The position numbers were made by a program, and so were the translations under genes. Positions 1 through 64,000 of a DNA stretch of 64,000 bases are shown here, piece by piece. The notes beneath the pieces were generated by a model that was not told the origin of the DNA, did not search any database, and saw only the letters and a list, made by a program, of their open reading frames with translations. Positions within the stretch are counted from its first letter, which is position 1; each line of letters starts with the position of its first letter. Source of the DNA: a phage; the NCBI GenBank assembly GCA_011915565.1, contig GCA_011915565.1_3920.1. One strand, written 5' to 3'.

Positions 1-2
1 AA

Positions 3-2454
<2,452 letters not shown>

Positions 2455-2455
<1 letters not shown>

Positions 2456-3924
2456 TGGCAGGATTAACTACAACAGGATTACAAACTCTAAGATATCAGG
2501 AAATTTTTGATAATATCAAATCAAGACTTCTTAGAGATATTTCACCAAACCTTGACGTTTCTGAAGATAGCCAATTAGGTCTCTTCCTAGCTTCAATTGC
2601 AAGGTCTTTAGCAGATACACATGAGATTCTATCAGAAATCTATGACGGCGGGACAATTGACAAGGCTGAAGGATTTAACCTTGATGATATTACAGCTTTG
2701 AATGCTGTATACAGATATGTTGCTCAGGCAACAAGAGGTCAAGTTGAGTTTACTGGAACTACTGGTGCTACCATTCCTTCAACAACAAGATTAAGAAGTA
2801 CTGCCGGAAACATCTTTTATCCAGTTAATAACATTACCCTTACTCCATCATATTGTGTTGAAGCTACACTTGAAGTTAACTCTTTACGAACTGATGCAGA
2901 TTATGTTATTATTATTGATAACGTCATTTTCTCATATAAACCAACCTCATTAGACACAATCACTACGCTGCTAACAAAATTAGCAGAAGCTATTAATGGT
3001 GGTATTGTAGCAAAAGCAGAAGTCATTAATGATGGAGCCGCATTAAGAGTCTATAAAGACGAAGGTGATATCATTGCAAGAACAAACCCTATGGTTGTCA
3101 CTGCAACAACGTTTCTGACCTTTACAAAGATTACAACTATTTCAGATGTAGTAGCTGAAGAGGTTGGTGCTACCCCTGCTTTGGCTGGTACGCTTATTGA
3201 GATTGAGACAACTGTTGATGGTCTTGACAGTATTTATAACAGGTATGACTTAACAACTGGTAGAAACGAAGAAACTGACACAGAACTTAGACAGAGATAT
3301 TTAGAATCCTTAGCAGTTACTGGTGTAGGGACTTTGGATGCAATTGTGGCTGCTGTTAAAAGAGTTCAAGGGGTCTCAGATGCTTCAGGTGTTGAAAATG
3401 ATACTGAAGAGACGAACTCAGAAGGTCTTCCACCAAAATCTTTTAAGATTGTCGTAGTTGGTGGTCAAAACGATAATGTTGCTCAAGCAATCTGGGATAC
3501 AAAACCTGCTGGTATTAGGGCTTATGGCTCGATTTTTGGCACAGCCTATGATTTAGGTGGTTTAGCACATAATATTTATTTTAGCAGACCAACACCAAAA
3601 TACGCATTTGTTAAGGTGTCTTACTCATTATATGACGAAGAAAGTTTGACAATCCCTGAAGAGGATATCAGAGACAGCATTGTACAAGGTATTAATGCTT
3701 ATGGAAGAACTCTTAAGGTTGGTAATGATGTTATCCCTAACAGAATCTATGGATATATCTATGACGTGATTAAAGGTATTGAGATTAATGAGGTTAAAGT
3801 AGCCTTATCAAACAGCCAATCAGTCCCACCTAGTGACGGGCAGTATACTACAGCAAGAATTACTGTTGACGGTGACCAATATACTGTTTGGGAAAGCAGC
3901 CAGTATACCATCACTAAGGAGTAA
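2455..3924 (+). CDS. baseplate J-like protein
   Basis: 489 aa ORF following the W-like gene in conserved baseplate order; overlapping start/stop. Confidence 0.5.
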
Positions 3925-3926
3925 TA

Positions 3927-4781
3927 ATGTTTGAAAAGATTGATAGTGTTTATTACAAAACACTTGATGAAAGGACTGTAACACAGTTTAAAGATAAATT
4001 TATCTATACAAGTATCTTGAAAGCAATCACTGATGAATTACAAACTCTAGAGGATGTTTGCTGGCAGATGCACACAGAGAGAAATATCAGGACGTCAGTA
4101 GGCCAACAACTTGATAACATTGGCTCACTGATTAAAGTTCCTAGACCTTTAGGTGCAGATGATGAAACATATAGGGCTATGCTTTATATTCAAATCTTCC
4201 TAAGACGCTCTGACACCACCCCAACATTCTTGCAAAAAGCAATTATGACGCTATACGGTGCAACTTTCTCTCAGATTTTTGAGCATATTACTCCTAAGAC
4301 TGGTGGTATCGTTATCCGTATCAACACTAGAAAAAGCGTTCTAGATGCTGCATATACACTATCAAAGATTTCTGCAACAACTACTGGCTCCGCTGTTATC
4401 TTAAGAGATGTTACTTTAAATGGGACTGCTTGGACACCTGTAGAGGTTGCTGATTCATCACTTGCTATTGTTGATGATAAAGAGAACTGGTTTGTAACTG
4501 ATGCTAACAGGGGTCTTGTCACAAATAACACTGGTGGCTCTCTGGAGTCCAACTTAGTAGGTAGTCTTGTAGATGCTGGTGTTATTGATGGTTACTTTAG
4601 GGTTGACAGAACAGCAAACTCACAGAGTGATGATTATATGACTGTAGATAGGTCCAATAATAGTGGCTATTTCATCGTTGGTAAAGAAGCTATTGCAGGT
4701 GGTGCATATGGAATCATGGCTGAGGTTGCACAAATTGTCAAAGGCAGAAAAGATAAATCACAACAAGAAGGAAATTCTTAA
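3927..4781 (+). CDS. baseplate/tail-fibre attachment protein (gpI-like position)
   Basis: 284 aa ORF between J-like gene and tail fibres; position-based. Confidence 0.35.
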
Positions 4782-5083
4782 TGGCAGTTTTAAATTGGTC
4801 TACAAATGAAGTAGATACTGATGGTAACCAGTTAAAAGTTTTACCACCACCGGAAGTTCAAGAGACAGGTCTTTTAAAGGGTGAACCTATGGGTAGACAG
4901 TGGTTCAACTATATTATCAACTACCTGCTTAATAAAGTAAACGGCACTGTTGGTGAAGTTCGCTCATATGCAACTGAGCAACCAGATTTAGTGGCTAATG
5001 GCTGGAATCTGATTAAATCTGAGACAGGGACTGCATCAACAAGTACAGGAAACCTTTACACATATGAATATGTAGGAGCTTAA
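4781..5083 (+). CDS. hypothetical structural protein
   Basis: 100 aa ORF coupled inside the fibre operon. Confidence 0.4.
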
Positions 5084-5085
5084 TA

Positions 5086-6261
5086 ATGGCAGTAGGTGAA
5101 ATTCAAATTAGTGCCTTGCCACAAGCGGACTTACCAGTTGATTTAAGTGATATCTTCCACCTTAAGCAAGGTGTTGAGGATAAAAGATGTACGCTTGAAC
5201 AGTTGTTAGCACCTCACGCATCTCTGAGGAATAATCCTCATGGTGTAACCAAATCGCAAGTGGGTCTTGATAATGTTATTAACTCTCTCCAATTAGTTGC
5301 AGCCAATAACTTGTCAGACATTGTGAATGTTGCTGAGGCAAGAGCAAATCTACAAATTATGTCGTCAGAAGAAGTGAATAACTCAATTCAGCAACATATT
5401 GACGACAAAAGTAACCCACACAATACAACGAAAGCACAGGTAGGTTTAAGTAATGTTCAGAACTGGACAACATCTAATCTGTACAATGAAGATGCTGATA
5501 AGTACGCCACCGCGAGAGCAGTGAATAATCTATACAAAGCTATTCAAGCATCATATCCAGTAGGGACTATTCATCTATCTGTTAACTCTGCCAACCCATC
5601 CACTTACTTGCTTTGTGGAGGTACTTGGGAGTTAGTTTCTAAAGGTAGAGCACTAGTTGGTTACGATACAGATTCTAGACCTGTTGGTTCAATGTTTGGT
5701 TCTCAGACTGTAGCATTAACGAATAATAATTTACCAGCACACACACACTCTATCTATCTAACAGGTGGTGGTCATACACACTCTGCAAGTGTATCTATCT
5801 CTAGTTTTGATTATGGTTCAAAGAGTACATCAACTTTTGACTACGGTACAAAAACGACTAATAGTGCTGGTGCTCATACTCACACGTTTAGTGGTACAAC
5901 AAGTAATGCTGGTAACCACAACCACAGAGTACCTATGAGGGGTAATGATATGGGCGGTACAAATGCTATTACTGCATCTGCTGATGCTGGTGTTGGTAAT
6001 GCTATGTATACTGATTTAGCTGGTGCTCACACCCATAGCTTCTCAGGCACAACTGCATCATCTGGTGCTCATAGCCATACTCTTGCAATTGGTGCTCACA
6101 GCCACACTGTTAATATTGGTTCACACAGTCATACGGGCACTGTTACTGTTTCTAGCTCTGAGCATACACACTCAGGGACATCTGGTTCTGTTGGTGGTGG
6201 TCAAGCTTTCAGTGTTGAGCAACCATCTTTTGTAGTATATGTGTGGCAGAGAACAGCTTAA
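5086..6261 (+). CDS. tail fibre protein with C-terminal HxH repeat tip
   Basis: C-terminus rich in HTHS/HSHT/HNH triplets (AHTHSFSGT, GAHSHTV), as in T4 gp37/gp12-type fibre tips; ends QAFSVEQ...VWQRTA. Confidence 0.7.
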   Translation: MAVGEIQISALPQADLPVDLSDIFHLKQGVEDKRCTLEQLLAPHASLRNNPHGVTKSQVGLDNVINSLQLVAANNLSDIVNVAEARANLQIMSSEEVNNSIQQHIDDKSNPHNTTKAQVGLSNVQNWTTSNLYNEDADKYATARAVNNLYKAIQASYPVGTIHLSVNSANPSTYLLCGGTWELVSKGRALVGYDTDSRPVGSMFGSQTVALTNNNLPAHTHSIYLTGGGHTHSASVSISSFDYGSKSTSTFDYGTKTTNSAGAHTHTFSGTTSNAGNHNHRVPMRGNDMGGTNAITASADAGVGNAMYTDLAGAHTHSFSGTTASSGAHSHTLAIGAHSHTVNIGSHSHTGTVTVSSSEHTHSGTSGSVGGGQAFSVEQPSFVVYVWQRTA

Positions 6262-6307
6262 TTTCTTTACAGGGGCTTTGTAGCCCCTTTTAAGAGGAAA
6301 ATTTATA

Positions 6308-8857
6308 ATGGCAGATTACAAATTGAGTCAATTAAACTCAATCGACACAATTCGTTCAGAAGACCTATTGCACATCAGAGTTAAGAAAAGACCTGAAATG
6401 TTGGGTGACGAAGACCGTAGAATGACCTATCAAGACTTCTTAGCTTCTTTCAAACTAGAAAGGTTTGTTCAGATTGCTGGTAGCGCTATGACGGGTGATT
6501 TAGGTATTGTCAAGTTACTTTACGGTGGCAAGGCTGTATTTGACCCTACAGGCTCTTCTGAGATTACTATTGGGGATATTTTAAAGACTTTTAAAATTAA
6601 CTCAAATGGTCTTAAACTCACTATTGCAGATGCTTCAAGGTCAGCAACTGTTTATCATACTTTGAATAAACCAAGCCCTAATGAGCTTGGCATGAGAACT
6701 AATGAAGAGAATGATGCAAGATATGCAAGGCTCGCTGTTACAAATACATTCTCTGGAACTCAGAACATTCAAGGTGATGCTAACTTACTTCGCCTTAGAA
6801 ACCAAAATGCAAATAATGCACAATATATTGAAGGTGTAAACCTAGATGGTTCGGCTAGATGGTGGGTTGGTATTGGTAGTAATGGTTCTGATGGAGTGAT
6901 GCTGTATAATAACAAATATAATTCAGCCTTGACTATTGCAAGCAACATCTCTGTGAATAAGTCTTTAGCAATCACTGGTCAAGTTCAACCTTCAGATTTC
7001 TCTAACTTAGATGCCAGATACTTCACTCAGACAGTTGCTAATCAGAGATTTGCACAGTTAGCTGGTAATAACACCTTTACAGGTGCTAACACATTTAGGA
7101 CTATGAGTGTTATCTCAAATGCTGCTGCTATCACACTGCAATGTGCATCAGCAAACGAATCCCTGTATCTACTTGCAAAAGATTATGAAGGTGGAAACTT
7201 ATGGTATCTTGGTAAAGGTAGTTCAGGTGCTGGTGTAACTATCTACAACTATACCACTAACACCTCTTTAGTCTTAGATGCTGCTGGAGTATCAGCAAAT
7301 AAAAATGTCAGAATCACTGGTCAAGTTCAACCTTCAGATTGGGCTAACATTGACTCTAGATATATTCCGGCAGCAACATTAAGTACGATTGCAAGAACTA
7401 ATGCAAGGAATACTTTTAATGGTGTACAGACAGTTGTTACGGATAATGAAGGTCTGATTGTTAAAAACTCTACTCAGAATAGACCATTATATATTCGTGG
7501 TGTGGACACTACTAATGTATCAAGATGGTGGATTGGTGTTGGTGGTGCTGATACGAATGATGTTACCCTAAATAACAGTTATTCTGGAACCCAATTGGTT
7601 CTCGGGAATACAACATCATACATTAACAAAACATTGACTATTGCTGGACAAGTTCAACCTTCAGATTTCTCTAACTTAGATGCTAGATACTTTACGCAAA
7701 GTGCTAGTGATAGTAGATACCTAAGAATCAGAAGCACTAGCTTCAATGTGGGAAACACTGATAAGTGGGCTAAAATTGCCACTGTTGTGATGCCACAATC
7801 AGCATCCACTGCTGTTATTGAGGTATTTGGTGGGTCAGGTTTTAATATTAATACACCAAACCAAGCAGGTAAATGTGAAATTGTTCTGCGAACTTCAAAT
7901 AACAATCCAAAGGGCTTAAATGTTGTTGCTTGGAGAACATCAGAGAACACCATTGTCAGGGATATTGGTTATGTGAATACTTCTGGAGACACCTATGATA
8001 TTTACTATCTTGCTGGTACGTATCAAAACAGCACAACGACAAGGGTTCAGTCTTCTAGTAATGCAAGTGTACAGTTGTTTGAAGTCCCACAGACATTTGA
8101 TGATGCTCCACAAGGTATTGTGAAGGGTACAATTGCAAAATACTACACAAGTTTGCAAAAACCAACCCCTTCAGATATTGGTGCATACACTAAAGCAGAA
8201 ACTGACCAGAAGATTGCAGAAGCAATTAGTGACTCTACAGACCTGAATAAAATCTATCCAGTAGGCATTGTGACGTGGTTTAACAGTAATGTCAACCCTA
8301 ACACAGCACTTCCTGGGTTAACTTGGACGTACCTGAACAATGGTGTTGGTAGAACTATTAGAATTGCAGCAGCAAACGGTTCAGATGTTGCTACAACTGG
8401 TGGTTCAGACTCTGTAACGTTGTCTGTTGGTAACTTGCCTTCACACACACACAGCTTCTCTGCTACTACTTCATCATTTGACTATGGTACTAAGACTTCT
8501 AGCACAACTGGTAACCATAACCACAACAGAGGTACTATGGAGATTACTGGTACAGTAGGTTACTTTAGAAGTGACTCTAGCAGCTTCTACACAGCAAGTG
8601 GTGCATTCACACTTGGTAGCTCAACTGCTTCTAAAGGCTTCACTGGTTCTAACTTTACTTATGGTGTCCCTGCTAACTTTAATGCGTCAAGAACTTGGTC
8701 TGGCGTTACTAACACAACTGGTAACCATAACCATACTGTAGGTATTGGTGCTCACAACCACACCGTTAGCGGTAACACAGGTGGTACTGGTTCTGGTTCA
8801 GCATTTAGTGTTACTAACCAGTTCTATAAGTTAATGGCTTGGGTAAGAACTGCTTAA
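6308..8857 (+). CDS. long tail fibre protein with three tandem internal domains and HxH tip
   Basis: 849 aa; three ~110 aa repeats each ending ITGQVQPSD(F/W)(S/A)N(L/I)D(A/S)RY; C-terminal NLPSHTHSFS...GNHNHTVGIGAHNHTV...AWVRTA shared with the upstream fibre gene. Confidence 0.7.
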   Translation: MADYKLSQLNSIDTIRSEDLLHIRVKKRPEMLGDEDRRMTYQDFLASFKLERFVQIAGSAMTGDLGIVKLLYGGKAVFDPTGSSEITIGDILKTFKINSNGLKLTIADASRSATVYHTLNKPSPNELGMRTNEENDARYARLAVTNTFSGTQNIQGDANLLRLRNQNANNAQYIEGVNLDGSARWWVGIGSNGSDGVMLYNNKYNSALTIASNISVNKSLAITGQVQPSDFSNLDARYFTQTVANQRFAQLAGNNTFTGANTFRTMSVISNAAAITLQCASANESLYLLAKDYEGGNLWYLGKGSSGAGVTIYNYTTNTSLVLDAAGVSANKNVRITGQVQPSDWANIDSRYIPAATLSTIARTNARNTFNGVQTVVTDNEGLIVKNSTQNRPLYIRGVDTTNVSRWWIGVGGADTNDVTLNNSYSGTQLVLGNTTSYINKTLTIAGQVQPSDFSNLDARYFTQSASDSRYLRIRSTSFNVGNTDKWAKIATVVMPQSASTAVIEVFGGSGFNINTPNQAGKCEIVLRTSNNNPKGLNVVAWRTSENTIVRDIGYVNTSGDTYDIYYLAGTYQNSTTTRVQSSSNASVQLFEVPQTFDDAPQGIVKGTIAKYYTSLQKPTPSDIGAYTKAETDQKIAEAISDSTDLNKIYPVGIVTWFNSNVNPNTALPGLTWTYLNNGVGRTIRIAAANGSDVATTGGSDSVTLSVGNLPSHTHSFSATTSSFDYGTKTSSTTGNHNHNRGTMEITGTVGYFRSDSSSFYTASGAFTLGSSTASKGFTGSNFTYGVPANFNASRTWSGVTNTTGNHNHTVGIGAHNHTVSGNTGGTGSGSAFSVTNQFYKLMAWVRTA
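6820..7700 (+). repeat. three tandem ~330 bp intragenic repeats in the long fibre gene
   Basis: Near-identical DNA blocks (a)tcactggtcaagttcaaccttcagat at about 6961, 7312 and 7632. Confidence 0.7.
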
Positions 8858-8936
8858 TCCCTTGTTGACTGATTGTTAAGATGGTGTTAATATTCTTTAT
8901 AGGTATTCTCACCATCTTGGCTGATGAGGTGATTAA

Positions 8937-9134
8937 ATGCCTACAATCCTAGCAATTCTTCTAAAAAATCTAGGTAGCTTCTTCTGGAAACTCATTTTAT
9001 CCCTTCTAAGTGAATACATGATTGAGAAAGTGTTCTTTAAGCTTGCAAGATATCTTGCGAGTAAGACAGACACACCTATTGATGATGAGTTCGTAGATAA
9101 CTTAGAAAAAGCTTTTAAGGGGGAGAATAAATGA
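8937..9134 (+). CDS. small membrane protein
   Basis: 65 aa with a hydrophobic N-terminal segment; downstream of fibre genes. Confidence 0.4.
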   Translation: MPTILAILLKNLGSFFWKLILSLLSEYMIEKVFFKLARYLASKTDTPIDDEFVDNLEKAFKGENK

Positions 9135-9502
9135 AGTGGCTAGAGGATGCTTTTAAAAATAATATTGGTGCAATTGTAGTTGGTATTTTTAGTGTTATTG
9201 GGATGTATACCACGATGCAAGTTTCAAGTGGTAAGCAAGAAGTGTCTGTCACAACGAAGTTACAGCAGCTAGATAATTATTCCAAAAGTAACTATTCAGC
9301 TATTCGTGATTTACAGTCTGACATGAGACTTATTCAGTTAGGGATGGAGAATCAGAAAGTTCAGTTAGAGAATGTTAAGGGTGAGAATGCAAAACTTACC
9401 AAAACTCTTGATAAGTTCTCTGACAGTGTAAATAATCTGGCTCAATCAGTATCAGCCCTCCAAGCTATTACTGAGAAGAACACAAAAAGTACTGAAAAAT
9501 AA
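9131..9502 (+). CDS. membrane-anchored coiled-coil protein
   Basis: N-terminal TM-like segment (IGAIVVGIFSVIGMY) then heptad-rich region; ATGA overlap with upstream ORF. Confidence 0.45.
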   Translation: MKWLEDAFKNNIGAIVVGIFSVIGMYTTMQVSSGKQEVSVTTKLQQLDNYSKSNYSAIRDLQSDMRLIQLGMENQKVQLENVKGENAKLTKTLDKFSDSVNNLAQSVSALQAITEKNTKSTEK

Positions 9503-9508
9503 AGTTTA

Positions 9509-9540
9509 AGGCTCCCGTAAAAAGGAGCCTTTTTTGTTTT
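9509..9540 (+). terminator. intrinsic terminator closing the structural operon
   Basis: aaggctcc-cgtaaaaa-ggagcctt hairpin followed by tttttgtttt. Confidence 0.7.
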
Positions 9541-10439
9541 TAATTACCTACTGATAATGGTGCTTCAATCTTTCCTGCATGTTGGTAGTTGTAAATGCCA
9601 CCAATAAAATCACTTGCAGTAAGGTGTTTTAGGTCACTTAGTGTGTTAAGTGGTACACCAATCTCAAAAGTAGGTGCATGAAACTCTTCATTGTTCATCA
9701 GTTCATAAACCTGCTTCATATGGTTCTGATAAATCTGGGTATCCCCAAAGACACCTATCAAGTACCGTGGAGTGTATCCAGTCATCTTGCAAAGAACTTC
9801 TAAGATGAAGCCATAAGACGCAATGTTAAATGGAAGCCCTAAAAAGGTGTCTACAGAACGTTGATACCATTGCAAGTCAACTTCACCTTCGTTAGTGATA
9901 TAAATCTGAAACAGAACATGACAAGGTGCTAAAGCCATTGAGTTTGCTGCGATATCTGCTGCATTCCAAGCATTAACAAGCATGTATCGGTCTGTGATAT
10001 CACCCTTCATCTTCGTTACTAAGGTCTCTAGCTGGTCTACAACACAACCGTTATGACCTTCAAAGTTTCTCCACTGAACTCCATAGATTCTCCCACCTGC
10101 ATCCTCTAACCAATCTTGTTCAGAAGAATAATTAGAGCTTAACCAACGTTTAAAATCATCTGACCAGATAGTCCAGCGTTCTCCGTCATTTTCATCCCAA
10201 GTACGGTAACGAAGTTCACCCAGCTTATTCTCACCATTCAGGAACCATAAAGCCTCCCCAATAACTTGCCGTGTAAACACCTGTTTAGATGTTAAGAGCG
10301 GGAAACCAGTTCGCATATCAAAACGAAACTGAGGTGGAGCAAATGCAGAGATAACATCTCCAGTTCGTGTAGTACGTAGTTCACCAACGGATAAAACATG
10401 GTTCAGGATATTTTTGTAACTTGTATCTGCTTGTGACAT
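9540..10439 (-). CDS. thyA: thymidylate synthase
   Basis: Motifs APCH...FQIY, DQL, GLPFNIASY typical of ThyA. Confidence 0.9.
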   Translation of the reverse strand: MSQADTSYKNILNHVLSVGELRTTRTGDVISAFAPPQFRFDMRTGFPLLTSKQVFTRQVIGEALWFLNGENKLGELRYRTWDENDGERWTIWSDDFKRWLSSNYSSEQDWLEDAGGRIYGVQWRNFEGHNGCVVDQLETLVTKMKGDITDRYMLVNAWNAADIAANSMALAPCHVLFQIYITNEGEVDLQWYQRSVDTFLGLPFNIASYGFILEVLCKMTGYTPRYLIGVFGDTQIYQNHMKQVYELMNNEEFHAPTFEIGVPLNTLSDLKHLTASDFIGGIYNYQHAGKIEAPLSVGN

Positions 10440-10440
10440 A

Positions 10441-10986
10441 TCAAAAGTGTCCTTTTACTTGTGGAACATAAATTTCAAAAGTTGCTTTACCATCCTCTGA
10501 TGGTTTTGACTGTACCTTTGTAAACACACGGTTATCATACAGCTTCTCAAAGAAGTTTTCAAAAGGTAAATGCACAGTGGCCTCTTCAGTAACTTTATGG
10601 AAAACAGTATGGAACACCACACTAGCATACGGTAAAGCATTGACAAGGATACCTGCACCACCAATTACAAAGACATCTTCATCAATAGAGCTATCAAGAT
10701 ACTTCAAAAATGCTCCAAATGACTCTTTACTGGCTTTAGCATACATTACATCATCTTTGCCAAAGTCTATGCCTAAGTATGGTACAGAATTTGTTAAGAT
10801 GAGGTTTGCACGTTCTGGTAAAGGTTTACTACCCAGAGTCTTAAAAGTCTCATTGCCCATGACTACTAAGTTATTTTTAGTGAGTCTCTTAAACTCTTGC
10901 ATGTCCTGTTTATGTCGAGGCCACGGCATACCAGTCGGTGTACCAAATTCACCGTTTTCACCACTTGCAAATATTAGCTTAATCAT
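10441..10986 (-). CDS. frd: dihydrofolate reductase
   Basis: N-terminal MIKLIFASGENGEFG...MPWP and VIGGAGI motifs; adjacent to thyA. Confidence 0.8.
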   Translation of the reverse strand: MIKLIFASGENGEFGTPTGMPWPRHKQDMQEFKRLTKNNLVVMGNETFKTLGSKPLPERANLILTNSVPYLGIDFGKDDVMYAKASKESFGAFLKYLDSSIDEDVFVIGGAGILVNALPYASVVFHTVFHKVTEEATVHLPFENFFEKLYDNRVFTKVQSKPSEDGKATFEIYVPQVKGHF

Positions 10987-11243
10987 TTTGTAAACCCTTT
11001 CTTAATGAACCAGTTGATAACATTCTTCACAGCTTTATTGCTATGGTATATTAGGTGTGGTGTAGGTTGGTATGAACCATAAGCCCAGAATGATAGCTGC
11101 TCACCACAATCAACACATGTCGTACTCTCTTCAGCTATATGACCATTAACAATCACATGAACTTCACCTTGTAAATCTGTACACCCACAATGTGGACATC
11201 GGATAGGTGTTCCATCAGACTCATAGCAGTGTTCAATTTTCAT
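10983..11243 (-). CDS. small zinc-ribbon protein
   Basis: CPHCGC...CVDCG cysteine pairs; start/stop overlap with neighbours. Confidence 0.5.
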   Translation of the reverse strand: MKIEHCYESDGTPIRCPHCGCTDLQGEVHVIVNGHIAEESTTCVDCGEQLSFWAYGSYQPTPHLIYHSNKAVKNVINWFIKKGFTK

Positions 11244-11759
11244 CTATTTAACCTCAAAAACTGGCTCAAGAACCAATATAAAATCTACACAGTCATCTTC
11301 TTCATCCAGAATACCATCAAAGTTCTTAGGAACGAAGTCGAAGAGGCTCATAACAAAACAGTCAGAAGTGACCCTGATAGTTCCTCCCATGTTCTCTACA
11401 GTTAACACTGTGCGACTTTCTTTTACCTCCCTCAGAAGATTACTCACAAAGTCATCTAAGAAGTACTTCATCAATGACTTAAAACCTTTAGGGTAGTCTG
11501 TACCAGAGTATGTTTCAATCTGAGGCACAAGCTTAACATTTATACTAGTCTTTGTTAAGAACGTGTTAGAGAACATACTATCAGGTAGCTTACAAACAGT
11601 CTTTCCAGTACCTTCATGTTCAATCTCAACAAAACCAGCTTCGTCGCCACATGTAACTATTTTAAAAGATGCTTCATTCTCATACTGTGAAGCCATAAAC
11701 TTTTTAAGCATCTCTTTAAGGAAATCTGCATGAGCATCTTGTAAGTAGACATCAATCAT
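11244..11759 (-). CDS. hypothetical protein
   Basis: 171 aa ORF, co-oriented and tightly packed. Confidence 0.45.
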   Translation of the reverse strand: MIDVYLQDAHADFLKEMLKKFMASQYENEASFKIVTCGDEAGFVEIEHEGTGKTVCKLPDSMFSNTFLTKTSINVKLVPQIETYSGTDYPKGFKSLMKYFLDDFVSNLLREVKESRTVLTVENMGGTIRVTSDCFVMSLFDFVPKNFDGILDEEDDCVDFILVLEPVFEVK

Positions 11760-11772
11760 AGTTAATCACCTA

Positions 11773-12132
11773 TTATGGGAACAGACACTTAATGTCATCG
11801 TTTTTAAAAACAAAACTTGTGTAGTTATGACCATCAACATCCAGCCAAACAGCCTGAACATCTACACCATCAAGATTGTGGTAAAGCTCTTTGATGAAGT
11901 GGTCTTTCACAATCTGGCTGCTAGTTGTTTCCAGCTTAATATTTGAGATTGCTGAACCTACAGCCATATAACCCATGACACGTTTCTTCTCAGTATGCTT
12001 AATCTTACCATCTTTGTAAGCCATAATGAGATTGGAAAGAATTTTTACACCGTAGTACTTTTCAAGGTGAGTAGGTGCACCATAAAAGCCTAATGCGAAG
12101 TTTTCAGAGTGGATAATGTTTTCACGTTTCAT
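11773..12132 (-). CDS. hypothetical protein
   Basis: 119 aa ORF in the operon. Confidence 0.45.
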   Translation of the reverse strand: MKRENIIHSENFALGFYGAPTHLEKYYGVKILSNLIMAYKDGKIKHTEKKRVMGYMAVGSAISNIKLETTSSQIVKDHFIKELYHNLDGVDVQAVWLDVDGHNYTSFVFKNDDIKCLFP

Positions 12133-12133
12133 A

Positions 12134-12433
12134 TTAATCTGCCAGCCTTAAATTAAAATTAACACCAAATTTTTCGCATACTCCCAACATATACTCAAGG
12201 GAGACATTACCAGTGAGGTGGATTATGTTGGATACACGAGCCTGAGAGATACCACAAATTTTAGCAACTTGCTCTTGAGAAAGACCTCTGGATTTAATCT
12301 CTCTCTTAAAACGATGTGCAACGAAATCTCTCATTTCGTCTACATCCATTGGACAAATATAACTCTCCATTTCAGCCTCTCTGTCAGCCTCCCAATCATC
12401 TTGTGGAGCATAAGGGTCAAAAACCTCATTCAT
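12134..12433 (-). CDS. helix-turn-helix DNA-binding protein
   Basis: LSQEQVAKICGISQARVSNI resembles an XRE-type HTH; start chosen at internal ATG (MNEVF) forming ATGAATGA overlap; track ORF extends to 12463. Confidence 0.5.
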   Translation of the reverse strand: MNEVFDPYAPQDDWEADREAEMESYICPMDVDEMRDFVAHRFKREIKSRGLSQEQVAKICGISQARVSNIIHLTGNVSLEYMLGVCEKFGVNFNLRLAD

Positions 12434-12638
12434 CTTTCTTCTTCCGTTTGCGTGAAGTGTCAATCAATGAATCTATGCTTGTAGCCCTAACCTTTTCACG
12501 TTCATCGTTAAGATAATCGTCAAGAATCTTTTCAATCTGTGAATCATCTTGACAGATAACTGTAAAGACTGTAAAGCCGTCTGTATCATCAATTATCTTA
12601 CCATAACCGCTTCTGGGATGTAACTTTTTAAGAGCCAT
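12426..12638 (-). CDS. hypothetical protein
   Basis: 70 aa ORF with basic C-terminus; coupled to downstream gene. Confidence 0.4.
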   Translation of the reverse strand: MALKKLHPRSGYGKIIDDTDGFTVFTVICQDDSQIEKILDDYLNDEREKVRATSIDSLIDTSRKRKKKDE

Positions 12639-12639
12639 A

Positions 12640-13023
12640 TCAAATACCTGTGCAGCTTCTGTTTTCTAAGAAATACTCAACACCATACATAGCTTTTTGC
12701 ATCAAATCTTCTTTAAACTGGATACGATGATTGAGCATAGCCTGTACATCAATATCATCATGGTGCTTCTCTTTGATATTTGCAGATTGTAGGAAATACT
12801 CTGCAAGAACTCGATACTGATAGTCAGTTACCTTATCAGTCATCTCTGTCAAAGACTCTTCAGAGATTGGTTTAAGTAACTCGCCATTAGCTAGAGCAAC
12901 ACCTTTTACAATCTGGCAAGTGTCTTTTGGAACACCTGATAAGTCCACATTTGGAAGTTCTGTTGCATTGACTGGTAAGTTCATTGCCATAACCATTGCA
13001 GCGGCTAATAAAATCTTTTTCAT
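12640..13023 (-). CDS. secreted protein with signal peptide
   Basis: MKKILLAAAMVMAMNLPVNA-TE signal-peptide-like N-terminus; GAGGT Shine-Dalgarno 7 nt upstream. Confidence 0.5.
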   Translation of the reverse strand: MKKILLAAAMVMAMNLPVNATELPNVDLSGVPKDTCQIVKGVALANGELLKPISEESLTEMTDKVTDYQYRVLAEYFLQSANIKEKHHDDIDVQAMLNHRIQFKEDLMQKAMYGVEYFLENRSCTGI

Positions 13024-13114
13024 AATGACCTCAAAGTTATATTAAATTTTGTATTACATTGAGTATAAAAATAAGCTATAACACCTGACTTGTCAACAGA
13101 TTTTATAGCTTATT

Positions 13115-13510
13115 TGGCAGATTTTTATAAGGCTACTGCCATCCTTCCATACATTACCTAACCAAGCCGAACATCACACAACCAGACCGAGCCGTACCCC
13201 GCCTTATTAAAAGACCCTCTTTAAAGACCTTTTAAAAAGGTGAGTCTCATTTTAATGTAGCTGAGACTAACTACCCTCACCTTACCTCACCTGACCTGAC
13301 CTGACCCTACCTAACATTACCGTGCCACACCTCACTTAAAAACCCTCTTAAAAGACTCTTAAGTGATGTAATCGAATTTTTATGTAGCTCCGATTAACTA
13401 CCCATACCTTACAACACCAAACACCACCTTACCATACCTAACCAAGCTAAGCCTTGTTAAAAGACCCTGTTTAAAGACCTTTTAAAAAGGAGCCTCCGAA
13501 GAGGCTACCT
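13115..13510 (-). repeat. composite repeat block: conserved hairpin units separated by G-depleted pentameric tracts
   Basis: Units sharing ttaaaagaccct(c/g)tttaaagaccttttaaaaagg at 13205, 13335 and 13455; tracts like ctcaccttacctcacctgacctgacctgaccctacc almost lack G on the + strand. Confidence 0.7.
13484..13508 (-). terminator. intrinsic terminator after the 13518-13958 gene
   Basis: On minus strand: agcctc-ttcg-gaggct hairpin followed by cttttt. Confidence 0.6.
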
Positions 13511-13517
13511 AGTCAAC

Positions 13518-13958
13518 TTAGAAAGGTTTTCTGCGTTGCTTGTTAATATTAGCTTTCATAGCAGCTAAGTGATTTTGCTGTTCAATCAGTCGTGAACGTT
13601 CTTGATGACTAAGTGCCATAGTGTTCACATTCTCAATCGCTTGAGTGGCTTGCTTTAAAGCACGACCAATCTTACCAGACATTTTGCGTTTTGCAATAGT
13701 TGCTTGATGCTTAGGTTCAACCACACGATAACCAACACCCATTGAAGCAACCAGATAAATCTTCTCTTCTTTAAGAAGTTTTTCAATAAACTTTTCAAGT
13801 CGGTTTAGACGTGTAAGCGCATAAGCCTTCATTTCATCTTCGTACTTAACAATGTCACCTTGATAAGTTGGCTTCACAATACCTAAGAAGGTGTCCATCT
13901 CAGAATGAGATACAGTGTCACCGTAACTAAACTTTGCTGCTAATGCTTTTGTATTCAT
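13518..13958 (-). CDS. hypothetical protein (repeat-flanked cassette, gene 2)
   Basis: 146 aa ORF, basic C-terminus; no motif recognised. Confidence 0.5.
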   Translation of the reverse strand: MNTKALAAKFSYGDTVSHSEMDTFLGIVKPTYQGDIVKYEDEMKAYALTRLNRLEKFIEKLLKEEKIYLVASMGVGYRVVEPKHQATIAKRKMSGKIGRALKQATQAIENVNTMALSHQERSRLIEQQNHLAAMKANINKQRRKPF

Positions 13959-13960
13959 AA

Positions 13961-14566
<606 letters not shown>

Positions 14567-14624
14567 TTAGTTGATTGTTAAGTTGTTTGTAAAGAACCCT
14601 CAACAGAAGACTCTTTAGAAACTT

Positions 14625-14880
14625 GGTAGATTTTTAATGTGGCTACTACCATCCACCCTTACCAGACCAGACCAAGCCAAGCCCAACACTACCGAACCGG
14701 ACACGACCAGACCTTATTAAAAGACCCTGTTTAAAGACCTTTTAAAAAGGTAAGTCTCATTTTAATGTAGCTGAGACTAACTACCCACACCAAACCATAG
14801 CATACATCGCATTACCGGACAGAACCATACTTTACCAGACATCACTTAAAAACCCTCTTAAAAGACTCTTAAGTGATGCT
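14625..14880 (-). repeat. second copy of the composite repeat block (diverged)
   Basis: About 75% identical to 13115-13275, including ggtag...ctacc hairpin where the first copy has ggcag...ctgcc; ccttattaaaagaccctgtttaaagacc and acttaaaaaccctcttaaaagactcttaagtgatg recur. Confidence 0.7.
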
Positions 14881-14908
14881 GGTGAGTACCTGTTGGTTTA
14901 TGCTGCTC

Positions 14909-14936
14909 AGTATACTCACCAAATTTTCTATGTCAA
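14909..14936 (-). promoter_or_regulatory. candidate sigma70-type promoter reading into the repeat block and cassette
   Basis: Minus strand TTGACA-N16-TATACT. Confidence 0.4.
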
Positions 14937-15093
14937 CAACTTTTTATAAAAAAGTTCTGATAGCTATATGTGTCACGAAACAAAAGATTGTAAACAAGAC
15001 ACCCATTGCAAAAGATGTGTCCAAAAGCTTACTTGCAACGTATGACAATACAAAGACAACCAGTATAAACAGAATGACTGTACTGAACATAGT

Positions 15094-16197
15094 TTATTCA
15101 TAATCCCTAATAACTAGCCCTACAGGGAACTGTAAAGACCCCTTACGAGTCATCTTCTGGAACTGAACCGTTAAAGGTTTCCCGATAAACTCTTCAGGAT
15201 GTTCAGCAAGATACTGTTTCTTCTCGTGTGTAGTTTTCCATGAGACATCTACAAAGACGTTAGGAAGAGTCTCTACAACGAACTTGCCATGACCACGTTT
15301 ATCGGTCTTTACACCAGTCACTTTAAATTCTTCAGTGTACATCTTCTTGTGCTTAATCAAGAAGTATGAACGGTGACCACACTCGTAGAAAGATTCTTCA
15401 GAGATTGAACGGTACATTGCACCTTCAAACTTAGCTTCAACCCACTTATCATGGGCTTCATCAAACTCTTCCCAAGAATTTACACGACGAGACTTAACAG
15501 GAACAACTTTACAGCCGTCTCTGAAGTCATTCAATGGTGAAGTCTCAATAATATCTCTACGCTCAGGCCACGTTTTAGTACTGTCACAGATATCATACCA
15601 GTAGAACTTAAGTAAGTGTCTGTCAGGATTGTCTTCATTTTTAATCATAGAGACAATATCTTCTAAGTCCCACCCATGAGCATAAATCTCACCATCAAAT
15701 TCATCAACATCTTTATGGAGCCTCAACATTGCCATAATGTCAGGTATTAGCTCAGTAGGAATTTTATAAATAGTGTTCTCACGAGAATATGCTGTAAATA
15801 CACTGCCAATACTCAAGTGTCTTGAAATTCTACAACGGACACCGTCAAGTTTTGGTTGAGCATCAGCAGGGAATTTCAAATACTTTGCATGACTTACCTT
15901 CGCAGCATCGTGAGCAAGCTGTACACCTACCTTCTCAGTATTCTGTGCAGACTCTTTTGTGTAAGCATACCCTTTACGGTCAACTTGCTTTTTATACTTA
16001 GCAGCAACTTCAAAGAGAGCTTGCTGTTCAGCATTACGCTCATTCTTTTTACCGATGTTTTTAGGTTCTGCTGTATACTCTTCAAACATCATCTTGCCAT
16101 TTTCTTTACCATAGGTTGTGATAACTTTGTCACCTACAGCAACACATGACCAGACGTTGAAGGAACCATCTTTATTTTGTTTGTACAGAATTGTCAT
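15094..16197 (-). CDS. ATP-dependent DNA ligase
   Basis: KLDGVRC adenylation motif (KxDG); start set at internal ATG (MTILYKQ) with GAGG RBS; track ORF extends to 16233. Confidence 0.8.
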   Translation of the reverse strand: MTILYKQNKDGSFNVWSCVAVGDKVITTYGKENGKMMFEEYTAEPKNIGKKNERNAEQQALFEVAAKYKKQVDRKGYAYTKESAQNTEKVGVQLAHDAAKVSHAKYLKFPADAQPKLDGVRCRISRHLSIGSVFTAYSRENTIYKIPTELIPDIMAMLRLHKDVDEFDGEIYAHGWDLEDIVSMIKNEDNPDRHLLKFYWYDICDSTKTWPERRDIIETSPLNDFRDGCKVVPVKSRRVNSWEEFDEAHDKWVEAKFEGAMYRSISEESFYECGHRSYFLIKHKKMYTEEFKVTGVKTDKRGHGKFVVETLPNVFVDVSWKTTHEKKQYLAEHPEEFIGKPLTVQFQKMTRKGSLQFPVGLVIRDYE

Positions 16198-16402
16198 TTT
16201 TAACCTCTGAGTGATACCAAGTGTTGCAAGCATTACATGCGTAAAGCTCTAAGTCGTTTTTATCTGGTTTATGGAAACAGTTTGACCCACAACGACACCG
16301 GAATAACTTACCATCAACACGAAGAATGAATGTTTCAAGCTCACCCTCTTCTGTAAGGACGGCGTTATTATATTTGTTATCTTTATCCATTTGCACCCTC
16401 AC
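16172..16402 (-). CDS. small zinc-ribbon protein
   Basis: CRCGSNC...CNACN cysteine pairs. Confidence 0.45.
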   Translation of the reverse strand: MRVQMDKDNKYNNAVLTEEGELETFILRVDGKLFRCRCGSNCFHKPDKNDLELYACNACNTWYHSEVKNDNSVQTK

Positions 16403-16546
16403 CTGTGTCAGATTTCATATAAGACCTGTCACTAAACCTTTTAATGAAATGTACAACGCATTTCGGTGTATCTTTTGCATCTTTGATGTGCAACCTTTCG
16501 AAACTACGCACTGTGAAGGTTGCACCTGTCATTGTTTGTTTAGATT

Positions 16547-16804
16547 TCATTTTCTCTTACCACCAATTTCTACGTCAATAACTTGAACATCGCCAGCAAC
16601 ATCAAACTTATGAATGATGCTTTCCACAGTGTAAGTCCAACCCTCAATGCGAACCAACTCACCTTCTCGTGGGACGATTGGATTACGTTGAGCTACGGTT
16701 GTAGTGGAGTGAACAACATCATAACAATAGATGTAGTTTACTAAGACTTCCATCGAGAAAACCTCACTCAATAACCGTAGTGTGTGATTGTCCATTTTTG
16801 TCAT
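16547..16804 (-). CDS. hypothetical protein
   Basis: 85 aa ORF in the operon. Confidence 0.4.
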   Translation of the reverse strand: MTKMDNHTLRLLSEVFSMEVLVNYIYCYDVVHSTTTVAQRNPIVPREGELVRIEGWTYTVESIIHKFDVAGDVQVIDVEIGGKRK

Positions 16805-17021
16805 AGTTGTAAGATGTTGTTGTTTGAGAATTTGGACATCTTACAACAACAATATCTCTGCTTATAGCATCACCATTGAGTTTGTAGATTTTGCAGTCTT
16901 GCATCTCTGGAGGGAGGCTGTAAGAAGCATCTTTGTTTTCATAAGATGGGTTGCAGCCAGCCAGAAAAATTACTCCAAGTGCAACCATTGCTTTCACACA
17001 ACTCTTAACCTTATTGTTCAC
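16764..17021 (-). CDS. putative lipoprotein
   Basis: N-terminus MNNKVKSCVKAMVALGVIFLAGC: signal peptide with lipobox (LAGC). Confidence 0.5.
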   Translation of the reverse strand: MNNKVKSCVKAMVALGVIFLAGCNPSYENKDASYSLPPEMQDCKIYKLNGDAISRDIVVVRCPNSQTTTSYNYDKNGQSHTTVIE

Positions 17022-17153
17022 GATAGTCTACCTCTCTGTATGTTTTTAAATAGTGAGTGATGAGTTCTGGTAATTCACTACGTTTAACGTTTGAACGAAG
17101 AAGTGTCCAATCAAAACCTTTACCAACCCTTCCCCAGAGACTGTACATTTTCT

Positions 17154-17387
17154 TCATATCAACTCCAGAATATCAATACGTTCACCCTTAAGAACACCTG
17201 TACGGTCTCTTGCAATCTTACCGTCAACGATAAGGATATGCGCGACCTTTAAAGCCTCACGATTAAAACCTTTTACGAACTTGCTAGGCATGACTACAAT
17301 GGACATCTCCTGAATTAACTCTGGAGTGTAGCAGTTATCATGAAGTTGCTGAATAACATCTGCAAGTGTCATTTTTGATGTCTCCAA
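17154..17387 (-). CDS. hypothetical protein
   Basis: 77 aa ORF, co-oriented. Confidence 0.4.
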   Translation of the reverse strand: METSKMTLADVIQQLHDNCYTPELIQEMSIVVMPSKFVKGFNREALKVAHILIVDGKIARDRTGVLKGERIDILELI

Positions 17388-17578
17388 TACTCAATGTCAA
17401 TAAGTTCTTGTGCAATGCTTTTCAGATTACCTTTCAAGAAAACCTTCTCAGAACCTGAAAGAGATGAATTGTCAATTAGCCTGTTCATTCTCTCAAACAA
17501 CTTCTGCTTACGGTTCTTGATAGTTTCCTTTGAAGCACCTTTCATCATCGCTGCATGGGTTCTTCCACGATGGCTCAT
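17369..17578 (-). CDS. hypothetical basic protein
   Basis: 69 aa ORF overlapping neighbour start. Confidence 0.4.
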   Translation of the reverse strand: MSHRGRTHAAMMKGASKETIKNRKQKLFERMNRLIDNSSLSGSEKVFLKGNLKSIAQELIDIEYWRHQK

Positions 17579-17629
17579 AAGCCCTCCTATATAAGATATA
17601 GTATAAGGTACTCTTCCATGAGCACCTTG

Positions 17630-18181
17630 TCAACTTAGTTTTGCAAACTCTCCGTGGAGTTTTACAGCAGCTTCACAGTAAGCTTTATGGGCTTCTTCAG
17701 GTGTGTCAAACATACCAAGATGATAGTTTTTACCTTGTAAACGTATCATTGCTCGAAACCTTTTACTTATCTTCTGTACACCTTTTGGCAACCCAGATGG
17801 GGACTCTCTTGACCGATTGCAAGAGTTTTGTGAAGCTGTACAAACCCTTAAATTCAAGTACCTATTGTCCCAACCGTCCCCATTCTTATGGTCAACCTGT
17901 AAGGTTTTATCAGGTAGATATCCATCCATATACAAGATAACTAAACGATTTGCTTGGTAACCCCTTCCATCAATCAGCAACTGAACTGACTTGTGTCCAT
18001 CAGTATTTGTTCTGTAGTTTCCAGCCCTCTTACCTCCAAATCTAGAGTTAAAGTTTGCATTACCTTCTCTAAACTTCCAAGTAAAGACCCCTGTTTCGGG
18101 GTCGTAGTCCAATAGCTCCTTAAGACGAATTTCTGTAATCATTTCAACACCATCAATGTACTTCCAACCAGCTCTTACCAA
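17630..18181 (-). mobile_element. HNH homing endonuclease with AP2-type DNA-binding domain
   Basis: VDHKNGDGWDNRYLNLRVCTASQN (HNH) plus GVQKISKRFRAMIRLQGKNYHLGMFDTPEEAHKAY (AP2-like); directly downstream of the polymerase gene; alternative start at 18142. Confidence 0.75.
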
Positions 18182-20852
18182 CCTTGCCTGTGCCAGTTAC
18201 AAGCGTCTCACTCTTCAAACCTAAATTCTTAGATGCCTGACCATACATCCAGTCAGTTATGGCTTTAACTTCTTGAGTCATACTTTCTGGGCATTCCCAA
18301 CTGTTTTCATCGTGGTATGCCAGCAAAAGCCTAGCACCAATTGCTGGTTTTCGTCCATTTAATTTTGTCAACCCTTCTTCACATGCTCTTCTACAAGCAA
18401 GGTTAATTGCCTCATTTTGAATCTGAGCCTCCGAACCCATGAGCAAATAATTCAATAACTTATGTGGAGATTTACACCACAACCAAGCTCCAGCAACCTT
18501 TACAAAACCCCCTTTAGAGATTGCAGCAGTCTTACCAAACACCTCTTCAAGTGCCTTCTTAGTTGCTTTGTAGTCAGCTTCCAAGTCATCAAGCAGCTTC
18601 TTAATTTTAGGCAAACGAATAAAGTAAGTCTGTTTAGTTAATGCACCTTCCTGAGTAGTGGCTGCCTTAATAGTTTTAGCAAACTTTTCATCACCTGCAC
18701 CGAACAGTAGTGCATAGATACCATTCTTAGCTTTCTTACGACCTTTGCTAATCTCATGAAGAAGATTCTCATCCTGAGTAGCTCGACAAGTCAAGATATC
18801 CTGCTCATCATTCAAGCTAAAGTAAATACTGTTCAGTGTATGTGCATCAGTCCCTGAATAGACAACGTACAGGTCATTCTCAGAGTCATAACGTAGGTAC
18901 TTATCAATCTCTGGGTTGAGGTACTCATCAAAGTGTTTGCAGTAATAGCGTCCATCTTCTTGACGAATAAACTCAATCTCTTCTTTACCTTGCGTCACCG
19001 CTTTGGTGAAGTCTTTGTCACCCATAAAGTTACAAAGAAGAACTAGCTGGGCTGAGTTCATGTCTACAGAGACAACGTTAGTACCTTCTTCACAAATCCA
19101 CACTGCCCTCATTGGTTCCCCATAGACAGCAGCACCAGACGGTACGTTTACAATACCATATTGTGTCATACGTCCAGTTGAAGTACCAAACACCATTGCA
19201 CCAGCACTAAGGCGACCATCAGGACGAATCTGGTTCAACCAACCTTTTTCATCATCCTTTGAGTTCTCAATAGTTCTGCGTCTGTGCATCAAAGTATAGT
19301 ACTTCGCAATCTTCTGTCCAAGCTCACCTTCAATCGTATCATAAGATGATTCAGTAAGTTTTGGTGAAGTACGGATTAAGCAAGGCTCAAGCAAATCTGT
19401 GTATTTCTTCACAGACCAGTTATGCTCGATGTACTGTACACCTTCATGTTCAGCATAACTCAAACCACACCGCTCAACCATTTCCTGCCACTTAGGATGC
19501 TTTGTAATCATCTTTTTATTGTCTTTGAAACGACAAACTTTGACAGGGCGACCATCTGAGTCTTTCTTGTAATTCCAGTCATCTGGAATCCAACCAACTG
19601 ATTTCAAGTAGTCTTTAACAACTGCTACCTGAGTCATACGAGAAACTTCAAACTCAATTGGTGTATATGGTGCATCAATCAATCCTGTGTAGCGACTTGA
19701 CTCCAGTTCAAAGTGGTTAACAACATGGCTGTTATAGTACTTCACAGTTTTAACAGTTTTTACTGGCTTCCAGTCTTTGCATTTCTTACCAATCTTTGCA
19801 TTCAACTCGTTGCAAATTGCACGAGCATCCTTCATTGCTACAAAGCCTTCCTTGTACTCTTCACCAGTTACAGAGTTGGTTGGTGTATAGCAATTTCTCT
19901 TTTCAATGTTAAAAATCTTTGTAGTTGGCTTACCAAATGGCTTGATTTCGTATGTCTGCATCTCACCGTTACGTACCTGCTGACGATACTTTGTTTTAGG
20001 GTACTTGGTAATTCTCTTCAGTCCATCTGCATGACCGAATGTTTCAACATACTCATTCCAAGCTTTTGCAAACTCTTCTCCAGTGACTTTACCTTTGGTC
20101 TTAATAGTTGGAGGTAGATGTGGTTCAACCTCTGAAGCAAGTTCATTAGTCAATTTGTCAAGCTCCTTTACATGGAACTCCATAAGCTCCTTATCAGCTT
20201 TCCAACCATTGATAGCTTGTTGGCTCATCCAGAAAGATGTCTCTTTAGCTCGCATGTAAGTTTCATAAGTGTCTATACCACACTTCTTAAGCTTGAGATA
20301 CTCGTTATCAAGTGCCCGTTTAGTTTTGGCGTTAATACGGATATCTTCTACAACACGAGTGAAGATTTCTGCATTCCACACACCCCAATGTTCAATCTCT
20401 GGTTTACGAACACCAACACGAGCACCCCATGCAGCCAAGCCATGAGCACCTTTATAGCCTTTTGGAGTTGGCCTATCCATCCACTGAACACGAGACTGAA
20501 TAAGAGAATCCTGAAAGAAATTACTCCACGGCTTACATTTTGGATTATCAAAGTTCCATAAATCCGGTGCAATGTGATTGAAAACCCACCAGTCATAACC
20601 GAGGCCATTATGGATACAAAGTCGTTTTGCCTTTAACGCAAACTCAACACCTTCACGTAAACCACCCTTAATGTACTTAGTGTACTTGTGACCGAGGATA
20701 GGCTCATCTGTAAAGACCCATACAGGTGGCTCTTCATCGTCAGATTTATAGTCTGCAAAAGCCATTACGTGAACTTTAGTGAACTCAAGGAGTAAACCAT
20801 CAGTTTCTGTATCACCAACTAAATGTAAGTTTTTAAAATCTACGTTTTCCAT
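18153..20852 (-). CDS. DNA polymerase, family A, with 3'-5' exonuclease
   Basis: Exo motif HLVGDTETDG near N-terminus; polymerase motifs including ...LLLAYHDENSWECPE; start at MENVDF with GAGGGAG RBS (track ORF to 20882). Confidence 0.9.
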   Translation of the reverse strand: MENVDFKNLHLVGDTETDGLLLEFTKVHVMAFADYKSDDEEPPVWVFTDEPILGHKYTKYIKGGLREGVEFALKAKRLCIHNGLGYDWWVFNHIAPDLWNFDNPKCKPWSNFFQDSLIQSRVQWMDRPTPKGYKGAHGLAAWGARVGVRKPEIEHWGVWNAEIFTRVVEDIRINAKTKRALDNEYLKLKKCGIDTYETYMRAKETSFWMSQQAINGWKADKELMEFHVKELDKLTNELASEVEPHLPPTIKTKGKVTGEEFAKAWNEYVETFGHADGLKRITKYPKTKYRQQVRNGEMQTYEIKPFGKPTTKIFNIEKRNCYTPTNSVTGEEYKEGFVAMKDARAICNELNAKIGKKCKDWKPVKTVKTVKYYNSHVVNHFELESSRYTGLIDAPYTPIEFEVSRMTQVAVVKDYLKSVGWIPDDWNYKKDSDGRPVKVCRFKDNKKMITKHPKWQEMVERCGLSYAEHEGVQYIEHNWSVKKYTDLLEPCLIRTSPKLTESSYDTIEGELGQKIAKYYTLMHRRRTIENSKDDEKGWLNQIRPDGRLSAGAMVFGTSTGRMTQYGIVNVPSGAAVYGEPMRAVWICEEGTNVVSVDMNSAQLVLLCNFMGDKDFTKAVTQGKEEIEFIRQEDGRYYCKHFDEYLNPEIDKYLRYDSENDLYVVYSGTDAHTLNSIYFSLNDEQDILTCRATQDENLLHEISKGRKKAKNGIYALLFGAGDEKFAKTIKAATTQEGALTKQTYFIRLPKIKKLLDDLEADYKATKKALEEVFGKTAAISKGGFVKVAGAWLWCKSPHKLLNYLLMGSEAQIQNEAINLACRRACEEGLTKLNGRKPAIGARLLLAYHDENSWECPESMTQEVKAITDWMYGQASKNLGLKSETLVTGTGKVGKSWLEVH

Positions 20853-20912
20853 TTTTACTCCCTCTAAAATCATTAACCTCATACATTACTGCAAAAAATT
20901 ATAAAAAGCAAG

Positions 20913-20941
20913 TTGACAATGTACTTGACAAGGTGTTAATC
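20913..20941 (+). promoter_or_regulatory. candidate early promoter in divergent intergenic region
   Basis: TTGACA-N17-TTAATC inside an AT-rich 230 bp gap between divergent operons. Confidence 0.35.
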
Positions 20942-21109
20942 TTTGCGAAGTGGGTTTTTACTTAAAAGGTTACTTAACAGTTTAACTATACAGATACTTT
21001 AAAACTCTTAAAAGATTATTTAATAGCTTTTAAAAAGCTTTAAAGTATAACGTATAGAATACGTTAAGATAAAAGATTAAAACTTAATAGTTACTTAAAA
21101 GAGGCTTAC

Positions 21110-21532
21110 ATGCAGAAAATGTTTGTTCACCCAGACATAGCTGACTTCGTTAGAGCTTTGCAGAAGTTGGAAGAACTTGACATTGCTGCTCAACGGGAAT
21201 ATGCTCACCATCACAGGAGAATGGTTGATATACAACATGAAATAGAGTTGTCTGAAAACTATGAAGATGACTTAAAATGCTCTGTGTTCGAGCATATGAA
21301 AGACGTTGCTATAGCTAGACGTAAAGCTAAAGACACAGTTGCTTTACTAGATTCTCTTAAAAAGAGGTTGCAAAGTGGTACAGACCTGTGTAATCTAGCA
21401 TCACTGATTAACGATGTTGAAACTTCTTGGGATAGGCACTATTATCCACGTTCTGAAAAGACACTTGACTTTTCTTCATCTGAAAACTTAAAATGTTCTA
21501 GAAAGAAACTTAACCAACTGAGAGAGAAATAA
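21110..21532 (+). CDS. hypothetical protein
   Basis: 140 aa, first gene of the rightward operon. Confidence 0.5.
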   Translation: MQKMFVHPDIADFVRALQKLEELDIAAQREYAHHHRRMVDIQHEIELSENYEDDLKCSVFEHMKDVAIARRKAKDTVALLDSLKKRLQSGTDLCNLASLINDVETSWDRHYYPRSEKTLDFSSSENLKCSRKKLNQLREK

Positions 21533-21533
21533 T

Positions 21534-22334
21534 ATGAATACTACTGTAGACCAGATGCTTGAAGAAAAAGGTATTGATGAAGCATTTTTAATCAATGCTG
21601 TAGAAAGCATGGCTATGATTCTTCGTGGAAATAACTATACAGAACAGTTTATGCCAAAAAGCTATAACTTGCCTGAAGATAAAACTGATAACGGTGCTTT
21701 TGCAGAGCAGGTTAATATGATGTTGTCAGATACTACACTTGCCCTTGCATCTATTGCAGTCGGTGTTGATGCGCTTGCAGAGTTCATTTTTTATGAAATG
21801 CAAAAGAATGACTATATCAGGATGTCAGATGAAGAAAAGGAACTATTGCTGACTAAGGATACTGATTTCCTTATTGACACACTAATCTCATCAACAAGTG
21901 CTGTTATGGCAGTTCTTGAGAAGCGCATGGAAGAGAAACTTTCACGATATGAAAAACTTGATTGGGGCGTAGAAGAGTTAAGCCCACGAATCAAAGAAAT
22001 TATCCAGCAAACTAAAGAGTCTTTGGAAGAAGCTGTTGAAAATGACTCTGTAGCTGATATAGAACCTCTTCAGGTGAAAGTTGCACTGATGATTCCAGCT
22101 ATCTCTACGATGATGAATATCGTTGCACTAATCCAACTTTCACAGATGATGGGTGTAAGTATTGAGTTCATTGAAGAGATGACTGGTGGCGTTAGTATGC
22201 AAGCAATCAATGATGTTTTGGTGAACATCGGTGCTTCAATCATTGAAGAGAAACTACGCATTAACTTCGGTGATGATTTTGTGAAGCAAATCTCAGCTAT
22301 GGCTGAAAAAGAGTCTGCTGAGCAACTGCACTAA
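21534..22334 (+). CDS. hypothetical protein
   Basis: 266 aa acidic ORF, 2 nt after previous stop. Confidence 0.5.
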   Translation: MNTTVDQMLEEKGIDEAFLINAVESMAMILRGNNYTEQFMPKSYNLPEDKTDNGAFAEQVNMMLSDTTLALASIAVGVDALAEFIFYEMQKNDYIRMSDEEKELLLTKDTDFLIDTLISSTSAVMAVLEKRMEEKLSRYEKLDWGVEELSPRIKEIIQQTKESLEEAVENDSVADIEPLQVKVALMIPAISTMMNIVALIQLSQMMGVSIEFIEEMTGGVSMQAINDVLVNIGASIIEEKLRINFGDDFVKQISAMAEKESAEQLH

Positions 22335-22351
22335 GTCTTTATAAATCTTAC

Positions 22352-22378
22352 AAGCCTCCTTAGTTGGGGGCTTTTTAG
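22352..22378 (+). terminator. intrinsic terminator
   Basis: aagcctcc...ggggcttttt hairpin plus T-tract. Confidence 0.5.
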
Positions 22379-22395
22379 TAATTAATGGAGATAAA

Positions 22396-23139
22396 ATGAG
22401 TAATATTATCGCCTTTACTGGAAAGGCACGTTCTGGAAAAGACACCTCATGTTCTATTGTGAAGAACATTTTAGAGGATGAGTATGGCTACAATGTTGAA
22501 GTAATGGCCTTTGCAGACAACCTTAAACTATCTGCATCAAAGATATTTGACTTGACTTGGAATGACCTGTACGGTGAAACTAAAGAGACTCCACAGGTTT
22601 TTGACTTATCATATCCTGAACTGATGTTTAAAGTTACGGAAGCTATGGAGTTCACCTTCAGAGATGAACGTTACCATATGGACTTCAAGCTTATGTCAGA
22701 GTTAACCGGACGATTAATCATGGAGCTTAAGAAGGTTGCTAAACCTACCCTATTAACACGTCTGGGATTTAGTAAAAAGTATAAATTCTCATCAAGACAA
22801 ATTCAACAGATTTGGGGTACTGAAGTTGTCCGTAAAGTAATGGGCGACAAGTTCTGGTCTAAAGACCTTGAAAAAAGAATGGTTAGATTCCATGAAATGT
22901 GCTCACTTAGAAATCAATATGGTTTTGTCTTAATCAGTGATTTAAGATTTGACTCTGAAGCTGAATGGCTGAGTAGATTTGCACACCAAACTATTGAAGT
23001 AAAAAGAGACAATGTGGACAAAGTTTCATCACATGTTTCAGAAAATGGGATTTCTACAAAATATGAGCGTGACATTATTCATAATAATGGTACTCTTGCA
23101 GACCTTGAGAACAAGCTAAGAGCCATCATTAAAGTTTAA
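22396..23139 (+). CDS. P-loop kinase, probable deoxynucleoside monophosphate kinase
   Basis: N-terminal Walker A IIAFTGKARSGKDT; size and context fit phage dNMP kinases. Confidence 0.55.
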   Translation: MSNIIAFTGKARSGKDTSCSIVKNILEDEYGYNVEVMAFADNLKLSASKIFDLTWNDLYGETKETPQVFDLSYPELMFKVTEAMEFTFRDERYHMDFKLMSELTGRLIMELKKVAKPTLLTRLGFSKKYKFSSRQIQQIWGTEVVRKVMGDKFWSKDLEKRMVRFHEMCSLRNQYGFVLISDLRFDSEAEWLSRFAHQTIEVKRDNVDKVSSHVSENGISTKYERDIIHNNGTLADLENKLRAIIKV

Positions 23140-23147
23140 AAGAGAGA

Positions 23148-23348
23148 ATGAAGATGAGAGTAAAAGACAATTTTAAAGTTATTGACCACCGTTTAGTGGA
23201 ACTCTCATCTCTTTCCAATGAGGTAATGATTGAACGTCTTAAGAGAGTTGAATCACGAAGGAAAGAGATTGCAGATGAAATTCATGAACTGGACAAGATT
23301 GAAAATGGATTGAAGGCAGAACTACAACGAAGAGGTGCTAATGTCTAA
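23148..23348 (+). CDS. small coiled-coil protein
   Basis: 66 aa; overlaps primase start. Confidence 0.4.
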   Translation: MKMRVKDNFKVIDHRLVELSSLSNEVMIERLKRVESRRKEIADEIHELDKIENGLKAELQRRGANV

Positions 23349-25326
23349 AGGTCGTAAATTGAAAGAGGCTGGTCAGTTTATTGGTCATTGTGCATGTCCA
23401 CGTTGTGGTTCATCAGATGCTGGTTCAATCTATCATCATGACGATGATTCTTATTCGATGACTTGCTTTAGTTGTAACAAAGGTTTCCCAGAGTGGGATT
23501 TTGATAAAGGACAAATCGTGAGCACTTATTCTACTGGTTCAGACAATAAAAACCGTACTTTCCGTGGAATGGATTTAGACGATGTAAAAGAAAACCTAGA
23601 AGCAATGGACTTGAAAGACAGGAAGATTCCTGCAAAAGTCCTTGAACGCTTAGGTATCAAGGTTGACATTGACAGTGACGGTGAAATTGATGCGCACTTC
23701 TATCCAACTTACAAACGTAATGAAGATGGTAAGCTAGAACATGTTGGCTACCGTGTTCGTCACCGTTACCCAGAAGACCATCCAAAAGAGCACCTACGTG
23801 GTAAGCTAAAAGACTTTTCTGGTGGTGTTGGAGACATTAAAGGTGAACTGGCAATGTTCGGCTCATGGATTGCTCCAGAAGGTGGTAACCGTCTATTCAT
23901 CTGGGAAGGTGAGATGGAATGTGCGACAGCAATCTACATGACTTCTTTGGCGATTAAAGATAAGTCTCGTCGTAAGAATTACTGTCACGTATCTGTTCCG
24001 TCAGGTGCAAACATTAAGTCTATCAAAGATAACTATCAGTACATTACATCATTTGATGAAATTTACTTGTGCTTTGATAACGATGAAGCAGGTGCTAAAG
24101 CTACCAAAGAGGCTGCTGGTATCCTACCTATTGAGAAGGTTCGTTTATTCCAGTATCCAGAAGGTGTAAAAGACCTTAACGAATGGTGGACAAAGTTCTA
24201 TAAAGAGAAAGACACAGTTCTTGAAGGGTTTAAGCAGCGTATCTACAATGCGCCCCGTTACTGCCCTGCTGGTATCAAGAACTTCGCAGATGGTTTTGAG
24301 GCAATGAAGAATCGTGGTCAGATTCCATTGATTCCTTTCCCAGAATCTTTCGGAGATTTGAACAGGCTGACTTATGGCGGTTATGGTTTAGGTGAGATTA
24401 CAACTCTGGCAGCACCATCTTCAGTGGGTAAATCAGCATACACTCGTGAAATGATTTATACTGCTTGGAAAGATACCGATTACAATATTGGTGTAATTCC
24501 GGTCGAAGATACCTATGAAGAGTTGATGGAGATGCTCTGTGCAATCCACCTCAGCAAGCAGATTTCTGAGATTCCTTATGACGAACGTGATTGGGATGAA
24601 TTGAAGGAAGCACATGCAGAGCTATCTAAAGGTCGTCGTATCCACATCGTAGACCATCAAGGTGCAATTGACCAAGATAACCTGCTGGAATTTGTTGACT
24701 ATCTTGTTAACAGTTTAGACTGTAAGATTATTATTCTTGACCCTATCACGTTAGCTCTGTCACGTTCAGATACGGATGAAGAGGAAGTTTTGTCTGAGCT
24801 ATTGCGTCGTTGCAAACGCTACCAGTATGCGCAGGTAAACGTATGTCACGTTCGTAAGAGTGCAGGTGGTCAGAAAGCTAACTCTGAAGGTGGGGATATC
24901 TCTGAAGAGGATATCAAGGGTTCTGGTGCGTATTTCCAGATTTCCATGAATAATATTTTGTTAATGCGTAACAAGGTTGACCCAGACCCTGTTAAGAAAA
25001 ACTTGACAAAAATCAAGTTAACTAAATGTCGTCGTCACGGTAAGTCAACGGGTATTGCTGGTCATACTTGGTACAATCCAGATACAGGGCGTCTCATTAA
25101 AGCATCTGGTTGTGGAGTTGACATTGATGGTGCAGCAGAAAATATCCGTCAACAGTTTGGTATTGGTGAGGCTGAAGACCATTACGATGACTCTTTGCCA
25201 CATTATGAGGATGAAGTGTTTGACCGTGAGACTGGTGGAGTCTATACTGAAGAACAACGTCAAAGCTCAACGATTCCACCTGTATTAAGTGAGGATGCAG
25301 ATGACTGCCCGTTTGAAACTGAGTGA
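23335..25326 (+). CDS. primase-helicase (T7 gp4-like)
   Basis: N-terminal Zn finger CPRCGSSDAG...CFSCNKG; helicase Walker A APSSVGKSAY and Walker B IIILDPITLA. Confidence 0.8.
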   Translation: MLMSKGRKLKEAGQFIGHCACPRCGSSDAGSIYHHDDDSYSMTCFSCNKGFPEWDFDKGQIVSTYSTGSDNKNRTFRGMDLDDVKENLEAMDLKDRKIPAKVLERLGIKVDIDSDGEIDAHFYPTYKRNEDGKLEHVGYRVRHRYPEDHPKEHLRGKLKDFSGGVGDIKGELAMFGSWIAPEGGNRLFIWEGEMECATAIYMTSLAIKDKSRRKNYCHVSVPSGANIKSIKDNYQYITSFDEIYLCFDNDEAGAKATKEAAGILPIEKVRLFQYPEGVKDLNEWWTKFYKEKDTVLEGFKQRIYNAPRYCPAGIKNFADGFEAMKNRGQIPLIPFPESFGDLNRLTYGGYGLGEITTLAAPSSVGKSAYTREMIYTAWKDTDYNIGVIPVEDTYEELMEMLCAIHLSKQISEIPYDERDWDELKEAHAELSKGRRIHIVDHQGAIDQDNLLEFVDYLVNSLDCKIIILDPITLALSRSDTDEEEVLSELLRRCKRYQYAQVNVCHVRKSAGGQKANSEGGDISEEDIKGSGAYFQISMNNILLMRNKVDPDPVKKNLTKIKLTKCRRHGKSTGIAGHTWYNPDTGRLIKASGCGVDIDGAAENIRQQFGIGEAEDHYDDSLPHYEDEVFDRETGGVYTEEQRQSSTIPPVLSEDADDCPFETE

Positions 25327-25578
25327 TAGTTATAAAAGAGAGGGGTTCACACCCTTCTTTGAAGAAAAAAGTTTAAATAAATTTCAGGAAGAGTGTTTGA
25401 CAAAGATTGATAGGTTCTATAGAATGCTCTACATGAAATGTGATGGGGGTGTTGAGGTAGAAGAAAAGTTCCATCACAGTATTATCACAGTCACTATTAC
25501 TATACCTGAACATAATATTGGTTGGCTGTTTATAATGAAAGAAAATGTGTTTGAATATCAAGTATATCGGAGAATATC

Positions 25579-25728
25579 ATGAAACACTCTAAAGCATTTG
25601 AAAAAGTTTTTGGGGACTCTTTAAAAGCCACTGCTGGAAAACCAGCAAAATACTATGAAGAAAAACGTGTAAGAACTGGAAAAACTGCACGTAAAGCAGC
25701 TTCTAAAGATAAGCACAACTTCCAGTAA
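25579..25728 (+). CDS. small basic protein (not in the ORF track)
   Basis: 49 aa ORF MKHSKAFEKVFGDSLKATAGKPAKYYEEKRVRTGKTARKAASKDKHNFQ in an otherwise empty gap. Confidence 0.3.
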   Translation: MKHSKAFEKVFGDSLKATAGKPAKYYEEKRVRTGKTARKAASKDKHNFQ

Positions 25729-25735
25729 TTAATGT

Positions 25736-25764
25736 TTGACAATAGAGTATCAACAAATTAGAAT
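25736..25764 (+). promoter_or_regulatory. sigma70-type promoter upstream of the SSB gene
   Basis: TTGACA-N17-TAGAAT about 35 nt before the ATG at 25801. Confidence 0.55.
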
Positions 25765-25800
25765 TGGTACTCTTCATAAATTGAGATAGAGGTTTAAATA

Positions 25801-26658
25801 ATGTCTAAAGTTGTTAAAATGAAAGCTCCGGTAGAGAAGTACAATGGTACTGAACGTCAAACTCTGCGTTACCTGCTGAAAGATGTCTGGTTTTATTACC
25901 TGAATACTTCACCACGTCCGGGAAAAGGTAAGTCTATTGATAAGAAATTCCCAGGAAAAGATTGTAACTACAGCGTTTCAATTCTGGCAGAAGATGGTAA
26001 CAAGCTGTTTAAAGAGTTTACTAAGTCTAAGAAAAACCCAGAAGGTTGGGATAAAGTTACCACTGAAGCAGTTGATGCAGATGACTTCGAAGAGAAGTTT
26101 GGTTGCAAACCACCATTTGAAGCAGACACTTACTACATCTTGAAAGTAAGTCGTGCAGCAGCTTATAAAGATGGTGCTGTATGGACAGCTAAACAGTCAT
26201 TCCCTGTAATGCTGATTGAAGAAGTAAATGGTAAGCGTGTAGCTGTTAAGCAGCCGATGAAGAAAATCAAAGCTCAAGCATCTGACAAACATGAAGATGA
26301 TAAGAACTATGATGTAATTCATCCAGATATTGCAGTTGGTAACGGTTCTTTTGGTAGTGTGATTCTTTCTACTCACTTCTACACTTTTGAGAACAATGTC
26401 TTGACAAAGCCTATTCAGGAACAGTTTATCATTGATACTCTTGTACCTTACACTGGTGGTAACGGTGCTAACGGTGAACCTGAACTGGATGAAGATGAAC
26501 TGGCTATGCTTGGTCTTGATGGTGTCGAAGATAACGGTGAAATCACTGAAGAAGACGCAACAGACCATAAATCTTCGAATGATTCTGATGATGGTGACGA
26601 TGAAGACTTGCCAGACCCAGATGACGAAGAAGATGAAGACTTCGATACAGAAGACTAA
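25801..26658 (+). CDS. single-stranded DNA-binding protein with acidic C-terminal tail
   Basis: Last ~55 aa are D/E-rich (DDEDLPDPDDEEDEDFDTED), the T7 gp2.5-type tail; between primase-helicase and exonuclease. Confidence 0.55.
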   Translation: MSKVVKMKAPVEKYNGTERQTLRYLLKDVWFYYLNTSPRPGKGKSIDKKFPGKDCNYSVSILAEDGNKLFKEFTKSKKNPEGWDKVTTEAVDADDFEEKFGCKPPFEADTYYILKVSRAAAYKDGAVWTAKQSFPVMLIEEVNGKRVAVKQPMKKIKAQASDKHEDDKNYDVIHPDIAVGNGSFGSVILSTHFYTFENNVLTKPIQEQFIIDTLVPYTGGNGANGEPELDEDELAMLGLDGVEDNGEITEEDATDHKSSNDSDDGDDEDLPDPDDEEDEDFDTED

Positions 26659-26675
26659 TCTCTAAAAGTTACTTT

Positions 26676-26706
26676 AAAGCCCTGTACTTAGTATGGGGCT
26701 TTTTCA
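26676..26706 (+). terminator. intrinsic terminator
   Basis: aaagccc-loop-ggggcttttt. Confidence 0.5.
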
Positions 26707-26720
26707 TATGGAGAGCCATA

Positions 26721-27761
26721 ATGGAGAAGTACACATTAACAAAGCTTCCCGATTCAGTTACACATGTCTTTATTGACTCTGACAGCATTGCCTATAAAGG
26801 TGCTTGTGTAGTTGAGAAAGCAAAGTATAAATACGTTAATAAACTCACAGCAGAAGAATCTGAACCATTTGATAATGCGAAAGATGCTGCAAGATGGTTA
26901 GCAGACCAGAGAATCCTTGTGGAAGAGCTTGGCCTGACATTTGATGAAGATGAATGGGAAAGACAGACTTGGAAAGAAGCTAAGAGTGAAAAAGAAGCTA
27001 TCATGGCTACTCAACAGGTGCTTCAGGAATGGCTTAAGGTTGTTGGGAAAGAGAGAACTTGGGTAGGCTATTTAACAGAGAAAGGTGTGCATAAACATAA
27101 AGACGTTAAAGGTCTTGAGCACCAATATCAAGGCAACCGTAAAGATGCTGTCACACCAACACACTTAGTTGCTTGTCGTGAATACCTTCTGTCAAGACCA
27201 GAGTTTAAGCTCTTAAAGGGGGGCTTCGAAGCCGATTCAATCGTAATCGCTAAAGCTGAAAAGATGGGTAAGAAAGCTGCTCTTATGAGTATTGACAAAG
27301 ACCTTCGACAAGCTGAAGGAACTTATTGTATTGATATGACTTATGAAAAGTCACCACTAATTTTTATTGCTGACAATAATGTTGGTGATATCTGGGATTG
27401 CCCTATCAAATCAAAACCAAAAGCTGCAAAAACAGTTGGCGTAGGTTTTAAATTCTTGTGTTATCAGGCTGTTGCTGGAGATAATGCAGACAACTACTTC
27501 GGCCTAAAAGGTGCTGGTAAAGTAGCTGTGATGAATGCTTTAGAGGGTAAAGAGACCTACAAAGAGTGTCTTGACGCTATCTATGAACTTTATGCTAAAA
27601 AAGATTCTTATACCTATGTGTCATGGGATGGACAGACTGTTACCAAAACACCATTAGAGTTAATGGAACAGCATTTCTGGATAGCATATCAAGAGAGAAA
27701 TCCAAAAGACAATTTCTCTTTCAAGAAATATAATTGGGAGCCGTGTATGAATGAAGATTAA
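26721..27761 (+). CDS. 5'-3' exonuclease / flap endonuclease
   Basis: N-terminal HVFIDSDSIAYKGA resembles the FEN acidic pocket; GDNADNYFGLKGAGKVA resembles the H3TH motif. Confidence 0.6.
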   Translation: MEKYTLTKLPDSVTHVFIDSDSIAYKGACVVEKAKYKYVNKLTAEESEPFDNAKDAARWLADQRILVEELGLTFDEDEWERQTWKEAKSEKEAIMATQQVLQEWLKVVGKERTWVGYLTEKGVHKHKDVKGLEHQYQGNRKDAVTPTHLVACREYLLSRPEFKLLKGGFEADSIVIAKAEKMGKKAALMSIDKDLRQAEGTYCIDMTYEKSPLIFIADNNVGDIWDCPIKSKPKAAKTVGVGFKFLCYQAVAGDNADNYFGLKGAGKVAVMNALEGKETYKECLDAIYELYAKKDSYTYVSWDGQTVTKTPLELMEQHFWIAYQERNPKDNFSFKKYNWEPCMNED

Positions 27762-28248
27762 AGGATTTGGCAATTGCCCCACCTACGGTCATTGGGTATC
27801 TTTATGTGGGGAAGTTGACCCCACTAAACATTTTGGCTTTGTCTATTTAGTGCACTGTAAGAAGACTGGACAATATTATATCGGAAAGAAACAGCTTAAC
27901 AGCGTGACAAAAAGAAAAGTTGCTGGGAAGACTCGGAAGAAGGTAGTCACTAAGGAGAGTGATTGGATGACTTACGAGACTTCTTCTGAGTATATTAAAA
28001 AAGATATTGAGAGCTTTGGAAAAGAATTTTTTGACTTTTACATCATTCAGACCTACTACACAAAAGGTGGCCTAGTCTATGGTGAAGCAAACCTTCAACA
28101 TAAATTCGATGTAATGACAAAAAGGATTGACTCGAAGCTCAGACTCTTCTACAATGCCAATATTGCAGCAATTAAGTTTATTACTAAAGAAACTTATGAA
28201 GATGCTGAAAAAAGAATCCATAAGGTAATGAAAGCAAATTGTGCTTGA
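27751..28248 (+). mobile_element. GIY-YIG-like (T5orf172-type) nuclease domain protein
   Basis: GFVYLVHCKKTGQYYIGKK matches a GIY...YIG spacing; free-standing between replication genes. Confidence 0.45.
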
Positions 28249-28254
28249 TAACTA

Positions 28255-28518
28255 TTGAGAGAGAATAAAATGTTTAACAAAAGCAAAGCTGTGAATTATG
28301 TAGCAAAAGTTGACAGTAAGATTGAAGAACTTGAGCGCATTCTTGCAAATGCTAGAGAATCAATAATTAAAGAAGTTGAAGCTGTTGAATCACAAATGCA
28401 GCACCTAATGCTTAAACGCCAAGAGCTACGTGAGCATCTAGAATATATTGAAACACGAGAGCTAAAAGTTAACAGATATTTTAAGGAGTCCGAATGTTTA
28501 ACTCAAGAGAATCAGTAA
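28255..28518 (+). CDS. small coiled-coil protein
   Basis: 87 aa, heptad-rich. Confidence 0.4.
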   Translation: MRENKMFNKSKAVNYVAKVDSKIEELERILANARESIIKEVEAVESQMQHLMLKRQELREHLEYIETRELKVNRYFKESECLTQENQ

Positions 28519-29249
28519 AAAACTGGAACCTTCGTTGTGGAAACACTCAAAAGCAACCTTACAGTAATGAGTATTGGGAATCTTTAAAATCTCAATCTCT
28601 GTGTATGCTTGAAGAAGCAAAAGAGCTTGTAAAAGCAATTGAAGAGAAAGACCCCATTGAGACATTGGATGCTCAGGTAGATTTGCAATATGTTCTTAAC
28701 GGTTTGATTTACCTGTCACAACATGACCACAACGGTGCTATGGAAGCTGTTTGCCATAATAATGACCTGAAGTACACAGATGACTATGAAGAAGCTTTAA
28801 AACGTCTTGCAGACATTGAAAAGCGTACTGGTCAAGAGTGTATTATTCGAATGTCAGTGGTTGATGGTAAAGAGTGGTATGCGATTGTCCGTGCAGCCGA
28901 TGGGAAGATTATGAAGCAATCAAATCTCCCTAAAGTACAGCTTGGTGAATACATTGTAGAGCTTGAAAGCCAAGAACTTTTTGTGGTAGTATCTGAGACA
29001 TGCGTTATCTGCAAAGGTATTGTAGGTAGCTTAAAGGATTTGGGTGTAGATGGTTTTGTAGAAGTTAATCCAATTACCTCTAAAGCAGATAAAGACTTCT
29101 GTAAAGAGAATGGACTATGGATTGCAGATATTGTCTACTATGATGGTGAGCAGTTCCATGTAACCTCATACCCGAAACTGAATTATGATGCTAATAACCT
29201 GAAGTGCTGGTTAAAAGGGGTTGGTTATAATGGATTCACAGAACATTAA
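28494..29249 (+). CDS. hypothetical protein, possible MazG-like NTP pyrophosphatase N-domain
   Basis: LEEAKELVKAIEEKD...DAQVDL resembles an EExxE/D metal-binding helix pair; weak. Confidence 0.3.
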   Translation: MFNSRESVKNWNLRCGNTQKQPYSNEYWESLKSQSLCMLEEAKELVKAIEEKDPIETLDAQVDLQYVLNGLIYLSQHDHNGAMEAVCHNNDLKYTDDYEEALKRLADIEKRTGQECIIRMSVVDGKEWYAIVRAADGKIMKQSNLPKVQLGEYIVELESQELFVVVSETCVICKGIVGSLKDLGVDGFVEVNPITSKADKDFCKENGLWIADIVYYDGEQFHVTSYPKLNYDANNLKCWLKGVGYNGFTEH

Positions 29250-29553
29250 TAAAGAGGGTGTGGCTCAGAAGAGCCACTTCTCAAACTACAATATTTCTAT
29301 GACGGTGTTTATGAATGACCCGTTACTTGAAAAGTATGGTGAGACTCCAGATACACTTCTGGATAATGAACAAGTTTTAAAAGCAGTCCTGTACAAATAC
29401 GGGATTGACATTGAGAAAGAGTATTCTTTTGAAATCTGCCAACACAGGAATACTTTTGGTAAAGTTGTGATGGCTCCACTTTTTATGGGTGTAGAAAGGA
29501 CTGACTACGGTTGGTTATATCTAAAAAGAAACTTGGAGAAATACCGTGTTTAA
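29221..29553 (+). CDS. hypothetical protein
   Basis: 110 aa ORF. Confidence 0.4.
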   Translation: MVIMDSQNINKEGVAQKSHFSNYNISMTVFMNDPLLEKYGETPDTLLDNEQVLKAVLYKYGIDIEKEYSFEICQHRNTFGKVVMAPLFMGVERTDYGWLYLKRNLEKYRV

Positions 29554-29881
29554 AGCAAAGAAGTTAGATTACGATGACATTATCTCAGGTGCTAAATTAG
29601 GTGTTGATAGTATCGGACAAGATGTTAAGCACGGGGACACAGTTATGTACTGTGATGACCGAAGAGGAAGAAGTGCAATCTTGTTTGGAAAAGTTGTATG
29701 TAAAATACGCGGTAATTATGTTGTTTCAGATATGGATGGCAACGTCGCACAAAAGCTCAAAATAATCATGGATAGCAAGACTCCATCATGGCTCTTAAAT
29801 TGTATGCACGCTTCGTCTATCACAAAAGTAAGTGATAAGTTTTACGATATGTGGCAGAATGAGCAAATTTTCAAGATTTAA
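29546..29881 (+). CDS. hypothetical protein
   Basis: 111 aa ORF ending just before a terminator. Confidence 0.4.
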   Translation: MFKAKKLDYDDIISGAKLGVDSIGQDVKHGDTVMYCDDRRGRSAILFGKVVCKIRGNYVVSDMDGNVAQKLKIIMDSKTPSWLLNCMHASSITKVSDKFYDMWQNEQIFKI

Positions 29882-29885
29882 ACTA

Positions 29886-29911
29886 GGGAGCCTCTTCGGA
29901 GGCTCTTTTCA
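29886..29911 (+). terminator. intrinsic terminator
   Basis: ggagcctc-ttcg-gaggctc hairpin then ttttc. Confidence 0.65.
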
Positions 29912-29927
29912 TCTGTAGGATTAGAAA

Positions 29928-32162
29928 ATGATTAAGACAATTAAAAAATCAAATGGTACAGTAGTAAGCTTTGACCCAGAAAGACTGAATAAGTGGGCAT
30001 CATGGGCAGATAAACGTGGAATTATCTGGTCAGAAGTCACTATGGAAGCTATGAAACGTGTCTATGAGGGTTGCACTACAAAAGAGATGCACCAAGCCAT
30101 GATTGATGTTTGTGTTGATAAACAAACTCAAGAGTACTCAGATATGGCTGGACGACTGCTTTTGGGTATTATCTACAAAGAAGCCTTTGGAGGCTTTACT
30201 AAGGTTCCTACGCTGATTACCTTCGTTAAAAATATGGAGAGAGCAGGACTTTGGGAGAAGATGGATTATTCACAGGAAGAGCTTGAATACCTGCAAGGTT
30301 ACATCGTGCACTCAAAAGATATCTCTTACGGTTATGCAGTCTTGAAACAGTTCAGAGACAAGTACGGTATCCGTGATATTAAAACGGGAAGACTGTTTGA
30401 GTCACCACAATTTATGTTCATGGGTATGGCTATGAAAGCCTTTGAGAAGCAACCAAAGCACCGTAGACTGCAAGATGTTATCAAGCTGTACACTTACCTA
30501 TCTGACCTGAAGATTAACGCTCCTACGCCCTATTTAAACGGGTTAAGAGCAACTAAATCAGGTTATGCGTCATGCTGTTTGATTAAGGCAAATGACACTG
30601 CTGAATCACTTGGTATTGCTGCAAAGGTTGCTTATGATATGACTACAAAGCAAGCTGGTATTGGTATGCTTATGGAGACTCGCACTATTGGTGATGGTAT
30701 CCGTCAAAATACTATTGAGCACATGGGTAAGCTACCTTATTACAAGCTTGTACGTTCATCTGTAGAGGCAAATAAACAGAAGAGCCGTGGTGGTTCAGCT
30801 AATAACTTCTACACTGCTCTAGACCCGCAGATTGAAGATTTACTGCGTTTGAAGCACCCTACAACGGTTCCTTCTAAACGTATTAATGAGATGGACTATT
30901 CATTCGGCACAAACGATTATTTCTGGCAGTGTGTTCAGTATGATACAGATTGGTTGCTATTCTCTTACAAAGATGCACCAAAACTCTATGACATGTTCTA
31001 CACAGCATCTGCTGATGAGTTTGCTATGGCAGTTGGTCATGCAGTACATTCAGGTGTTAAGCACAGACGGGTAAAGGCTCGTGAAATTGCTAAGCTGTTT
31101 ATTCAACAGCGTTATGCTACAGGTCGTGTGTATCCATTCTTCACTAACAATGTAAACACACATACACCATTTAAAGAACCATTGAAGATGTCAAATCTTT
31201 GTATGGAAATTGTATTGCCAGTGTATGGTTTTGAGAAAGAGACAGACCTTTACAGAGATGATGCTGTGAAAGAGGATGGTGAGGTGGCTCTTTGCTTCCT
31301 AGCTAGTTTGGTTGCAGGGAGAATTTCAGAAGATGAATACGCTGACGTTGCTTATTATGCTCTTGCAATGGTTGACTCCGTTATTGACCTTATGGATTAT
31401 CCGTATCCGTCGATGCGTAACCATGTTCAGAAGCGTCGTTCTGTTGGGATTGGCCTTACAAATGTGGCTCATTACCTTGCGAAGAACTACGTGAACTACT
31501 CTTCACGAGCAGGTAAGACAAAGCTTCATGAACTTGCAGAGATGCACTCTTACTACTTACACGAAGCCTCTCTGAGACTTGCTAAAGAACGTGGTGTACC
31601 TGAGTATATGCAGTTCACTAAGTATCCTGAAGGTTGGGTTCCTCCGAAGACAGCTAACAGGAAGATTGATGAGAAGCATGATGCAAAGCTTCGTTATGAT
31701 TGGGATGACTTAGCACAACGTATTAAAGAAAATGGTGGAATCCGAAACTCTGTATTAGAAGCTTACATGCCTAATGAGAGTTCTTCACTGGCAACTAATA
31801 CGACAAATGGCTTGTATCCAATTCGTGACTTTATTTTAACTAAAAAGTCTGCAACTGGTAACGTACTGTTTATTGTTCCAGATTATGAAGAGTTGAAGTA
31901 TGTCTATGAAATTGCTTGGGATATTGACACCTTTGATATGATTGATTGTTATGCAATTGTTCAAAAGTTCACTGGTCAAGCTATCTCTTCAGACTTCTAT
32001 GTTGACTATGCAAAGTCTAAGAAGGTATCATTGGCTCAAGCTCTGAAGTACATGATTTATGCCAACTCGGTAGGTATGAAAACCATGTACTATCTTAACA
32101 GTCGCATTGGTGTAGGTAAATCTGCACTGCAAGATGCTTATTGCGAGGGTTGTGGTGTTTAG
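29928..32162 (+). CDS. nrdA: ribonucleotide reductase class I large subunit
   Basis: 744 aa with NLCMEIVLP-type active-site region and C-terminal CEGCGV. Confidence 0.9.
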   Translation: MIKTIKKSNGTVVSFDPERLNKWASWADKRGIIWSEVTMEAMKRVYEGCTTKEMHQAMIDVCVDKQTQEYSDMAGRLLLGIIYKEAFGGFTKVPTLITFVKNMERAGLWEKMDYSQEELEYLQGYIVHSKDISYGYAVLKQFRDKYGIRDIKTGRLFESPQFMFMGMAMKAFEKQPKHRRLQDVIKLYTYLSDLKINAPTPYLNGLRATKSGYASCCLIKANDTAESLGIAAKVAYDMTTKQAGIGMLMETRTIGDGIRQNTIEHMGKLPYYKLVRSSVEANKQKSRGGSANNFYTALDPQIEDLLRLKHPTTVPSKRINEMDYSFGTNDYFWQCVQYDTDWLLFSYKDAPKLYDMFYTASADEFAMAVGHAVHSGVKHRRVKAREIAKLFIQQRYATGRVYPFFTNNVNTHTPFKEPLKMSNLCMEIVLPVYGFEKETDLYRDDAVKEDGEVALCFLASLVAGRISEDEYADVAYYALAMVDSVIDLMDYPYPSMRNHVQKRRSVGIGLTNVAHYLAKNYVNYSSRAGKTKLHELAEMHSYYLHEASLRLAKERGVPEYMQFTKYPEGWVPPKTANRKIDEKHDAKLRYDWDDLAQRIKENGGIRNSVLEAYMPNESSSLATNTTNGLYPIRDFILTKKSATGNVLFIVPDYEELKYVYEIAWDIDTFDMIDCYAIVQKFTGQAISSDFYVDYAKSKKVSLAQALKYMIYANSVGMKTMYYLNSRIGVGKSALQDAYCEGCGV

Positions 32163-32217
32163 TTTTAACAACTATGAGGGTCGTAAAAGACCCTCTAAAA
32201 ATAACTTTGGAGAGAGT

Positions 32218-32475
32218 ATGAAGGACTTAATAGCAAATCATGAGTGGCCAATTTATCTGTTCTACAAACCTCGGAAAACGTTGTACTATGTAAGTAGCAC
32301 AGATATGATGATAAAACAAAATGATGACTCATGGGTCGATGGTGTGTCATACATCTCTACAGCAGATGGTAAAATCTATGCAAGACCATATGAAATGTTC
32401 AATGAAGAAAATTGGGAAGTTCTAGACCGAAAACAAGCCTTAGAAATGATAAAGAAAGGAGAAATCACACTATGA
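32218..32475 (+). CDS. hypothetical protein between nrdA and nrdB
   Basis: Start set at MKDLIANHEW with GGAGAG RBS; track ORF begins 32134. Confidence 0.4.
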   Translation: MKDLIANHEWPIYLFYKPRKTLYYVSSTDMMIKQNDDSWVDGVSYISTADGKIYARPYEMFNEENWEVLDRKQALEMIKKGEITL

Positions 32476-33545
32476 TTAACCAACACCCAATCTTTTTAGG
32501 TGGTGAGAGAAAGACATTTGACTCACTTAATAAACACTACCCAAAAATCTTTGAGCTATATAAACAACAAAAAGCGCAAGACTGGTCAGAAGATGAGTTT
32601 CCTTTTGAACAATCACGTCTTGATTTTGAGAGTGTGCCAGCATCAATGTCAGGTGTAATGCTTGAGATTCTTAAGTGGCAGTGGGAAGCAGATACCCAAG
32701 TTGCTAAGAGCTTGGCATTCGCCTTTGCACCATTCATCTCTGATGACATCTATGCAACTGCAATTATGAAGCAGTCTGAGATTGAAAACCTACATGCTCT
32801 TACTTACTCAGAGATTGTAAGGCAATGTATTAAAAACCCTGAAACAATCTTAGATGAGATTAACCAGAATGTTGCTGTGCAAGACCGATTAAAAACCGTG
32901 AATCGTGTTCTTGAAGAATTACTGGATGAAGGTATAAACTATCGCCTGAGTTATGTCCGTGATTCACTTCTGGACAAAGACCCTTTACACTTCCATAAAG
33001 CGATTCTGAAAGGGCTGTTTGCAGTGACTGCACTTGAAGGTATATCTTTTATGGCATCCTTTGCATGTACTTTTGCACTTGATGCTCAAGATAAATTTCA
33101 GGGTATTGCTCAAGCTGTCCAGAAAATTATGCTTGACGAAATCCTTCACACTAAAATTGATATTGAAGTTTTAAAAGAAACTTTAAGAGATGATGAGTGG
33201 CAGAAAGCTTTTCAACAAATTCTTCCAGAGATTAAAGTAATCTTAGATGAAGTAGTTGAAAGTGAAGAGAAATGGTCGTATTATATCTTCTCCGAAGGAC
33301 GTGCTGTAGTTGGCTTAAATACAAAGCTTCTTCATGAGTGGGTTTACTATAATGCTGCCCCACTGTATGATATGTTTGGCATTCCCAGAGATTTTGTAGC
33401 TCCTAAAGAACCACCTTTGAAGTATATGATTAAGAAGATGGAAATTGATAAAGAGCAGAATGCTAATCAGGAGCAACAGAACGGTGCGTACCTGTTGAAT
33501 ACTGTTGTAGATGATTTGAATAGTGGATTTTTAGAGGTTCCTTAA
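32472..33545 (+). CDS. nrdB: ribonucleotide reductase class I small subunit
   Basis: Start at MINQHPIFLGGERK (GGAG RBS, ATGA overlap); 357 aa, size and position fit NrdB. Confidence 0.85.
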   Translation: MINQHPIFLGGERKTFDSLNKHYPKIFELYKQQKAQDWSEDEFPFEQSRLDFESVPASMSGVMLEILKWQWEADTQVAKSLAFAFAPFISDDIYATAIMKQSEIENLHALTYSEIVRQCIKNPETILDEINQNVAVQDRLKTVNRVLEELLDEGINYRLSYVRDSLLDKDPLHFHKAILKGLFAVTALEGISFMASFACTFALDAQDKFQGIAQAVQKIMLDEILHTKIDIEVLKETLRDDEWQKAFQQILPEIKVILDEVVESEEKWSYYIFSEGRAVVGLNTKLLHEWVYYNAAPLYDMFGIPRDFVAPKEPPLKYMIKKMEIDKEQNANQEQQNGAYLLNTVVDDLNSGFLEVP

Positions 33546-33787
33546 TGACTTATGTGATTTACTCCAAAACTGGATGCCATCAGTGTGAGACTGCAAAGAA
33601 TTTTGCAAAAGCTCGTGGTATTGACCATGTTGTGAGAATGTTAGGGCAGGATTATGAACTGTCAGACCTGATGGATATTGCACAGATGCCAGTTCGTCAG
33701 ATGCCGTTCATCATGAAAACTGATGGACAAAACCTAAAACCTGTTGGAACGCTACAGAATTTTATGGCAGAGGTGAATAATGCTTAA
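33545..33787 (+). CDS. glutaredoxin/NrdH-like redoxin
   Basis: 80 aa; active-site-like CHQC near N-terminus (YSKTGCHQCETAK). Confidence 0.6.
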   Translation: MTYVIYSKTGCHQCETAKNFAKARGIDHVVRMLGQDYELSDLMDIAQMPVRQMPFIMKTDGQNLKPVGTLQNFMAEVNNA

Positions 33788-33986
33788 ACGCCTTTGGGAA
33801 GGTTTGGTTGTTGATGCACCAGCTATTGTGATTGGTATGCTTGTTGTTAACCTATTTACTGATTTTGAACAAGGTTCATTGTTTGGGGCCATGTTACTAT
33901 GGGTTATCTTTGAAATATTAGAGATACAGCTAGGCATCACTGAAAAACTGAGAAAACTCGTTTCTAAGTTTTCTAAAAAGATTTAA
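33780..33986 (+). CDS. small membrane protein
   Basis: Two hydrophobic segments. Confidence 0.4.
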   Translation: MLKRLWEGLVVDAPAIVIGMLVVNLFTDFEQGSLFGAMLLWVIFEILEIQLGITEKLRKLVSKFSKKI

Positions 33987-33992
33987 AATGAA

Positions 33993-34015
33993 AGGGTCTC
34001 TTCGGAGACCTTTTT
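33993..34015 (+). terminator. intrinsic terminator
   Basis: gggtctc-ttcg-gagacc then ttttt. Confidence 0.65.
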
Positions 34016-34034
34016 AGCATGTAAAGGGGCAATA

Positions 34035-36179
34035 ATGAACAAAGTACAGATTATTAAAAAGAATGGCTCACTTGAAGAACCCGATATCAAAAAAGTTTTA
34101 GCGGCAGTAACAAAGTCAGCTAACAGGGTTGGATATAAAGAACTGCCACCAGATGTTACCCAAGCTCTTGAGTCAGCATTCATGAGGATTTTGGTAAAGT
34201 CCACTAAGCAGAATAATTTGCTTATCTCGGTAAATGATATTCACAGTATTGTTGAAGGTGCTTTGGCAGAGGTCAATCACGAGATTTATGAGTCTTACTC
34301 AACATACAGAAATTACCGTAAAGAGGTTGCTCAAAATTGGGACGAACTCTACCAGAAGACTAAAGATACACTCTTCTTAGGTGACCGTGAAAATGCTAAC
34401 TTTGACAGCAGTTTAATTTCTACGAAAGGTTCAATTATCCGTGGTTACCTGACTAAAGAAATCTTTAAACAGTATCATCTAACACCAGAGGAACTTGAAG
34501 CCATTGAGAAAGGCTTTATCTATATCCACGATTTGAGAGACCTGATTTTTGGTGGTATTAACTGTTGCCTGTTTGACATTGGTAAAGTACTAAAAGGTGG
34601 CTTTGAAATGTCCGGCATTGAGTACTGTGAACCTAAATCTGTACTGTCAGCGTTGCAGGTTATTGGTGACGTAGTACTTTCAGCAACTGCACAGCAATTT
34701 GGTGGTTTTACTTTAGCAGAGATTGATAAGGTACTTGTACCGTATGCTAAGAAGTCTCTACGCTATCATGCTGAGAAAGCATCATCTTATGGTATTCCTA
34801 AAGAGCATTACCACAATTATGTAATGGAGCAGTTACAAATTGAACTGACTCAAGGTTTTCAGTCACTTGAGATGAAACTAAATACCGTACCTTGTAGCCG
34901 TGGTGATTTTGCATTCACAACTTTAACATTTGGTTTACTTGACTCAGATATGTCTAATGAGGATAATCGACTACAATACATGATTGCAAGTACTCTCCTA
35001 GATGTTCGTATGAATGGACAAGGCAAGAGTAAAAAACCTGTTGTATTCCCTAAACTGGTTTATATTTATGACCAGAAGAGACATGATGAGAATATCTGTC
35101 AAGGTCACCTGTACAGTAAAGCTATTGAGTGTTGCTCTAAAGCAATGTACCCAGATTTCTTAAGTGTGTCTGGTCATGGTGCTGTAGCAGAGGCTTTTGA
35201 GCGTTCTGGTAAGGTAATTTCACCGATGGGTTGCAGAGCCTTCTTATCTCCATATTTTAATGAGGATGGGGAAGAGTTTTACGTTGGTCGTGCTAACATT
35301 GGTGCTGTATCTTTGAACTTGCCAATGATTTACCAGTACTCTAAAGAGAATGGTTTAGATTTCTGGAAAGAGCTTGATAAGTACCTAGAGATGATTCGCA
35401 ACTTCCACAAGAAACGCTACGAAATGATTGCTAATATGCCAGCAAGTTCTAACCCTCTTGCGTTCACACAAGGTGGTCTGTACAAAGGAACTAAGAAACC
35501 TACTGACAAGGTTGGTTGGGATATTGTGAAGTCCTTCACAGCTTCTTTTGGTGTTACTGCGCTTGATGAGTTGTCTGTTCTTGCTGAAGGTAAACGACTT
35601 CATGAAGTTGGAAGCTATAGTTTTGCATATGATGTTCTGGCATACATTAACATGAAAACCGAAGAGTTTAAAAATGAAGATGGCTTCTTATATGCCGTCT
35701 ATGGTACTCCAGCAGAATCACTATGTGGGACTCAGCTAAAACAGTTCAGAGATATGTTTGGGGTTATCAAAGGTGTTTCCGATAAGGAATACTTTACAAA
35801 TAGTTTCCATATGAATGTTGCAGCAGACATCTCACCATTTGAGAAGCAGGACTTAGAAGAGCCATTCTTCCATATCTGTAGAGGCGGTAGAATCCAGTAT
35901 GTAAGAGTAGCTAACCCAGAAAACTTAACAGCACTTAAAAGTTGTATTACAAGAGGTATGTTGAAAGGTTTCTATCAGGGACTTAACTTTGACTTAGCAA
36001 TCTGTGAACATTGTGGTAACAGGCCAAAGGCTGATGTTGAAGAATGTGAAGTTTGTCACTCACATGATATCTCTGTGATTAACAGGGTGTGTGGGTATCT
36101 TGGATGGACTAAGATTAAAGGTGAATCCCGAATGAACGATGCAAAAATCGCTGAGATTCGTGACAGAGTTTCTATGTAA
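34035..36179 (+). CDS. nrdD: anaerobic ribonucleoside-triphosphate reductase
   Basis: 714 aa; C-terminal Zn site CEHCGN...CEVCHSHD and glycyl-radical motif RVCGYLG. Confidence 0.9.
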   Translation: MNKVQIIKKNGSLEEPDIKKVLAAVTKSANRVGYKELPPDVTQALESAFMRILVKSTKQNNLLISVNDIHSIVEGALAEVNHEIYESYSTYRNYRKEVAQNWDELYQKTKDTLFLGDRENANFDSSLISTKGSIIRGYLTKEIFKQYHLTPEELEAIEKGFIYIHDLRDLIFGGINCCLFDIGKVLKGGFEMSGIEYCEPKSVLSALQVIGDVVLSATAQQFGGFTLAEIDKVLVPYAKKSLRYHAEKASSYGIPKEHYHNYVMEQLQIELTQGFQSLEMKLNTVPCSRGDFAFTTLTFGLLDSDMSNEDNRLQYMIASTLLDVRMNGQGKSKKPVVFPKLVYIYDQKRHDENICQGHLYSKAIECCSKAMYPDFLSVSGHGAVAEAFERSGKVISPMGCRAFLSPYFNEDGEEFYVGRANIGAVSLNLPMIYQYSKENGLDFWKELDKYLEMIRNFHKKRYEMIANMPASSNPLAFTQGGLYKGTKKPTDKVGWDIVKSFTASFGVTALDELSVLAEGKRLHEVGSYSFAYDVLAYINMKTEEFKNEDGFLYAVYGTPAESLCGTQLKQFRDMFGVIKGVSDKEYFTNSFHMNVAADISPFEKQDLEEPFFHICRGGRIQYVRVANPENLTALKSCITRGMLKGFYQGLNFDLAICEHCGNRPKADVEECEVCHSHDISVINRVCGYLGWTKIKGESRMNDAKIAEIRDRVSM

Positions 36180-36241
36180 AACTTGACATGGTGGTGTGAG
36201 TCTTGATAGGCTTACATCACCTTTTTTATTGGATGTTAGAT

Positions 36242-36358
36242 ATGGCAGAGAGTATTATTGGGTTGTTCATAGGTTCTGTCTTACTAGGGTTCTTTTTAGT
36301 ACTCTCTTATTGTGAATTAAGAGGCAAGTTAAAATGTTTAAAATATCAAAAGCGTTGA
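36242..36358 (+). CDS. small hydrophobic peptide (not in the ORF track)
   Basis: 38 aa MAESIIGLFIGSVLLGFFLVLSYCELRGKLKCLKYQKR, single TM-like helix. Confidence 0.25.
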   Translation: MAESIIGLFIGSVLLGFFLVLSYCELRGKLKCLKYQKR

Positions 36359-36534
36359 TATACATTCTCCACATTCTAATCTTCTTCTTTGGGGTTAGTG
36401 TTATGGTATGGGGTTTTTCAGACCCACAATGGAGTTTCGCATATCAGGGTCAGATGGATTTATGGTCATGCTTCAAACCATTTTTAGGGTTAGTCATAGC
36501 ATTCAGTGCATTGCCAACTAAGGTGAAATTATGA
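36334..36534 (+). CDS. small membrane protein
   Basis: 66 aa, two hydrophobic helices. Confidence 0.4.
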   Translation: MFKISKALIYILHILIFFFGVSVMVWGFSDPQWSFAYQGQMDLWSCFKPFLGLVIAFSALPTKVKL

Positions 36535-36926
36535 TTAAGTTGAACAAAAAACAGTTAGAGTGGATTAAAGATTATGCCTCAGAGTGTGGCTCTTGCGAAA
36601 AGAATCACGTAAGATATTCAACATTCCATACGACCTTCACATTGTACATCAGCGACAACGTTCTAAGTGATTCCGTAGAAGATGGCGTAGCGTTACCTAA
36701 TGAATTGCTTGACAAATTAGCTGTAGTCTCTGGAACTTGGTCTGAAGAAGACGGTCATGAATTATCTAATGATGTTGTCTTCTACACTCTTGAAAACATT
36801 ATGAATCCAGAGTACATTATACTAATGACTTGTGCACAAGATTGTGTGCCATTACAAAACTTCATTAAAGAACACTGCGAAGAATTTATTACTAAACAGG
36901 TTCCTTGTCAGGTGGTGTTTGAATGA
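36531..36926 (+). CDS. hypothetical protein
   Basis: 131 aa, cysteine-containing acidic ORF. Confidence 0.4.
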   Translation: MIKLNKKQLEWIKDYASECGSCEKNHVRYSTFHTTFTLYISDNVLSDSVEDGVALPNELLDKLAVVSGTWSEEDGHELSNDVVFYTLENIMNPEYIILMTCAQDCVPLQNFIKEHCEEFITKQVPCQVVFE

Positions 36927-37222
36927 GTAAAACAATTCGAAGAAAAGGTTTAAAGAACGTTCATGGACTCTATGAGTGGAGAAATGAGGTACGTAACAGA
37001 GAAAATGCTTCAGATGTCTACTCCCATTCTGATATGATGTCCAGAAAAGGTGGCTCTTACGACTTCACAAGCCAGCCTTGTAGAGAGATTAAGAAGGCCA
37101 CTAAACGTCTTACAAGAACACAAATAAGGCAGCTTTCTAAGACATCCTTCTTAGATGAAGATTTTGATATTGATAGCAAGTCTCCAAAGAAAGCCGCTAA
37201 GAACACTTATATGTATTGGTGA
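36923..37222 (+). CDS. hypothetical basic protein
   Basis: 99 aa ORF. Confidence 0.4.
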   Translation: MSKTIRRKGLKNVHGLYEWRNEVRNRENASDVYSHSDMMSRKGGSYDFTSQPCREIKKATKRLTRTQIRQLSKTSFLDEDFDIDSKSPKKAAKNTYMYW

Positions 37223-37231
37223 GGTAACTAG

Positions 37232-37717
37232 ATGAATTACATGGAGATTCGACCATTTGACACAGCTAATGGTGAAGGGGTTCGTGTAAGCCTCTTCGTA
37301 GCTGGTTGTAAGCATCACTGTGAAGGTTGCTTTAATAAGGAATCTTGGAAGTTTAATGCTGGTAAAGAGTTTACTTATGCAAACCTCTACGGTATCATTA
37401 AGTTAATGGATGATGAGGCCATCAGTGGGTTGTCAATACTCGGTGGAGAGCCTCTGGATGATAGAAATATTCAAGAGGTTACCAACATATGCAAGCGTAT
37501 TAAAACTGTTTATCCAGAAAAGTCTATATGGCTTTGGACAGGTTTTCAACTGCACGAAAAAATCCACTTAGATGTGATGAAATATGTTGACGTGGTGATT
37601 GATGGTAAGTATGATTCATCTAAACCAACAGTTAAACCATATCGTGGTTCAGACAACCAAAACCTCTGGAGAAAAGAGTACGGATGGCAAGGTGATTGTC
37701 AGTGGAGAGCAGAGTGA
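37232..37717 (+). CDS. nrdG: anaerobic RNR activating enzyme (radical SAM)
   Basis: CKHHCEGCFN radical-SAM CxxxCxxC cluster motif; GGEPL SAM-binding motif. Confidence 0.85.
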   Translation: MNYMEIRPFDTANGEGVRVSLFVAGCKHHCEGCFNKESWKFNAGKEFTYANLYGIIKLMDDEAISGLSILGGEPLDDRNIQEVTNICKRIKTVYPEKSIWLWTGFQLHEKIHLDVMKYVDVVIDGKYDSSKPTVKPYRGSDNQNLWRKEYGWQGDCQWRAE

Positions 37718-37797
37718 TTATTCTGGCAAATGGACTAAGGTATAACTCCAATTGGTATCACTGAAGAAGAACTCCATAAGTTCTGTATTAAACTTTA

Positions 37798-38079
37798 ATG
37801 AGAGAGACTAAAATGGGAATTTTAGGTAATATGAAGGCTGGCTTCTTGAAGGCACTGGCAAAAGCAGCAGCAATCATTTCTATGACTGGAAAGCAGGTTG
37901 GTGTAGATGCTTCAGCAGTTGCACAAGTTCTTACAAGCCAAATTGAACAGCAACCTTACATCTACGTAGGCCGTGGCAAAGGTGGTAAAAAACAAGCACA
38001 TCGACCAACTGGTGCAGCAGCAATTAAACGTGCAGCTAAAAAAGCTCGTAACCGTAAACGTAATAAGAAGGCTAAATAA
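37798..38079 (+). CDS. small basic protein
   Basis: Lys/Arg/Ala-rich C-terminus. Confidence 0.4.
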   Translation: MRETKMGILGNMKAGFLKALAKAAAIISMTGKQVGVDASAVAQVLTSQIEQQPYIYVGRGKGGKKQAHRPTGAAAIKRAAKKARNRKRNKKAK

Positions 38080-38081
38080 TC

Positions 38082-38402
38082 ATGAGCAAAGTTTATAACA
38101 CTCGCAAATTACAGATTTTCGTACTGTGCCAGTTTATGGCTAAAGAATACAACTTCTACTATTGCGGCACAGGTTTTATTAGTGATGATGATGGCTCATA
38201 CCTTCCATTCAAAGAAGCTGTGAAGCTCTTTAATGAAGAGGAAAGCTCTAAGAAAGATATTGAAAAGGTGAAACTGACCTACAGCAAGAAAGATAAGAAG
38301 ATTATCTGCCTAGATAACTTTGTAAAAGTTACTGGAAAAGCAAAAGAGCTTATGGATGAGAGTGAGATTCCATTCACAAGCCTCTTGAAAGTAGCTCAGT
38401 AA
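38082..38402 (+). CDS. hypothetical protein
   Basis: 106 aa ORF. Confidence 0.4.
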   Translation: MSKVYNTRKLQIFVLCQFMAKEYNFYYCGTGFISDDDGSYLPFKEAVKLFNEEESSKKDIEKVKLTYSKKDKKIICLDNFVKVTGKAKELMDESEIPFTSLLKVAQ

Positions 38403-38413
38403 ACAGATACTAT

Positions 38414-38445
38414 AAGGGGACTGTAAAGGTTCCCTTTTTATTTTG
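38414..38445 (+). terminator. intrinsic terminator
   Basis: aagggga-loop-tccc then tttttatttt. Confidence 0.5.
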
Positions 38446-38453
38446 GAGGTAAA

Positions 38454-38969
38454 ATGTATCTGTCAAACCTGAAACGTTCGGTTGCAATGTCAGTTCTAAG
38501 ACTCAGCTTTGATGAGCGTCAAGAGTTTATAGACTCCCACAAATATGACCCTTCAAATTCTAATCACATGGTTCTTTGGAATCGTGATAACTTCCGTGAA
38601 AGAGCACTTGTCCGTTATTACCCACACTACACAATAGATAACCTGTATGAATGGTGTGTTGTGAAGAACACCATTGCAACACTGAACAATCTTTGCAGGT
38701 ATACGGGTAAGCAAACATTTACATTAGGTCATCACAAACCTGTTACAAAAGGTGGTGAACATCACTGTGCAAACTGGTTTATCCAAACTAAAGCTGATAA
38801 CCAGAAGCAAGGAGATAGCCTCCTAAGTATTCCTAAGATGACCTATGAAGAGCAAGAGAGGTATATCAAAAATAATATGCCAGATGTGCTTGACAACAAC
38901 TATACAGATTTGGCAATATCTCTCCTGTTGAAGTTCGAGACAGTTTATAGGGCAACTTATAATGGCTAA
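38454..38969 (+). mobile_element. putative HNH endonuclease
   Basis: LGHHKPVTKGGEHHCANWFIQTKADNQ resembles an HNH core; free-standing between nrdG and the NAD genes. Confidence 0.4.
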
Positions 38970-39240
38970 AGAAAAGTGGGAGATTTTACCATTAGTCAGT
39001 GAAGGAGGTAATGGTTGTGAAATGTACATGATACGTGGTCATGTTCCAGAGCCAATTGCACTTGAGATGGTAAACAACTTTACAGATGGTTCTTACAAAG
39101 ACTTAGGCGAACCAACTGTCAAGCAACAATGGGTTAAACCTGTACCAGACAGCACAGGTAACTGTAGTGTACTTTATCACGTTGTAGACCCTGCAAAATG
39201 CAAATCTGCAATGGCAGTAACAAACGTAACTTTTGATTGA
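38962..39240 (+). CDS. hypothetical protein
   Basis: 92 aa ORF. Confidence 0.4.
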   Translation: MAKEKWEILPLVSEGGNGCEMYMIRGHVPEPIALEMVNNFTDGSYKDLGEPTVKQQWVKPVPDSTGNCSVLYHVVDPAKCKSAMAVTNVTFD

Positions 39241-40133
39241 GAGAGAAAACTATGAAAACATCTATCCGTGTTACAGTTCATTCACCAACTAAAGGGACTC
39301 ATGAAGAAGAGTTTAACATCGTCCAATTCCCTTCTGGTGAGATTGGTGGACACTTTTCGCCAGAGTTTGTTGATTTTACTGCTTATGCAGCATCATCCAT
39401 CAACAATGTGATTATGATTGTAAAAGGTTATGACAAGGACACATTGTTTGCTGTGGCACTTGCTAAAGAAGCAATTGATGATTTAATTCCTCATGATTAT
39501 GCTTTAAAGACTGTCATCTTTTACTACTTACCAAATGCACGATATGACCGTCACATGTTTAAAGGTGACGCAGCAGCTTTAAAGGTTTTTGCTAAACAGA
39601 TTAATGCAATGGGATTTGGCGCAGTCTGTGCAGTTGACCCTCACAGCTATGTACCAGATAACCTGTTTAACTGCTTCCAGAGTATTCCTCAAAAGGAAAT
39701 TGCAGTCCACTATGCAAATGACCCACTGATTGATTACTTAGTAGCCCCAGATGCAGGTGCTGCTAAGAAGATTGCAGAGACTGCTAAAGAGGTGGATAAA
39801 CCATACATCACAATGTCTAAAGTACGCAACCTTAAGACTGGTGAAATTACTGGTATGCGAATCCTTGATGATGTTGATTTGACAGATAAAACCGTCATGA
39901 TTCTGGATGATATCTGTGATGGTGGTCGAACCTTCATAGAAGCAGCTAAACATCTTCGTGAAGCAGGTGCAAAACGTGTGGAACTCTATGTAACACACGG
40001 TATCTTCTCTAAAGATGTTGAAAACCTTCTTGACAATGGCATTGACCACATCTACACTACAAACTCTTTAGGGGAAGCTAAAGACCGTGGCTTAACACAT
40101 TATGGTCAAGTTACTGTAGCAAACCTTGATTGA
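39237..40133 (+). CDS. prs: ribose-phosphate pyrophosphokinase-like enzyme (Prs family; candidate ADP-ribose pyrophosphokinase)
   Basis: PRPP-binding loop VMILDDICDGGRTF; phosphoribosyltransferase-type fold. Confidence 0.8.
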   Translation: MREKTMKTSIRVTVHSPTKGTHEEEFNIVQFPSGEIGGHFSPEFVDFTAYAASSINNVIMIVKGYDKDTLFAVALAKEAIDDLIPHDYALKTVIFYYLPNARYDRHMFKGDAAALKVFAKQINAMGFGAVCAVDPHSYVPDNLFNCFQSIPQKEIAVHYANDPLIDYLVAPDAGAAKKIAETAKEVDKPYITMSKVRNLKTGEITGMRILDDVDLTDKTVMILDDICDGGRTFIEAAKHLREAGAKRVELYVTHGIFSKDVENLLDNGIDHIYTTNSLGEAKDRGLTHYGQVTVANLD

Positions 40134-40142
40134 AACTTTATA

Positions 40143-40166
40143 GGGGCTTAAAAGCCCCATTTTGAG
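40143..40166 (+). promoter_or_regulatory. intergenic stem-loop between the prs-like and nadV-like genes
   Basis: ggggcttaaaagcccc perfect hairpin followed by atttt. Confidence 0.5.
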
Positions 40167-40178
40167 AGAGATTAAAAG

Positions 40179-41960
40179 ATGACTAAATCACTTTATGCAG
40201 TACCAGCAGGTTTAAACGCAGATGCTTACAAATCTGGTCATGTTTACCAGTACCCTAGTGCAACAGAGTACTTGATGTTCAACCTGACACCACGTAGTGA
40301 CAAATGGTTTAACAGCCCCTTAGCAATTGATGGTGTAGTAGCTTTTGGTATTCAACGTTTCGTTAAAGATTACTTGATAGACCACTGGAACGCCACTTTC
40401 TTTGAACGTGATAAAAAAGAAGCCATTGATGAAATCTTAGAAGTTATGAATGGTGTTCTGGGTAAAGATGCTATCGGTCGAGAGCATTGGGAAGCACTTC
40501 ACGACTTAGGTTATCTACCAGTTGAAGTATACGCTGTAGAAGAAGGTACAGTTGTTCCTATGCGTGTACCAATGATTGTCTTCCAGAACACTGTTTCAGG
40601 TTTCCATTGGGTAGCGGGATATCTGGAAGATGCTTTCTCTGCTGAGATTTGGAAGGCTTGTACCATTGCAACTATTGCATTGCATTATAAACGCATCTGT
40701 AAGAAGTGGGCTGACCTTACTTGCGACAATGACTTACATTTACCTTATCAGTGCCATGACTTTGCTATGCGTGGTATGTCCGGCTTTACTGATGACGCAT
40801 TTAACGCTGTAGGCCACTTAACCAGCTTTAAAGGGACTGATAGCTTCCCTGCTGTATATACAGCTAAACGCATCTACGGACAGTCTTACCCAGTCTCTGA
40901 TATTGGTGGTTCTGTACCAGCCACTGAACACTCTGTAATGTGTGCAAACATTGCTTGGGAAGGTGGTAATGAGTTGGTTGAAGAAGAAAGACGCTTTAAA
41001 GGTGAGTTGCAAACCTTCCGTCGCTTCTTAACAGAAACTTATCCAACTGGTATTGCAAGTGTTGTTTCAGACACTTATAACTTCTGGAGAACTGTGTCAG
41101 AAATCTTACCAGCACTCCGTAAAGAAATTATGGAACGTGATGGCAAACTGGTAATTCGTCCTGACTCTGGAGACCCTGTACACATTGTCACAGGTTATAA
41201 AGCAATCCACTTAGAGTGTGCTAAAAAGGCTTATTATGAGCACCTAAGCAATCTGGAAGCCAGTGACACAATGCTGAATGCTGTTCTGAACATGAAGCTT
41301 GAAAACATCAGCTATGGTATTGCTGGATGGCTACTGTCAGAAGGCTACGAAATGGTTGTTGACAGAGAAGACTTTGAAGTTGCTGATACAGTGATGTTGA
41401 AGAACGCTTATATGGTTGGTTCTGCAAACGTTGTAACACGCCCTGTAGCAGAGATTGATGGAGCTATTAAGACCTTGTATAACATCTTTGGAGGAACTAT
41501 TAACTCTAAAGGTTTTAAGGTACTGGATGAGCACATTGGCCTTATCTATGGCGACTCTATCACGTTGGAACGTGCAAACGAAATCCTGAAGCGTCTGTAT
41601 GAAATGGGGTTTGCAAGCTCTAACGTGGTGTTTGGTGTAGGCTCTTACACTTACCAGTACATGACTCGTGACACCTTTGCATTTGCTGTCAAAGCAACTC
41701 TTGCAAGCATTGGTGGCAAAGAGATTATGCTTGCAAAAGACCCTAAAACAGATAGTGGTGTTAAGAAATCTGCCTTTGGTGGTGTAGCACCTATGTGGGA
41801 TGGTGAGAATTTGAAAGCTGTAGATGGCTATGGATTCCAGAGCTTTGCAGATGCACTTGAACATCCAGCTTGTGCTTTACGTTTAGTCTTTAGCGACTCT
41901 GAGCAGTACGGTTACACAACTCTTGGTGATATTCGAAATAATATTGACAATCAGCTTTAA
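40179..41960 (+). CDS. nadV: nicotinamide phosphoribosyltransferase-like enzyme (NAMPT/NadV family)
   Basis: 593 aa; size, composition and position next to a Prs-like gene fit NAMPT/NadV. Confidence 0.8.
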   Translation: MTKSLYAVPAGLNADAYKSGHVYQYPSATEYLMFNLTPRSDKWFNSPLAIDGVVAFGIQRFVKDYLIDHWNATFFERDKKEAIDEILEVMNGVLGKDAIGREHWEALHDLGYLPVEVYAVEEGTVVPMRVPMIVFQNTVSGFHWVAGYLEDAFSAEIWKACTIATIALHYKRICKKWADLTCDNDLHLPYQCHDFAMRGMSGFTDDAFNAVGHLTSFKGTDSFPAVYTAKRIYGQSYPVSDIGGSVPATEHSVMCANIAWEGGNELVEEERRFKGELQTFRRFLTETYPTGIASVVSDTYNFWRTVSEILPALRKEIMERDGKLVIRPDSGDPVHIVTGYKAIHLECAKKAYYEHLSNLEASDTMLNAVLNMKLENISYGIAGWLLSEGYEMVVDREDFEVADTVMLKNAYMVGSANVVTRPVAEIDGAIKTLYNIFGGTINSKGFKVLDEHIGLIYGDSITLERANEILKRLYEMGFASSNVVFGVGSYTYQYMTRDTFAFAVKATLASIGGKEIMLAKDPKTDSGVKKSAFGGVAPMWDGENLKAVDGYGFQSFADALEHPACALRLVFSDSEQYGYTTLGDIRNNIDNQL

Positions 41961-41972
41961 AAGTATATGATA

Positions 41973-41998
41973 AGAGGCTCCTACGGGAGCCTTTTTAA
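41973..41998 (+). terminator. intrinsic terminator
   Basis: gaggctcc-tacg-ggagcct then ttttt. Confidence 0.65.
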
Positions 41999-42013
41999 TT
42001 TCTGGAGAAGATT

Positions 42014-42349
42014 ATGAAAATCAAAGAGATGAACATCAACATTGTCTTAGAAGAACGTTGGGAGAATATTAAGAAACCTGAAGATGGTAAAAAGTTCCTT
42101 AACAAAATTTTAGTAGCAGCTAAAGAAGAACTGACTGGCAAGATTGCAGCAGCAGTCACAATAAAAGTTTGTGTAAAAGGTCTTCCAGACAACCACCAAT
42201 TTGCGCTTGACGAGTTTAAAAAAAGCTTCTACAATCCAAACAAACAGATGCTTGAAAGTAACTTTGCAGTATCTACAAGTATCGTCCATGACAGAAGCTT
42301 TATCCTTTACAAAAATATGAGAGGTGAGTCATGCAAGCATATTGGATAG
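42014..42349 (+). CDS. hypothetical protein
   Basis: 111 aa ORF after the terminator. Confidence 0.4.
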   Translation: MKIKEMNINIVLEERWENIKKPEDGKKFLNKILVAAKEELTGKIAAAVTIKVCVKGLPDNHQFALDEFKKSFYNPNKQMLESNFAVSTSIVHDRSFILYKNMRGESCKHIG

Positions 42350-42507
42350 AAATTTTACTGTCACTTGGCAGCGTAGCAGTATTTGTTTACCTTCTTTGCA
42401 AGTACTATGCAGAGTACAAGAAGTGTGATTACTGCAATGGGGAAGGGTATACAAGAGCAGGTTGTTGCCCTATGTGTGGTGGTTCTGGTAAAATGTTTAA
42501 TAAGTAA
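42331..42507 (+). CDS. small membrane-anchored zinc-finger protein (not in the ORF track)
   Basis: 58 aa: hydrophobic helix then CDYCNGEGYTRAGCCPMCGGSGK (DnaJ-like CxxCxGxG); overlaps previous ORF end. Confidence 0.4.
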   Translation: MQAYWIEILLSLGSVAVFVYLLCKYYAEYKKCDYCNGEGYTRAGCCPMCGGSGKMFNK

Positions 42508-42535
42508 TTTAACAGTAAACTAAGAGGAAAGTATT

Positions 42536-44902
42536 ATGCGCATGGTAAATGACCACGCAGAAGTGATTAAGAGTTCAACTTCTTTAGAGACGTCTCAAGC
42601 ACAGATTACAATGACACCTGAGATGTTCAGCCTTTTGAGTTCTGGTGTGTATACCTTTAAAGAAAGGGCAGTGATTCGTGAACTGTCATGTAACGCAGTA
42701 GATGCTCAGAAAGAAGCTGGAAAAGAGAACATTCCATTCCATGTGCATTTACCTACTCGTTTTGAGCCTTACTTCGAAGTTCGTGATTTTGGAACTGGAT
42801 TGACTCATGATAAAGTTATGAGTTTGTACCTAAACTATGGAGCTTCTACGAAGAATGACTCTAATGACTACATTGGTGCAATGGGTATCGGCTCAAAGTC
42901 ACCATTTGCAATTGCTCAGTCATTCACAGTATCTAGCTATGTTGACGGTGTTGTTAATAAGTACTCTGTTTATCTTGAGAATGGTATCCCTCAAGTAACT
43001 AAGCTGACAACTAACCCAACAAAAGAACCTAATGGTTTAGCTGTACGTGTGGCAGTTGCTGACCACCGTATCTCAAAGTTCTTTGAAGAAGCTGGGAATG
43101 TGTACTCATACTTCACTGTAAAACCAGAAAGTAATATTGAGTACGACGATATATTAGCAGATATGAACGTCATTGCCCGTGAAGAAGGTGTTTATGATGC
43201 CATGATTCATAAGCAAAGCTGGCGTTCTGGCGCTAACAGAACAGAGTTTAATGTGGTGATGGGTAACATTGCCTACCCTGTTAACATGGAAGCATTACTT
43301 GGAGATGATTTCTTCAAAGTATTGCCAGAATTTTTCCGTAGGAGCGTAGACCTTGTAAACATCTACATGCCTATTGGTTCAGTTGCTATTGCAGCTTCTC
43401 GTGAAGCATTGCAGATGAATGACACGACAAAAAATGTTATCATTGAGGCTACTAAAAAGATAACTGAAGCCATTACAAAGGATGTTATCAAGAAAGTTAA
43501 TAGCCAACCTACACTCATGGATGCTGCACAGGCTTATGCTGAGTTACGTTTGAACTCACGAGAGATGTTTAATGCTGTGTGTCCAAAGCTAGAATGGGGA
43601 GGCGTTAAGCTTGATTCTCTGGAAGAAGAATTACTAAACATTCGTCGTGGGATTATCTACGCAGAAGACGGCTCAGTCATTTATGAACGTGACGGCAAAG
43701 GTAATATTAAGGTTGATAGGAACGGGAACAATATCCCTAAAGTAGACTATCTTTATGACCCAGTTGCTTATGTCAAGTTCAACTCTTTAGAGAGTAAGAT
43801 TCGTGCAACAGCACTTTCCTACACTCAAGAGGCAAGCATGTTCAATATCTTTGGTGCAATGCGTAAAAGCCAAATTGAACAGTTTTTGTTCGTGATTAAT
43901 GACCGTCGCAATAAAAACGGTACTGAGAAGACTGTAGGACGCAATCAAATTTTGCGTGGTGCATGTCGAGACTATGCCAGTGAATCAAATCTGTTTCACA
44001 GATACAATGGCATTGTGTTTGTATTCTCGACTGAAAAAGAGTTAGATGATTTAATCAATCTACACAAACTTGATAAAAGCTTGTTAAAGATTGTGAAGAT
44101 GTCTGATAAGGAACACCACTATCAGCGCAAAGAAGCTGTAAGGGGTGTTGTAAAACTATGGAAAGCTGTTCCAGCAGAATCTGTAGCTTCATACAAAGAG
44201 GTGTCAGAAGACTTAGACACAATTGAAGAACCTCAGCTTTACATTAAGGCAGTTGGTGACACAGTTGATGGTAGATGTTTTTGCTCATCTCCAGAAGATG
44301 TAGCTAAGTCAGTTGCTAATGTTACAGGTAAGACAGTCTATGTTTTCCGAAAAGCAAATTGGAAAAAGATACCAGAAGACTGGATTGAAGTAGATGAGCA
44401 ACTCTTGAACGATAGCTTAACTGATGTTCACTGGATTAACCATAACAGATATATGACACGTATCTATATGAATGGTGTCCTTGACCTTACAAGCAGTTGG
44501 ATTATTGCCAGAAACTTTACGTTTAATAACAGGAAGATTTCTCGCGGGTATTGTTATTCAAGGGATACTATTAAGACAATCTTCTTAGAAGGGAATGAAG
44601 ATGCTGTTGAGGCAATGTTCGGTAAGATTCAGTATGTGGCTGCACCGTTTGCATACACTTACACTATCAGTGTTCTTCAGGATTTGAAGACATGCCTTGA
44701 TAATGACACAAAACTGTACAAAAAGATTAAGAAAGCAGGTGACCGCATGGTTATCAAGCTGACAAACTATCTTTCAAAAAGAAAACAAGAAAACTTCTTG
44801 CTTTCACACTTAGATTGGAATAAAGTATCACCTATCGAAGTGAGTAAGTTTTTAGGCTTTGATGTGAAATGTGTTCCAGAAGGTACAACAATTTACGATT
44901 AA
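42536..44902 (+). CDS. rIIA: rIIA-like protein with GHKL-type ATPase N-domain
   Basis: Bergerat-fold motifs ELSCNAVDA, RDFGTGL, GAMGIGSKS near N-terminus; 788 aa; followed by rIIB-like gene. Confidence 0.55.
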   Translation: MRMVNDHAEVIKSSTSLETSQAQITMTPEMFSLLSSGVYTFKERAVIRELSCNAVDAQKEAGKENIPFHVHLPTRFEPYFEVRDFGTGLTHDKVMSLYLNYGASTKNDSNDYIGAMGIGSKSPFAIAQSFTVSSYVDGVVNKYSVYLENGIPQVTKLTTNPTKEPNGLAVRVAVADHRISKFFEEAGNVYSYFTVKPESNIEYDDILADMNVIAREEGVYDAMIHKQSWRSGANRTEFNVVMGNIAYPVNMEALLGDDFFKVLPEFFRRSVDLVNIYMPIGSVAIAASREALQMNDTTKNVIIEATKKITEAITKDVIKKVNSQPTLMDAAQAYAELRLNSREMFNAVCPKLEWGGVKLDSLEEELLNIRRGIIYAEDGSVIYERDGKGNIKVDRNGNNIPKVDYLYDPVAYVKFNSLESKIRATALSYTQEASMFNIFGAMRKSQIEQFLFVINDRRNKNGTEKTVGRNQILRGACRDYASESNLFHRYNGIVFVFSTEKELDDLINLHKLDKSLLKIVKMSDKEHHYQRKEAVRGVVKLWKAVPAESVASYKEVSEDLDTIEEPQLYIKAVGDTVDGRCFCSSPEDVAKSVANVTGKTVYVFRKANWKKIPEDWIEVDEQLLNDSLTDVHWINHNRYMTRIYMNGVLDLTSSWIIARNFTFNNRKISRGYCYSRDTIKTIFLEGNEDAVEAMFGKIQYVAAPFAYTYTISVLQDLKTCLDNDTKLYKKIKKAGDRMVIKLTNYLSKRKQENFLLSHLDWNKVSPIEVSKFLGFDVKCVPEGTTIYD

Positions 44903-44907
44903 AGTGT

Positions 44908-44937
44908 TTGACAAGGGGCTTTGAAGCCCCTTAGAAT
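44908..44937 (+). promoter_or_regulatory. candidate promoter with hairpin in spacer
   Basis: TTGACA-N18-TAGAAT; spacer is the hairpin aggggctttgaagcccct. Confidence 0.35.
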
Positions 44938-44981
44938 AGCCTCACAAATTGATTGATTAACTAACAAGAGAGAGTAATAAG

Positions 44982-46091
44982 ATGACTACTAAAACTAAAG
45001 CACAGATTGACGCAGAAATTTACAAACTGGTTAAAGAAGGTAAGCTGACCAAAACAGCTATTGCACAGAAATTTAACACTTCAACCCGTTCAGTTGGTCG
45101 TGCTGTAGAGCGTCATGAAGCAACCCTAAAAGGGAATAAAAAGGCAACTTCTACACCAGCTACGAAGACTTTGAAACAAGTTGCTAAGACTTTTAAAAAG
45201 AAAGCTGGCAAACCAGTTGAAAAGGTCGTTAAAGAGACTGTACAGAAAGCTCCAGTAAATAAACTGCACGAAGCTATGCAGAAAGATGACAAAATTGAGT
45301 ACATGATTACTGGTGACTCTGTAATTATGACTTATGGTTCAGAATCTGAAATTGTTGAGTCTACTCATCCAAACTATCAAGAGATTGTAGTTCATGTTGT
45401 GAAAGGTGAGTTCAAGAAAGCATTTGAACTGATGAACATCCGTAAGTCTATCGAAAACTTCACTCAGGGTGCTATTACAATCAAAGGTGACAAGCTATTC
45501 TACGGTGCTGTTGAGATGCGTTCTACTCTGGTTGACCGTATTCTCCACATGATGAAGACTGGTGATAAAGGTTTTGAACGACTTGTAATGTTCTTCGAAA
45601 AACTGATGGAAAACCCATCTAAAGATTCTGTAGAACAACTTTGGGGATTTGTATCTCACCTTGATGTTGAAATTGATGAAGAAGGCTACATCATTGGTTG
45701 GAAGAAAGTCTCTACTCGTGAAGGCAAGCTGGTTGACTCTCACACCTACAAAGTGCCTAATGATTTGGGTAACATTGTAGAAATGCCACGTTGGATGGTT
45801 GATAATAACCGTAACGTAACTTGCTCTCAAGGTCTTCATGTTGGTGCTTGGGATTATGTTCGTTGCTTCTCAGGTGATACAATCCTGAAGGTTCGCGTAC
45901 ATCCACGAGATGTTGTATCTGTTCCAACTGATTACAACGATATGAAGATGCGTTCCTCTCGTTATGAAGTTGCAGCAATCGTTGATAATCAACGTAAAGT
46001 GCTGGAAGCATGGGACGGTAAGACTGAAGCTTTGCATGTCATCGTTGGCACTGCTGGTGAACTCATCTCTCAACGTAAACGTGAAATCTAA
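44982..46091 (+). CDS. rIIB: rIIB-like protein
   Basis: 369 aa ORF downstream of the rIIA-like gene; synteny-based. Confidence 0.4.
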   Translation: MTTKTKAQIDAEIYKLVKEGKLTKTAIAQKFNTSTRSVGRAVERHEATLKGNKKATSTPATKTLKQVAKTFKKKAGKPVEKVVKETVQKAPVNKLHEAMQKDDKIEYMITGDSVIMTYGSESEIVESTHPNYQEIVVHVVKGEFKKAFELMNIRKSIENFTQGAITIKGDKLFYGAVEMRSTLVDRILHMMKTGDKGFERLVMFFEKLMENPSKDSVEQLWGFVSHLDVEIDEEGYIIGWKKVSTREGKLVDSHTYKVPNDLGNIVEMPRWMVDNNRNVTCSQGLHVGAWDYVRCFSGDTILKVRVHPRDVVSVPTDYNDMKMRSSRYEVAAIVDNQRKVLEAWDGKTEALHVIVGTAGELISQRKREI

Positions 46092-46106
46092 TAAGTAATT
46101 TCTTAA

Positions 46107-46133
46107 AAGGCTGCTTCGGCGGCCTTTTTTATT
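46107..46133 (+). terminator. intrinsic terminator
   Basis: aggctgc-ttcg-gcggcct then tttttta. Confidence 0.6.
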
Positions 46134-46191
46134 TGTATTTTGTGCAGAGTGCTGTATAATTGTTGTCACGATAAACTAAACAGGAGAACCA

Positions 46192-46740
46192 ATGAAGAAA
46201 TTGATTCTAGGTTTGTGCTTAATGTTTACAGCACACTTATCTTATGCAGTTGACTGCCCAGAGCTATCAATTAGCCAAAAAGTGAACATGTTAAAAGCTT
46301 ACCAGTATGGTGAGAATAACATGGGTAAAGGTTGGGGTATCACTCTAGCAGCTATAGCCTTACAAGAGTCAGAGTTAGGTCTGAAGGTAGAAAATAAAAA
46401 GACCCATGACTATGGTATCTTCCAGAATCACTTGAAGACTGTTGTAAAGCGTAACAAAATTAGTCCTAATGTTGCTAAAAAGAAACTCTTAAAAGATTTT
46501 GACTATGCTGCGAAGGAAACGCACAAAGAACTTGAGTTTTGGACAAAGGTGCATGGTCAGCCAAAGTCAAAGAAGACTTTACAAAAAGTTTTAGCATCAT
46601 ATAATGCTGGGTATTCGTACAGAATCCCTAAAGCTAAGAAGTATTCTCAAGATGTCTATAACAACATGAAAGTTATTGCTCAATGTGAATTTGCAACAAA
46701 CATTTCTAAGGTAAACCATGAAAAAATTAAAAAAGTCTGA
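46192..46740 (+). CDS. secreted lytic transglycosylase-like (SLT domain) protein
   Basis: Signal peptide MKKLILGLCLMFTAHLSYA; SLT-like motifs ALQESELG, YGIFQ, SYNAGYSY. Confidence 0.55.
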   Translation: MKKLILGLCLMFTAHLSYAVDCPELSISQKVNMLKAYQYGENNMGKGWGITLAAIALQESELGLKVENKKTHDYGIFQNHLKTVVKRNKISPNVAKKKLLKDFDYAAKETHKELEFWTKVHGQPKSKKTLQKVLASYNAGYSYRIPKAKKYSQDVYNNMKVIAQCEFATNISKVNHEKIKKV

Positions 46741-47413
46741 TGAAGTCCTGTGCCACGCTTATGACTTACATCCTCATGAGTTAGGTCTTGATTCCTGTGT
46801 ATGGACTCCAGAACAGTGCAGAGATTTTGAAGACACTGCAAGAGAGGTTGTATGTTCACTTGAAGAGTTCCACACATCAGAACCCATTGTGAACGTTGTG
46901 GACAAAGAGACTGGACAAACTATAGGTGTAAGGCGTGATAGTTTAGTGATAGTCAATAAAGACCTTGTAGAAAAAGGTAACCTCATCTTAGCAGATATTG
47001 ATGGTGTTCTTACAAATTTTAATCACGAAGATTGCTCAACGGAATTGACTGATGGGTCATTCTCACAGTACACTAATCTTCTTGATTCTGTAAGAGCAAA
47101 ACCAACATATGTTTTCAACATTATTGATGCAATTGCAAATCATGCAGCAGTTGGACTCTTGACAGCAAGAGGTGAATCTCAGAGAATACCTACTGAGATG
47201 TTTTTAAGGCACAATATAGAGCATGATTACTTGCTTTTTATGCGTGGTTTTGGAACTAACTCTATAAGTGCAGAAAGTTTGAAAGTGAGGATGATTCAGT
47301 CTTGCATTCTTCCTTACTTTAATATAGTATGCTTTATAGAAGATACAGAGAAGAATGTTCAGAAGGTAAACAGAATCCTTCCACACATTAAAACCATGTT
47401 AGTTAAACATTGA
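46718..47413 (+). CDS. HAD-superfamily phosphatase-like protein
   Basis: ILADIDGVLTNF resembles HAD motif I (DxDGT/V). Confidence 0.4.
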   Translation: MKKLKKSDEVLCHAYDLHPHELGLDSCVWTPEQCRDFEDTAREVVCSLEEFHTSEPIVNVVDKETGQTIGVRRDSLVIVNKDLVEKGNLILADIDGVLTNFNHEDCSTELTDGSFSQYTNLLDSVRAKPTYVFNIIDAIANHAAVGLLTARGESQRIPTEMFLRHNIEHDYLLFMRGFGTNSISAESLKVRMIQSCILPYFNIVCFIEDTEKNVQKVNRILPHIKTMLVKH

Positions 47414-47889
47414 GAGAAGAACTTATGAACAATATCATTACGGTAGCACTGGACGATACGGCAAACAAATCTGAAGTAGTTCGTAAAATGATTCAAGGTA
47501 ACTTTGAAGGTAAAATTTTCCGTGCTGTTAATGTAAAAGCTGATGGCAGCATTCGTGAATATCGTGCATTGTTGAACGTTAAGAAGCACGTAAAAGGTGT
47601 TGGTTCAACGACTGCACACAAAGAAAACCTGATGACTATCTATGATATGGGTAAGGCTTCAGAGTTAGGTGCTGAAGGTATCGTTAAAGAAGGTGCTCCG
47701 TATCGCTCTTTCAATCTGGAAACTACCCTTATGCTTTCCTTTACAAGTGGTTCCAAAACAATCACTTATCTCTTTACTGATGCTGCAACGGTATCTGCTA
47801 TTAAGGATAGCACTGTCAAAGCTGGCGTAGTTGCTGCTGCAAAAGCTTCTTCGATGGCTGCAAATATCCTTGCTAAAGTCCTCGGTTAA
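47410..47889 (+). CDS. hypothetical protein
   Basis: 159 aa ORF with ATGA overlap, followed by a terminator. Confidence 0.45.
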   Translation: MREELMNNIITVALDDTANKSEVVRKMIQGNFEGKIFRAVNVKADGSIREYRALLNVKKHVKGVGSTTAHKENLMTIYDMGKASELGAEGIVKEGAPYRSFNLETTLMLSFTSGSKTITYLFTDAATVSAIKDSTVKAGVVAAAKASSMAANILAKVLG

Positions 47890-47899
47890 GGTTAAGATA

Positions 47900-47924
47900 C
47901 AGGCTCCTTCGGGAGCCTTTTTCA
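47900..47924 (+). terminator. intrinsic terminator
   Basis: caggctcc-ttcg-ggagcct then ttttt. Confidence 0.65.
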
Positions 47925-47941
47925 TTTCAGGAGATTGTTAA

Positions 47942-48289
47942 ATGACATTTAAAGAGTTCTGTCAAGCTACTTTCATAGTTGTTTTCTTAGTTGGGGCAGG
48001 TGTCTGGGGAGGATACTCTTACAGAGACTACCAAGTTGCTGAAACTGAGCTAAACAATGAGAAGCTGATAAGTGTTGCTAAAGATGCTTATCAGGAAGGA
48101 TTAGCTACACTGAGCACCAATTACAAAAATGATTTGAAAGATGTGCTTGCTAAGAATAAGCACACAAAAGAGGTACTAACGTATGAAAAAACTAAGCCAG
48201 AGTTTTATAATGTTTGTGTTACTGATAATTATGTCAGGGTGTTCAACGAACAAAGTGAACAGTACATTCAAAAACTCCCAAGTAAGTGA
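47942..48289 (+). CDS. putative i-spanin (Rz-like)
   Basis: N-terminal TM helix (ATFIVVFLVGAGVWGGY) then coiled-coil-like periplasmic region; overlaps a lipoprotein ORF in another frame. Confidence 0.45.
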   Translation: MTFKEFCQATFIVVFLVGAGVWGGYSYRDYQVAETELNNEKLISVAKDAYQEGLATLSTNYKNDLKDVLAKNKHTKEVLTYEKTKPEFYNVCVTDNYVRVFNEQSEQYIQKLPSK

Positions 48290-48452
48290 GGGTGACAAGT
48301 ACACTCAAGAAGAATCACGGTATATCATCAAAGGTAACACAGGCAGTGATGTAGCAGCAGCACTTGAGTTCTACCGTGACGGCTTTTACCAGTGTACAAT
48401 TAAAGCTAATAACCTTATTGACATGATTTTATTAGGAAATAAACAGCAATGA
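48183..48452 (+). CDS. putative o-spanin (Rz1-like lipoprotein)
   Basis: Signal peptide with lipobox (LLIIMSGC); starts inside the 3' end of the TM/coiled-coil ORF. Confidence 0.4.
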   Translation: MKKLSQSFIMFVLLIIMSGCSTNKVNSTFKNSQVSEGDKYTQEESRYIIKGNTGSDVAAALEFYRDGFYQCTIKANNLIDMILLGNKQQ

Positions 48453-48718
48453 CAGAGAATGAAGATACTTTTTACGTAGAAGGGTACTTACTGTTACCGC
48501 GACCAAAAGAAACTTATATGCGAATTGACTTCATACCAACCATTATGGATAATGTGATGTGTCATATCTTTATGCAGGGTGTCACAGCACAGCTTAAGTA
48601 TGTTGGTAAAGAGTGCAAAATAAAGGTTGACACTCATCCAGAAATCAAAGAGAATCACTACACATGGTTCTTACCAGACTCTAAAGAAATCTTAGCAGTT
48701 CTTAAAACGAGGAAATGA
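48449..48718 (+). CDS. hypothetical protein
   Basis: 89 aa, ATGA-coupled. Confidence 0.4.
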   Translation: MTENEDTFYVEGYLLLPRPKETYMRIDFIPTIMDNVMCHIFMQGVTAQLKYVGKECKIKVDTHPEIKENHYTWFLPDSKEILAVLKTRK

Positions 48719-49029
48719 TTATGCAATTCCAGCCAACAAATCGTGGATTTTCTTATGCAGAATTTAAAGATGCTAAAGGGGAAATTTGTACTTTACAAGA
48801 AAGTTCATCATACGAACCATGTATCTGGTTAGGTGCTAAAGAGGTCTCTGTTCAGTACCTAGATAATGGCTGGAAAACACTTGACATCCCAGCATTAGTT
48901 GGTAAAGATTTTGTAGGTAATCAAAGAATGAAGCTCAATCAAGAACAGGTAAAAGAGTTGTTGCCGTACCTCCAATACTTTGCTGAAAATGGTGAATTGC
49001 CAACAGAGGAACTTACAAATGCAGATTAA
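48715..49029 (+). CDS. hypothetical protein
   Basis: 104 aa, coupled. Confidence 0.4.
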   Translation: MIMQFQPTNRGFSYAEFKDAKGEICTLQESSSYEPCIWLGAKEVSVQYLDNGWKTLDIPALVGKDFVGNQRMKLNQEQVKELLPYLQYFAENGELPTEELTNAD

Positions 49030-49345
49030 TGGAAGAGACTTTGTAGCCGTTTACTACGAGAAAGACAAAGAAGTTGGCGTAGCACAAGTATCTTATGGCA
49101 ATGGTAAGTGGCTATATGGAACAATCGCAGTAGTAGGAACAAGAAGTGATACAAAAACTTTTAAAGATTGTGTTGACCTTCTTGAAGAATCCATTCAGAA
49201 TCACTGGTGTCTGATATGGATGACTGACAACGAAGTGATAGAACGCTTCAAAAAGATTGGTATCAACATCGACAGTATTGAGCATGTTGATTTATATGAG
49301 CTAACTGAGAAGGTAAACTATGAAAGTAATACTAGCCAGAGATAA
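49019..49345 (+). CDS. hypothetical protein
   Basis: Start set at MQINGRDF (track ORF 48980). Confidence 0.4.
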   Translation: MQINGRDFVAVYYEKDKEVGVAQVSYGNGKWLYGTIAVVGTRSDTKTFKDCVDLLEESIQNHWCLIWMTDNEVIERFKKIGINIDSIEHVDLYELTEKVNYESNTSQR

Positions 49346-49547
49346 AAAGACACGGAAACTCATCCGGTCAGCGGTGTTCATTGGACGAAATGAGGTCATC
49401 CCATTTACAGCAAATGATGTGATAACTTACCGGAAGAACTTAGTATTTACTGACTGTTTACGTGGCTTCATCTCCCAACCGTTGGAAGACTTTAAAAGCC
49501 GTTGTGGTAAAGGTATCATCATTCAAGAGGCAATTATCAATGGCTGA
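49320..49547 (+). CDS. hypothetical protein
   Basis: 75 aa ORF. Confidence 0.35.
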   Translation: MKVILARDKKTRKLIRSAVFIGRNEVIPFTANDVITYRKNLVFTDCLRGFISQPLEDFKSRCGKGIIIQEAIING

Positions 49548-49740
49548 CTTCTGCAAAGACTGTTCTATCGAAATGTTCGGACGTGATACAGGTGACTTAA
49601 AAGGTCTTATCACTGAAGATGACTTTAAAGCTGGTTATGCAATGCCAGTAATCTGTGAAGGCTGTGGGTGTATCTGGGTAGACCACGAAGGACAACGTGT
49701 AAAACCTTCAGAAGACAAAGAATCTTGGGAGAGATGTTAA
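49540..49740 (+). CDS. small zinc-binding protein
   Basis: Start at MADFCKDC (track ORF 49462); CKDC...CEGCGC cysteine pairs. Confidence 0.4.
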   Translation: MADFCKDCSIEMFGRDTGDLKGLITEDDFKAGYAMPVICEGCGCIWVDHEGQRVKPSEDKESWERC

Positions 49741-50526
49741 ATGGGTATTGTAAAAATAATTAATGGTGATATCTTTGCCGCATTTGATAAAGGTAAGTTT
49801 GACATCATCGGTCACGGTTGCAACTGTATGAACTTAATGGGTGCAGGTATCGCTGACAAGATTTCTAAACTTTACCCAAAAGCGTATGAGACCGATACAG
49901 AAGTTTATCTGTATGCAGGTGGTATAGGTCACAAACCCTGTGAAAATTTACTAGGTAATTTCTCTGTAGCACGTTTAAAACAAGGTCGTATAGCTAATCT
50001 TTACACTCAGCTTAAGACTGGTAAAGATGCCCGATACAGTGCTTTAGAGTCATCTTTGAAACAGCTTAACAGATACTGTGAAGTTAATCAGTTGAAGAAA
50101 GTTGGGTTACCTATGATTGGTGCAGGTATCGGTGGACTTGACCCTCAAGCCGTTACCGTTATCATTAATCAGGTGATGAAGAGTGTAGATGTGTATCTGT
50201 ATGTCTACGAAGGAGAGATGTACCACAAGTTACGCTCAGGTTGGAATAACTACTGCGAACCAGAATACTTTGCAGGTGTAGTAACGTTCACAGACAATGC
50301 AGTTACCCTCTTCAGACGAAGAAAAGGTAAGATACATCAAAGTAACCCTCCGGTTGAAAAGATGTCTCTAAGTAACGCTCTAGTTACCCACCTGTCGAAG
50401 AGCAATCACAGAATTGCAGTAACATTTGGCAGTGATGCAGACACATATATCTATGCAAGGACTGATGAAGATATCGAGGAGATTTTCTCATCACAAGAAG
50501 TTACCTTCTTAGACGCAAAGAACTAA
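49741..50526 (+). CDS. macro-like domain protein (candidate ADP-ribose binding/hydrolase)
   Basis: NGDIF...DIIGHGCNCMNLMGAGIADKI and LPMIGAGIGGLDPQAV resemble macrodomain motifs (GDIT...IVNAAN..L.GGGGV and FPAISTGVYG). Confidence 0.5.
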   Translation: MGIVKIINGDIFAAFDKGKFDIIGHGCNCMNLMGAGIADKISKLYPKAYETDTEVYLYAGGIGHKPCENLLGNFSVARLKQGRIANLYTQLKTGKDARYSALESSLKQLNRYCEVNQLKKVGLPMIGAGIGGLDPQAVTVIINQVMKSVDVYLYVYEGEMYHKLRSGWNNYCEPEYFAGVVTFTDNAVTLFRRRKGKIHQSNPPVEKMSLSNALVTHLSKSNHRIAVTFGSDADTYIYARTDEDIEEIFSSQEVTFLDAKN

Positions 50527-50555
50527 TAAACTCTGTAGAATATTCACAATAGATT

Positions 50556-50603
50556 AAGCCTTCCTTATCTGGTAAATTTTTCAGGTAAGGAAGGCTTTTT
50601 TAT
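50556..50603 (+). terminator. strong intrinsic terminator
   Basis: 11 bp stem aagccttcctta...taaggaaggctt followed by ttttttattt. Confidence 0.75.
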
Positions 50604-50795
50604 TTCAAGATTGTGCAGGTAGAGTTCTGTAGAGAAATCTGTAGAGAAAATTTTGAACTCCAAAGAGAAAATTCATTTTCAAACTGTGCAGGTAATCTCC
50701 AAAGAGCTTTTTCATTTTCAAAACGTGCAGACCCCGCTCAGGTCGGGCAAGAAAAATCATTTTAGAATTGTGCAGGTAGGTGGATGCAGGTGGGG
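50603..50795 (+). repeat. iteron-like direct repeat cluster
   Basis: Four copies of (c)attt(t)ca(a/g)a(a/t)(c/t)gtgcag(gta) at about 50605, 50674, 50713 and 50758, plus tandem ctccaaagag-N6-cattttcaaa and ctgtagagaaa x2. Confidence 0.6.
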
Positions 50796-50954
50796 ATGTC
50801 GCCATTTCTCACAAGGCTAACACATCTGGAAATAAAAGTCAACAGAAAAATTTGTAGCGGATTGAAAAATAATTCTTGATTGTAGTTCTGTTTTGTGGTA
50901 GTCGCGTGCGCCCGTTTCATTACAATTTTTGCAAAAATATTTTTAAAATTCCTA

Positions 50955-51014
50955 TTGACTCTTTGAGTATGGTTATCTAATATTTGCATCAACGGGGAGG
51001 GAATGACCTTCCCC
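50955..51014 (+). promoter_or_regulatory. type A cassette: sigma70-type promoter plus conserved 5' leader stem-loop
   Basis: TTGACT-N17-TAATAT then leader hairpin ggggagggaatgaccttcccc and conserved actaa(a/g)taaagtcct(t)aaact(a)ggagattc(a/t)aaaatg. Same leader recurs at about 53121, 53985, 54917, 56058 and 56384. Confidence 0.6.
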
Positions 51015-51046
51015 ACTAAGTAAAGTCCTAAACTGGAGATTCTAAA

Positions 51047-51427
51047 ATGGCATACCGTGCACCTAAATTCATCAACAAAGACAACTTCCGCAACGCACTG
51101 GAGAAGTCACTTGATGAAAAATTTAACGGCAAATTGATTGTTGTTCACGCATTCAATTTTAAGTATGATATTAACGGGAATAAAATCAACCATTACACGG
51201 CAACCATGTTAGATGGTACGCTATCAAGTGAAAAAGCCGTACTGAATGCACTTGCAGGACGTGGTAAAAACCTGATAAGCTGCAATAAGAGACGTTATCA
51301 AGGTGGCGCATATGGTTATGATGATGCTGTTTACCATCTTGAAAATATGGGCTATTCAGTGGAGAAAGCTGGAGCGTCTCAAATAATTGGTAGTGATGGT
51401 TATGTGACAATCTTCAAAATTAAATAA
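51047..51427 (+). CDS. small early-region protein 1
   Basis: 126 aa ORF behind a type A cassette. Confidence 0.5.
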   Translation: MAYRAPKFINKDNFRNALEKSLDEKFNGKLIVVHAFNFKYDINGNKINHYTATMLDGTLSSEKAVLNALAGRGKNLISCNKRRYQGGAYGYDDAVYHLENMGYSVEKAGASQIIGSDGYVTIFKIK

Positions 51428-51440
51428 AAGTACTTTACAA

Positions 51441-51513
51441 GGGGCTTATAGTTCGATAAAGTAAGCCCCAGATAAAGAGCTTTATCACTCAATCCTAAAT
51501 TGGAGATTCAAAA
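51441..51513 (+). promoter_or_regulatory. type B cassette: intergenic hairpin plus conserved ATAAAGAGCTTTA box and RBS
   Basis: ggggcttatagttcgataaagtaagcccc then cagataaagagctttatcactcaatcctaaattggagattcaaaaatg. Variants at about 51786, 52391 and 53460 keep the stem by compensatory or wobble changes. Confidence 0.55.
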
Positions 51514-51771
51514 ATGGCTATTATCAAAAACGTTGTAGTTCCTGCAAAAACTCGTGATGACGCTCGCATCATGGCGAAAAAGTTAGGCGGGAAAGTGGTT
51601 GACAACGGAAAACAATCTGCTGTAAGATGGAGCGTGAAGGCTGATAAGCAACTAACCTTAAAACGCAGTTCAAACAATCTTTTTAAAGGTGTAAAATCAC
51701 TCGGTAAAGTGAACGTGTTTACCAAAAAAGGCTATAAAATGCACTTATCATTAACTGGCAATTTAATCTGA
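51514..51771 (+). CDS. small early-region protein 2
   Basis: 85 aa basic ORF behind a type B cassette. Confidence 0.5.
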   Translation: MAIIKNVVVPAKTRDDARIMAKKLGGKVVDNGKQSAVRWSVKADKQLTLKRSSNNLFKGVKSLGKVNVFTKKGYKMHLSLTGNLI

Positions 51772-51861
51772 TAAAGTACTTTACAGGGGGCTTAAAAGCT
51801 GATATCTTAAGCCCCAGATAAAGAGCTTTACCACTCAATCCTTAAACTAGGAGATTCAAAA

Positions 51862-52374
51862 ATGAAAACTGTAGAAGCTACCTTTGAAGTTGTAAAAGAA
51901 AAATTTTCCATCATTTACGAAGCTGTTAATTGCTTTGAAGCAAGCCATAACCTTGATAATTGGGAGTTTACAGATGACCATCAAGGCGGCGTGACTATTA
52001 AAAACCCCAACTGTCAGCGTAATGATTTTAAATATGCAATCCCTTTACATTACAGCCTTAAACAGCTTTCAAGTGACTATGCAAAACAAGGCCGGGAAAA
52101 TCCATCAAAAGAGGCTTACATAAGCTTACAGAAAGAACTAGAAAGAGATTTAGAGGCTTCAGAATACAACCTTGCCGCGAAAGTTGTCGATGCAAATGGT
52201 CAAACAATTTTAGATAGTTTTTATATTGGTTACGCTTTCGATTGGTGCTATAGTGACGGCGATGATTTAGAGGATAGACTAAAAGAAGAGGTGAGCAATT
52301 CAGACGCAGAATCTGAAGTATTAGAACGCTTGGAAGCATTAAAAGATTCAGTGATGAATATCTTTAAGAACTAA
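51862..52374 (+). CDS. small early-region protein 3
   Basis: 170 aa acidic ORF behind a type B cassette. Confidence 0.5.
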   Translation: MKTVEATFEVVKEKFSIIYEAVNCFEASHNLDNWEFTDDHQGGVTIKNPNCQRNDFKYAIPLHYSLKQLSSDYAKQGRENPSKEAYISLQKELERDLEASEYNLAAKVVDANGQTILDSFYIGYAFDWCYSDGDDLEDRLKEEVSNSDAESEVLERLEALKDSVMNIFKN

Positions 52375-52462
52375 ATAGATTTCTTTACACGGGGCTATCA
52401 AGCTGATAAGATAGCCCCAGATAAAGAGATTTATCAACTATCCTAAACTGGAGATTCAAAAA

Positions 52463-52759
52463 ATGAAATTATCAAATAAAGTCCGTGAAAATCTAAGCAA
52501 GTTACTCAACAAAATTGATTTTATCGAGACATCAAGGAATAGTCATGATGTTATGGAATGGTTACACGGAAAAATCAAAGGCCGTCGTGTAGTGATTTGC
52601 TTATGGAATAGTTGCAGGGAATATAAAAAACCTGTATTACAAGTCAATATCTATGATGATACTTTTAAAAGCCCTGTAAAGTCTAAAAGTGATTTATTAG
52701 AATCCTATGAGATAACTGTAAATGGCAAAGTATCAAGTAAAGAGGAAACACCATGTTAA
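52463..52759 (+). CDS. small early-region protein 4
   Basis: 98 aa ORF behind a type B cassette. Confidence 0.5.
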   Translation: MKLSNKVRENLSKLLNKIDFIETSRNSHDVMEWLHGKIKGRRVVICLWNSCREYKKPVLQVNIYDDTFKSPVKSKSDLLESYEITVNGKVSSKEETPC

Positions 52760-53085
52760 TGACTGGTATCACTGCAATCATTGCCATTTTCGCGCTATAT
52801 AAGGCATATAAAGCCTATAATCTAGCAAATAAGGCAATCACACAGCAGGTTAGCAATAGCCTTGTAGAAAGCTTTCTAGGGCGTCTCAGTGATGAGCAAA
52901 TAAAGCGGTTAGAAATGAGCTTCAGATTCAAAGCGAAAACCTATCAGATAAGTGACATCTTCAAGGATGATTTCCAGTTAGTCGATGATTATAATTCTCT
53001 GATAAATGCTTTAAATATCAGTGACTTAAAAGACTACTACGCTGTAATTGTTCAAGAGTTGAGCAAACGAAAACAAAACTGTTGA
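52753..53085 (+). CDS. small early-region membrane protein 5
   Basis: N-terminal hydrophobic helix (MLMTGITAIIAIFALY); overlaps upstream stop. Confidence 0.45.
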   Translation: MLMTGITAIIAIFALYKAYKAYNLANKAITQQVSNSLVESFLGRLSDEQIKRLEMSFRFKAKTYQISDIFKDDFQLVDDYNSLINALNISDLKDYYAVIVQELSKRKQNC

Positions 53086-53110
53086 CACTGATTTTTAGAT
53101 AGATTAAATT
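53082..53110 (+). promoter_or_regulatory. type A cassette promoter
   Basis: TTGACA-N17-TAAATT followed by leader hairpin at 53121-53140. Confidence 0.55.
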
Positions 53111-53174
53111 ACACATCAACGGGGAGGGAACAACCTTCCCACTAAATAAAGTCCTTAAACTAGGAGATTCTAAA

Positions 53175-53447
53175 ATGTATACTACTAACAATGGCCTCAC
53201 TTTGAACGTCACACTACGTCACTATGTAGATGGTGTCATGCACTTTGAAGATTTACAAGCTGAACAACATATCTTAGATTGGCAAGTCGCAGGACTCCAA
53301 AAAACTGCTACGGGATACGGTAAAAAGATTCCAACTAGTTGGAAAGTTCACTATGAAGGACGTTTGCGCAGAATTTATCAAGATGTGCAAAGCAATAGCG
53401 CATCGAGTTACATTATAGTAAAAGGTGAAAAACTGCATTTAGTATAA
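53175..53447 (+). CDS. small early-region protein 6
   Basis: 90 aa ORF behind a type A cassette. Confidence 0.5.
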   Translation: MYTTNNGLTLNVTLRHYVDGVMHFEDLQAEQHILDWQVAGLQKTATGYGKKIPTSWKVHYEGRLRRIYQDVQSNSASSYIIVKGEKLHLV

Positions 53448-53532
53448 AGTACTTTACATGGGGTTTAAAAGTTGGTATCTTAAGCCCCAGATAAAGAGCT
53501 TTACCCCTAAATCCTAAATTGGAGATTCAAAA

Positions 53533-53937
53533 ATGGCTATTAATAATCGTGAGTTATCAATCTTAAAAGCACGTTTAACCGTTAATCGAATCAATGTTAT
53601 CACGTCATCAGCACCAGACGAGACATTACACAACATTATCGGGAAGATTCAAGGTGTTATCTTAGACGTTGAGAATGTAAAAAACTCATTAGCAGACGTT
53701 GCAGCAGGTGTTACACTAGACGGCGCACAATATGAAATGATTGACATGTTAGGCAAATCAAAGGTTATGAATAAAGAGTTAGACTTAAAAATGTTTCGAT
53801 TTGCCGTGAAAGTATGGCTATCTGTCGAGTATGATGCTAATTTTGCAATTGCTGATTTCTTTGCCACTTGGTTGCAACGTAACTTAACAAATCATGATTT
53901 TCGTGATATCTGTGATGCAATTTACGCAGAACTTTAA
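53533..53937 (+). CDS. small early-region protein 7
   Basis: 134 aa ORF behind a type B cassette. Confidence 0.5.
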   Translation: MAINNRELSILKARLTVNRINVITSSAPDETLHNIIGKIQGVILDVENVKNSLADVAAGVTLDGAQYEMIDMLGKSKVMNKELDLKMFRFAVKVWLSVEYDANFAIADFFATWLQRNLTNHDFRDICDAIYAEL

Positions 53938-53945
53938 AAATTTTA

Positions 53946-53974
53946 TTGACACTGATTTTTAGATAGACTAAATT
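53946..53974 (+). promoter_or_regulatory. type A cassette promoter
   Basis: TTGACA-N17-TAAATT, near-identical to 53082-53110; leader hairpin 53985-54007. Confidence 0.55.
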
Positions 53975-54037
53975 ACACATCAACGGGGAGGGAACAACCT
54001 TCCCACTAAATAAAGTCCTTAAACTAGGAGATTCAAA

Positions 54038-54580
54038 ATGAAATGCTTTCACGGTACTACTCAAGAAAACTTTATCAACCTGATTAATAACGGTGATAAA
54101 CCATCAGGTGTATGGAATTGTTCGGATATGGACGGCAATTTTTACGTGTACCCAGAAAATAAACTCTATGGTGATGATGAGGAAGAGATAGCATCGGAAG
54201 GTATCCAGCAAGCTCTAGGAAATGCCACTATCACGGCAGCTTTTCAGATGAAAACTCAAAATATTGTTATCTTAGAACTTGACATTCCAGAGGATGAGCT
54301 AAATGATGATTATTCTTGTGATAACATGTCAAATATAGCAAGCTTTACAGAGTACTTTGATGTAAATTGGATTAAAAAGGTCTATACAACAGAGTTCAAC
54401 GCTATGTATTCACCTTTTTGTCTCCCTTCACTGGATAATCCAAATTTGAATTATCTTGATGAAACATTGGAGCTACTTGCTAAAAGTATCCAACAATCCG
54501 ACAGTATTCAGGTTTTTTGTGACATCATGGATACACTGACAGAAAACATTGTAGAGAGTGATTTAAAGGTCTTTTTCTAA
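54038..54580 (+). CDS. small early-region protein 8
   Basis: 180 aa acidic ORF behind a type A cassette. Confidence 0.5.
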   Translation: MKCFHGTTQENFINLINNGDKPSGVWNCSDMDGNFYVYPENKLYGDDEEEIASEGIQQALGNATITAAFQMKTQNIVILELDIPEDELNDDYSCDNMSNIASFTEYFDVNWIKKVYTTEFNAMYSPFCLPSLDNPNLNYLDETLELLAKSIQQSDSIQVFCDIMDTLTENIVESDLKVFF

Positions 54581-54646
54581 AAACCTATACATTCACCTTA
54601 TAAACACTGATTAACCCCTTACAGGGGCTTTTAGAGGGCTTAAATC

Positions 54647-54880
54647 ATGCTTACAACCATTTATCTCATCCTTTCTATCTGTAACGGTCATTCATGTGAC
54701 TTTAAAGGGCTTGAAGAGTTTACAGGAAGTAAAGAAAATGCTATTCAGGTTTGCCAGATAGCAAGACAAGACTATCCCGCCAGTGACGACATTCAATGCT
54801 ACTTTAAGACAGAAGATGAAGACGGCATCTATTTTGACAGCGTTGACGGTCAATATGAAATTATCATTGAAAAAGACTAG
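54647..54880 (+). CDS. small early-region protein 9 (possible lipoprotein)
   Basis: N-terminus MLTTIYLILSICNG; atypical upstream region. Confidence 0.4.
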   Translation: MLTTIYLILSICNGHSCDFKGLEEFTGSKENAIQVCQIARQDYPASDDIQCYFKTEDEDGIYFDSVDGQYEIIIEKD

Positions 54881-54971
54881 ACAAGCCTGATAAAAGTCTG
54901 TAAATTACACATCAACGGGGAGGGAATGACCTTCCCCACTAAATAAAGTCCTTAAACTAGGAGATTCAAAA

Positions 54972-55313
54972 ATGGCTTATGTAACCGTAATTACCGATAA
55001 AGCTGGCTCATCTTGGTCAACTCAGGTTAGTGATAAGATGTCGCCTATGCAGTGCCTAAAATACTTTGAGCAGTGGAACAAAGGCGAGGATGTAAGCCCC
55101 TTTCAAGTGATGCAAATCATCCATACAGATAACGAAGGGAATAAAACGACCTTGAACAGTGAATACTACGCAAGCCGTTTTGAAACGAGAAGTAAAACAA
55201 TGAAGCTTTTACGTGAATCCGGCTATTCTCATATTGCCGCGCTAATCTGGGATGACCTGCTAAAAAGCCAGCGTATCAGCTATGTAAAACCTGAAAAAAT
55301 ATTCATCAGTTAA
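54972..55313 (+). CDS. small early-region protein 10
   Basis: 113 aa ORF behind a type A cassette. Confidence 0.5.
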   Translation: MAYVTVITDKAGSSWSTQVSDKMSPMQCLKYFEQWNKGEDVSPFQVMQIIHTDNEGNKTTLNSEYYASRFETRSKTMKLLRESGYSHIAALIWDDLLKSQRISYVKPEKIFIS

Positions 55314-55513
55314 TCAATAACTTACAAAAAACTTTTAAAAAAGTGTTGACAATACCCCTTGACATTGGTAACTTTGTTCGAGGGGGTTTATCTAAAAGGG
55401 ATTCACTTAAAAGATTCTTTATAGATAAACTTAAAAAATTGCTTGCAATCATCTTCCAAAAACTTTATAGTTTATCTCAAGCAATAATGCTTTCCTAAAC
55501 TGGAGATTCAAAA

Positions 55514-56044
55514 ATGAACAAGTTCAAAGCTATCAACTACATTCGCTCAAATAGTGTCATGTCTAAGCCTGTTAAGGATACCTACGAATTTCGTTGCAAT
55601 GGTGAACACTTTGCTACCATCACCAAATCAAACAACGGGGCTTATTATATCCATCGTCGTAATGTTTCTACGGTTGTAGTTTCTAACTTTATGCAAGCTG
55701 TAGCGGAACTCCTCCCGCTCTTCTTAGAAAAGTATGCCGTACAGTGTGAAAGTGTTCGTGAATGCACTAAAACAGTGTTAAACGGTTATCGTATGGCTTA
55801 CGAGCGCTCTTTAAAGAATCTCAATAAATACTACAAAGCACCGGAAGGCACTTCATCCACAGCCTACGGGGTAGGGGGCTTCAATGTCAGCCTTTACGAA
55901 GTGGAAGAAATCGAGCTTTATGACCATCGCCCAAATGGTTACGCTAAGACACTGGGAGAGGGGTTAATGCTGAATATCAAGAACTTAGAAAAAACTTTAA
56001 GAGAAATTGAAAAAGATATTGACGAGACAATCAAAAATCTGTAA
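55514..56044 (+). CDS. small early-region protein 11
   Basis: 176 aa ORF behind a 200 bp leader carrying tandem TTGACA boxes and the conserved RBS block. Confidence 0.5.
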   Translation: MNKFKAINYIRSNSVMSKPVKDTYEFRCNGEHFATITKSNNGAYYIHRRNVSTVVVSNFMQAVAELLPLFLEKYAVQCESVRECTKTVLNGYRMAYERSLKNLNKYYKAPEGTSSTAYGVGGFNVSLYEVEEIELYDHRPNGYAKTLGEGLMLNIKNLEKTLREIEKDIDETIKNL

Positions 56045-56106
56045 ATTGTCAATCAACGGGGGGTAACCTGCCCCACTAAACAAAATCCTAAACTGGAGTT
56101 ATCAAG

Positions 56107-56370
56107 ATGGAAAACGTAGAATTAACCACACTATTGCAGATTGCAACTGACAAAGAAGACGTAGCGTTGTTTCACCGTATCGAAAGTGATTTGTTCAATG
56201 GTGAAATCATTAAAGAATCTTACGAAGTTGTCGGATTCAAAGATGGTAAAGCATTTGGCTTTTTTGACCTCGACAAAAGCAAAGCGGTTACAATGTACGA
56301 TGTTCTATCTTGTGAAATTCTGACAAAATACAACGAAAAAAGGCTTGCAACCTACGCCAATATGCAGTAA
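56107..56370 (+). CDS. small early-region protein 12
   Basis: 87 aa acidic ORF behind a diverged type A leader. Confidence 0.5.
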   Translation: MENVELTTLLQIATDKEDVALFHRIESDLFNGEIIKESYEVVGFKDGKAFGFFDLDKSKAVTMYDVLSCEILTKYNEKRLATYANMQ

Positions 56371-56437
56371 ATTACTAATCAACGGGGAGGGAATGACCTT
56401 CCCACTAAACAAAGTCCTAAACTGGAGAATCTAAATT

Positions 56438-56686
56438 ATGTCAACTATCCGCGTAACTGTTAATGCTTATGGCTGCCACCAACTTGATGCAAAATTCGAT
56501 ATCGGTGGAACAGATAACACCTTTGACCTTATCAAAATGCTGATTCAGCAGGTGATACCAGATTATAACCCTACTGATGACTTCTGGAAAGATGCCGTAA
56601 AAGAAGCCATAAACGAGGAATCTCACTACCATTATTGGGGTGACTTGATTATCTCTCTGTACTACAGCAAACAAGGTTACAACTAA
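56438..56686 (+). CDS. small early-region protein 13
   Basis: 82 aa ORF behind a type A cassette. Confidence 0.5.
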   Translation: MSTIRVTVNAYGCHQLDAKFDIGGTDNTFDLIKMLIQQVIPDYNPTDDFWKDAVKEAINEESHYHYWGDLIISLYYSKQGYN

Positions 56687-56759
56687 TCGACGCAGCGGGG
56701 CTATTTAGCCCCAGATACCTGAAAAGCTCCTTCTCATAGGGGCTTTTTTACGTCTATAA

Positions 56760-58320
56760 AGAGACTCTATACAGTCCCTTTCCTTTCCTTCCTAGAATCT
56801 ATCCCACTAATTCGATAGAGACTATCTCATACCTTAAAAAGCAATAACTCTATAGTCTACTCTATAACCTCTTATCAAATCAACTTAAATATAAGCCCAT
56901 AACCCGAAAGGGAAGGGCAACCACTAAAACGCTCTATAAAGCTCTATAACAGCCTTATCAACCTAACTTAAGCAATCATATTAACCCACTCTAAAAAGCC
57001 CTTTATAGAGCTTCCCAGAGCCTTAAAAGAATCTTATAAGGGTGTAAGCTTTATCATCTCGTTAGTATTCTTGTGAATAACTAAAAAGGGATTGGTAGTT
57101 CCTTTAAAGTATGTTATAGGGGCTATAAAGTTACTCAAAAGTTACGTAAAAGAGGCTATAAAGTTACGTGATAGATAGCTTAAAAGTTACGTAAATGCTA
57201 GCCCCCTTAACATTTTCTTAACAATTTCTTAACAATCCCTACATAGTTATGCTTTTAAGGCACTTGTTAGAGACTTGTTAGCCCTTGTTAAATCTCTGTT
57301 AAGACCACGTAAAAGCCTTGTAAGAGTCTTTGACATAGCCTTAAAAGCCTCTGTAAAGCCCTATAAAGAGCTATCCATACAGTTGAGGGGTAGATACTAG
57401 GAAGAGATTTAAAAGAGCTTATAAAGAGTTATAGAGAGCTTTTAAGAGGTATGTTTAAGAGTTCACTAAGAAAGGAAAGGGAATGATAAGAAAAGAGATA
57501 GTGACCATGCTAATAGCTTGTTAAAAAGATTAAACACTTGTTAGAAACTTGTTAATTATCTTAACAAAATAACTCTTTAAAATTAACTTGTTAACTCTTG
57601 TTAGTCATCTGTTAAGCCTCTGTAAAGTCTATGTATCAACTGTTAAGAAACTGTTACATCCCTGTTAGTTCTGTTAAGAATCTGTTAAGACCTCTGAAGA
57701 GATGTTAAGAGAATGTAGTAGCTGTTAAGAGATTGTTAAGGATATTTTAAAATTTTGCAAAGTACTTGTAAGGGAGCTGTTAAGGGCTACCAAGCAGATA
57801 TACATCCTAATCAGATATTTTTGAGTTCCTTCAAAGACCCTAAAAAATGACTTGATAGTCCTATTTTATAAAAATTTTAAAAATCTGAATAATTACCTAG
57901 ACAGTCTTTTAAAAATACAGGTAGAAACAGGCTTATAAGATACCTTGTTAGTACCGTGTTAGACCTTGTGAGATAAGGTCTGTAAAGATATTCCTGTTAA
58001 GTTTGTTAAAACAGTCTATATAGAGGCTTAGTAGTGCCTAGTGAACACCTATAGAGGGTAACATAGCTGACATAGAGATTAAGGGGTGTATAGAGGCTTC
58101 TAAGAGCGTATAGAGAGATGGTTAAGGTGATTGTATAGGTTGTTAAGAAGGCTTGTTAGAAGAGTGTTTAGAGGGCTTATTAAAGGGCTAGTTAGAAGGG
58201 TTATACAGAGGGCTATTAAGACCACTAGATAGTTACTAAGATACTATATAGTACTATATAACTATATAGAGAGTAAGATTAAGGAGGTTGTTAAGAAGGA
58301 TAGATATTTTGTTCACATAT
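56760..58320. repeat. ORF-free array of short degenerate repeats
   Basis: No ORF of 60 aa or more in any frame across about 1.7 kb; about 30 same-strand copies of (c)tgtta(a/g) concentrated at 57190-58300; recurring ctataaag(ag), tatagag and aaagttacgtaaa motifs. Confidence 0.75.
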
Positions 58321-58402
58321 GATGGTGACCCAGAGGTTGGGACAACCGATAAAATTTTATAAAAATTAAAAAGCCCCCGATTAAGGAGGCTCTTAAGATA
58401 TT

Positions 58403-58996
58403 TTAAATCAGTGTTTCCAGAACTGTTTTAAGGGATGACTTAGTTGTCTGATAAAAATGAATGAATCCGTTGTTGTTATCGAATATCTGCATCATGATAT
58501 CATCTCCCTTGATTGGGTATACTCGGATATCATAGTGAAAACCATTAAAGACACAAGACCCATTACAGAATGCGCTAAAGTCATCCACTGAGATATACTC
58601 TTCATGTCCTGTGATTTTTATACAAACACCTTTACTCGGTCTCTTAGGGTTGATATCTTCCATCACAGACATACTCTGTCCACCAAGAGATACCATAGTG
58701 ACCACTTTACGGTTCTTCTGTCTAAAGTACATCTTAACTTTCTGCAAAGTGTCTTCATAGAACGGATAAGACCTAGCTACAAAGATTCCTTCAAGTGGCT
58801 CTTTACCATTTTCAACTTCTCTGGTATGTCGTACTGCAAAGATAATTTGTTGGAACCAGTCAAGATTTTCTTCGGAGAGTGCTTCTCGAACATCACTCCA
58901 GTCAAGGACTAAGTAGTTACCTTCAACTTCTTTTAAGTTATCTTTTTCCATATCTATCACACCATTATCGTAAAACTTGGTAAGCTGGTACTGCAA
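58403..58996 (-). CDS. hypothetical protein
   Basis: 197 aa; last gene of the leftward operon. Confidence 0.45.
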   Translation of the reverse strand: MQYQLTKFYDNGVIDMEKDNLKEVEGNYLVLDWSDVREALSEENLDWFQQIIFAVRHTREVENGKEPLEGIFVARSYPFYEDTLQKVKMYFRQKNRKVVTMVSLGGQSMSVMEDINPKRPSKGVCIKITGHEEYISVDDFSAFCNGSCVFNGFHYDIRVYPIKGDDIMMQIFDNNNGFIHFYQTTKSSLKTVLETLI

Positions 58997-59429
58997 ACTT
59001 GTTGCTATTGTTCCTAATAATGTCTTCTTCTGTTACTAAGAATGTAATCCCACATAAGTGCGTATAGTGGCTGTCATACTCGAATATTTTAAGTAAGTAT
59101 TTACCATCATGATAAACAAATTCTACTACACCTTTTGCAACAATCTTTCCAGTCTTGAAGTCTTTAAGAGGGTATGTATTACCAACTTTAGGGGCTGTTT
59201 TCACTTCAGGTTCTTTTAGCTTCTCACTAGCTTCTACATCACCTAGTAAGTTAGAACTTTCAAAAGCTCTGAATCTCATATAAGCTTCTGAACATTCCCA
59301 GATAAAACAATGTACAAGAACCTTAGCAGCATGTCTTGAGCAATTCAACTCATCACAGATTTCTTTGTACATTTCATCTTTAGTTGAATTGGTAAGCATT
59401 GCTTTTCGAACTGTTTCTTTAATTTTCAT
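58965..59429 (-). CDS. hypothetical protein
   Basis: 154 aa, coupled. Confidence 0.45.
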   Translation of the reverse strand: MKIKETVRKAMLTNSTKDEMYKEICDELNCSRHAAKVLVHCFIWECSEAYMRFRAFESSNLLGDVEASEKLKEPEVKTAPKVGNTYPLKDFKTGKIVAKGVVEFVYHDGKYLLKIFEYDSHYTHLCGITFLVTEEDIIRNNSNKFAVPAYQVLR

Positions 59430-59841
59430 AAGCTCTCCGAATAACCCTATTAAGCATCTCTAAAGTCAGCTTTCCAGATTCTAAATGCGGCATAACAAGC
59501 TTTAAAGCTTTTTCAACATCATGCACAATATCTATTATACCTTCTGCATAGGCTTCTACAAGGATATCTTTTACACCGATATAGCCTTCATTGATAATGA
59601 TTTGCATATCAAAATCTTCTGATTGCTTGTTTAACTTACCTCTCCAATACCCATCAGCATTAAAAGATATCACTTCACACTCTTTAAAATCCATATCATC
59701 TGCATGGAATGGAGTAATTATTGTGCATTGGATTGGGTACTCTACACCAGTGGTGTCAACATCAAAGACCTTCACAGAAGTAAGTGGTTTCTTTGTTTTA
59801 GAGCAGTAAACTGCCAATCTTTTACCAATAAGCTCTTTCAT
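59419..59841 (-). CDS. hypothetical protein
   Basis: 140 aa. Confidence 0.45.
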   Translation of the reverse strand: MKELIGKRLAVYCSKTKKPLTSVKVFDVDTTGVEYPIQCTIITPFHADDMDFKECEVISFNADGYWRGKLNKQSEDFDMQIIINEGYIGVKDILVEAYAEGIIDIVHDVEKALKLVMPHLESGKLTLEMLNRVIRRAYEN

Positions 59842-59893
59842 TTCGCTACCTTCTAAGTTTCTACAAAGGGGCTATCAAGTAACCCCTAAGTTA

Positions 59894-60118
59894 TTACTCA
59901 GACTTTTCAGTCTTCTTATCGGATTTCTTGCTAGTCTTCTTCTCAGCTTTCTGTTCAGGTTCCTTCTCAGAAGTTGCCTTGATAACCATATCAAGAAGCT
60001 CTGATAAGTCACTCTTCAGCAAAGTAACAGGCTGCTCATTGTAGAAGTTTTTGTCAAGATAAACTTTGAACTCTTCTATAGAAGGAAATCCAAAAATTGG
60101 TACAGGTGTCTTAATCAT
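59894..60118 (-). CDS. small protein with lysine-rich C-terminal tail
   Basis: C-terminus KKTSKKSDKKTEKSE. Confidence 0.4.
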   Translation of the reverse strand: MIKTPVPIFGFPSIEEFKVYLDKNFYNEQPVTLLKSDLSELLDMVIKATSEKEPEQKAEKKTSKKSDKKTEKSE

Positions 60119-60194
60119 TACTTAGTTTCTCCATAGGCATCTTTCAAGATTGCCTTGTTAATCATTTCAGCGATTGCAAAACGAACACATACAG

Positions 60195-60698
60195 CTATAA
60201 TTGTAGGTTGCATTCTTTACTTACCTCTTCAAGTTTAACCTCAGAGTCCTTAAGTCGTTTCTTATGAACTCTGAATCTTATTAGTGAGATGATGATACCA
60301 GCTAAAGGAACAGCATACAAGTACCAGATATCATGTAGCTTTGCAGTAATCTGTGTAATTGTCAAATCTTGAGCTATGTAGCTGATTGCTGATACTGCTA
60401 GTAATGTTGCTAAGAAAAACACTAGTATCATTGCAATATTCATACAACCTCTTGCATGGTACTCATGCTTAATACACTTATTCTTTTCGTCAACAACCCT
60501 GTTGTAGTCGTTTGTAAAGTCTCTGTAGAAAGCTTTCAAGTATTCTTTATTGTAGCCTTCAAAGCAACCTGTACCGTACCAATAATCACCACCAAAATGT
60601 GCTATGATACCAGTATCTCCGTTTGGTTTGGTTACTCTTAGAGAGACATGATGACCAGTCTTCTGGTAATCTATCTTATATCTTTCTTCGTAAATCAT
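60195..60698 (-). CDS. membrane protein
   Basis: Two adjacent hydrophobic helices (MNIAMILVFFLATLLAVSAISYI, YLYAVPLAGIIISLI). Confidence 0.45.
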   Translation of the reverse strand: MIYEERYKIDYQKTGHHVSLRVTKPNGDTGIIAHFGGDYWYGTGCFEGYNKEYLKAFYRDFTNDYNRVVDEKNKCIKHEYHARGCMNIAMILVFFLATLLAVSAISYIAQDLTITQITAKLHDIWYLYAVPLAGIIISLIRFRVHKKRLKDSEVKLEEVSKECNLQL

Positions 60699-60913
60699 TT
60701 TTCAACCCCTCTCAATCTCTTGTTCCATTCAAGGTCAACAAATCTTTGCAGAACTTTTCCTCTAGGTGTTACACCTTTTAAATCTGCATCGTAACAATGG
60801 TAAAAGTCACCTTCAGCGTGTTTACCATAGCATTTTCTGATATTCTGGCTTCTGCGATACTGTTCTAACAAGGACAGTTTGTAGTAATCTTCAACTGTAG
60901 TTAGTTTTTTCAT
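60695..60913 (-). CDS. hypothetical protein
   Basis: 72 aa, ATGA-coupled. Confidence 0.4.
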   Translation of the reverse strand: MKKLTTVEDYYKLSLLEQYRRSQNIRKCYGKHAEGDFYHCYDADLKGVTPRGKVLQRFVDLEWNKRLRGVEK

Positions 60914-60997
60914 TCTTTCACCACGTATCTTCTCAAGAAACTAAAAAAGGGAACTACCTCTCGATAGCCCCCATCATAGTTAATGTTGTATATTCGG

Positions 60998-61579
60998 TCA
61001 AGAGTATTTTTTAGGCAGTAATGCACTGCGCTTATTGCTCTCTTCACTCAATAGTGCGATAAATTCATCACCTTTACCCTTCCACGGGCTGAATGTCGGA
61101 ATGTGCTCTCTGATAGCATCAATCACTGTTTTAAGGGCGTTGTTCTTTAACCACCAATCAGATACCGCTGAAGCTACAATGTAGTAAGCACCGTCATCTG
61201 TGAAGATTGGCTCAGAGATACATGGCGAAATCATAGTGGTAATGATAGAACCATTATTCATGTAGTATGTTCTTTTTTCAACCTTATCAAGAAGCTTATG
61301 AAGGTCTGCAAAGAGACTCACCACCTCTTTATGGTCAATATCTTTTTCAAGATTTGCTCTATATTTCAATAGTGCAGCATCGACCTCTTTGTCATTGAAT
61401 TTGAAGTATTGAACTTCTTCATTCACACATACACTGATGTTGTTGGTGTTTATCGTCAATTTGCACAGTTTGACTGGAGAGTTAATGTTGGTCTGAAAAA
61501 GTGCTACACAGCCTTCTACATTCCCGAAATGTTTGACTAATGTAACTTCTGGTTGGATGTGCTCATGTTCTTCTGACAT
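60998..61579 (-). CDS. hypothetical protein
   Basis: 193 aa. Confidence 0.45.
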   Translation of the reverse strand: MSEEHEHIQPEVTLVKHFGNVEGCVALFQTNINSPVKLCKLTINTNNISVCVNEEVQYFKFNDKEVDAALLKYRANLEKDIDHKEVVSLFADLHKLLDKVEKRTYYMNNGSIITTMISPCISEPIFTDDGAYYIVASAVSDWWLKNNALKTVIDAIREHIPTFSPWKGKGDEFIALLSEESNKRSALLPKKYS

Positions 61580-61923
61580 TATAGTTTCCTCATTAAATAC
61601 TTTTTAAGTTGTGTGTTAGGTTTCTCAAAAACTTCTATAGAAGATATCTTGACAGACTCACCACGCATACCTGTATGTTTAAATATGTAATACTCTAACA
61701 TCCCTATGTACTTTGCTGGTAAGTCATGTTTGACATACACTGTTACAGAATCTTCAAATTCAACAACCTTTGTACCATCCTTGTAGTTAAACTCTCTAGG
61801 GTGGTTGTAGTTATCAATGTCATACATTAAAAAGAGTCTTTTCCGTTGCATGTCAAGCTTATTGGTTAAAGACTCTTTAATATCTGAGAAGTTTTTGTAC
61901 ACTGTGACATGGAGCTTACTCAT
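61579..61923 (-). CDS. hypothetical protein
   Basis: 114 aa, coupled. Confidence 0.45.
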   Translation of the reverse strand: MSKLHVTVYKNFSDIKESLTNKLDMQRKRLFLMYDIDNYNHPREFNYKDGTKVVEFEDSVTVYVKHDLPAKYIGMLEYYIFKHTGMRGESVKISSIEVFEKPNTQLKKYLMRKL

Positions 61924-62209
61924 CGTTAAACTCTCTGACGAAGAAATAGTTGACTTTGTTATTACCTACCATAAGGTCAAAGCAGGTATTTTCAAAAGGT
62001 TTGTTGTAGGCATCGTATGAAATATATGGGTCAGCTACTTGCTTAGTGCTTAACTTCTTACTTGATGGATTTAAGAGGCCACCATACAGCTTCTTGATAG
62101 CCTCTTCTACAACAGACCAGATAATTTCGTCAGTAATTTCTTCGTACAGGTCAAGTTCACGCTCCAGTGAGAAGTCACAAATAGGGAAAACAACCTGTAC
62201 TTTACTCAT
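61916..62209 (-). CDS. hypothetical protein
   Basis: 97 aa. Confidence 0.4.
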   Translation of the reverse strand: MSKVQVVFPICDFSLERELDLYEEITDEIIWSVVEEAIKKLYGGLLNPSSKKLSTKQVADPYISYDAYNKPFENTCFDLMVGNNKVNYFFVREFNDE

Positions 62210-62616
62210 TAACGAATAACCTGTGAGACTTGAATTGCTTCAGTTACTGACAAGTCACCTACTTTCTCTTCTTTGATAAAAGTGAAGGTGAGTTCAACAG
62301 GTTCTTGCTCTTCTTGCTCTTCTTGCTCAACTGGAACACCATTAAGCTCATCAAAGATTGATTGGGTTGTCCAGTCTTCTCCACCATCTGGATAGTGGAT
62401 TACGTAGAGAGGGAACTCTGTGTTAAACCAACCAAATACAGGGCAGCCATCTTCATCATCTCGCACCCGATGAAGGGTGCTTCCAGACCCTGTAAAACGA
62501 AGGAATAAATCTCCGTTGCACTTGAATATTACTGCGTCGGCAAAACCGATGTCTTCTCGACCATCATGACCAAATGTGTCAACCTTTACTTGAATATCTC
62601 TAACATCTTTATTCAT
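62209..62616 (-). CDS. hypothetical protein with acidic EQE repeat
   Basis: EQEEQEEQE stretch encoded by 9 bp tandem ttcttgctc x3 at 62302-62328. Confidence 0.45.
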   Translation of the reverse strand: MNKDVRDIQVKVDTFGHDGREDIGFADAVIFKCNGDLFLRFTGSGSTLHRVRDDEDGCPVFGWFNTEFPLYVIHYPDGGEDWTTQSIFDELNGVPVEQEEQEEQEPVELTFTFIKEEKVGDLSVTEAIQVSQVIR

Positions 62617-63007
62617 AAAAACCTCTCTCTGCTTGTTCGATTTTTGCTCTTAAAGTTTCGCAATGCTGTAGATGGTAGTTAGCTTCTTGTTCATGTGTTG
62701 CTAACTGCCTTTCCAGAACAGATTTATAGTAACCTGCAAGTTGCTCTTTTGTCAATGGGTGCTCTGAAATAATATCAAGTCCACTTTCACCAAGAGGATT
62801 GAATTGTCCATGCTCATTGACATTGTAAGTCTCAAACTTGAACATACCATTGTTCACAGACTTAATAGGTGACAGTTCAACAAGCTCTACAGTAAACCGT
62901 GTATACACCTTGTCGCCTCTTGAAACTACATTGTTTCCAATGATGCGTACAAGCGAACCATTACGAGTGTATTTAAAAGTCCCAAAATCACTAGCCCAAA
63001 GCTTCAT
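62609..63007 (-). CDS. hypothetical protein
   Basis: 132 aa. Confidence 0.45.
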   Translation of the reverse strand: MKLWASDFGTFKYTRNGSLVRIIGNNVVSRGDKVYTRFTVELVELSPIKSVNNGMFKFETYNVNEHGQFNPLGESGLDIISEHPLTKEQLAGYYKSVLERQLATHEQEANYHLQHCETLRAKIEQAERGFYE

Positions 63008-63027
63008 AGTTTTCTCCTTAGAAAATA

Positions 63028-63055
63028 AAAAAGGCTCCCGAAGGAGCCTATGAAG
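63028..63055 (-). terminator. intrinsic terminator downstream of the lysozyme gene
   Basis: Minus strand ggctcc-ttcg-ggagcc hairpin followed by ttttttatttt. Confidence 0.65.
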
Positions 63056-63058
63056 ATA

Positions 63059-63523
63059 TTACTTTGGATATACACTGTCAAGATAAATGTCAGCTTCCAT
63101 TCTACGTCTGTTTTTCAGACCGTTTGAAGTGACCTTCTTACCTTTGACTGTAACCTTGTTCCACCACTGCATAGCTTCTGCACAACCTACCTTATTACCA
63201 GCATTGTGGCGCTTGATAAATGTGGAATCCTGCATAGCTGTGATACCGATGTTGTATGTTTCACTTACAAGTGCATCGAACTCATTCTGAGTAGTTGGAA
63301 CCTTGATAGCTTTGTTCACTGCTGCAACAAACTTCTCAACATCCGCGAGAAGATACTGTTCAGCTTGTTCAGCGGTGATTTTCATTCCCATCTTAACAGG
63401 TTTTCCGTCAATACGGATTGTACCATACCCGATTGTTGGGATTCCGGCAGAGTCTTCGTAAGCCTCTAACTCCAGACCTTCGAAGAACTTAATAGCTTCT
63501 AAACCTTTTCTTGAGAGTTGCAT
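63059..63523 (-). CDS. lysozyme (GH24 endolysin-like)
   Basis: N-terminal LELEAYEDSAGIPTIGYGT region resembles the catalytic Glu/Asp/Thr region of T4/lambda-type lysozymes; 154 aa. Confidence 0.75.
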   Translation of the reverse strand: MQLSRKGLEAIKFFEGLELEAYEDSAGIPTIGYGTIRIDGKPVKMGMKITAEQAEQYLLADVEKFVAAVNKAIKVPTTQNEFDALVSETYNIGITAMQDSTFIKRHNAGNKVGCAEAMQWWNKVTVKGKKVTSNGLKNRRRMEADIYLDSVYPK

Positions 63524-64000
63524 TATGCCTCCCCTGCTGGGTTAACAGTAACTGTTGCAGCATTAGACGTTACAGAACCACCTGCACCAGTAACTACACA
63601 GGTGTAGCTTCCTGCATCAGCAGCGGTTGCACCTTCTTTGGTGTAAGTTGCAGTAGTTGCATCGAGGATGTCTTCCTCACCTTTCTTCCATTGGTAACCT
63701 GTCGCACCTGTTGCCACAACATTCAGCGTTAAGGTCTCACCTTCAGTGATTTCTTGATTGGTTGGCTGTTGAGTGATAACTGGTAAAGCTTTCACAGTAA
63801 CGGTTGCAGGGTTAGAAGTGACAGAACCACCTGCACCTGTTACAACGCAAGTGTATGAACCTGCATCTGCTGGCAGAGCACCAGACTTACTATAGGTTGC
63901 ATCTGTAGCCGAAGGAATGTCAGAGCCATCTTTCTTCCACTGATAACCTGTTGCACCTGTTGCAGTCACTTCCAAGTTGATGTTTCCACCCTCATTGACG
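63523..64000 (-). CDS. Ig-like domain repeat protein (partial, runs off window end)
   Basis: Two tandem ~75 aa repeats TGATGYQWKK...AGSYTCVVTGAGGSVTSN(P/A)ATVTV, typical of Ig-like virion decoration domains. Confidence 0.5.
   Translation of the reverse strand, partial: VNEGGNINLEVTATGATGYQWKKDGSDIPSATDATYSKSGALPADAGSYTCVVTGAGGSVTSNPATVTVKALPVITQQPTNQEITEGETLTLNVVATGATGYQWKKGEEDILDATTATYTKEGATAADAGSYTCVVTGAGGSVTSNAATVTVNPAGEA

Follow-up and report, generated by a model that had tools for sequence, protein, structure and literature searches.

Arrays of direct repeats that bind proteins are a familiar kind of genetic element, and several described systems offer a measure for the one analyzed here. 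In phage lambda, the operators are 17-mers with dyad symmetry, placed so as to overlap the promoters under their control; they are bound cooperatively and support long-range looping. Iterons, exemplified by the O sites of the lambda origin and the Rep sites of F, P1, R6K, and pPS10, are direct repeats of about 20 bp, asymmetric and all pointing the same way, and plasmid Rep systems place an extra, related site in the promoter of the initiator, where Rep itself binds. The origins of T7 are defined by promoters, not iterons. At the middle promoters of T4, a MotA box at about -30 replaces the -35 element, often just downstream of an early terminator. T5 carries its pre-early genes within a 10-kb terminal repeat. 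The boxes recognized during packaging, such as the R sites of lambda cosB and those of SPP1 pacL, are found no more than about 200 bp from the cut site. The array reported here belongs among such elements in kind; it is itself undescribed and lineage-specific.

The window, a stretch of 64,000 nucleotides of phage DNA, is Felixounavirus as judged by its nearest matches. A megablast search with positions 50000-51600 matched 228 phage records, nearly all of them Felixounavirus (Felix O1-like myoviruses), the closest being Escherichia phage vB_EcoM-Ro111lw at 97.7% identity. The repeats sit within a 520-bp non-coding spacer (50527-51046), the gene 13/14 spacer in Felix O1 nomenclature, whose hairpin is terminator t13 (PMC3185647, Table 2). 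The Felix O1 genome paper gives t13 a dG of -21.8 and describes a T7-like replisome (PMC3185647). The strong terminator that the sequence-only reading had placed at the left edge of the repeats is confirmed, with a stem of 17 pairs, 7 of them G-C, at 50556-50597, followed by a T-tail that doubles as the 5' part of the first repeat unit. The array also lies upstream of the first early promoter (TTGACT-17-TAATAT), as that reading had it. The TTGAC of this promoter is invariant in all 12 aligned relatives, the Erwinia phage included, and the promoter-leader cassette is found again ahead of other small genes. The cluster is located at the junction between the rightward operon that t13 ends and a right-terminal island of small early genes (Table 1).

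Table 1. Features of the spacer and its surroundings. Nucleotide diversity (pi) was computed over 18 distinct Felixounavirus sequences; PWM, score against the 27-nt weight matrix.
Feature	Position	Strand	Sequence	pi	Remarks
rIIB terminator	46109-46124				
Solitary fifth unit	46125-46147	+	TTTTTTATTTGTATTTTGTGCAG		directly after rIIB terminator
Macro-domain/"phosphatase" gene, 261 aa	49741-50526	+			upstream neighbor of spacer
4-fold sites of macro gene				0.147	
Codon positions 1+2				0.024	
Intrinsic terminator (t13)	50556-50603	+		0.022	ends rightward operon whose last gene is the macro-domain gene
Unit 1	50595-50621	+	CTTTTTTATTTCAAGATTGTGCAGGTA		PWM 34.0 bits
Perfect 12-bp tandem	50626-50649	+	2x TCTGTAGAGAAA		TRF score 48
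B box	50658-50667	+	CTCCAAAGAG	0.016	directly 5' of unit 2
Unit 2	50668-50694	+	AAAATTCATTTTCAAACTGTGCAGGTA		PWM 36.2 bits; repeat family D1
B box	50697-50706	+	CTCCAAAGAG	0.016	directly 5' of unit 3
Unit 3	50707-50733	+	CTTTTTCATTTTCAAAACGTGCAGACC		PWM 32.6 bits; repeat family D1
Unit 4	50752-50778	+	AAAAATCATTTTAGAATTGTGCAGGTA		PWM 34.4 bits
Unit cores				0.034	p = 2.5e-7 vs 4-fold sites
TCATTTT and GTGCAG boxes				0.014	
Inter-unit filler				0.066	
Hypervariable segment	50779-50835	+		0.29	57 bp directly 3' of array
Partial copy	50783-50795	+	GATGCAGGTGGGG		after unit 4
Conserved AT-rich block	50834-50880	+	AAAAGTCAACAGAAAAATTTGTAGCGGATTGAAAAATAATTCTTGAT	0.043	90% invariant columns (alignment columns 338-400)
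GC-rich near-palindrome	50901-50914	+	GTCGCGTGCGCCCG		
Early-gene cassette, first of island	50932-51046	+			UP-like tract, promoter, leader hairpin, RBS
UP-like tract	50932-50948				A/T-rich
First early promoter, -35	50955-50960		TTGACT	0.13 (promoter)	17-bp spacer to TAATAT
First early promoter, -10	50978-50983		TAATAT		
Leader hairpin	50994-51014				
RBS	51033-51039		CTGGAGA		
Series of small early genes	51047 to 57200	+			first ATG at 51047; downstream of spacer

The four repeat copies reported 3' of the terminator proved to be instances of a single 27-nt unit, CTTTTTCATTTTCAAnnTGTGCAGGTA, all on the + strand. Each unit is asymmetric and carries two constrained boxes, TCATTTT and GTGCAG(GT), the centers of which are about 12-13 bp, or one helical turn, apart; several units have a further short box (CTCCAAAGAG / CTGTAGAGAAA) beside them. 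What had been described as a 35 bp tandem duplication is present as a 34-nt repeat (family D1), with 82% identity between 50658-50691 and 50697-50730 and a third copy at 50742-50775 (71%). The doubled ctgtagagaaa is likewise real and forms a perfect 12-bp tandem (repeat family D3, 79% to 50655-50673) related to the CTCCAAAGAGAAAA box, the second or "B" box family. The GC-rich blip exists and is placed as described, though it falls beyond 50795, where the sequence-only reading had ended the feature. The array is also unique. A 27-nt weight matrix built from relatives only was scanned over both strands of the window; its four top matches (32.6-36.2 bits) all fall in the array, nothing else on either strand exceeded 15.2 bits, and the maximum over 50 block shuffles of the window was 18.8 bits. 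The exact 10-mer TGTGCAGGTA occurs three times in the 64 kb, each time within the array. In the complete 89,439-bp genome of D4, the array is again a single locus, with a next-best weight-matrix match of 15 bits.

Searches with the spacer as query matched 291 phage records and searches with the array alone 292, and in these 292 records the array occupies one place per record; an apparent second place in Mooglevirus records is produced by off-register matches inside one array. The order of macro-domain gene, spacer, and small genes, together with four units, holds in the Ounavirinae genera Felixounavirus, Suspvirus, Mooglevirus, and Kolesnikvirus, and in most Felixounavirus sequences GTGCAG stands at +87, +160, +199, and +244 from the macro-gene stop codon. 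Conservation of repeat number, which the sequence-only reading had proposed as a check, was assessed with the weight matrix in 44 distinct complete arrays: 34 hold four units and 9 hold three. Unit spacing is fixed by lineage (73/39/45, 75/41/45, 75/45, or 37/37/39 bp), the distances between units differing by 2 nt between genera. Unit 1 adjoins the terminator without exception in Felixouna-, Susp-, and Mooglevirus and also in the Si3 type. Although the terminator hairpin of Si3, EcoM2, and L072 is a different one and their arrays number only three units, unit 1 abuts the terminator in these as well. Erwinia Ounavirinae match the repeat block only, and their BLAST matches are confined to the unit-4 part of the spacer, where unit 4 is nearly identical (GGTCTGGCAAGAAAAATCATTTTCGATTTGTGCATAG). 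These phages have four units spaced 37/37/39 bp and carry GTGCATAG where others have GTGCAGGT. Farther out, a distant Ounavirinae-like contig (L059/L075), with proteins only 30-45% identical and DNA that is unalignable, has four or five units (AAATTCATTTTAAAAACGTGCATAGG) directly after its macro gene. A two-unit pattern was also scanned through viral, metagenomic, and bacterial genome collections. All D4-related loci had 3-5 units above 18 bits, and the unrelated loci had none; matches in a podovirus contig (L051/L102, upstream of the terminase module) and in other unrelated metagenomic or bacterial sequences stayed below 18 bits and were set aside as background. No similar array was found in plasmids or E. 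coli genomes.

Within Felixounavirus, the unit cores are 4-10 times less variable than the 4-fold sites of the adjoining macro gene (Table 1). The array is among the most constrained sequences of the region, and the segment that flanks it is variable and recombination-prone. In the window, this hypervariable segment is a G-rich replacement that contains the partial copy; about half of the relatives instead carry a C-rich tract there, and its complementary strand reads as a canonical G-quadruplex motif. Among the 44 distinct arrays, the C tract follows in 21-23 and the window-type segment in 14.

Several kinds of element can be set aside. Protein coding was rejected: from lineage to lineage, the open reading frames across the array begin and end at different points and change frame, and the distances from unit to unit shift by 2 nt between genera; because of the shifting frames, the small coding sequences annotated over the array in several GenBank records are spurious. 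An Rfam search of the array gave no match reaching the gathering score, and structured RNA or DNA was discarded on an RNAalifold covariation term of -0.24 kcal/mol and single-strand folds with z = +0.24 and +0.21 relative to shuffles. A promoter scan of 50598-50800 called no sigma-70-like site, and hand alignment of the units found no sigma-70, sigma-54, sigma-E, or sigma-32 element at a consistent distance; a GGAACT/GGACTC-like element upstream of the units shifts its position by 2 nt between genera. Consensus sites for DnaA (TTWTNCACA), IHF (WATCAANNNNTTR), and Fis have no matches in the spacer. CRP, Fur-like, and Chi-like readings of the units were inspected and none fits: for CRP there is only a half-site, and the Chi-like GCAGGTGG, one mismatch from Chi, accounts for neither TCATTTT nor the Erwinia variant.

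A fifth, solitary copy of the unit occurs outside the spacer, 4.4 kb away, where it directly follows the rIIB terminator. The TTTTTTATTTGTATTTTGTGCAG of this site is followed after 7 nt by a perfect TATAAT (46155-46160), and the next gene begins with an ATG at 46192. A simple promoter scan leaves 46125-46160 uncalled because the -35 element matches at only 3 of 6 positions. TGTGCAG is identical here in the window and in Mooglevirus, and the neighboring spacer bases differ. The site scores 26-27 bits in Susp/Moogle-type contigs and 13.8 bits in the window, which is below the shuffle maximum. In this phage, TTTTTYATTT serves as a generic terminator tail, and the likeness of the solitary copy to unit 1 could in part reflect this shared tail. 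The architecture of the site is like that of promoters that depend on an activator or are occupied by a repressor, such as the middle promoters of T4. The operon behind it encodes a weak SLT-like protein, PNK, a spanin, and the macro-domain protein, none of them a DNA-binding protein.

Candidates for a cognate protein were sought among the encoded proteins. No DNA-binding Pfam domain was found among the 11 island and 10 upstream-operon proteins scanned, and no Rep, O, or DnaA-like family among 31 proteins (mostly orphans) around the array, the box-bearing promoter, and the polymerase operon. A 99-aa HTH_3 regulator is the sole recognizable DNA-binding protein among those scanned; it occurs in 259 records of phages of Escherichia, Salmonella, Shigella, and Citrobacter and was not detected in the array-carrying Erwinia phages. 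HTH_3 dimers usually bind dyad-symmetric sites, and the array units lack such symmetry.

The single locus, the fixed position and copy number, and the purifying selection, together with the lack of an open reading frame, RNA structure, or promoter hexamers, argue that the units are protein-binding sites. We put the probability that the array is a constrained site cluster for a sequence-specific DNA-binding protein at roughly 0.85. What that predicted protein does is a more tentative matter. Because one copy is embedded in the promoter that follows the rIIB terminator, we lean toward a transcription-factor site array, with a transcriptional and not a replicative role, over a replication origin, and we hold this at somewhat under even odds. 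The binder would most likely be a phage-encoded transcription factor, possibly a host one. We infer alike the binding itself, the identity of the binder as a transcription factor, and the direction of its effect. As we picture it, the units would serve one sequence-specific protein as double-stranded-DNA sites, and the two boxes, one helical turn apart, could let it contact two successive major grooves on one face. By occupying the copy at the -35/spacer region of the post-rIIB promoter, where transcription would restart, the factor may switch that operon, and the four-site cluster may act as a cooperative, high-affinity operator or as a boundary complex at the junction of t13 and the early island. 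The nearest parallel to this regulatory reading is the OR1-3/OL1-3 type of lambda operator cluster, which shares with the array three or four close, near-identical sites in non-coding DNA between transcription units, strongly conserved cores, and an extra copy at a distant promoter. The array differs from lambda operators in that its units are asymmetric, point one way, lie 37-75 bp apart, and overlap no promoter within the array, and in that no cognate repressor was found among the proteins scanned. Other observations weigh against a regulator. Neither the first early promoter nor any of the later ones is overlapped by a unit, and the units lie 175-360 bp upstream of the first -35; control of the early island by the repeats, as in the sequence-only proposal, is putative at most. 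The solitary copy, moreover, is weak in the window and missing from the Erwinia phage and from the distant lineage (L075).

A replication origin is the principal alternative, and we regard it as unlikely, though worth weighing. In this reading, a phage initiator would use the units as iterons and would either melt the AT-rich block next to them or load the T7-like primase-helicase at this place; the neighboring strong early promoter and the G4-forming tract of many relatives might aid opening or priming. As with iterons, an asymmetric sequence of about 20 bp is repeated directly in a single orientation, with 3-5 copies at one locus per genome that are highly constrained and adjoined by a conserved AT-rich stretch and a strong promoter. 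The terminator would shield them from read-through, the extra copy in a promoter has its counterpart in plasmid Rep systems, and neither an origin nor iterons are described for the Felix O1-like group in the literature searched. Yet repeat geometry is the one thing that speaks for an origin, and the spacing (73/39/45; 37/37/39) is wide and irregular, unlike that of 22-bp-type iterons. No unwinding element stands out: the AT content of the array (0.61) equals the genome average, no stretch of 100-150 bp in the spacer ranks higher than the top 5.8-7.7% of the window for low duplex stability, and the least stable 60 bp of the spacer are the UP tract of the promoter. The absence of DnaA, IHF, and Fis sites from the spacer points the same way, as does the cumulative GC/AT skew, which turns only at gene-strand switches (about 7.3, 40, 52, and 86.8 kb in D4) and never at the array. 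An initiator-like protein was found neither beside the array nor in the early island, the upstream operon, or the polymerase operon. Autoregulation of a plasmid-like initiator is unsupported because the operon behind the box-bearing promoter encodes no DNA-binding protein, initiators included; the array also has no similarity to any plasmid sequence, and a T7-like replisome would lead one to expect origins at promoters. Thus, of the earlier proposal of "operator or iteron sites," the binding-site nature gains support, whereas the features expected specifically of an origin (unwinding element, DnaA/IHF/Fis sites, skew, spacing, a recognizable initiator nearby) did not appear.

Other alternatives tie the array to the genome end, to a promoter class, or to no function at all. 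That the spacer is itself a physical terminus or direct terminal repeat (DTR) has virtually no probability left. The idea draws on the DTRs of about 581 bp known in Felixounaviruses, on the 520-bp non-coding gap ahead of the early genes, and on TH10, L023, L024, and L031, which end in or near the spacer. Against it, Pr103Blw and D4 each carry an exact 581-bp DTR, the same at the two ends of the record, and both DTRs map to 57201-57791; the break in TH10 is a 73-bp assembly overlap; the DTR position in these two independent records refutes the reading for this lineage. With the DTR at that position, 6.4 kb separate it from the array on its left, and the right physical end is about 7.0-7.4 kb (about 8%) away from the array; the small early genes (51047-57200) fill the interval between array and DTR. 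The array exactly bounds the small-early-gene island, and it could be a cis-acting DNA function tied to the end, either an entry pause as in T5 or an accessory site for packaging or genome organization. This we consider improbable. With the injection-stop region of T5, the locus shares a non-coding, repeat-rich stretch that bounds a terminal ~8% with small early genes of the host-takeover type; with the terminase arrays of lambda cosB and SPP1 pacL, it shares 3-4 short boxes at irregular 30-70-bp spacing with A/T tracts, a geometry nearer to theirs than to that of plasmid iterons. The array of L075 abuts a block rich in TTAACA, a word that also fills the Felixounavirus DTR, and Felix O1 has no identified small terminase subunit. 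Yet the DTR of these phages spans 581 bp, the island is unique, there is no sequence similarity to the T5 region, and the cleavage sites lie with the DTR, 6.4 kb from the array, in two independently determined genomes. The island genes are transcribed toward the genome end, and we know of no report of two-step entry in Felix O1-like phages. Contigs recurrently break beside the array, for which the G4/C-rich tract, or else allele bubbles in a mixed sample, is at least as good an explanation. A specific version, in which the array and the G4-forming tract of many relatives form a boundary signal for staged genome entry, is very improbable. The right-terminal ~8%, carrying small early genes only, would enter and be expressed first, with DNA transfer pausing at the array; if true, a myovirus with a 581-bp DTR would be using first-step transfer in the manner of T5. 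Distinctly improbable, too, is a phage-specific class of promoters in which an activator box replaces the -35 element, some units then driving a short or C-rich transcript into the spacer. The solitary site, with its box in place of a -35 (only a weak one is present), 7 nt, perfect -10, and position right after a terminator, is built like a T4 middle promoter, and in many relatives TRTAGR follows GTGCAG at 9 nt downstream of units 1 and 4. However, TRTAGR lacks the essential last T and sits 2 nt off the distance at the solitary site; TAnn[AT]T at 6-9 nt after GTGCAG occurs only at the 46142 site and at no array unit in the window; and the box sequence and the 7-nt distance from box end to -10 differ from those of the MotA box. 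Within 89 kb, the box is confined to one promoter plus the array, which rules it out as the mark of a general, genome-wide promoter class. Finally, the array might be a functionless relic, a terminator tail tandemly duplicated and kept by descent only, as the overlap of unit 1 with a generic terminator tail and the variation in copy number (3 versus 4) would allow. This highly improbable reading is disfavored by cores several-fold less variable than 4-fold sites next to 57 hypervariable base pairs, and by a motif that is kept where the surrounding DNA is unalignable and where the terminator hairpin has been replaced.

Neither the Felix O1 genome paper (PMC3185647), which lists only direct repeats of at least 24 bp elsewhere, nor the wV8 genome paper mentions the repeats of the array, and the former states that temporal regulation is unknown. 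The PhageMaP knockout screen of Bas63 used a library that targeted genes only and did not cover the spacer. Felix O1-like phages are classic Salmonella typing phages and are common in therapeutic and biocontrol cocktails. A regulator switch or an origin at this locus would in either case fill a gap in their biology. The array, unique in the genome and common to the subfamily as a whole, provides a DNA bait for finding its putative binder and a defined target for deletion, and for phage engineering it adjoins a dispensable early island that is a likely place to insert cargo.

Smaller elements of the spacer vary among relatives. A mini-hairpin, CCCCGCTCAGGTCGGG, lies at 50732-50747, where relatives carry AGAAAAATCAGGTCGGG instead. 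The conserved AT-rich block contains an inverted repeat, GTCAAGA...TCTTGAC, in most relatives. At the position of the GC-rich near-palindrome, relatives have other palindromes, among them GCGTacACGC in SUSP1 and CGCAtacgTGCG in Mooglevirus.

Two elements lie between the repeat array and the early promoter. The GC-rich "blip" (columns ~420-435 of A1, the alignment of spacer sequences from relatives) is a small palindrome. At this position the sequence varies by genus while palindromy is kept, as in GCGTacACGC of SUSP1 (Suspvirus) and CGCAtacgTGCG of Mooglevirus. Retention of palindromy despite sequence change suggests a putative second, dyad-symmetric protein site or a hairpin, ~45 bp upstream of the promoter -35 element. 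The other element is an AT-rich block of 47 bp, 90% invariant within Felixounavirus (pi 0.043), which in most relatives contains the inverted repeat GTCAAGA...TCTTGAC.

The DNA directly 3' of the array differs among relatives. In approximately half of the arrays, this position is occupied by the tract CCCCTCTCCCCCTCTTACTCCCCCTCTCCCC, the complement of which is a canonical G-quadruplex motif and the only such motif in the loci bearing it; neither the related genome D4 nor the window contains any. Three contigs of relatives (L023, L024, and L031) and the TH10 phage record all break at or near the tract. In L075, a distant Ounavirinae-like lineage (IMGVR_UViG_3300045988_063805), a 150-bp block abuts the array on its 3' side; it contains approximately nine TTAACA words and precedes early promoters. 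A gene for a D12-class adenine methyltransferase lies just upstream of the macro-domain gene in this lineage.

Coordinates of features in the window and in related records
Feature	Sequence	Position	Strand
Position equivalent to CCCCTCTCCCCCTCTTACTCCCCCTCTCCCC tract	window	50779-50835	
AT-rich block	window	50834-50880	
Palindrome	window	50901-50914	
Early-gene cassette	window	50932-51046	
Further early-gene cassettes	window	near 53105, 53969, 54900, 56052, 56366	
Direct terminal repeat	window	57201-57791	
CCCCTCTCCCCCTCTTACTCCCCCTCTCCCC tract	L040 (contig of a relative)	~1887	
CCCCTCTCCCCCTCTTACTCCCCCTCTCCCC tract	L036 (contig of a relative)	~3570	
CCCCTCTCCCCCTCTTACTCCCCCTCTCCCC tract	TH10	record ends	
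TTAACA-rich block	L075	9707-9860	
Small CDS over array/spacer	MH571750	79772-79927	-
Three CDS over array/spacer	PP886228	81926-82293	
Small CDS over array/spacer	PQ818761	34668-34922	-

Each small early gene is preceded by a near-identical cassette, ordered as an A/T tract, the promoter TTGAC(T/A)-17-TA(G/A)TAT, TTGCATCA, a GC hairpin, and the ribosome-binding site CCTAAACTGGAGA. These cassettes resemble the promoter-early-stem-loop cassettes of T4-type phages, where they are thought to shuffle genes. The identity of the first gene 3' of the spacer varies among lineages.

The window also contains the physical genome ends; the 581-bp direct terminal repeat of the related phages Pr103Blw and D4 maps within it. 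The repeat is AT-rich (0.67), holds part of the least stable DNA of the window, and is crowded with the word TTAACA, which occurs in forward orientation at the left edge, whereas numerous TGTTAA/CTGTTAAGA copies occupy the right side. Across the entire window (1-64000), GATC is absent from both strands and Chi (GCTGGTGG) does not occur; the Dam/MboI-type site is thus wholly avoided over 64 kb.

Several GenBank records annotate small "hypothetical protein" genes over the array or spacer. Their frame and boundaries are not conserved, and these genes are probably annotation artefacts. At the array locus, chimerism or contamination affects two contigs from public viral collections: L026 (IMGVR_UViG_3300045988_004180) carries GGTCGGG within the array followed by GC-rich foreign DNA, and the end of L024 (IMGVR_UViG …009833) runs into Illumina Nextera adapter sequence.

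Follow-up and report, generated by a model that had tools for sequence, protein, structure and literature searches.

Promoter-early stem-loops (PeSLs) of the T4-like phages RB49/phi1, T4/PST, and KVP40/nt-1 are repeated intergenic elements in which a sigma70-like early promoter is combined with a GGGG...CCCC stem-loop and a Shine-Dalgarno/ATG (PMC2839356, Arbiol et al. 2010; PMC4122927, Comeau et al. 2014). They are clustered in hyperplastic regions of small ORFan genes, where close relatives differ by single-gene insertions, deletions and replacements, and where degraded 'half' elements are also found (PMC2839356; PMC4122927). All of these traits recur in an island of small genes within the 64,000-nucleotide stretch of DNA analysed here (the window), which is that of a Felixounavirus (Felix-O1-type, Ounavirinae) and includes a 'half' element of its own at 56697-56717. 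We think it likely that the island is a hyperplastic early-gene region of an Ounavirinae phage, made of self-contained expression modules, and our verdict is that of a PeSL-like system in Ounavirinae. A first-pass annotation had described every gene of the island as preceded by one of two near-identical cassettes resembling PeSLs. That observation is real but overstated and is confirmed in part, and its interpretation is likewise partly supported: the resemblance holds for composite sigma70-promoter/stem-loop/RBS units in a hyperplastic small-ORFan region, but not for the position of the stem-loop or for the U-tract, which is missing here.

The island comprises 13 small ORFs at 51047-56686, as first annotated, in a 5.7-kb stretch of which 19% is intergenic; all features of the island described below lie on the + strand. 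Cassettes stand upstream of 10 of the 13 ORFs, six of type A (before ORF1, 6, 8, 10, 12, and 13) and four of type B (before ORF2, 3, 4, and 7), and -35/-10 pairs with 17-nt spacing are present on the coding strand in all of them. When the 64-kb window was scanned, the cassette motifs were confined to the island, at a frequency far above chance: the RBS block gave five matches with up to three mismatches allowed, the type A hairpin five exact-class matches, and the type B block AGCCCCAGATAAAGAGCTTTA four matches, with zero expected in each case. The island ends with a degenerate type B remnant (GGGGCTATTTAGCCCC plus AGATA, 56697-56717) and an intrinsic terminator (56722-56749), which together span 56697..56749. 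A macro-domain gene (Pfam PF01661) neighbours the island, as had been noted, whereas the supposedly adjacent NAD+ gene, encoding a NAMPT-like protein (40179-41960), is ~9 kb away. The 2010 Felix O1 paper listed these repeats without interpretation.

Type A cassettes consist of a sigma70-like promoter, 10 nt, a GC hairpin and the RBS block common to the cassettes. Cassette 1 (50955..51046) has its -35 TTGACT at 50955-60, -10 TAATAT at 50978-83, hairpin at 50994-51014 and Shine-Dalgarno (SD) at 51035-38. In cassette 2 (53082..53174), the -35 TTGACA overlaps the ORF5 stop codon and is followed by the -10 TAAATT (53105-10), hairpin (53121-40) and SD (53163-66); the same elements lie at 53946-51, 53969-74, 53985-54004, and 54027-30 in cassette 3 (53946..54037). 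The -35 of cassette 4 (54878..54971), TAGACA, overlaps the ORF9 stop codon (-10 at 54901-06, hairpin at 54917-37, SD at 54960-63). The last two cassettes begin within the 3' end of the preceding gene: the variant cassette 5 (56019..56106) with TTGACG in ORF11 (-10 at 56042-47, hairpin GGGGGGTAACCTGCCCC at 56058-74, SD at 56095-98), and cassette 6 (56345..56437) with TTGCAA in ORF12 (-10 at 56368-73, hairpin at 56384-56403, SD at 56424-27). Among type A cassettes, 63/65 have a -35/-10 spacing of 17 nt and 54/65 have 10 nt between -10 and hairpin, and the 12 nt 5' of the -35 are 83% A+T. All 54 distinct type A hairpin sequences fold (mean dG -9.8 vs -2.65 kcal/mol in shuffles), and their inner stem pairs alternate between GC, AU, CG, and GU. 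Transcription is predicted to start ~7 nt past the -10, at ~50991, 53118, 53982, 54914, 56055, and 56381, so that the mRNA would carry a stem-loop ~3 nt from its 5' end.

Type B had been described as a hairpin followed by a conserved block; the hairpin was correctly recognized, but an embedded promoter was missed, as was the fact that the block 'ccagATAAAGAGCTTTA' is the 3' arm of a much longer hairpin. This hairpin, ~57 nt in length, has an AU lower stem of 11-12 bp, in which TAAAGTACTTTA pairs with TAAAGAGCTTTA, separated by a 3x3 internal loop from a GC-based upper stem of 9-10 bp that is capped by a loop of 10-13 nt. Within the same DNA sits a putative promoter, TTTACA-N17-TAnnnT, often TGn-extended. 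In cassette 1 (51428..51513), the hairpin occupies 51428-51484, with the -35 TTTACA at 51434-39, the -10 TAAAGT at 51457-62, the 3' arm block at 51470-84 and the SD at 51502-05. Cassette 2 (51774..51861) has its hairpin at 51774-51830, -35 at 51780-85, a TGn-extended -10 TATCTT at 51803-08 and SD at 51850-53. Cassette 3 (52378..52462) is a compensated variant with a continuous 12-bp lower stem (hairpin 52378-52433, -35 52384-89, -10 TAAGAT 52407-12, SD 52450-53), and cassette 4 (53447..53532) has a U.G wobble in the upper stem (hairpin 53447-53503, -35 53453-58, TGn-extended -10 TATCTT 53476-81, SD 53521-24). The predicted starts, ~7 nt past the -10, are ~51469, 51815, 52419, and 53488.

The -35 is TTTACA in 89/89 distinct type B cores, and TAnnnT follows 17-18 nt later in 88 of the 89; the -10 is TGn-extended in 72/126. 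TTTACA is also a lower-stem sequence and could thus be conserved for either of two reasons. The hairpins could be only transcript-end or stability elements of one or a few long operons, with type B lacking a promoter, type A promoters and read-through driving the genes, and TTTACA and the loop TA being kept for RNA structure. The annotators of the relatives KhF3 and XTG1 did call these elements 'terminator', and ORF5 and ORF9 clearly rely on upstream transcription. We nevertheless consider this account unlikely, given that the loop is variable except for invariant TA columns, with TA...T held at exactly 17-18 nt from TTTACA and TGn frequent, and that the spacing is also kept in Erwinia phages in which the stem sequence has changed. 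Furthermore, no U-tract follows the type A or type B stems in the cassette sequences inspected, so the sequence does not indicate a terminator role like that of PeSL stem-loops. None of the cassette hairpins matched an Rfam family.

Conservation of the stems by compensatory and wobble changes, as first proposed, was borne out in relatives' type A and type B hairpins. For type B, the paired fraction of cells is 92.5% and falls to 55.5% or less if the partners are slid. Sequences with GC at pair 5-57 number 44 and those with UA 14, and pair 20-42 is split evenly between CG and UG (32 each). Since most stem positions never vary, this covariation comes from few pairs in related sequences, data for which shuffle controls overstate significance. 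In the Erwinia phage copies, GGUG...CACC replaces GGGG...CCCC and the architecture is unchanged. Together, these compensatory and wobble changes point to structure in the + strand RNA. The palindromes TAAAGTACTTTA and TAAAGAGCTTTA might instead serve a dimeric DNA-binding protein, of phage or host origin, as operators at which it switches off or marks early promoters, the hairpin potential being incidental. TAAAGTACTTTA is a perfect 12-bp palindrome, and the two elements flank the -35 and the predicted start and are nearly invariant across genera. However, neither palindrome is symmetric any longer in cassettes after gene 3 or in Suspvirus copies, yet cross-pairing between them is retained through G-C to U-A changes, and U.G and G.U wobbles are tolerated on the + strand only; we therefore regard the operator explanation as improbable, although additional protein binding at these elements may occur and is compatible with RNA structure.

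In the AU-rich leader of the RBS block, the pairing partner of the GGAG/AGGAG Shine-Dalgarno, which is located 8 nt 5' of the ATG, is CCU(U); the junction is CCU..GGAG in 180 cases and CCUU..AGGAG in 92, with no mixed forms. The three ORFs that break the first-pass rule of one cassette per gene are ORF5, ORF9, and ORF11. ORF5 (52753..53085; 110 aa, N-terminal hydrophobic segment) has no cassette, overlaps ORF4 at ATGTTAATGA and is translationally coupled. ORF9 (54647..54880; 77 aa, acidic, hydrophobic N-terminus), also without a cassette, follows a conserved terminator-like hairpin with compensatory variants (CCCCTTACAGGGGCTTTT / CCCCTTACAGGGG plus CTTTT, 54615..54632) that separates it from ORF8. 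ORF11 (55514..56044; 176 aa, phrog_4725) lies behind a structured spacer of 200 nt that lacks the GGGG hairpin and has a promoter of another kind, although its RBS block is as in the cassettes. This complex spacer (55346..55513) contains TTGACA-N17-TAACTT, overlapped by a hairpin at 55355-86 with a U-rich tail, then a long hairpin at 55387-55429, and finally the candidate ORF11 promoter TTGCAA-N17-TATAGT at 55443-71.

The remaining genes encode ORF1 (51047..51427; 126 aa, basic, phrog_4495 of unknown function), which is present or absent among relatives; ORF2 (51514..51771; 85 aa, pI 10.8, thus very basic, phrog_5089), variable among relatives with two copies in L039; ORF3 (51862..52374; 170 aa, acidic, phrog_4190), missing in several relatives with differing junctions; ORF4 (52463..52759; 98 aa, phrog_4401), present in 32/32 related islands; ORF6 (53175..53447; 90 aa, phrog_3436); ORF7 (53533..53937; 134 aa, phrog_4327); ORF8 (54038..54580; 180 aa, very acidic), a homolog of Bas63 gp107; ORF10 (54972..55313; 113 aa, phrog_4318); ORF12 (56107..56370; 87 aa, phrog_7022), missing in many relatives; and ORF13 (56438..56686; 82 aa, phrog_4559), the last gene. 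The sole functional hint among the island proteins, for which an anti-defence or host-takeover role had been raised as a possibility, is that ORF8 may adopt an ADP-ribosyltransferase-like fold; the match is weak, and H5-G-T, Y36/Y38, and E80 are conserved. ORF2 and ORF7 have identical first codons, ATGGCTATTA. This identity, and the tandem arrangement of the repeats, is what one might expect if they were passive, functionless remnants of recent tandem gene duplication, an idea to which we give the least credence of all: the 13 proteins belong to different PHROG families, compensatory changes are observed, and the cassettes are conserved across several genera in which flanking coding DNA is down to 60-70% protein identity, which already contradicts it.

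Type B was found in 288 phage records and type A in 245, and all those examined are Felix-O1-like phages. Contrary to the shuffling first envisaged, gene order is constant in 32 related loci, although content does vary, by gain, loss or replacement of single genes, and breakpoints do fall in cassettes. The hairpin signature of a cassette goes with the upstream gene: in relatives, ORF7 is always followed by a type A cassette regardless of the next gene, and this cassette (type A cassette 3) can stand before extra genes 'a' or 'e'. Intergenic DNA holds 101 of 139 homology-block ends, although gene-level indels of any kind would lead one to expect part of this enrichment. Between near-identical genomes, most differences are located in cassettes: the window and L019 differ at eight sites in 5.65 kb, seven of them in cassettes, including a 3-nt patch at 51485-51490 identical to the sister cassette B4. 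Ro111lw is 99.9% identical to the window across the island as far as a mosaic breakpoint at 55449. An imperfect ~57-nt inverted repeat just past each stop codon, moving with its gene, could also be the site of a site-specific recombinase, like the integron attC hairpins at the 3' end of gene cassettes. This is very unlikely, as deletion of gene 3 has used at least three different crossover points and crossovers occur at several positions within cassettes, the cassette sequence contains no attC cores, no recombinase is found among the neighbours examined, and both the conversion patches and the repeats, which are of homology length, are in keeping with general recombination.

Early expression, which had been anticipated, is in line with Felix O1 RT-PCR for ORFs 16, 20, 21, and 22 (island genes 3, 7, 10, and 11), which were maximal at 5 min, but not for island ORFs 17, 19, and 23, placed at 25 min in this coarse, end-point assay (PMC3185647). 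The island lies within a tract of small genes of mixed essentiality (PMC11482910).

We propose that the intergenic cassettes are three-layered, combining a host-type sigma70 promoter that serves the following gene with an RNA hairpin and an AU-rich leader with SD. The entire type B hairpin would be present only in read-through RNA from the upstream gene, where it could serve to mark or protect the 3' end of the upstream message, or to process or attenuate it, while transcripts begun at the embedded promoter would carry the 3' arm only. As direct repeats of 85-100 bp that recur at intervals of 300-600 bp, the cassettes also provide homology that is portable, and single genes could be deleted, inserted or swapped by recombination and gene conversion between cassettes, with neighbours undisturbed. 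Through such exchange, the island would function as an array of gene cassettes that encode accessory early proteins.

Compared with PeSLs, the island belongs to another phage subfamily, Ounavirinae, and is unrelated in sequence; its type B hairpin is far longer and two-tiered, and its gene order is strictly constant in all relatives. The PeSL stem-loop lies upstream of the promoter, whereas those of the island lie inside it (type B) or downstream in the 5' leader (type A) and have no U-tract, and for these reasons the island conforms neither to PeSL architecture nor to the pattern of a canonical terminator. RNase III processing hairpins lie between the early genes of phage T7. Like island type B, they are irregular hairpins of ~50-60 nt with an internal loop between consecutive early genes, and the upstream message is left with a hairpin at its 3' end; they lack promoters, however, and cleavage in the island is pure conjecture. 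Stem-loops at the 5' terminus stabilise E. coli mRNAs, for example in the ompA leader, and the type A hairpin, starting ~3 nt from the predicted 5' end, might by analogy act similarly. The host-takeover module of the Bacillus phage SPO1 and the early regions of T4 and T5 resemble the island in being densely packed with tiny early genes whose functions are unknown, every one of them equipped with a ribosome site and a strong promoter of host type, but show no sequence relationship to it; to our knowledge, the SPO1 module has not been described as made of repeated promoter-hairpin cassettes. Integron cassettes likewise have as their mobile unit an ORF plus a 3' imperfect inverted repeat in a single orientation; the island, however, has no integrase, no attC core sites and varying crossover points, and its cassettes would each supply the following gene with a promoter, something that most integron cassettes lack. 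Finally, going by their description in the abstract, bacterial coupled or overlapping promoter-terminator elements (bioRxiv 10.64898/2026.08.19.745784) resemble those of the island in that one short DNA segment ends one transcript and starts the next.

The island of 13 small plus-strand ORFs (ORF1 to ORF13, 51047-56686) is present as the first-pass annotation described it. The window belongs to a Felixounavirus, and the annotated relatives that we examined are members of the subfamily Ounavirinae. The island is 99.9% identical to that of the Escherichia phage vB_EcoM-Ro111lw until window position ~55449. It is matched by 258 phage records, the names of which nearly all point to Felix O1-type phages of Escherichia, Salmonella, Shigella or Citrobacter; the matches under Staphylococcus SA1 and Campylobacter are probably misassigned. 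On the 5' side lies the macro-like gene noted earlier, which matches Pfam PF01661 at 49741-50526 and is followed by a strong terminator (50556-50597) and a spacer of ~350 nt. Four copies of a motif of ~21-34 nt (CTCCAAAGAG...TTCATTTTCAAAnTGTGCAGGTA) occupy 50599-50780, 3' of this terminator and ahead of the first promoter of the island; CATTTTCAAnnTGTGCA repeats are also found in Mooglevirus, where they lie directly 5' of a start codon, and in four copies in an Erwinia phage. An intrinsic terminator (56722-56749) closes the island. To its right, ~1.7 kb of repeat-rich non-coding DNA (56750-58400) separates it from genes on the opposite strand, which are transcribed convergently. This tract is dense in YTGTTARG / CTTAACA motifs in both orientations, partly in a 10-11-nt phase, and also holds CTATAAAG-type repeats. 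Close contigs that are near-identical in the island itself diverge or have indels from 56881 on. The tract might serve as an array for origin function, packaging or protein binding. We also considered a terminal repeat, such as the 608-bp terminal repeats of UAB_Phi87, and set this reading aside as the UAB_Phi87 repeats could not be placed.

Three cassette motifs are confined to the island within the 64-kb window (0 chance matches expected), with 10 cassettes in the intergenic spaces of a 5.7-kb region of small ORFan genes; an Rfam search of 50400-58500 (E <= 1) gave chance-level matches at most. A cassette had been claimed before every ORF, which holds for 10 of the 13 genes, but not for ORF5, ORF9, and ORF11. 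Type A, in which a promoter is followed by a GC hairpin and an RBS block, precedes ORF1, 6, 8, 10, 12 (with a variant stem), and 13, whilst type B, with its promoter inside a long hairpin, precedes ORF2, 3, 4, and 7. ORF5 overlaps ORF4 and is translationally coupled to it, ORF9 is preceded by a terminator-like hairpin alone, and ORF11 by a 200-nt structured spacer with a different promoter and the same RBS block as in the cassettes, a block common to 11 of the 13 genes. The spacer between ORF8 and ORF9 (54578-54649) is a separate conserved element with a short GC hairpin followed by TTTT, the stem of which has compensatory variants (GCCCC/GGGGC versus GGCCC/GGGCC), and ORF9 is without a promoter of its own. 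The segment of ~130 nt located 5' of the ORF11 promoter (55314-55442) is kept in three genera. It comprises TTGACA-N17-TAACTT under a hairpin CCCCTTGA...TCGAGGGGG with a U-rich tail (55355-55392) and a 43-nt long hairpin (55387-55429). It reads as one more "promoter inside a hairpin", the third such unit, or possibly as a small RNA or attenuator.

We infer the sigma70 promoters, the transcription starts and an RNA role for the hairpins from sequence. In type A, a TTGACA-like -35 element, which in two cassettes overlaps the upstream stop codon, is followed after 17 nt by TAAATT or TAATAT. There then follow 10 nt that include an invariant CATCAAC, a 7-8 bp GC hairpin with G.U wobble, and, 3' of the hairpin, ACTAAATAAAG and the RBS block. 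The layout is well kept in relatives, with a promoter spacing of 17 nt in 63/65, a distance of 10 nt from the -10 element to the hairpin in 54/65, and 83% A+T in the 12 nt located 5' of the -35 element. All 54 distinct hairpin sequences fold, with a mean dG of -9.8 kcal/mol versus -2.65 kcal/mol in shuffles, and the inner pairs vary among GC, AU, CG, and GU (e.g., GGGGAGG/CCUUCCCC, GGGAGG/CCUCCC, and GGGGC/GCCCC). A transcript starting ~7 nt past the -10 element would begin ~3 nt before the hairpin. A hairpin so near the 5' end is a geometry known to stabilise E. coli mRNAs.

Type B had been described as a hairpin followed by a conserved block. Both are present, but that account was incomplete, as it missed the promoter and the pairing of the long hairpin. 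TTTACA lies directly 3' of the upstream stop codon in all 89 distinct cores and is followed 17-18 nt later by TAnnnT in 88 of them. The T and A of the hexamer are invariant columns amid a variable loop, TGn stands 5' of the -10 hexamer in 72/126, and a promoter consensus scan picks out 4/4 type B copies of the window. The long hairpin has the "AGATAAAGAGCTTTA" block as its 3' arm. Its lower stem pairs TAAAGTACTTTA with TAAAGAGCTTTA over 11-12 bp and is set apart from the upper stem, GGGGCUUAA/UUAAGCCCC, by a 3x3 internal loop; the minimum free energy of the whole ranges from -16 to -30 kcal/mol. Across 66 distinct sequences the pairing is kept in 92.5% of cells, versus at most 55.5% with the partners slid. 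Covariation, which comes from few variable pairs among related sequences, is seen at pair 5-57 (GC in 44 sequences, UA in 14) and at pair 20-42 (CG in 32, UG in 32). The wobble pairs argue that the structure is specific to the plus strand, and hence to the sense RNA.

Alternatively, TAAAGTACTTTA could be read as an operator palindrome, and the two arms as two operators. In the cassettes after gene 3, the near-palindromes each lose their self-symmetry and the cross-pairing is kept, which favours one hairpin over a pair of operator palindromes. We therefore dropped the operator as the main explanation: the conserved feature is pairing between the elements, not self-symmetry. The hairpin layout is unchanged in an Erwinia phage: its upper stem is GGUG...CACC, and it retains TTTACA as well as TAGTAT or TGATAATCT, spaced 17 nt apart.

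A fold is also seen in the RBS block (CCU(U)AAAYU(A)GGAG), where CCU(U) is paired with the first Shine-Dalgarno bases. The block exists as CCU..GGAG in 180 junctions and as CCUU..AGGAG in 92, with mixed forms in 0; in Erwinia phages CCUU-AUAA-AGGA replaces it. The distance from GGAG to ATG is 8 nt in 195/282 junctions.

Type B was found at 1445 places in 288 phage records, and all those examined are of the Felix O1 type, Erwinia and Hafnia phages included. For type A the count is 245 records, all from enterobacterial hosts. In Ro111lw, type B occupies 4 places and type A 6, the same complement as the island. The repeats themselves have been recorded before. The Felix O1 genome paper lists direct repeats of 57 bp and 39 bp, which correspond exactly to types B and A; it makes no comment on them and leaves them out of its predicted promoters (PMC3185647). 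They appear as DR_1, DR_7, and DR_9 in the wV8 record, as a 14-bp repeat_region in that of Mordin, and as terminators in those of KhF3 and XTG1; the wV8 paper does not mention them. Our literature search found nothing usable on start-site mapping or transcriptomes in Felixounavirus.

For comparison with relatives, we anchored 34 loci from GenBank phages and IMG/VR contigs on the macro gene. Two distant macro-domain matches (L045 and L046, 41% identity) were excluded as their downstream genes are unrelated, leaving 32 islands from Felixounavirus, Suspvirus, and Mooglevirus. Gene order is constant in all 32, namely (i s b f) 1 2 3 [4 5] (n) 6 7 (e a) 8 9 (k l m G) 10 (h) 11 12 13, where digits are ORF numbers and letters denote extra genes of relatives. 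As anticipated, single ORFs come and go between conserved cassettes: gene 3 is absent from five loci, genes 2 and 3 from radambza, and gene 12 from many loci, and genes a, e, b, n, and k are variable. Gene 7 is always trailed by type A, whether the next gene is a, e, or 8; genes a or e are always trailed by type B; and the loop signature after gene 1 recurs in the 1->2, 1->3, and 1->4 junctions. The promoter and hairpin part of the cassette thus belongs with the upstream gene. The RBS block goes with the downstream gene, and the two together set the module boundaries.

Where gene 3 is lacking, crossovers fall at no fewer than three points: one in CCCCAGATAAAGAG, one 3' of CTTTACCAC, and one within the RBS block. 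Such variety is typical of general homologous recombination rather than of a site-specific process. Between the window and its relatives, 101/139 homology-block ends are intergenic (37/52 at unique positions), and intergenic DNA makes up 19% of the island. The metagenomic, near-identical contig L019 differs from the window at 8 positions in 5.65 kb, 7 of which are inside cassettes. Three of its bases in the cassette before ORF2 (51485, 51487, and 51490) match the sequence of the type B cassette before ORF7 (53504-53509), a patch that looks like gene conversion between sister cassettes. Ro111lw is near-identical to the window over 50633-55448 and divergent from 55449, the switch lying at a common TTGCTTGCAATCA inside the ORF11 promoter. 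There, the window has a promoter of the Suspvirus/Mooglevirus type, without the GGGG hairpin, and most Felixounaviruses have a type A cassette. Two further arrangements, a head-to-tail fusion of two type B units at a common CTTTAC in the b->1 junction of Mordin and two copies of gene 2 in another locus (L039), look like unequal exchange between cassettes.

No recognisable motif had been noted in any of the 13 proteins, and this was borne out: Pfam and NCBIfam gave no matches, and PHROGs places each in a separate family of "unknown function". Of the acidic, basic, and membrane- or lipoprotein-like proteins that had been proposed, we found a very basic ORF2 (pI 10.8), very acidic ORF3, 8, and 9, and hydrophobic N-termini on ORF5 and 9. 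Functions given for the island proteins are predictions. ORF8 (54038-54580), with homologs in this phage group only, lies 3.5 kb from the macro-domain (ADP-ribose-binding) gene. Its homolog in Bas63, where the island is bas63_0098-0111, is gp107, a protein conditionally important on E. coli S17-1. ORF8 conserves H5-G-T, Y36/Y38, and E80 and has weak structural similarity to the ADP-ribosyltransferase fold, which is defined by an ART beta-sandwich with an NAD-binding H-Y-E or R-S-E triad; the likeness is tentative and in line with a remark by the Bas63 authors. By a coarse RT-PCR assay in Felix O1, ORF 13 (the macro gene) and ORFs 16, 20, 21, and 22 (genes 3, 7, 10, and 11 of the island) fall in the 5-min class and ORFs 17, 19, and 23 in the 25-min class (PMC3185647). 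Elsewhere in the window, the ORF at 46192-46740 has a homolog in the Mordin record annotated [quoted passage not shown]. This could have connected a nuclease to the invariant GGAG; we rejected the idea, as Pfam gave a sub-threshold SLT transglycosylase match only and none to RegB, and PHROGs lists the family as "unknown".

A broader reading, which we regard as rather unlikely, is that type B is a bifunctional DNA/RNA element within an integrase-free, integron-like "plug-and-play" gene-cassette system. A sigma70 promoter would be purposely embedded in an RNA hairpin of ~57 nt that could serve as a processing, attenuation or protein-recognition site of the upstream message, so that upstream transcription and initiation at the cassette would be mechanically coupled. 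Type B and the common SD-pairing leader would then be a cassette system kept across the whole subfamily Ounavirinae, and a dedicated phage factor might read the element, timing early shut-off or promoting cassette exchange.

The cassettes give an explanation for repeats that the records of Felix O1, wV8, and Mordin have listed uninterpreted since 2009-2010, and a promoter inside a hairpin would be a compact natural case in which the end of one transcript is coupled to the start of the next. Felix O1 and its relatives are used as diagnostic, biocontrol, and therapy phages, with Bas63 as a model, and the module boundaries could guide their engineering, with payload genes deleted or inserted at cassettes. 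In addition, the cassettes delimit ~25 small early gene families, among them a possible ADP-ribosyltransferase near the macro-domain gene, as candidates for host-takeover or counter-defence screens.

As with integron attC sites, an imperfect inverted repeat lies 3' of each ORF and moves with it. However, the core sites RYYYAAC ... GTTRRRY are absent, the cassette having TAAAGTACTTTAC ... GATAAAGAGCTTTA instead, and a single precise crossover would be expected, whereas the gene-3 deletion junctions have at least three positions. As the crossover points vary, we rejected attC-like site-specific recombination; a Pfam scan found no recombinase among the island neighbours. The type B geometry (11-12 + 9-10 bp with an internal loop) is compatible with an RNase III processing site, which is ~20 bp of irregular dsRNA cut by the host enzyme.

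The closest parallel is with the promoter-early stem-loop (PeSL) units repeated between genes of T4-like phages. The resemblance suggested by the first-pass annotation stands as regards the promoter, the GGGG...CCCC stem-loop, the Shine-Dalgarno sequence and the indels at the units, but not as regards the stem-loop layout and the host group. As in PeSLs, composite repeats lie between small non-essential or ORFan genes of a hyperplastic region, with apparent sigma70-like -35/-10 elements at ~17-nt spacing, an AT-rich upstream segment, and the Shine-Dalgarno sequence and start codon of the downstream gene forming the 3' end of the unit. Close relatives likewise differ by indels or replacements with exchange points in the elements. 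Past the last gene, a type B unit cut short to GGGGCTATTTAGCCCC and a following AGATA (56697-56717) has neither promoter nor RBS block, and resembles the degraded "half PeSLs" of T4-like phages. In contrast, the PeSL stem-loop is located upstream, as a terminator (PMC4122927), whereas here the type A hairpin lies 10 nt 3' of the -10 element and the type B hairpin extends from the -35 to past the -10 element. A terminator scan flagged no cassette hairpin and all lack a U-tract; a stem with a U-run occurs at 50556-50597, 54615-54632 (by eye), and 56722-56749, and in neither type A nor type B. Moreover, PeSLs are hosted by T4-like myoviruses, whereas the window is from a Felixounavirus of the Ounavirinae, and our literature search did not find the concept applied outside T4-like phages. 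Since the defining layout and the host group both differ, we class the cassettes as working like PeSLs, a variant rather than a member. The likeness at the level of function is strong, and it carries the idea that regulatory cassettes double as recombination linkers, at which small accessory genes are swapped safely, beyond T4-like phages into a widely used phage group.

Follow-up and report, generated by a model that had tools for sequence, protein, structure and literature searches.

A TGTTA iteron array in a long non-coding region of a Felix O1-like phage, inside a direct terminal repeat by homology

In phage T7, the genome ends are made by cuts at both boundaries of a terminal repeat, which is duplicated by DNA synthesis. 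At lambda cos, the cosB segment contains R sites for the small terminase subunit, together with the host bending protein IHF. How the two cut sites are chosen in phages with short direct terminal repeats (DTRs) is poorly understood outside T7. Among the Felix O1-like phages, Bal31 digestion combined with run-off sequencing gave a 608-bp DTR for UAB_Phi87 (PMC4837284), and the DTR of UAB_69 was mapped in this way too. For Pr103Blw, a 581-bp repeat was placed at both record ends from PhageTerm (PMC8303462). The large terminase of UAB_Phi87, Felix O1 and wV8 is reported to group with DTR-type terminases (PMC4837284); these phages have no recognised small terminase subunit (PMC3185647). The literature that we searched on Felix O1-like DTRs gives their length and position; we found in it no account of iterons, mirror arrays or a terminal box, and no published description of the internal anatomy that these elements compose.

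A terminal repeat identified by homology

The window analysed here is a stretch of 64 kb, whose source is a Felix O1-like myovirus (Felixounavirus) by sequence comparison. The largest ORF-free gap of the window, at 56687-58402, measures 1716 bp, against 494 bp for the runner-up, and the longest ORFs within it are of 31-41 aa. This bears out the initial annotation, which had described the longest non-coding stretch, with no ORF of 60 aa or more. As in Felix O1-like relatives, the gap is located between two convergent gene blocks. Conservation in related phages had been proposed as a check, and the gap is indeed kept in 257 phage records, where it is unannotated or carries tiny hypothetical ORFs only. 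Conservation of the entire non-coding region (0.69-0.76) exceeds that of the adjacent genes (0.61 and 0.32, values that apply to Suspvirus and Mooglevirus, the "distant genera" below).

The centre of the gap, 57201-57791 (591 bp, no strand assigned), aligns base for base with the short DTR of relatives and is a DTR by homology. The annotated DTRs of Pr103Blw (581 bp) and HP1 (570 bp), whose two end copies are identical in each record, both map to 57201-57791, and that of UAB_69 (618 bp) maps to 57199-57793. The match to mapped DTRs extends over the whole length and includes the boundary sequences: the left cut falls between ...AAATGCTA and GCCCCCTTAACA, the right cut between ...TGTTAAGGGCTACC and AAGCAG, and both junction sequences are unchanged across 10 genomes, which belong to three genera. 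No fewer than six GenBank records start or stop exactly at the base matching 57201, and the record of Erwinia phage Prophecy starts at the point homologous to the left DTR boundary. The alignment with mapped DTRs and these record ends make the 1.7-kb gap, by homology, the concatemer junction where genome ends arise, as already known for the genus. The element is, on the same comparison, of the same kind as the other Felix O1-like DTRs, in another isolate. The gap thereby marks the true genome ends, which are unseen in most deposited Felix O1-like genomes; those records are therefore permuted at an arbitrary point and contain a single copy of the repeat.

The initial annotation had left three options side by side, namely a replication origin, a packaging or terminal-repeat boundary and a decoy array, and had stated that the sequence alone could not choose. 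The comparison with related phages selects the terminal-repeat option, because the TGTTA array is found inside the DTR and both DTR boundaries are within the gap.

The two boundaries share a sequence. A right terminal box, TGTTAAGGGCTACC (57778-57791, + strand), repeats in inverted form the left end, whose lower strand reads TGTTAAGGGGGC; the two are matched in the inverted-repeat pairs I2 and I9. The shared box TGTTAAGGG(GG)CTA is present beside both cut sites, its orientation at one boundary being opposite to that at the other, so that both virion ends would finish in the same sequence.

Motif arrays inside and around the repeat

The + strand of the gap contains 27 TGTTA (25 of them TGTTAR, 12 TGTTAAG) and the - strand 6, which gives 33 exact cores, 23 of which are in the DTR (19 forward, 4 reverse). 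With a background of 1.56 per kb per strand outside the region, about 2.7 copies would be expected in the gap where 27 were found. The 19 forward copies of the 591-bp DTR compare with 5 in the best 591-bp stretch elsewhere; the local enrichment is 19-fold. Over the whole window, TGTTAR is not unusual (147 occurrences against 129 +/- 12 in shuffles). The signal is one of local clustering rather than of genome-wide excess.

The nineteen forward TGTTA(A/G) units of the DTR (57265-57782, + strand) are grouped in clusters at 57265-57301, 57519-57554, 57589-57614, 57641-57738 and 57778. Three TGTTAAG copies on the - strand (57206-57235), 11 bp apart, face out of the left genome end and form two overlapping boxes of the type recognised by the host regulator ArcA, which is discussed below. 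Beyond the DTR, seven forward TGTTAR are found on the + strand at 57946, 57957, 57995, 58004, 58141, 58154 and 58289, plus degenerate nGTTA units; most of these seven outer copies (57946-58293) are kept in relatives. As eight TGTTA copies fall outside the DTR, the array is not strictly a feature of the terminal repeat.

Measured from start to start, most copies are 10-11 bp apart, and multiples of this distance occur at 20-22, 31 and 42. The 18 adjacent spacings in the DTR include 11 bp eight times, 10 bp twice, 9 bp once and 20 bp three times, and 12 bp is never observed. Adjacent forward copies are thus 9-11 bp apart in 11 of 18 cases, with a phase coherence R = 0.59 at a period of 10.5 bp. 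The earlier count of about 30 same-orientation copies holds in that 27 are on one strand; the spacing of 8-15 bp given with it was too broad. In the distant genera, conservation is 95% at the TGTTA cores and 71% over the rest of the DTR (0 of 5000 permutations as good). Relatives differ by indels of 10, 11, 21 and 22 bp, roughly the length of one or two units of the repeat and for the most part not divisible by 3. An Erwinia phage with only about 75% identity over 85 bp has the same layout, with left-end reverse copies followed by forward arrays. Core conservation, helical phase and unit-length indels together lend indirect, sequence-level support to the idea of a protein-binding platform put forward in the initial annotation, which had missed the three reverse copies, the mirrored layout of a second family of motifs and the overlap of the array with the terminal repeat.

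This second family consists of CTCTATA and its complement TATAGAG, which occur 12 times in the gap and 3 times elsewhere in the 64 kb. On the left, five CTCTATA (56765-56948, + strand) start at 56765, 56848, 56860, 56932 and 56942, with 2 other + strand copies in the 64 kb (7-mer enrichment p ~2e-12); all are nearly invariant over three genera except the one at 56765. On the right, five TATAGAG (58019-58271, + strand) start at 58019, 58050, 58089, 58109 and 58265, with one copy outside the region in the 64 kb (p ~9e-12). The two arrays are in mirror orientation, 250-480 bp outside their respective DTR boundaries. The other motif families and the tandem repeat of the initial annotation are real, AGTTACGT being found three times in tandem.

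The same is true of the enclosed unit, ggggcta...tagcccc, whose arms are at 57119-57125 and 57199-57205. They belong to an inverted repeat, ATGTTATAGGGGCTA / TAGCCCCCTTAACAT (57111-57213, no strand), that encloses tandem AAAGTTACGTAAA units (57127-57202) and in whose right arm the left genome end falls. Its DNA fold of -13 kcal/mol (z = -2.55) is a modest hairpin, and the copy number of the tandem unit varies from 1 to 3 among relatives. The left arm is missing in SUSP2 and Sf19; as the left-boundary hairpin is not kept in Suspvirus or in one Mooglevirus, it is probably dispensable.

Two further segments are conserved. The block 56838-57087 (no strand) is the most conserved non-coding part of the left flank: its identity is still about 90% in Suspvirus and Mooglevirus, and its 50-bp profile gives 0.86-0.94 when all relatives are counted and 0.81-0.94 for the distant genera. 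To the right of the DTR, an A+T-rich spacer (57792-57930, no strand) has 27% G+C (22% over 57840-57925), compared with 38.6% for the window, and contains the invariant CTATTTTATAAAAATTTT; it is a possible DNA-unwinding or bending segment.

The initial annotation had bounded the region by terminators. On the right this agrees with an intrinsic terminator closing the leftward gene block (58369-58394, - strand; 10-pair stem then T run), at a place where the wV8 annotation also has a terminator. On the other side, the rightward gene block is closed by two hairpins (56697-56749, + strand), GGGGCTATTTAGCCCC and then AGCTCC...GGGGCT followed by TTTTTT, which were read by eye and are not called by the terminator scan. 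They are kept in 9 relatives, and a T run comes after the second but not after the first. In four sequences the second stem contains AGCTCC, which pairs with GGGGCT through one G-T wobble; the remaining six have AGCCCC, which pairs throughout.

Proposed mechanism and candidate binding protein

We consider it probable that the region is a concatemer junction in which the TGTTA units of the DTR are putative protein sites marking the genome ends. The DTR would be present as one copy per genome unit in replicating DNA and as one copy at each end of packaged DNA. By analogy with T7-type phages, terminase would cut at the two boundaries and the repeat would be duplicated by DNA synthesis during packaging. 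Conservation and geometry suggest that the TGTTA(A/G) units, about one helical turn apart and on one face of the DNA, are sites for a protein binding head to tail. Together with the mirror CTCTATA/TATAGAG arrays, they may build a nucleoprotein structure that marks or positions the cuts, or that protects or pairs the ends. The candidate binding protein is either the phosphorylated host response regulator ArcA (ArcA-P), the best sequence match, or alternatively a phage protein. The flanking genes were considered as the source of a binding protein or of a small terminase subunit and rejected: none of the ten has a Pfam match, and the PHROG families to which they belong are all of unknown function. 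In a Pfam scan of 91 proteins of the window, which lacks about a quarter of the genome, the 25 of 51 families listed include neither a response-regulator nor a terminase-small family.

According to published work, ArcA-P binds direct repeats of a 10-bp element, ATGTTAAAAA, with TGTTA as best-conserved core; the repeat centres are 11 bp apart, or in some cases 22, and a spacing of 12 bp is unbound (PMC4173790, PMC3798270). The phage units have the same core, orientation rule and spacing. They are direct repeats with a TGTTA core, with variant cores TGTAA, AGTTA and GGTTA like those of chromosomal sites, and 11 bp is the commonest of the DTR spacings, 12 bp being absent. The 115 E. coli ArcA boxes of Table S3 (training scores 9.6-21.5 bits) served to build a matrix for the 18-bp box, with the cut-offs of Park et al. 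(9-10 bits). The DTR holds 13 boxes of at least 10 bits (22 per kb, compared with 0.85 per kb outside the region), and 591-bp stretches away from the locus have at most 4. Five DTR boxes reach at least 15 bits. The scores of the DTR boxes follow in part automatically from core and spacing. The left-end boxes TTGTTAAGAAAATGTTAA (22.7 bits) and TTGTTAAGAAATTGTTAA (22.5 bits) are above every training site (maximum 21.5), and their bases outside the core contribute +5.5 and +5.8 bits, where -2.6 would be expected at random. Eight DTRs were compared, from the three named genera and an Erwinia phage: each has 13-18 ArcA boxes of at least 10 bits, and left-end boxes of 17-23 bits are present in all eight, the Erwinia phage included. 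The first 193 bases of the latter have six boxes of 19-21 bits, where the repeat-element consensus ATGTTAAAAA is found verbatim. The known hosts of the subfamily are all Enterobacterales, which have ArcA.

These matches make it possible, though less likely than not, that the array is a cluster of ArcA-P sites by which the regulator would coat the terminal repeat at low oxygen. ArcA-P could be an architectural helper in end processing, like IHF at lambda cos or ArcA at pSC101 psi; or the DTR could be a sink drawing ArcA-P off host promoters, and the decoy idea gains a lead because the TGTTA sites match host ArcA-P boxes. This reading is compatible with the DTR assignment and supplies a name for the candidate binding protein. 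Against it, the match consists of a 5-bp core and its spacing, the forward copies scoring about -3 bits outside the core, which is the random expectation. Thus the preference of ArcA sites for A/T before the core and for an A/T-rich spacer is followed by the terminal boxes, and by the forward copies at random expectation only. The phage consensus is YTGTTAAGA: the core is preceded by C in 39% of copies (ArcA sites 3%) and has G two bases past it in 57% (ArcA sites 8%), this G recurring in the Erwinia phage. These differences in flanking bases suggest a different or additional reader. Moreover, chromosomal ArcA sites are 2-5 repeats near promoters, whereas about 23 are found here with no convincing promoter, and some phage spacings are of 9, 10 or 20 bp. 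In the literature searched, no paper was found that links ArcA with these phages or describes the TGTTA array. That Felix O1-like genome ends are built from predicted high-affinity ArcA-P sites, about 23 per repeat with the best in the last 30 bp, is a claim that we regard as doubtful.

If it were true, the phage would read or exploit the oxygen state of its host at its chromosome ends, with ArcA-P serving as an architectural factor in their cutting, pairing or protection. Alternatively, hundreds of replicating repeats would soak up ArcA-P and lift the repression of respiratory metabolism in low-oxygen hosts, e.g. in the gut. Either would be a new phage-host coupling, with an oxygen-responsive global regulator on chromosome ends and not on promoters, relevant to phages that are widely employed for typing Salmonella, for biocontrol and for gut therapy, a setting poor in oxygen. 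The phage also carries anaerobic ribonucleotide reductase genes, an observation that fits the oxygen theme only.

Other candidate proteins were examined. A phage-encoded ArcA homologue was rejected: of the 270 records from tblastn, only 25 have Escherichia or Salmonella phage names, and no Felix O1-like record is among the 25 matches listed, whereas the group would be expected to give about 260 if it encoded a homologue. IHF and DnaA as host factors were also rejected (no IHF consensus, and a single DnaA-like 9-mer, as by chance). PmrA/BasR (YTTAAK repeats) presumably fits worse because one third of the copies are TGTTAG, and PhoB, PhoP, CpxR and TorR have what we take to be different cores. 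As arrays in unrelated phages would favour a host factor, IMG/VR was scanned for four TGTTA cores at 11-bp spacing. It gave more than 120 contigs which, besides Felix O1 relatives, are mostly perfect 11-bp tandem repeats from uncultured viruses; the two most similar contigs, L109 and L129, had no match in the phage collection. The knockout map of Bas63 (PhageMaP preprint) reports nothing for this region.

Alternative readings and known systems

The region could also be, or include, a replication origin, with iterons binding an initiator and the adjoining A+T-rich segment melting. The layout is the classical one: dense same-strand iterons adjoin the conserved segment 57792-57930 (22-27% G+C, window 38.6%) in a region that is non-coding and more conserved than the neighbouring genes. 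T7 has accessory origins near its ends (phiOL, phiOR), and the literature searched, genome papers included, contained no account of a Felix O1-like origin. We nevertheless judge an origin unlikely. There is no adjoining initiator gene, the flanking genes being of unknown function, and no DnaA-box cluster, the one DnaA-box-like 9-mer having a mismatch and occurring at chance rate; the IHF consensus is lacking too. The turn in GC skew coincides with the switch of gene orientation and is uninformative alone, and the array limits are those of the terminal repeat, which is not required of an origin.

Repeats with no protein partner, whether a by-product of slippage and recombination or elements acting by DNA shape only (intrinsic curvature), would account for the unit-length indels and copy-number changes, which show that the arrays expand and contract, and for 11-bp tandem repeats with TGTTA being common in unrelated viral contigs. 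This is very improbable, as slippage would copy the spacers too, whereas cores are 95% and spacers 71% conserved over three genera; the spacers inside the array all differ, and the same core persists in Erwinia phages. We give hardly any credence to a non-coding RNA or to short or unusual coding sequences hidden in the gap, even though some GenBank records annotate tiny hypothetical proteins and block 56838-57087 is highly conserved. A non-coding RNA was rejected (best Rfam score 24.8 bits for a cut-off of 55, and no tRNA), and so was hidden coding, the longest ORF having 41 aa and the indels of 10, 11 and 22 bp in relatives breaking every frame. The terminators on both sides point inward. A promoter cluster was discarded as well: promoter-like matches (11, compared with 6.7 +/- 2.6 in shuffles) are not clearly above expectation, and most arise because TTAACA resembles the -35 hexamer. 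Under the preferred reading, a concatemer junction with a DTR and putative protein sites, the shared terminal box, the roughly 23 phased iterons and the mirror arrays are defined sequences for mutation or for use as bait.

The locus can then be placed among known systems. Like iteron origins, it has phased same-strand iterons and an A+T-rich segment; unlike them, it has no initiator gene and no DnaA-box cluster, and its array limits coincide with genome ends. At lambda cos and SPP1 pac, repeated protein sites adjoin the terminase cut, as do the predicted sites here; those systems have cohesive or headful ends, few sites and an identified small subunit, whereas exact repeats without IHF consensus are found here. 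The E. coli ArcA boxes, direct repeats of the OmpR/PhoB-family type, are similar in core, orientation, 11-bp spacing and occasional two-turn gaps. They differ in having 2-5 repeats and not about 23, in their promoter location and, for about half of the copies, in flanking preferences. The likeness with T7 is a short exact non-coding end repeat with same-strand iterons, an analogy of layout and not a sequence homology. The 160-bp repeat of T7 has CCTAAAG at 17, 41 and 60 inside and at 175-332 beside it, just as TGTTA is found inside and beside the DTR. The motif is TGTTAAG here and CCTAAAG in T7, where the best array has a spacing of about 13 bp against 10-11 bp; the flanking arrays of T7 have one orientation while CTCTATA/TATAGAG are mirror images; and the present repeat is 3.7 times longer, with a terminase of a different lineage. 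The closest systems are the DTRs of UAB_Phi87 (608 bp), UAB_69, Pr103Blw (581 bp) and HP1 (570 bp), which are homologous to the present repeat, with boundaries that are identical or within 2 nt.

Probable position of the genome ends in the gap

The longest ORF within positions 56687-58402 is 41 aa. As the initial annotation had stated, this gap between convergent gene blocks is the longest non-coding stretch in the window: 1716 bp contain no ORF of 60 aa or more, the runner-up gap being 494 bp long. Conservation of its repeat array in related phages had been suggested as a check; the region is matched in 257 phage records, nearly all of them from Felix O1-like myoviruses that infect Escherichia, Salmonella, Shigella or Citrobacter; a single match spans at least 80% of the region in 189 of them. 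In fjerdesal, heid and wV8 the same gap separates a run of small rightward genes without known function from a leftward block, and has no annotation beyond short 'repeat_region' or terminator features. One 147-kb record labelled 'Staphylococcus phage' (phage SA1, GU169904.1) includes a complete terminal repeat of Felix O1 type (135884-136463, 87.7% identity); this assembly is probably chimeric or contaminated.

Among matches sampled by rank, at least six records (Pr103Blw, ZX4221, SeKF_63, E9, SPJ41 and HP1) start or stop at query position 515, i.e. window 57201. A 'short direct terminal repeat' is annotated there in Pr103Blw, and a 'DTR' (direct terminal repeat) lies under the match in UAB_69. 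Comparison of both record ends showed that the first and last 581 bases of Pr103Blw are identical, as are the first and last 570 bases of HP1. Both repeats align to window 57201-57791, and the UAB_69 DTR to 57199-57793, so that among the roles first proposed for the gap that of a packaging or terminal-repeat boundary is borne out. The Pr103Blw repeat was obtained with PhageTerm (PMC8303462); for UAB_Phi87, a sister phage, Bal31 digestion, in which two SpeI fragments were lost, and run-off sequencing established a repeat of 608 bp (PMC4837284). In 10 genomes drawn from Felixounavirus, Suspvirus and Mooglevirus, the left junction, AAAGTTACGTAAA(T/A)GCTA|GCCCCCTTAACA, and the right junction, CTGTTAAGGGCTACC|AAGCAGATATAC, are invariant. 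The record of the much more distant Erwinia phage Prophecy begins at the homologous AGCCAC. Since the mapped ends of relatives align here, homology identifies 57201-57791 as very probably the DTR, and the gap as the concatemer junction. Both genome ends are alike in sequence: the lower strand at the left end finishes ...TGTTAAGGGGGC-3' and the upper strand at the right end ...TGTTAAGGGCTACC-3'. A third copy of this terminal box, TGTTATAGGGGCTA, is present at 57112. Where the repeat lies and how long it is has been published, and a few records carry the annotation; the searchable literature yielded no account of the iteron array, mirror arrays, terminal box or an ArcA connection.

Organization of the repeat families

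Two hairpins (56697-56749), the second followed by a T run, close the rightward genes, and the terminator of the leftward genes lies at 58369-58394. In an unbiased k-mer comparison the top-ranked words were TGTTA and its extensions for the centre of the gap, CTCTATA for the left flank and its reverse complement TATAGAG for the right. CTCTATA occurs five times at 56765-56948 and TATAGAG five times at 58019-58271, with just 3 further occurrences of the two combined in the remaining 62 kb. Being nearly confined to the gap, they form mirror-image arrays located 250-480 bp outside each DTR boundary; the order inward from either virion end is identical, the repeat and then TATAGAG units. An inverted repeat at 57111-57213 (ATGTTATAGGGGCTA / TAGCCCCCTTAACAT) encloses copies of AAAGTTACGTAAA, and the left genome end falls within its right arm. 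The tandem units and both ggggcta...tagcccc arms noted initially are present. The AAAGTTACGTAAA unit (57127-57202, just left of the genome end) has 1-3 copies among relatives and 3 here; it contains AGTTAC cores spaced 11 and 22-23 bp apart, which also score as a box of ArcA type (57128, 14.2 bits). To the right of the DTR are a conserved A+T-rich spacer (57792-57930, 27% G+C) and seven additional TGTTAR copies (57946-58293).

The block at 56838-57087 is about 90% identical across three genera, exceeding the conservation of the DTR, and contains the invariant strings AATAACTCTATAG, TATCAAATCAA and AGCCTTAAAAGAATCTTATAAGGGT; it is a candidate packaging-recognition site. Also invariant across genera are the GTGACC-containing TCACATATGATGGTGACCCA in the right flank (58313-58333) and AGTGACCATG inside the DTR (57499-57510). 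Small palindromic elements were observed as well. One of about 25 nt, GGATTCGATAGAATCTATCTCATAG, lies at 56805-56833 and recurs in relatives (UAB_69, L006:1884; SUSP2, L012:391; two others, L007:1168 and L013:410 and 704); within this non-coding region its site and orientation differ between phages, two sites being in terminator loops, and its behaviour is that of a very small insert that is mobile or prone to indels. Another, the 22-nt AATTGGTATTGTTACCAATCCC, is inserted in the DTR of UAB_69 and SUSP2 at the position matching window 57588, and in SUSP2 also in the left flank (~56920); the window is without it.

Iterons and their possible binding partners

The gap contains 27 TGTTA cores on the + strand, of which 25 are TGTTAR and 12 TGTTAAG, and 6 on the - strand, against a background of 1.56 per kb per strand. 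The initial description of about 30 same-orientation copies 8-15 bp apart largely holds for their number on the + strand but is too broad for their spacing: start-to-start distances of 10-11 bp predominate (with multiples of 20-22, 31 and 42). It also overlooked three of the - strand copies. Enrichment is local: the densest 591 bp carry 19 cores and any other 591-bp stretch of the window at most 5, whereas TGTTAR shows no clear excess over the whole window (147 versus 129 +/- 12 after shuffling). Clustering, rather than abundance across the window, is the unusual feature. Inside the DTR 19 copies point rightward, and at its left end three outward-pointing copies lie 11 bp apart (57206-57234). 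The 19 forward iterons are roughly in helical phase (mean resultant length 0.59 for a 10.5-bp period, p ~0.001 by the Rayleigh approximation; 0.13-0.45 for other periods tried).

Alignment with nine relatives gives agreement with the window in 97.6% of comparisons at core positions and in 82.1% at other DTR positions; for the two other genera alone these values are 95.1% and 71.1%, and none of 5000 random 5-mer sets equalled the cores. Between genera, conservation of the whole non-coding region is 0.69-0.76, versus 0.61 and 0.32 for the side genes. The Erwinia phage retains the layout and the extended motif TGTTAAGA, while little else aligns. Length differences among relatives (10, 11, 21 and 22 bp) are near one or two repeat units, and the inter-core spacers are mutually different throughout. 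Pure slippage does not explain iterons whose cores are conserved while spacers drift; they behave like protein-binding sites.

In core, orientation and spacing the phage unit resembles published sites of phosphorylated ArcA (ArcA-P), the oxygen-responsive host regulator. In these the element ATGTTAAAAA, whose best-conserved core is TGTTA, is directly repeated at 11 or sometimes 22 bp from centre to centre, a 12-bp spacing being unbound; a chromosomal site has 2-5 repeats (PMC4173790, PMC3798270). Table S3 of Park et al. provided 115 readable boxes for a scoring matrix, by which the DTR contains 13 boxes scoring 10 bits or more (22 per kb), versus 0.85 per kb outside the region and at most 4 in any 591-bp stretch away from the locus. 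All eight DTRs compared contain 13-18 such boxes, and the first 193 bases of the Erwinia phage six of 19-21 bits. Two overlapping boxes in the terminal 35 bp at the left end reach 22.7 and 22.5 bits (training-site maximum 21.5), their spacers adding +5.5 and +5.8 bits where -2.6 +/- 4.0 is expected. However, much of the matrix score results from core and spacing alone, the flanks of forward copies contribute nothing (~-3 bits), a C before the core and a G two bases after it are far commoner in the phage consensus than in ArcA sites, and the array has no promoter context. That ArcA-P is a selected binding partner is possible though rather unlikely; binding of the terminal boxes by ArcA-P in vitro seems considerably more likely. 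A phage protein of another fold may read the iterons instead. A tblastn search with ArcA gave 270 records, 25 with Escherichia or Salmonella phage names, and no Felix O1-like phage among the 25 matches listed; about 260 records would be expected had the group encoded a homologue. Most matches in an IMG/VR scan for four TGTTA cores at 11-bp spacing were perfect tandem repeats in uncultured viruses without a known host. Outside the locus, two isolated TGTTAA pairs with 11-bp spacing (8862-8890 and 11552-11569) score 13.9-16.7 bits as ArcA boxes; the former, in the intergenic gap after an 849-aa gene, overlaps a good sigma-70-like promoter (TTGACT, 17-nt spacer, TAATAT).

The region might also be, or contain, a replication origin, with an A+T-rich segment adjoining the iterons and accessory origins near T7 ends as precedent, but neither an initiator gene nor a DnaA-box cluster was found at the locus and we regard this as improbable. 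Readings of the gap as RNA or as coding sequence were unsupported.

A possible scheme for end formation

By homology, the genome ends are very probably made in this gap. In T7-type phages terminase cuts at the boundaries and the repeat is duplicated by synthesis. By analogy, replicating DNA would hold one repeat per unit, terminase would form the end of one genome by a cut at the left boundary and that of the neighbouring genome by a cut at the right, and synthesis would duplicate the repeat. Geometry and conservation suggest that a head-to-tail protein, one per helical turn, could coat or wrap the repeat, that a second protein or domain may read the mirror arrays, and that the shared terminal box would mark each cut. 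ArcA has an architectural role in Xer recombination at pSC101 psi and binds oriC, and at lambda cos a host DNA-bending protein assists terminase.

The flanking genes gave no functional hint, and no result for the gap is given in the Bas63 knockout study. Among the 91 window proteins scanned are aerobic (large and small subunit) and anaerobic (NrdD and a 4Fe-4S activase-like protein) ribonucleotide reductases, thymidylate synthase, DHFR, NAPRTase and PRPP-synthetase-like proteins, and GIY-YIG (SegE-like) and HNH endonucleases. In Felix O1 the large terminase subunit alone was recognised by Whichard et al. (PMC3185647).

The repeat is the DTR already known for the genus. In layout it comes closest to the T7 junction, where a 160-bp repeat with three CCTAAAG heptamers is followed by a same-strand array at 175-332. 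The phage junction differs from that of T7 in its motif, its one-turn spacing, its mirror-image second family and its length.
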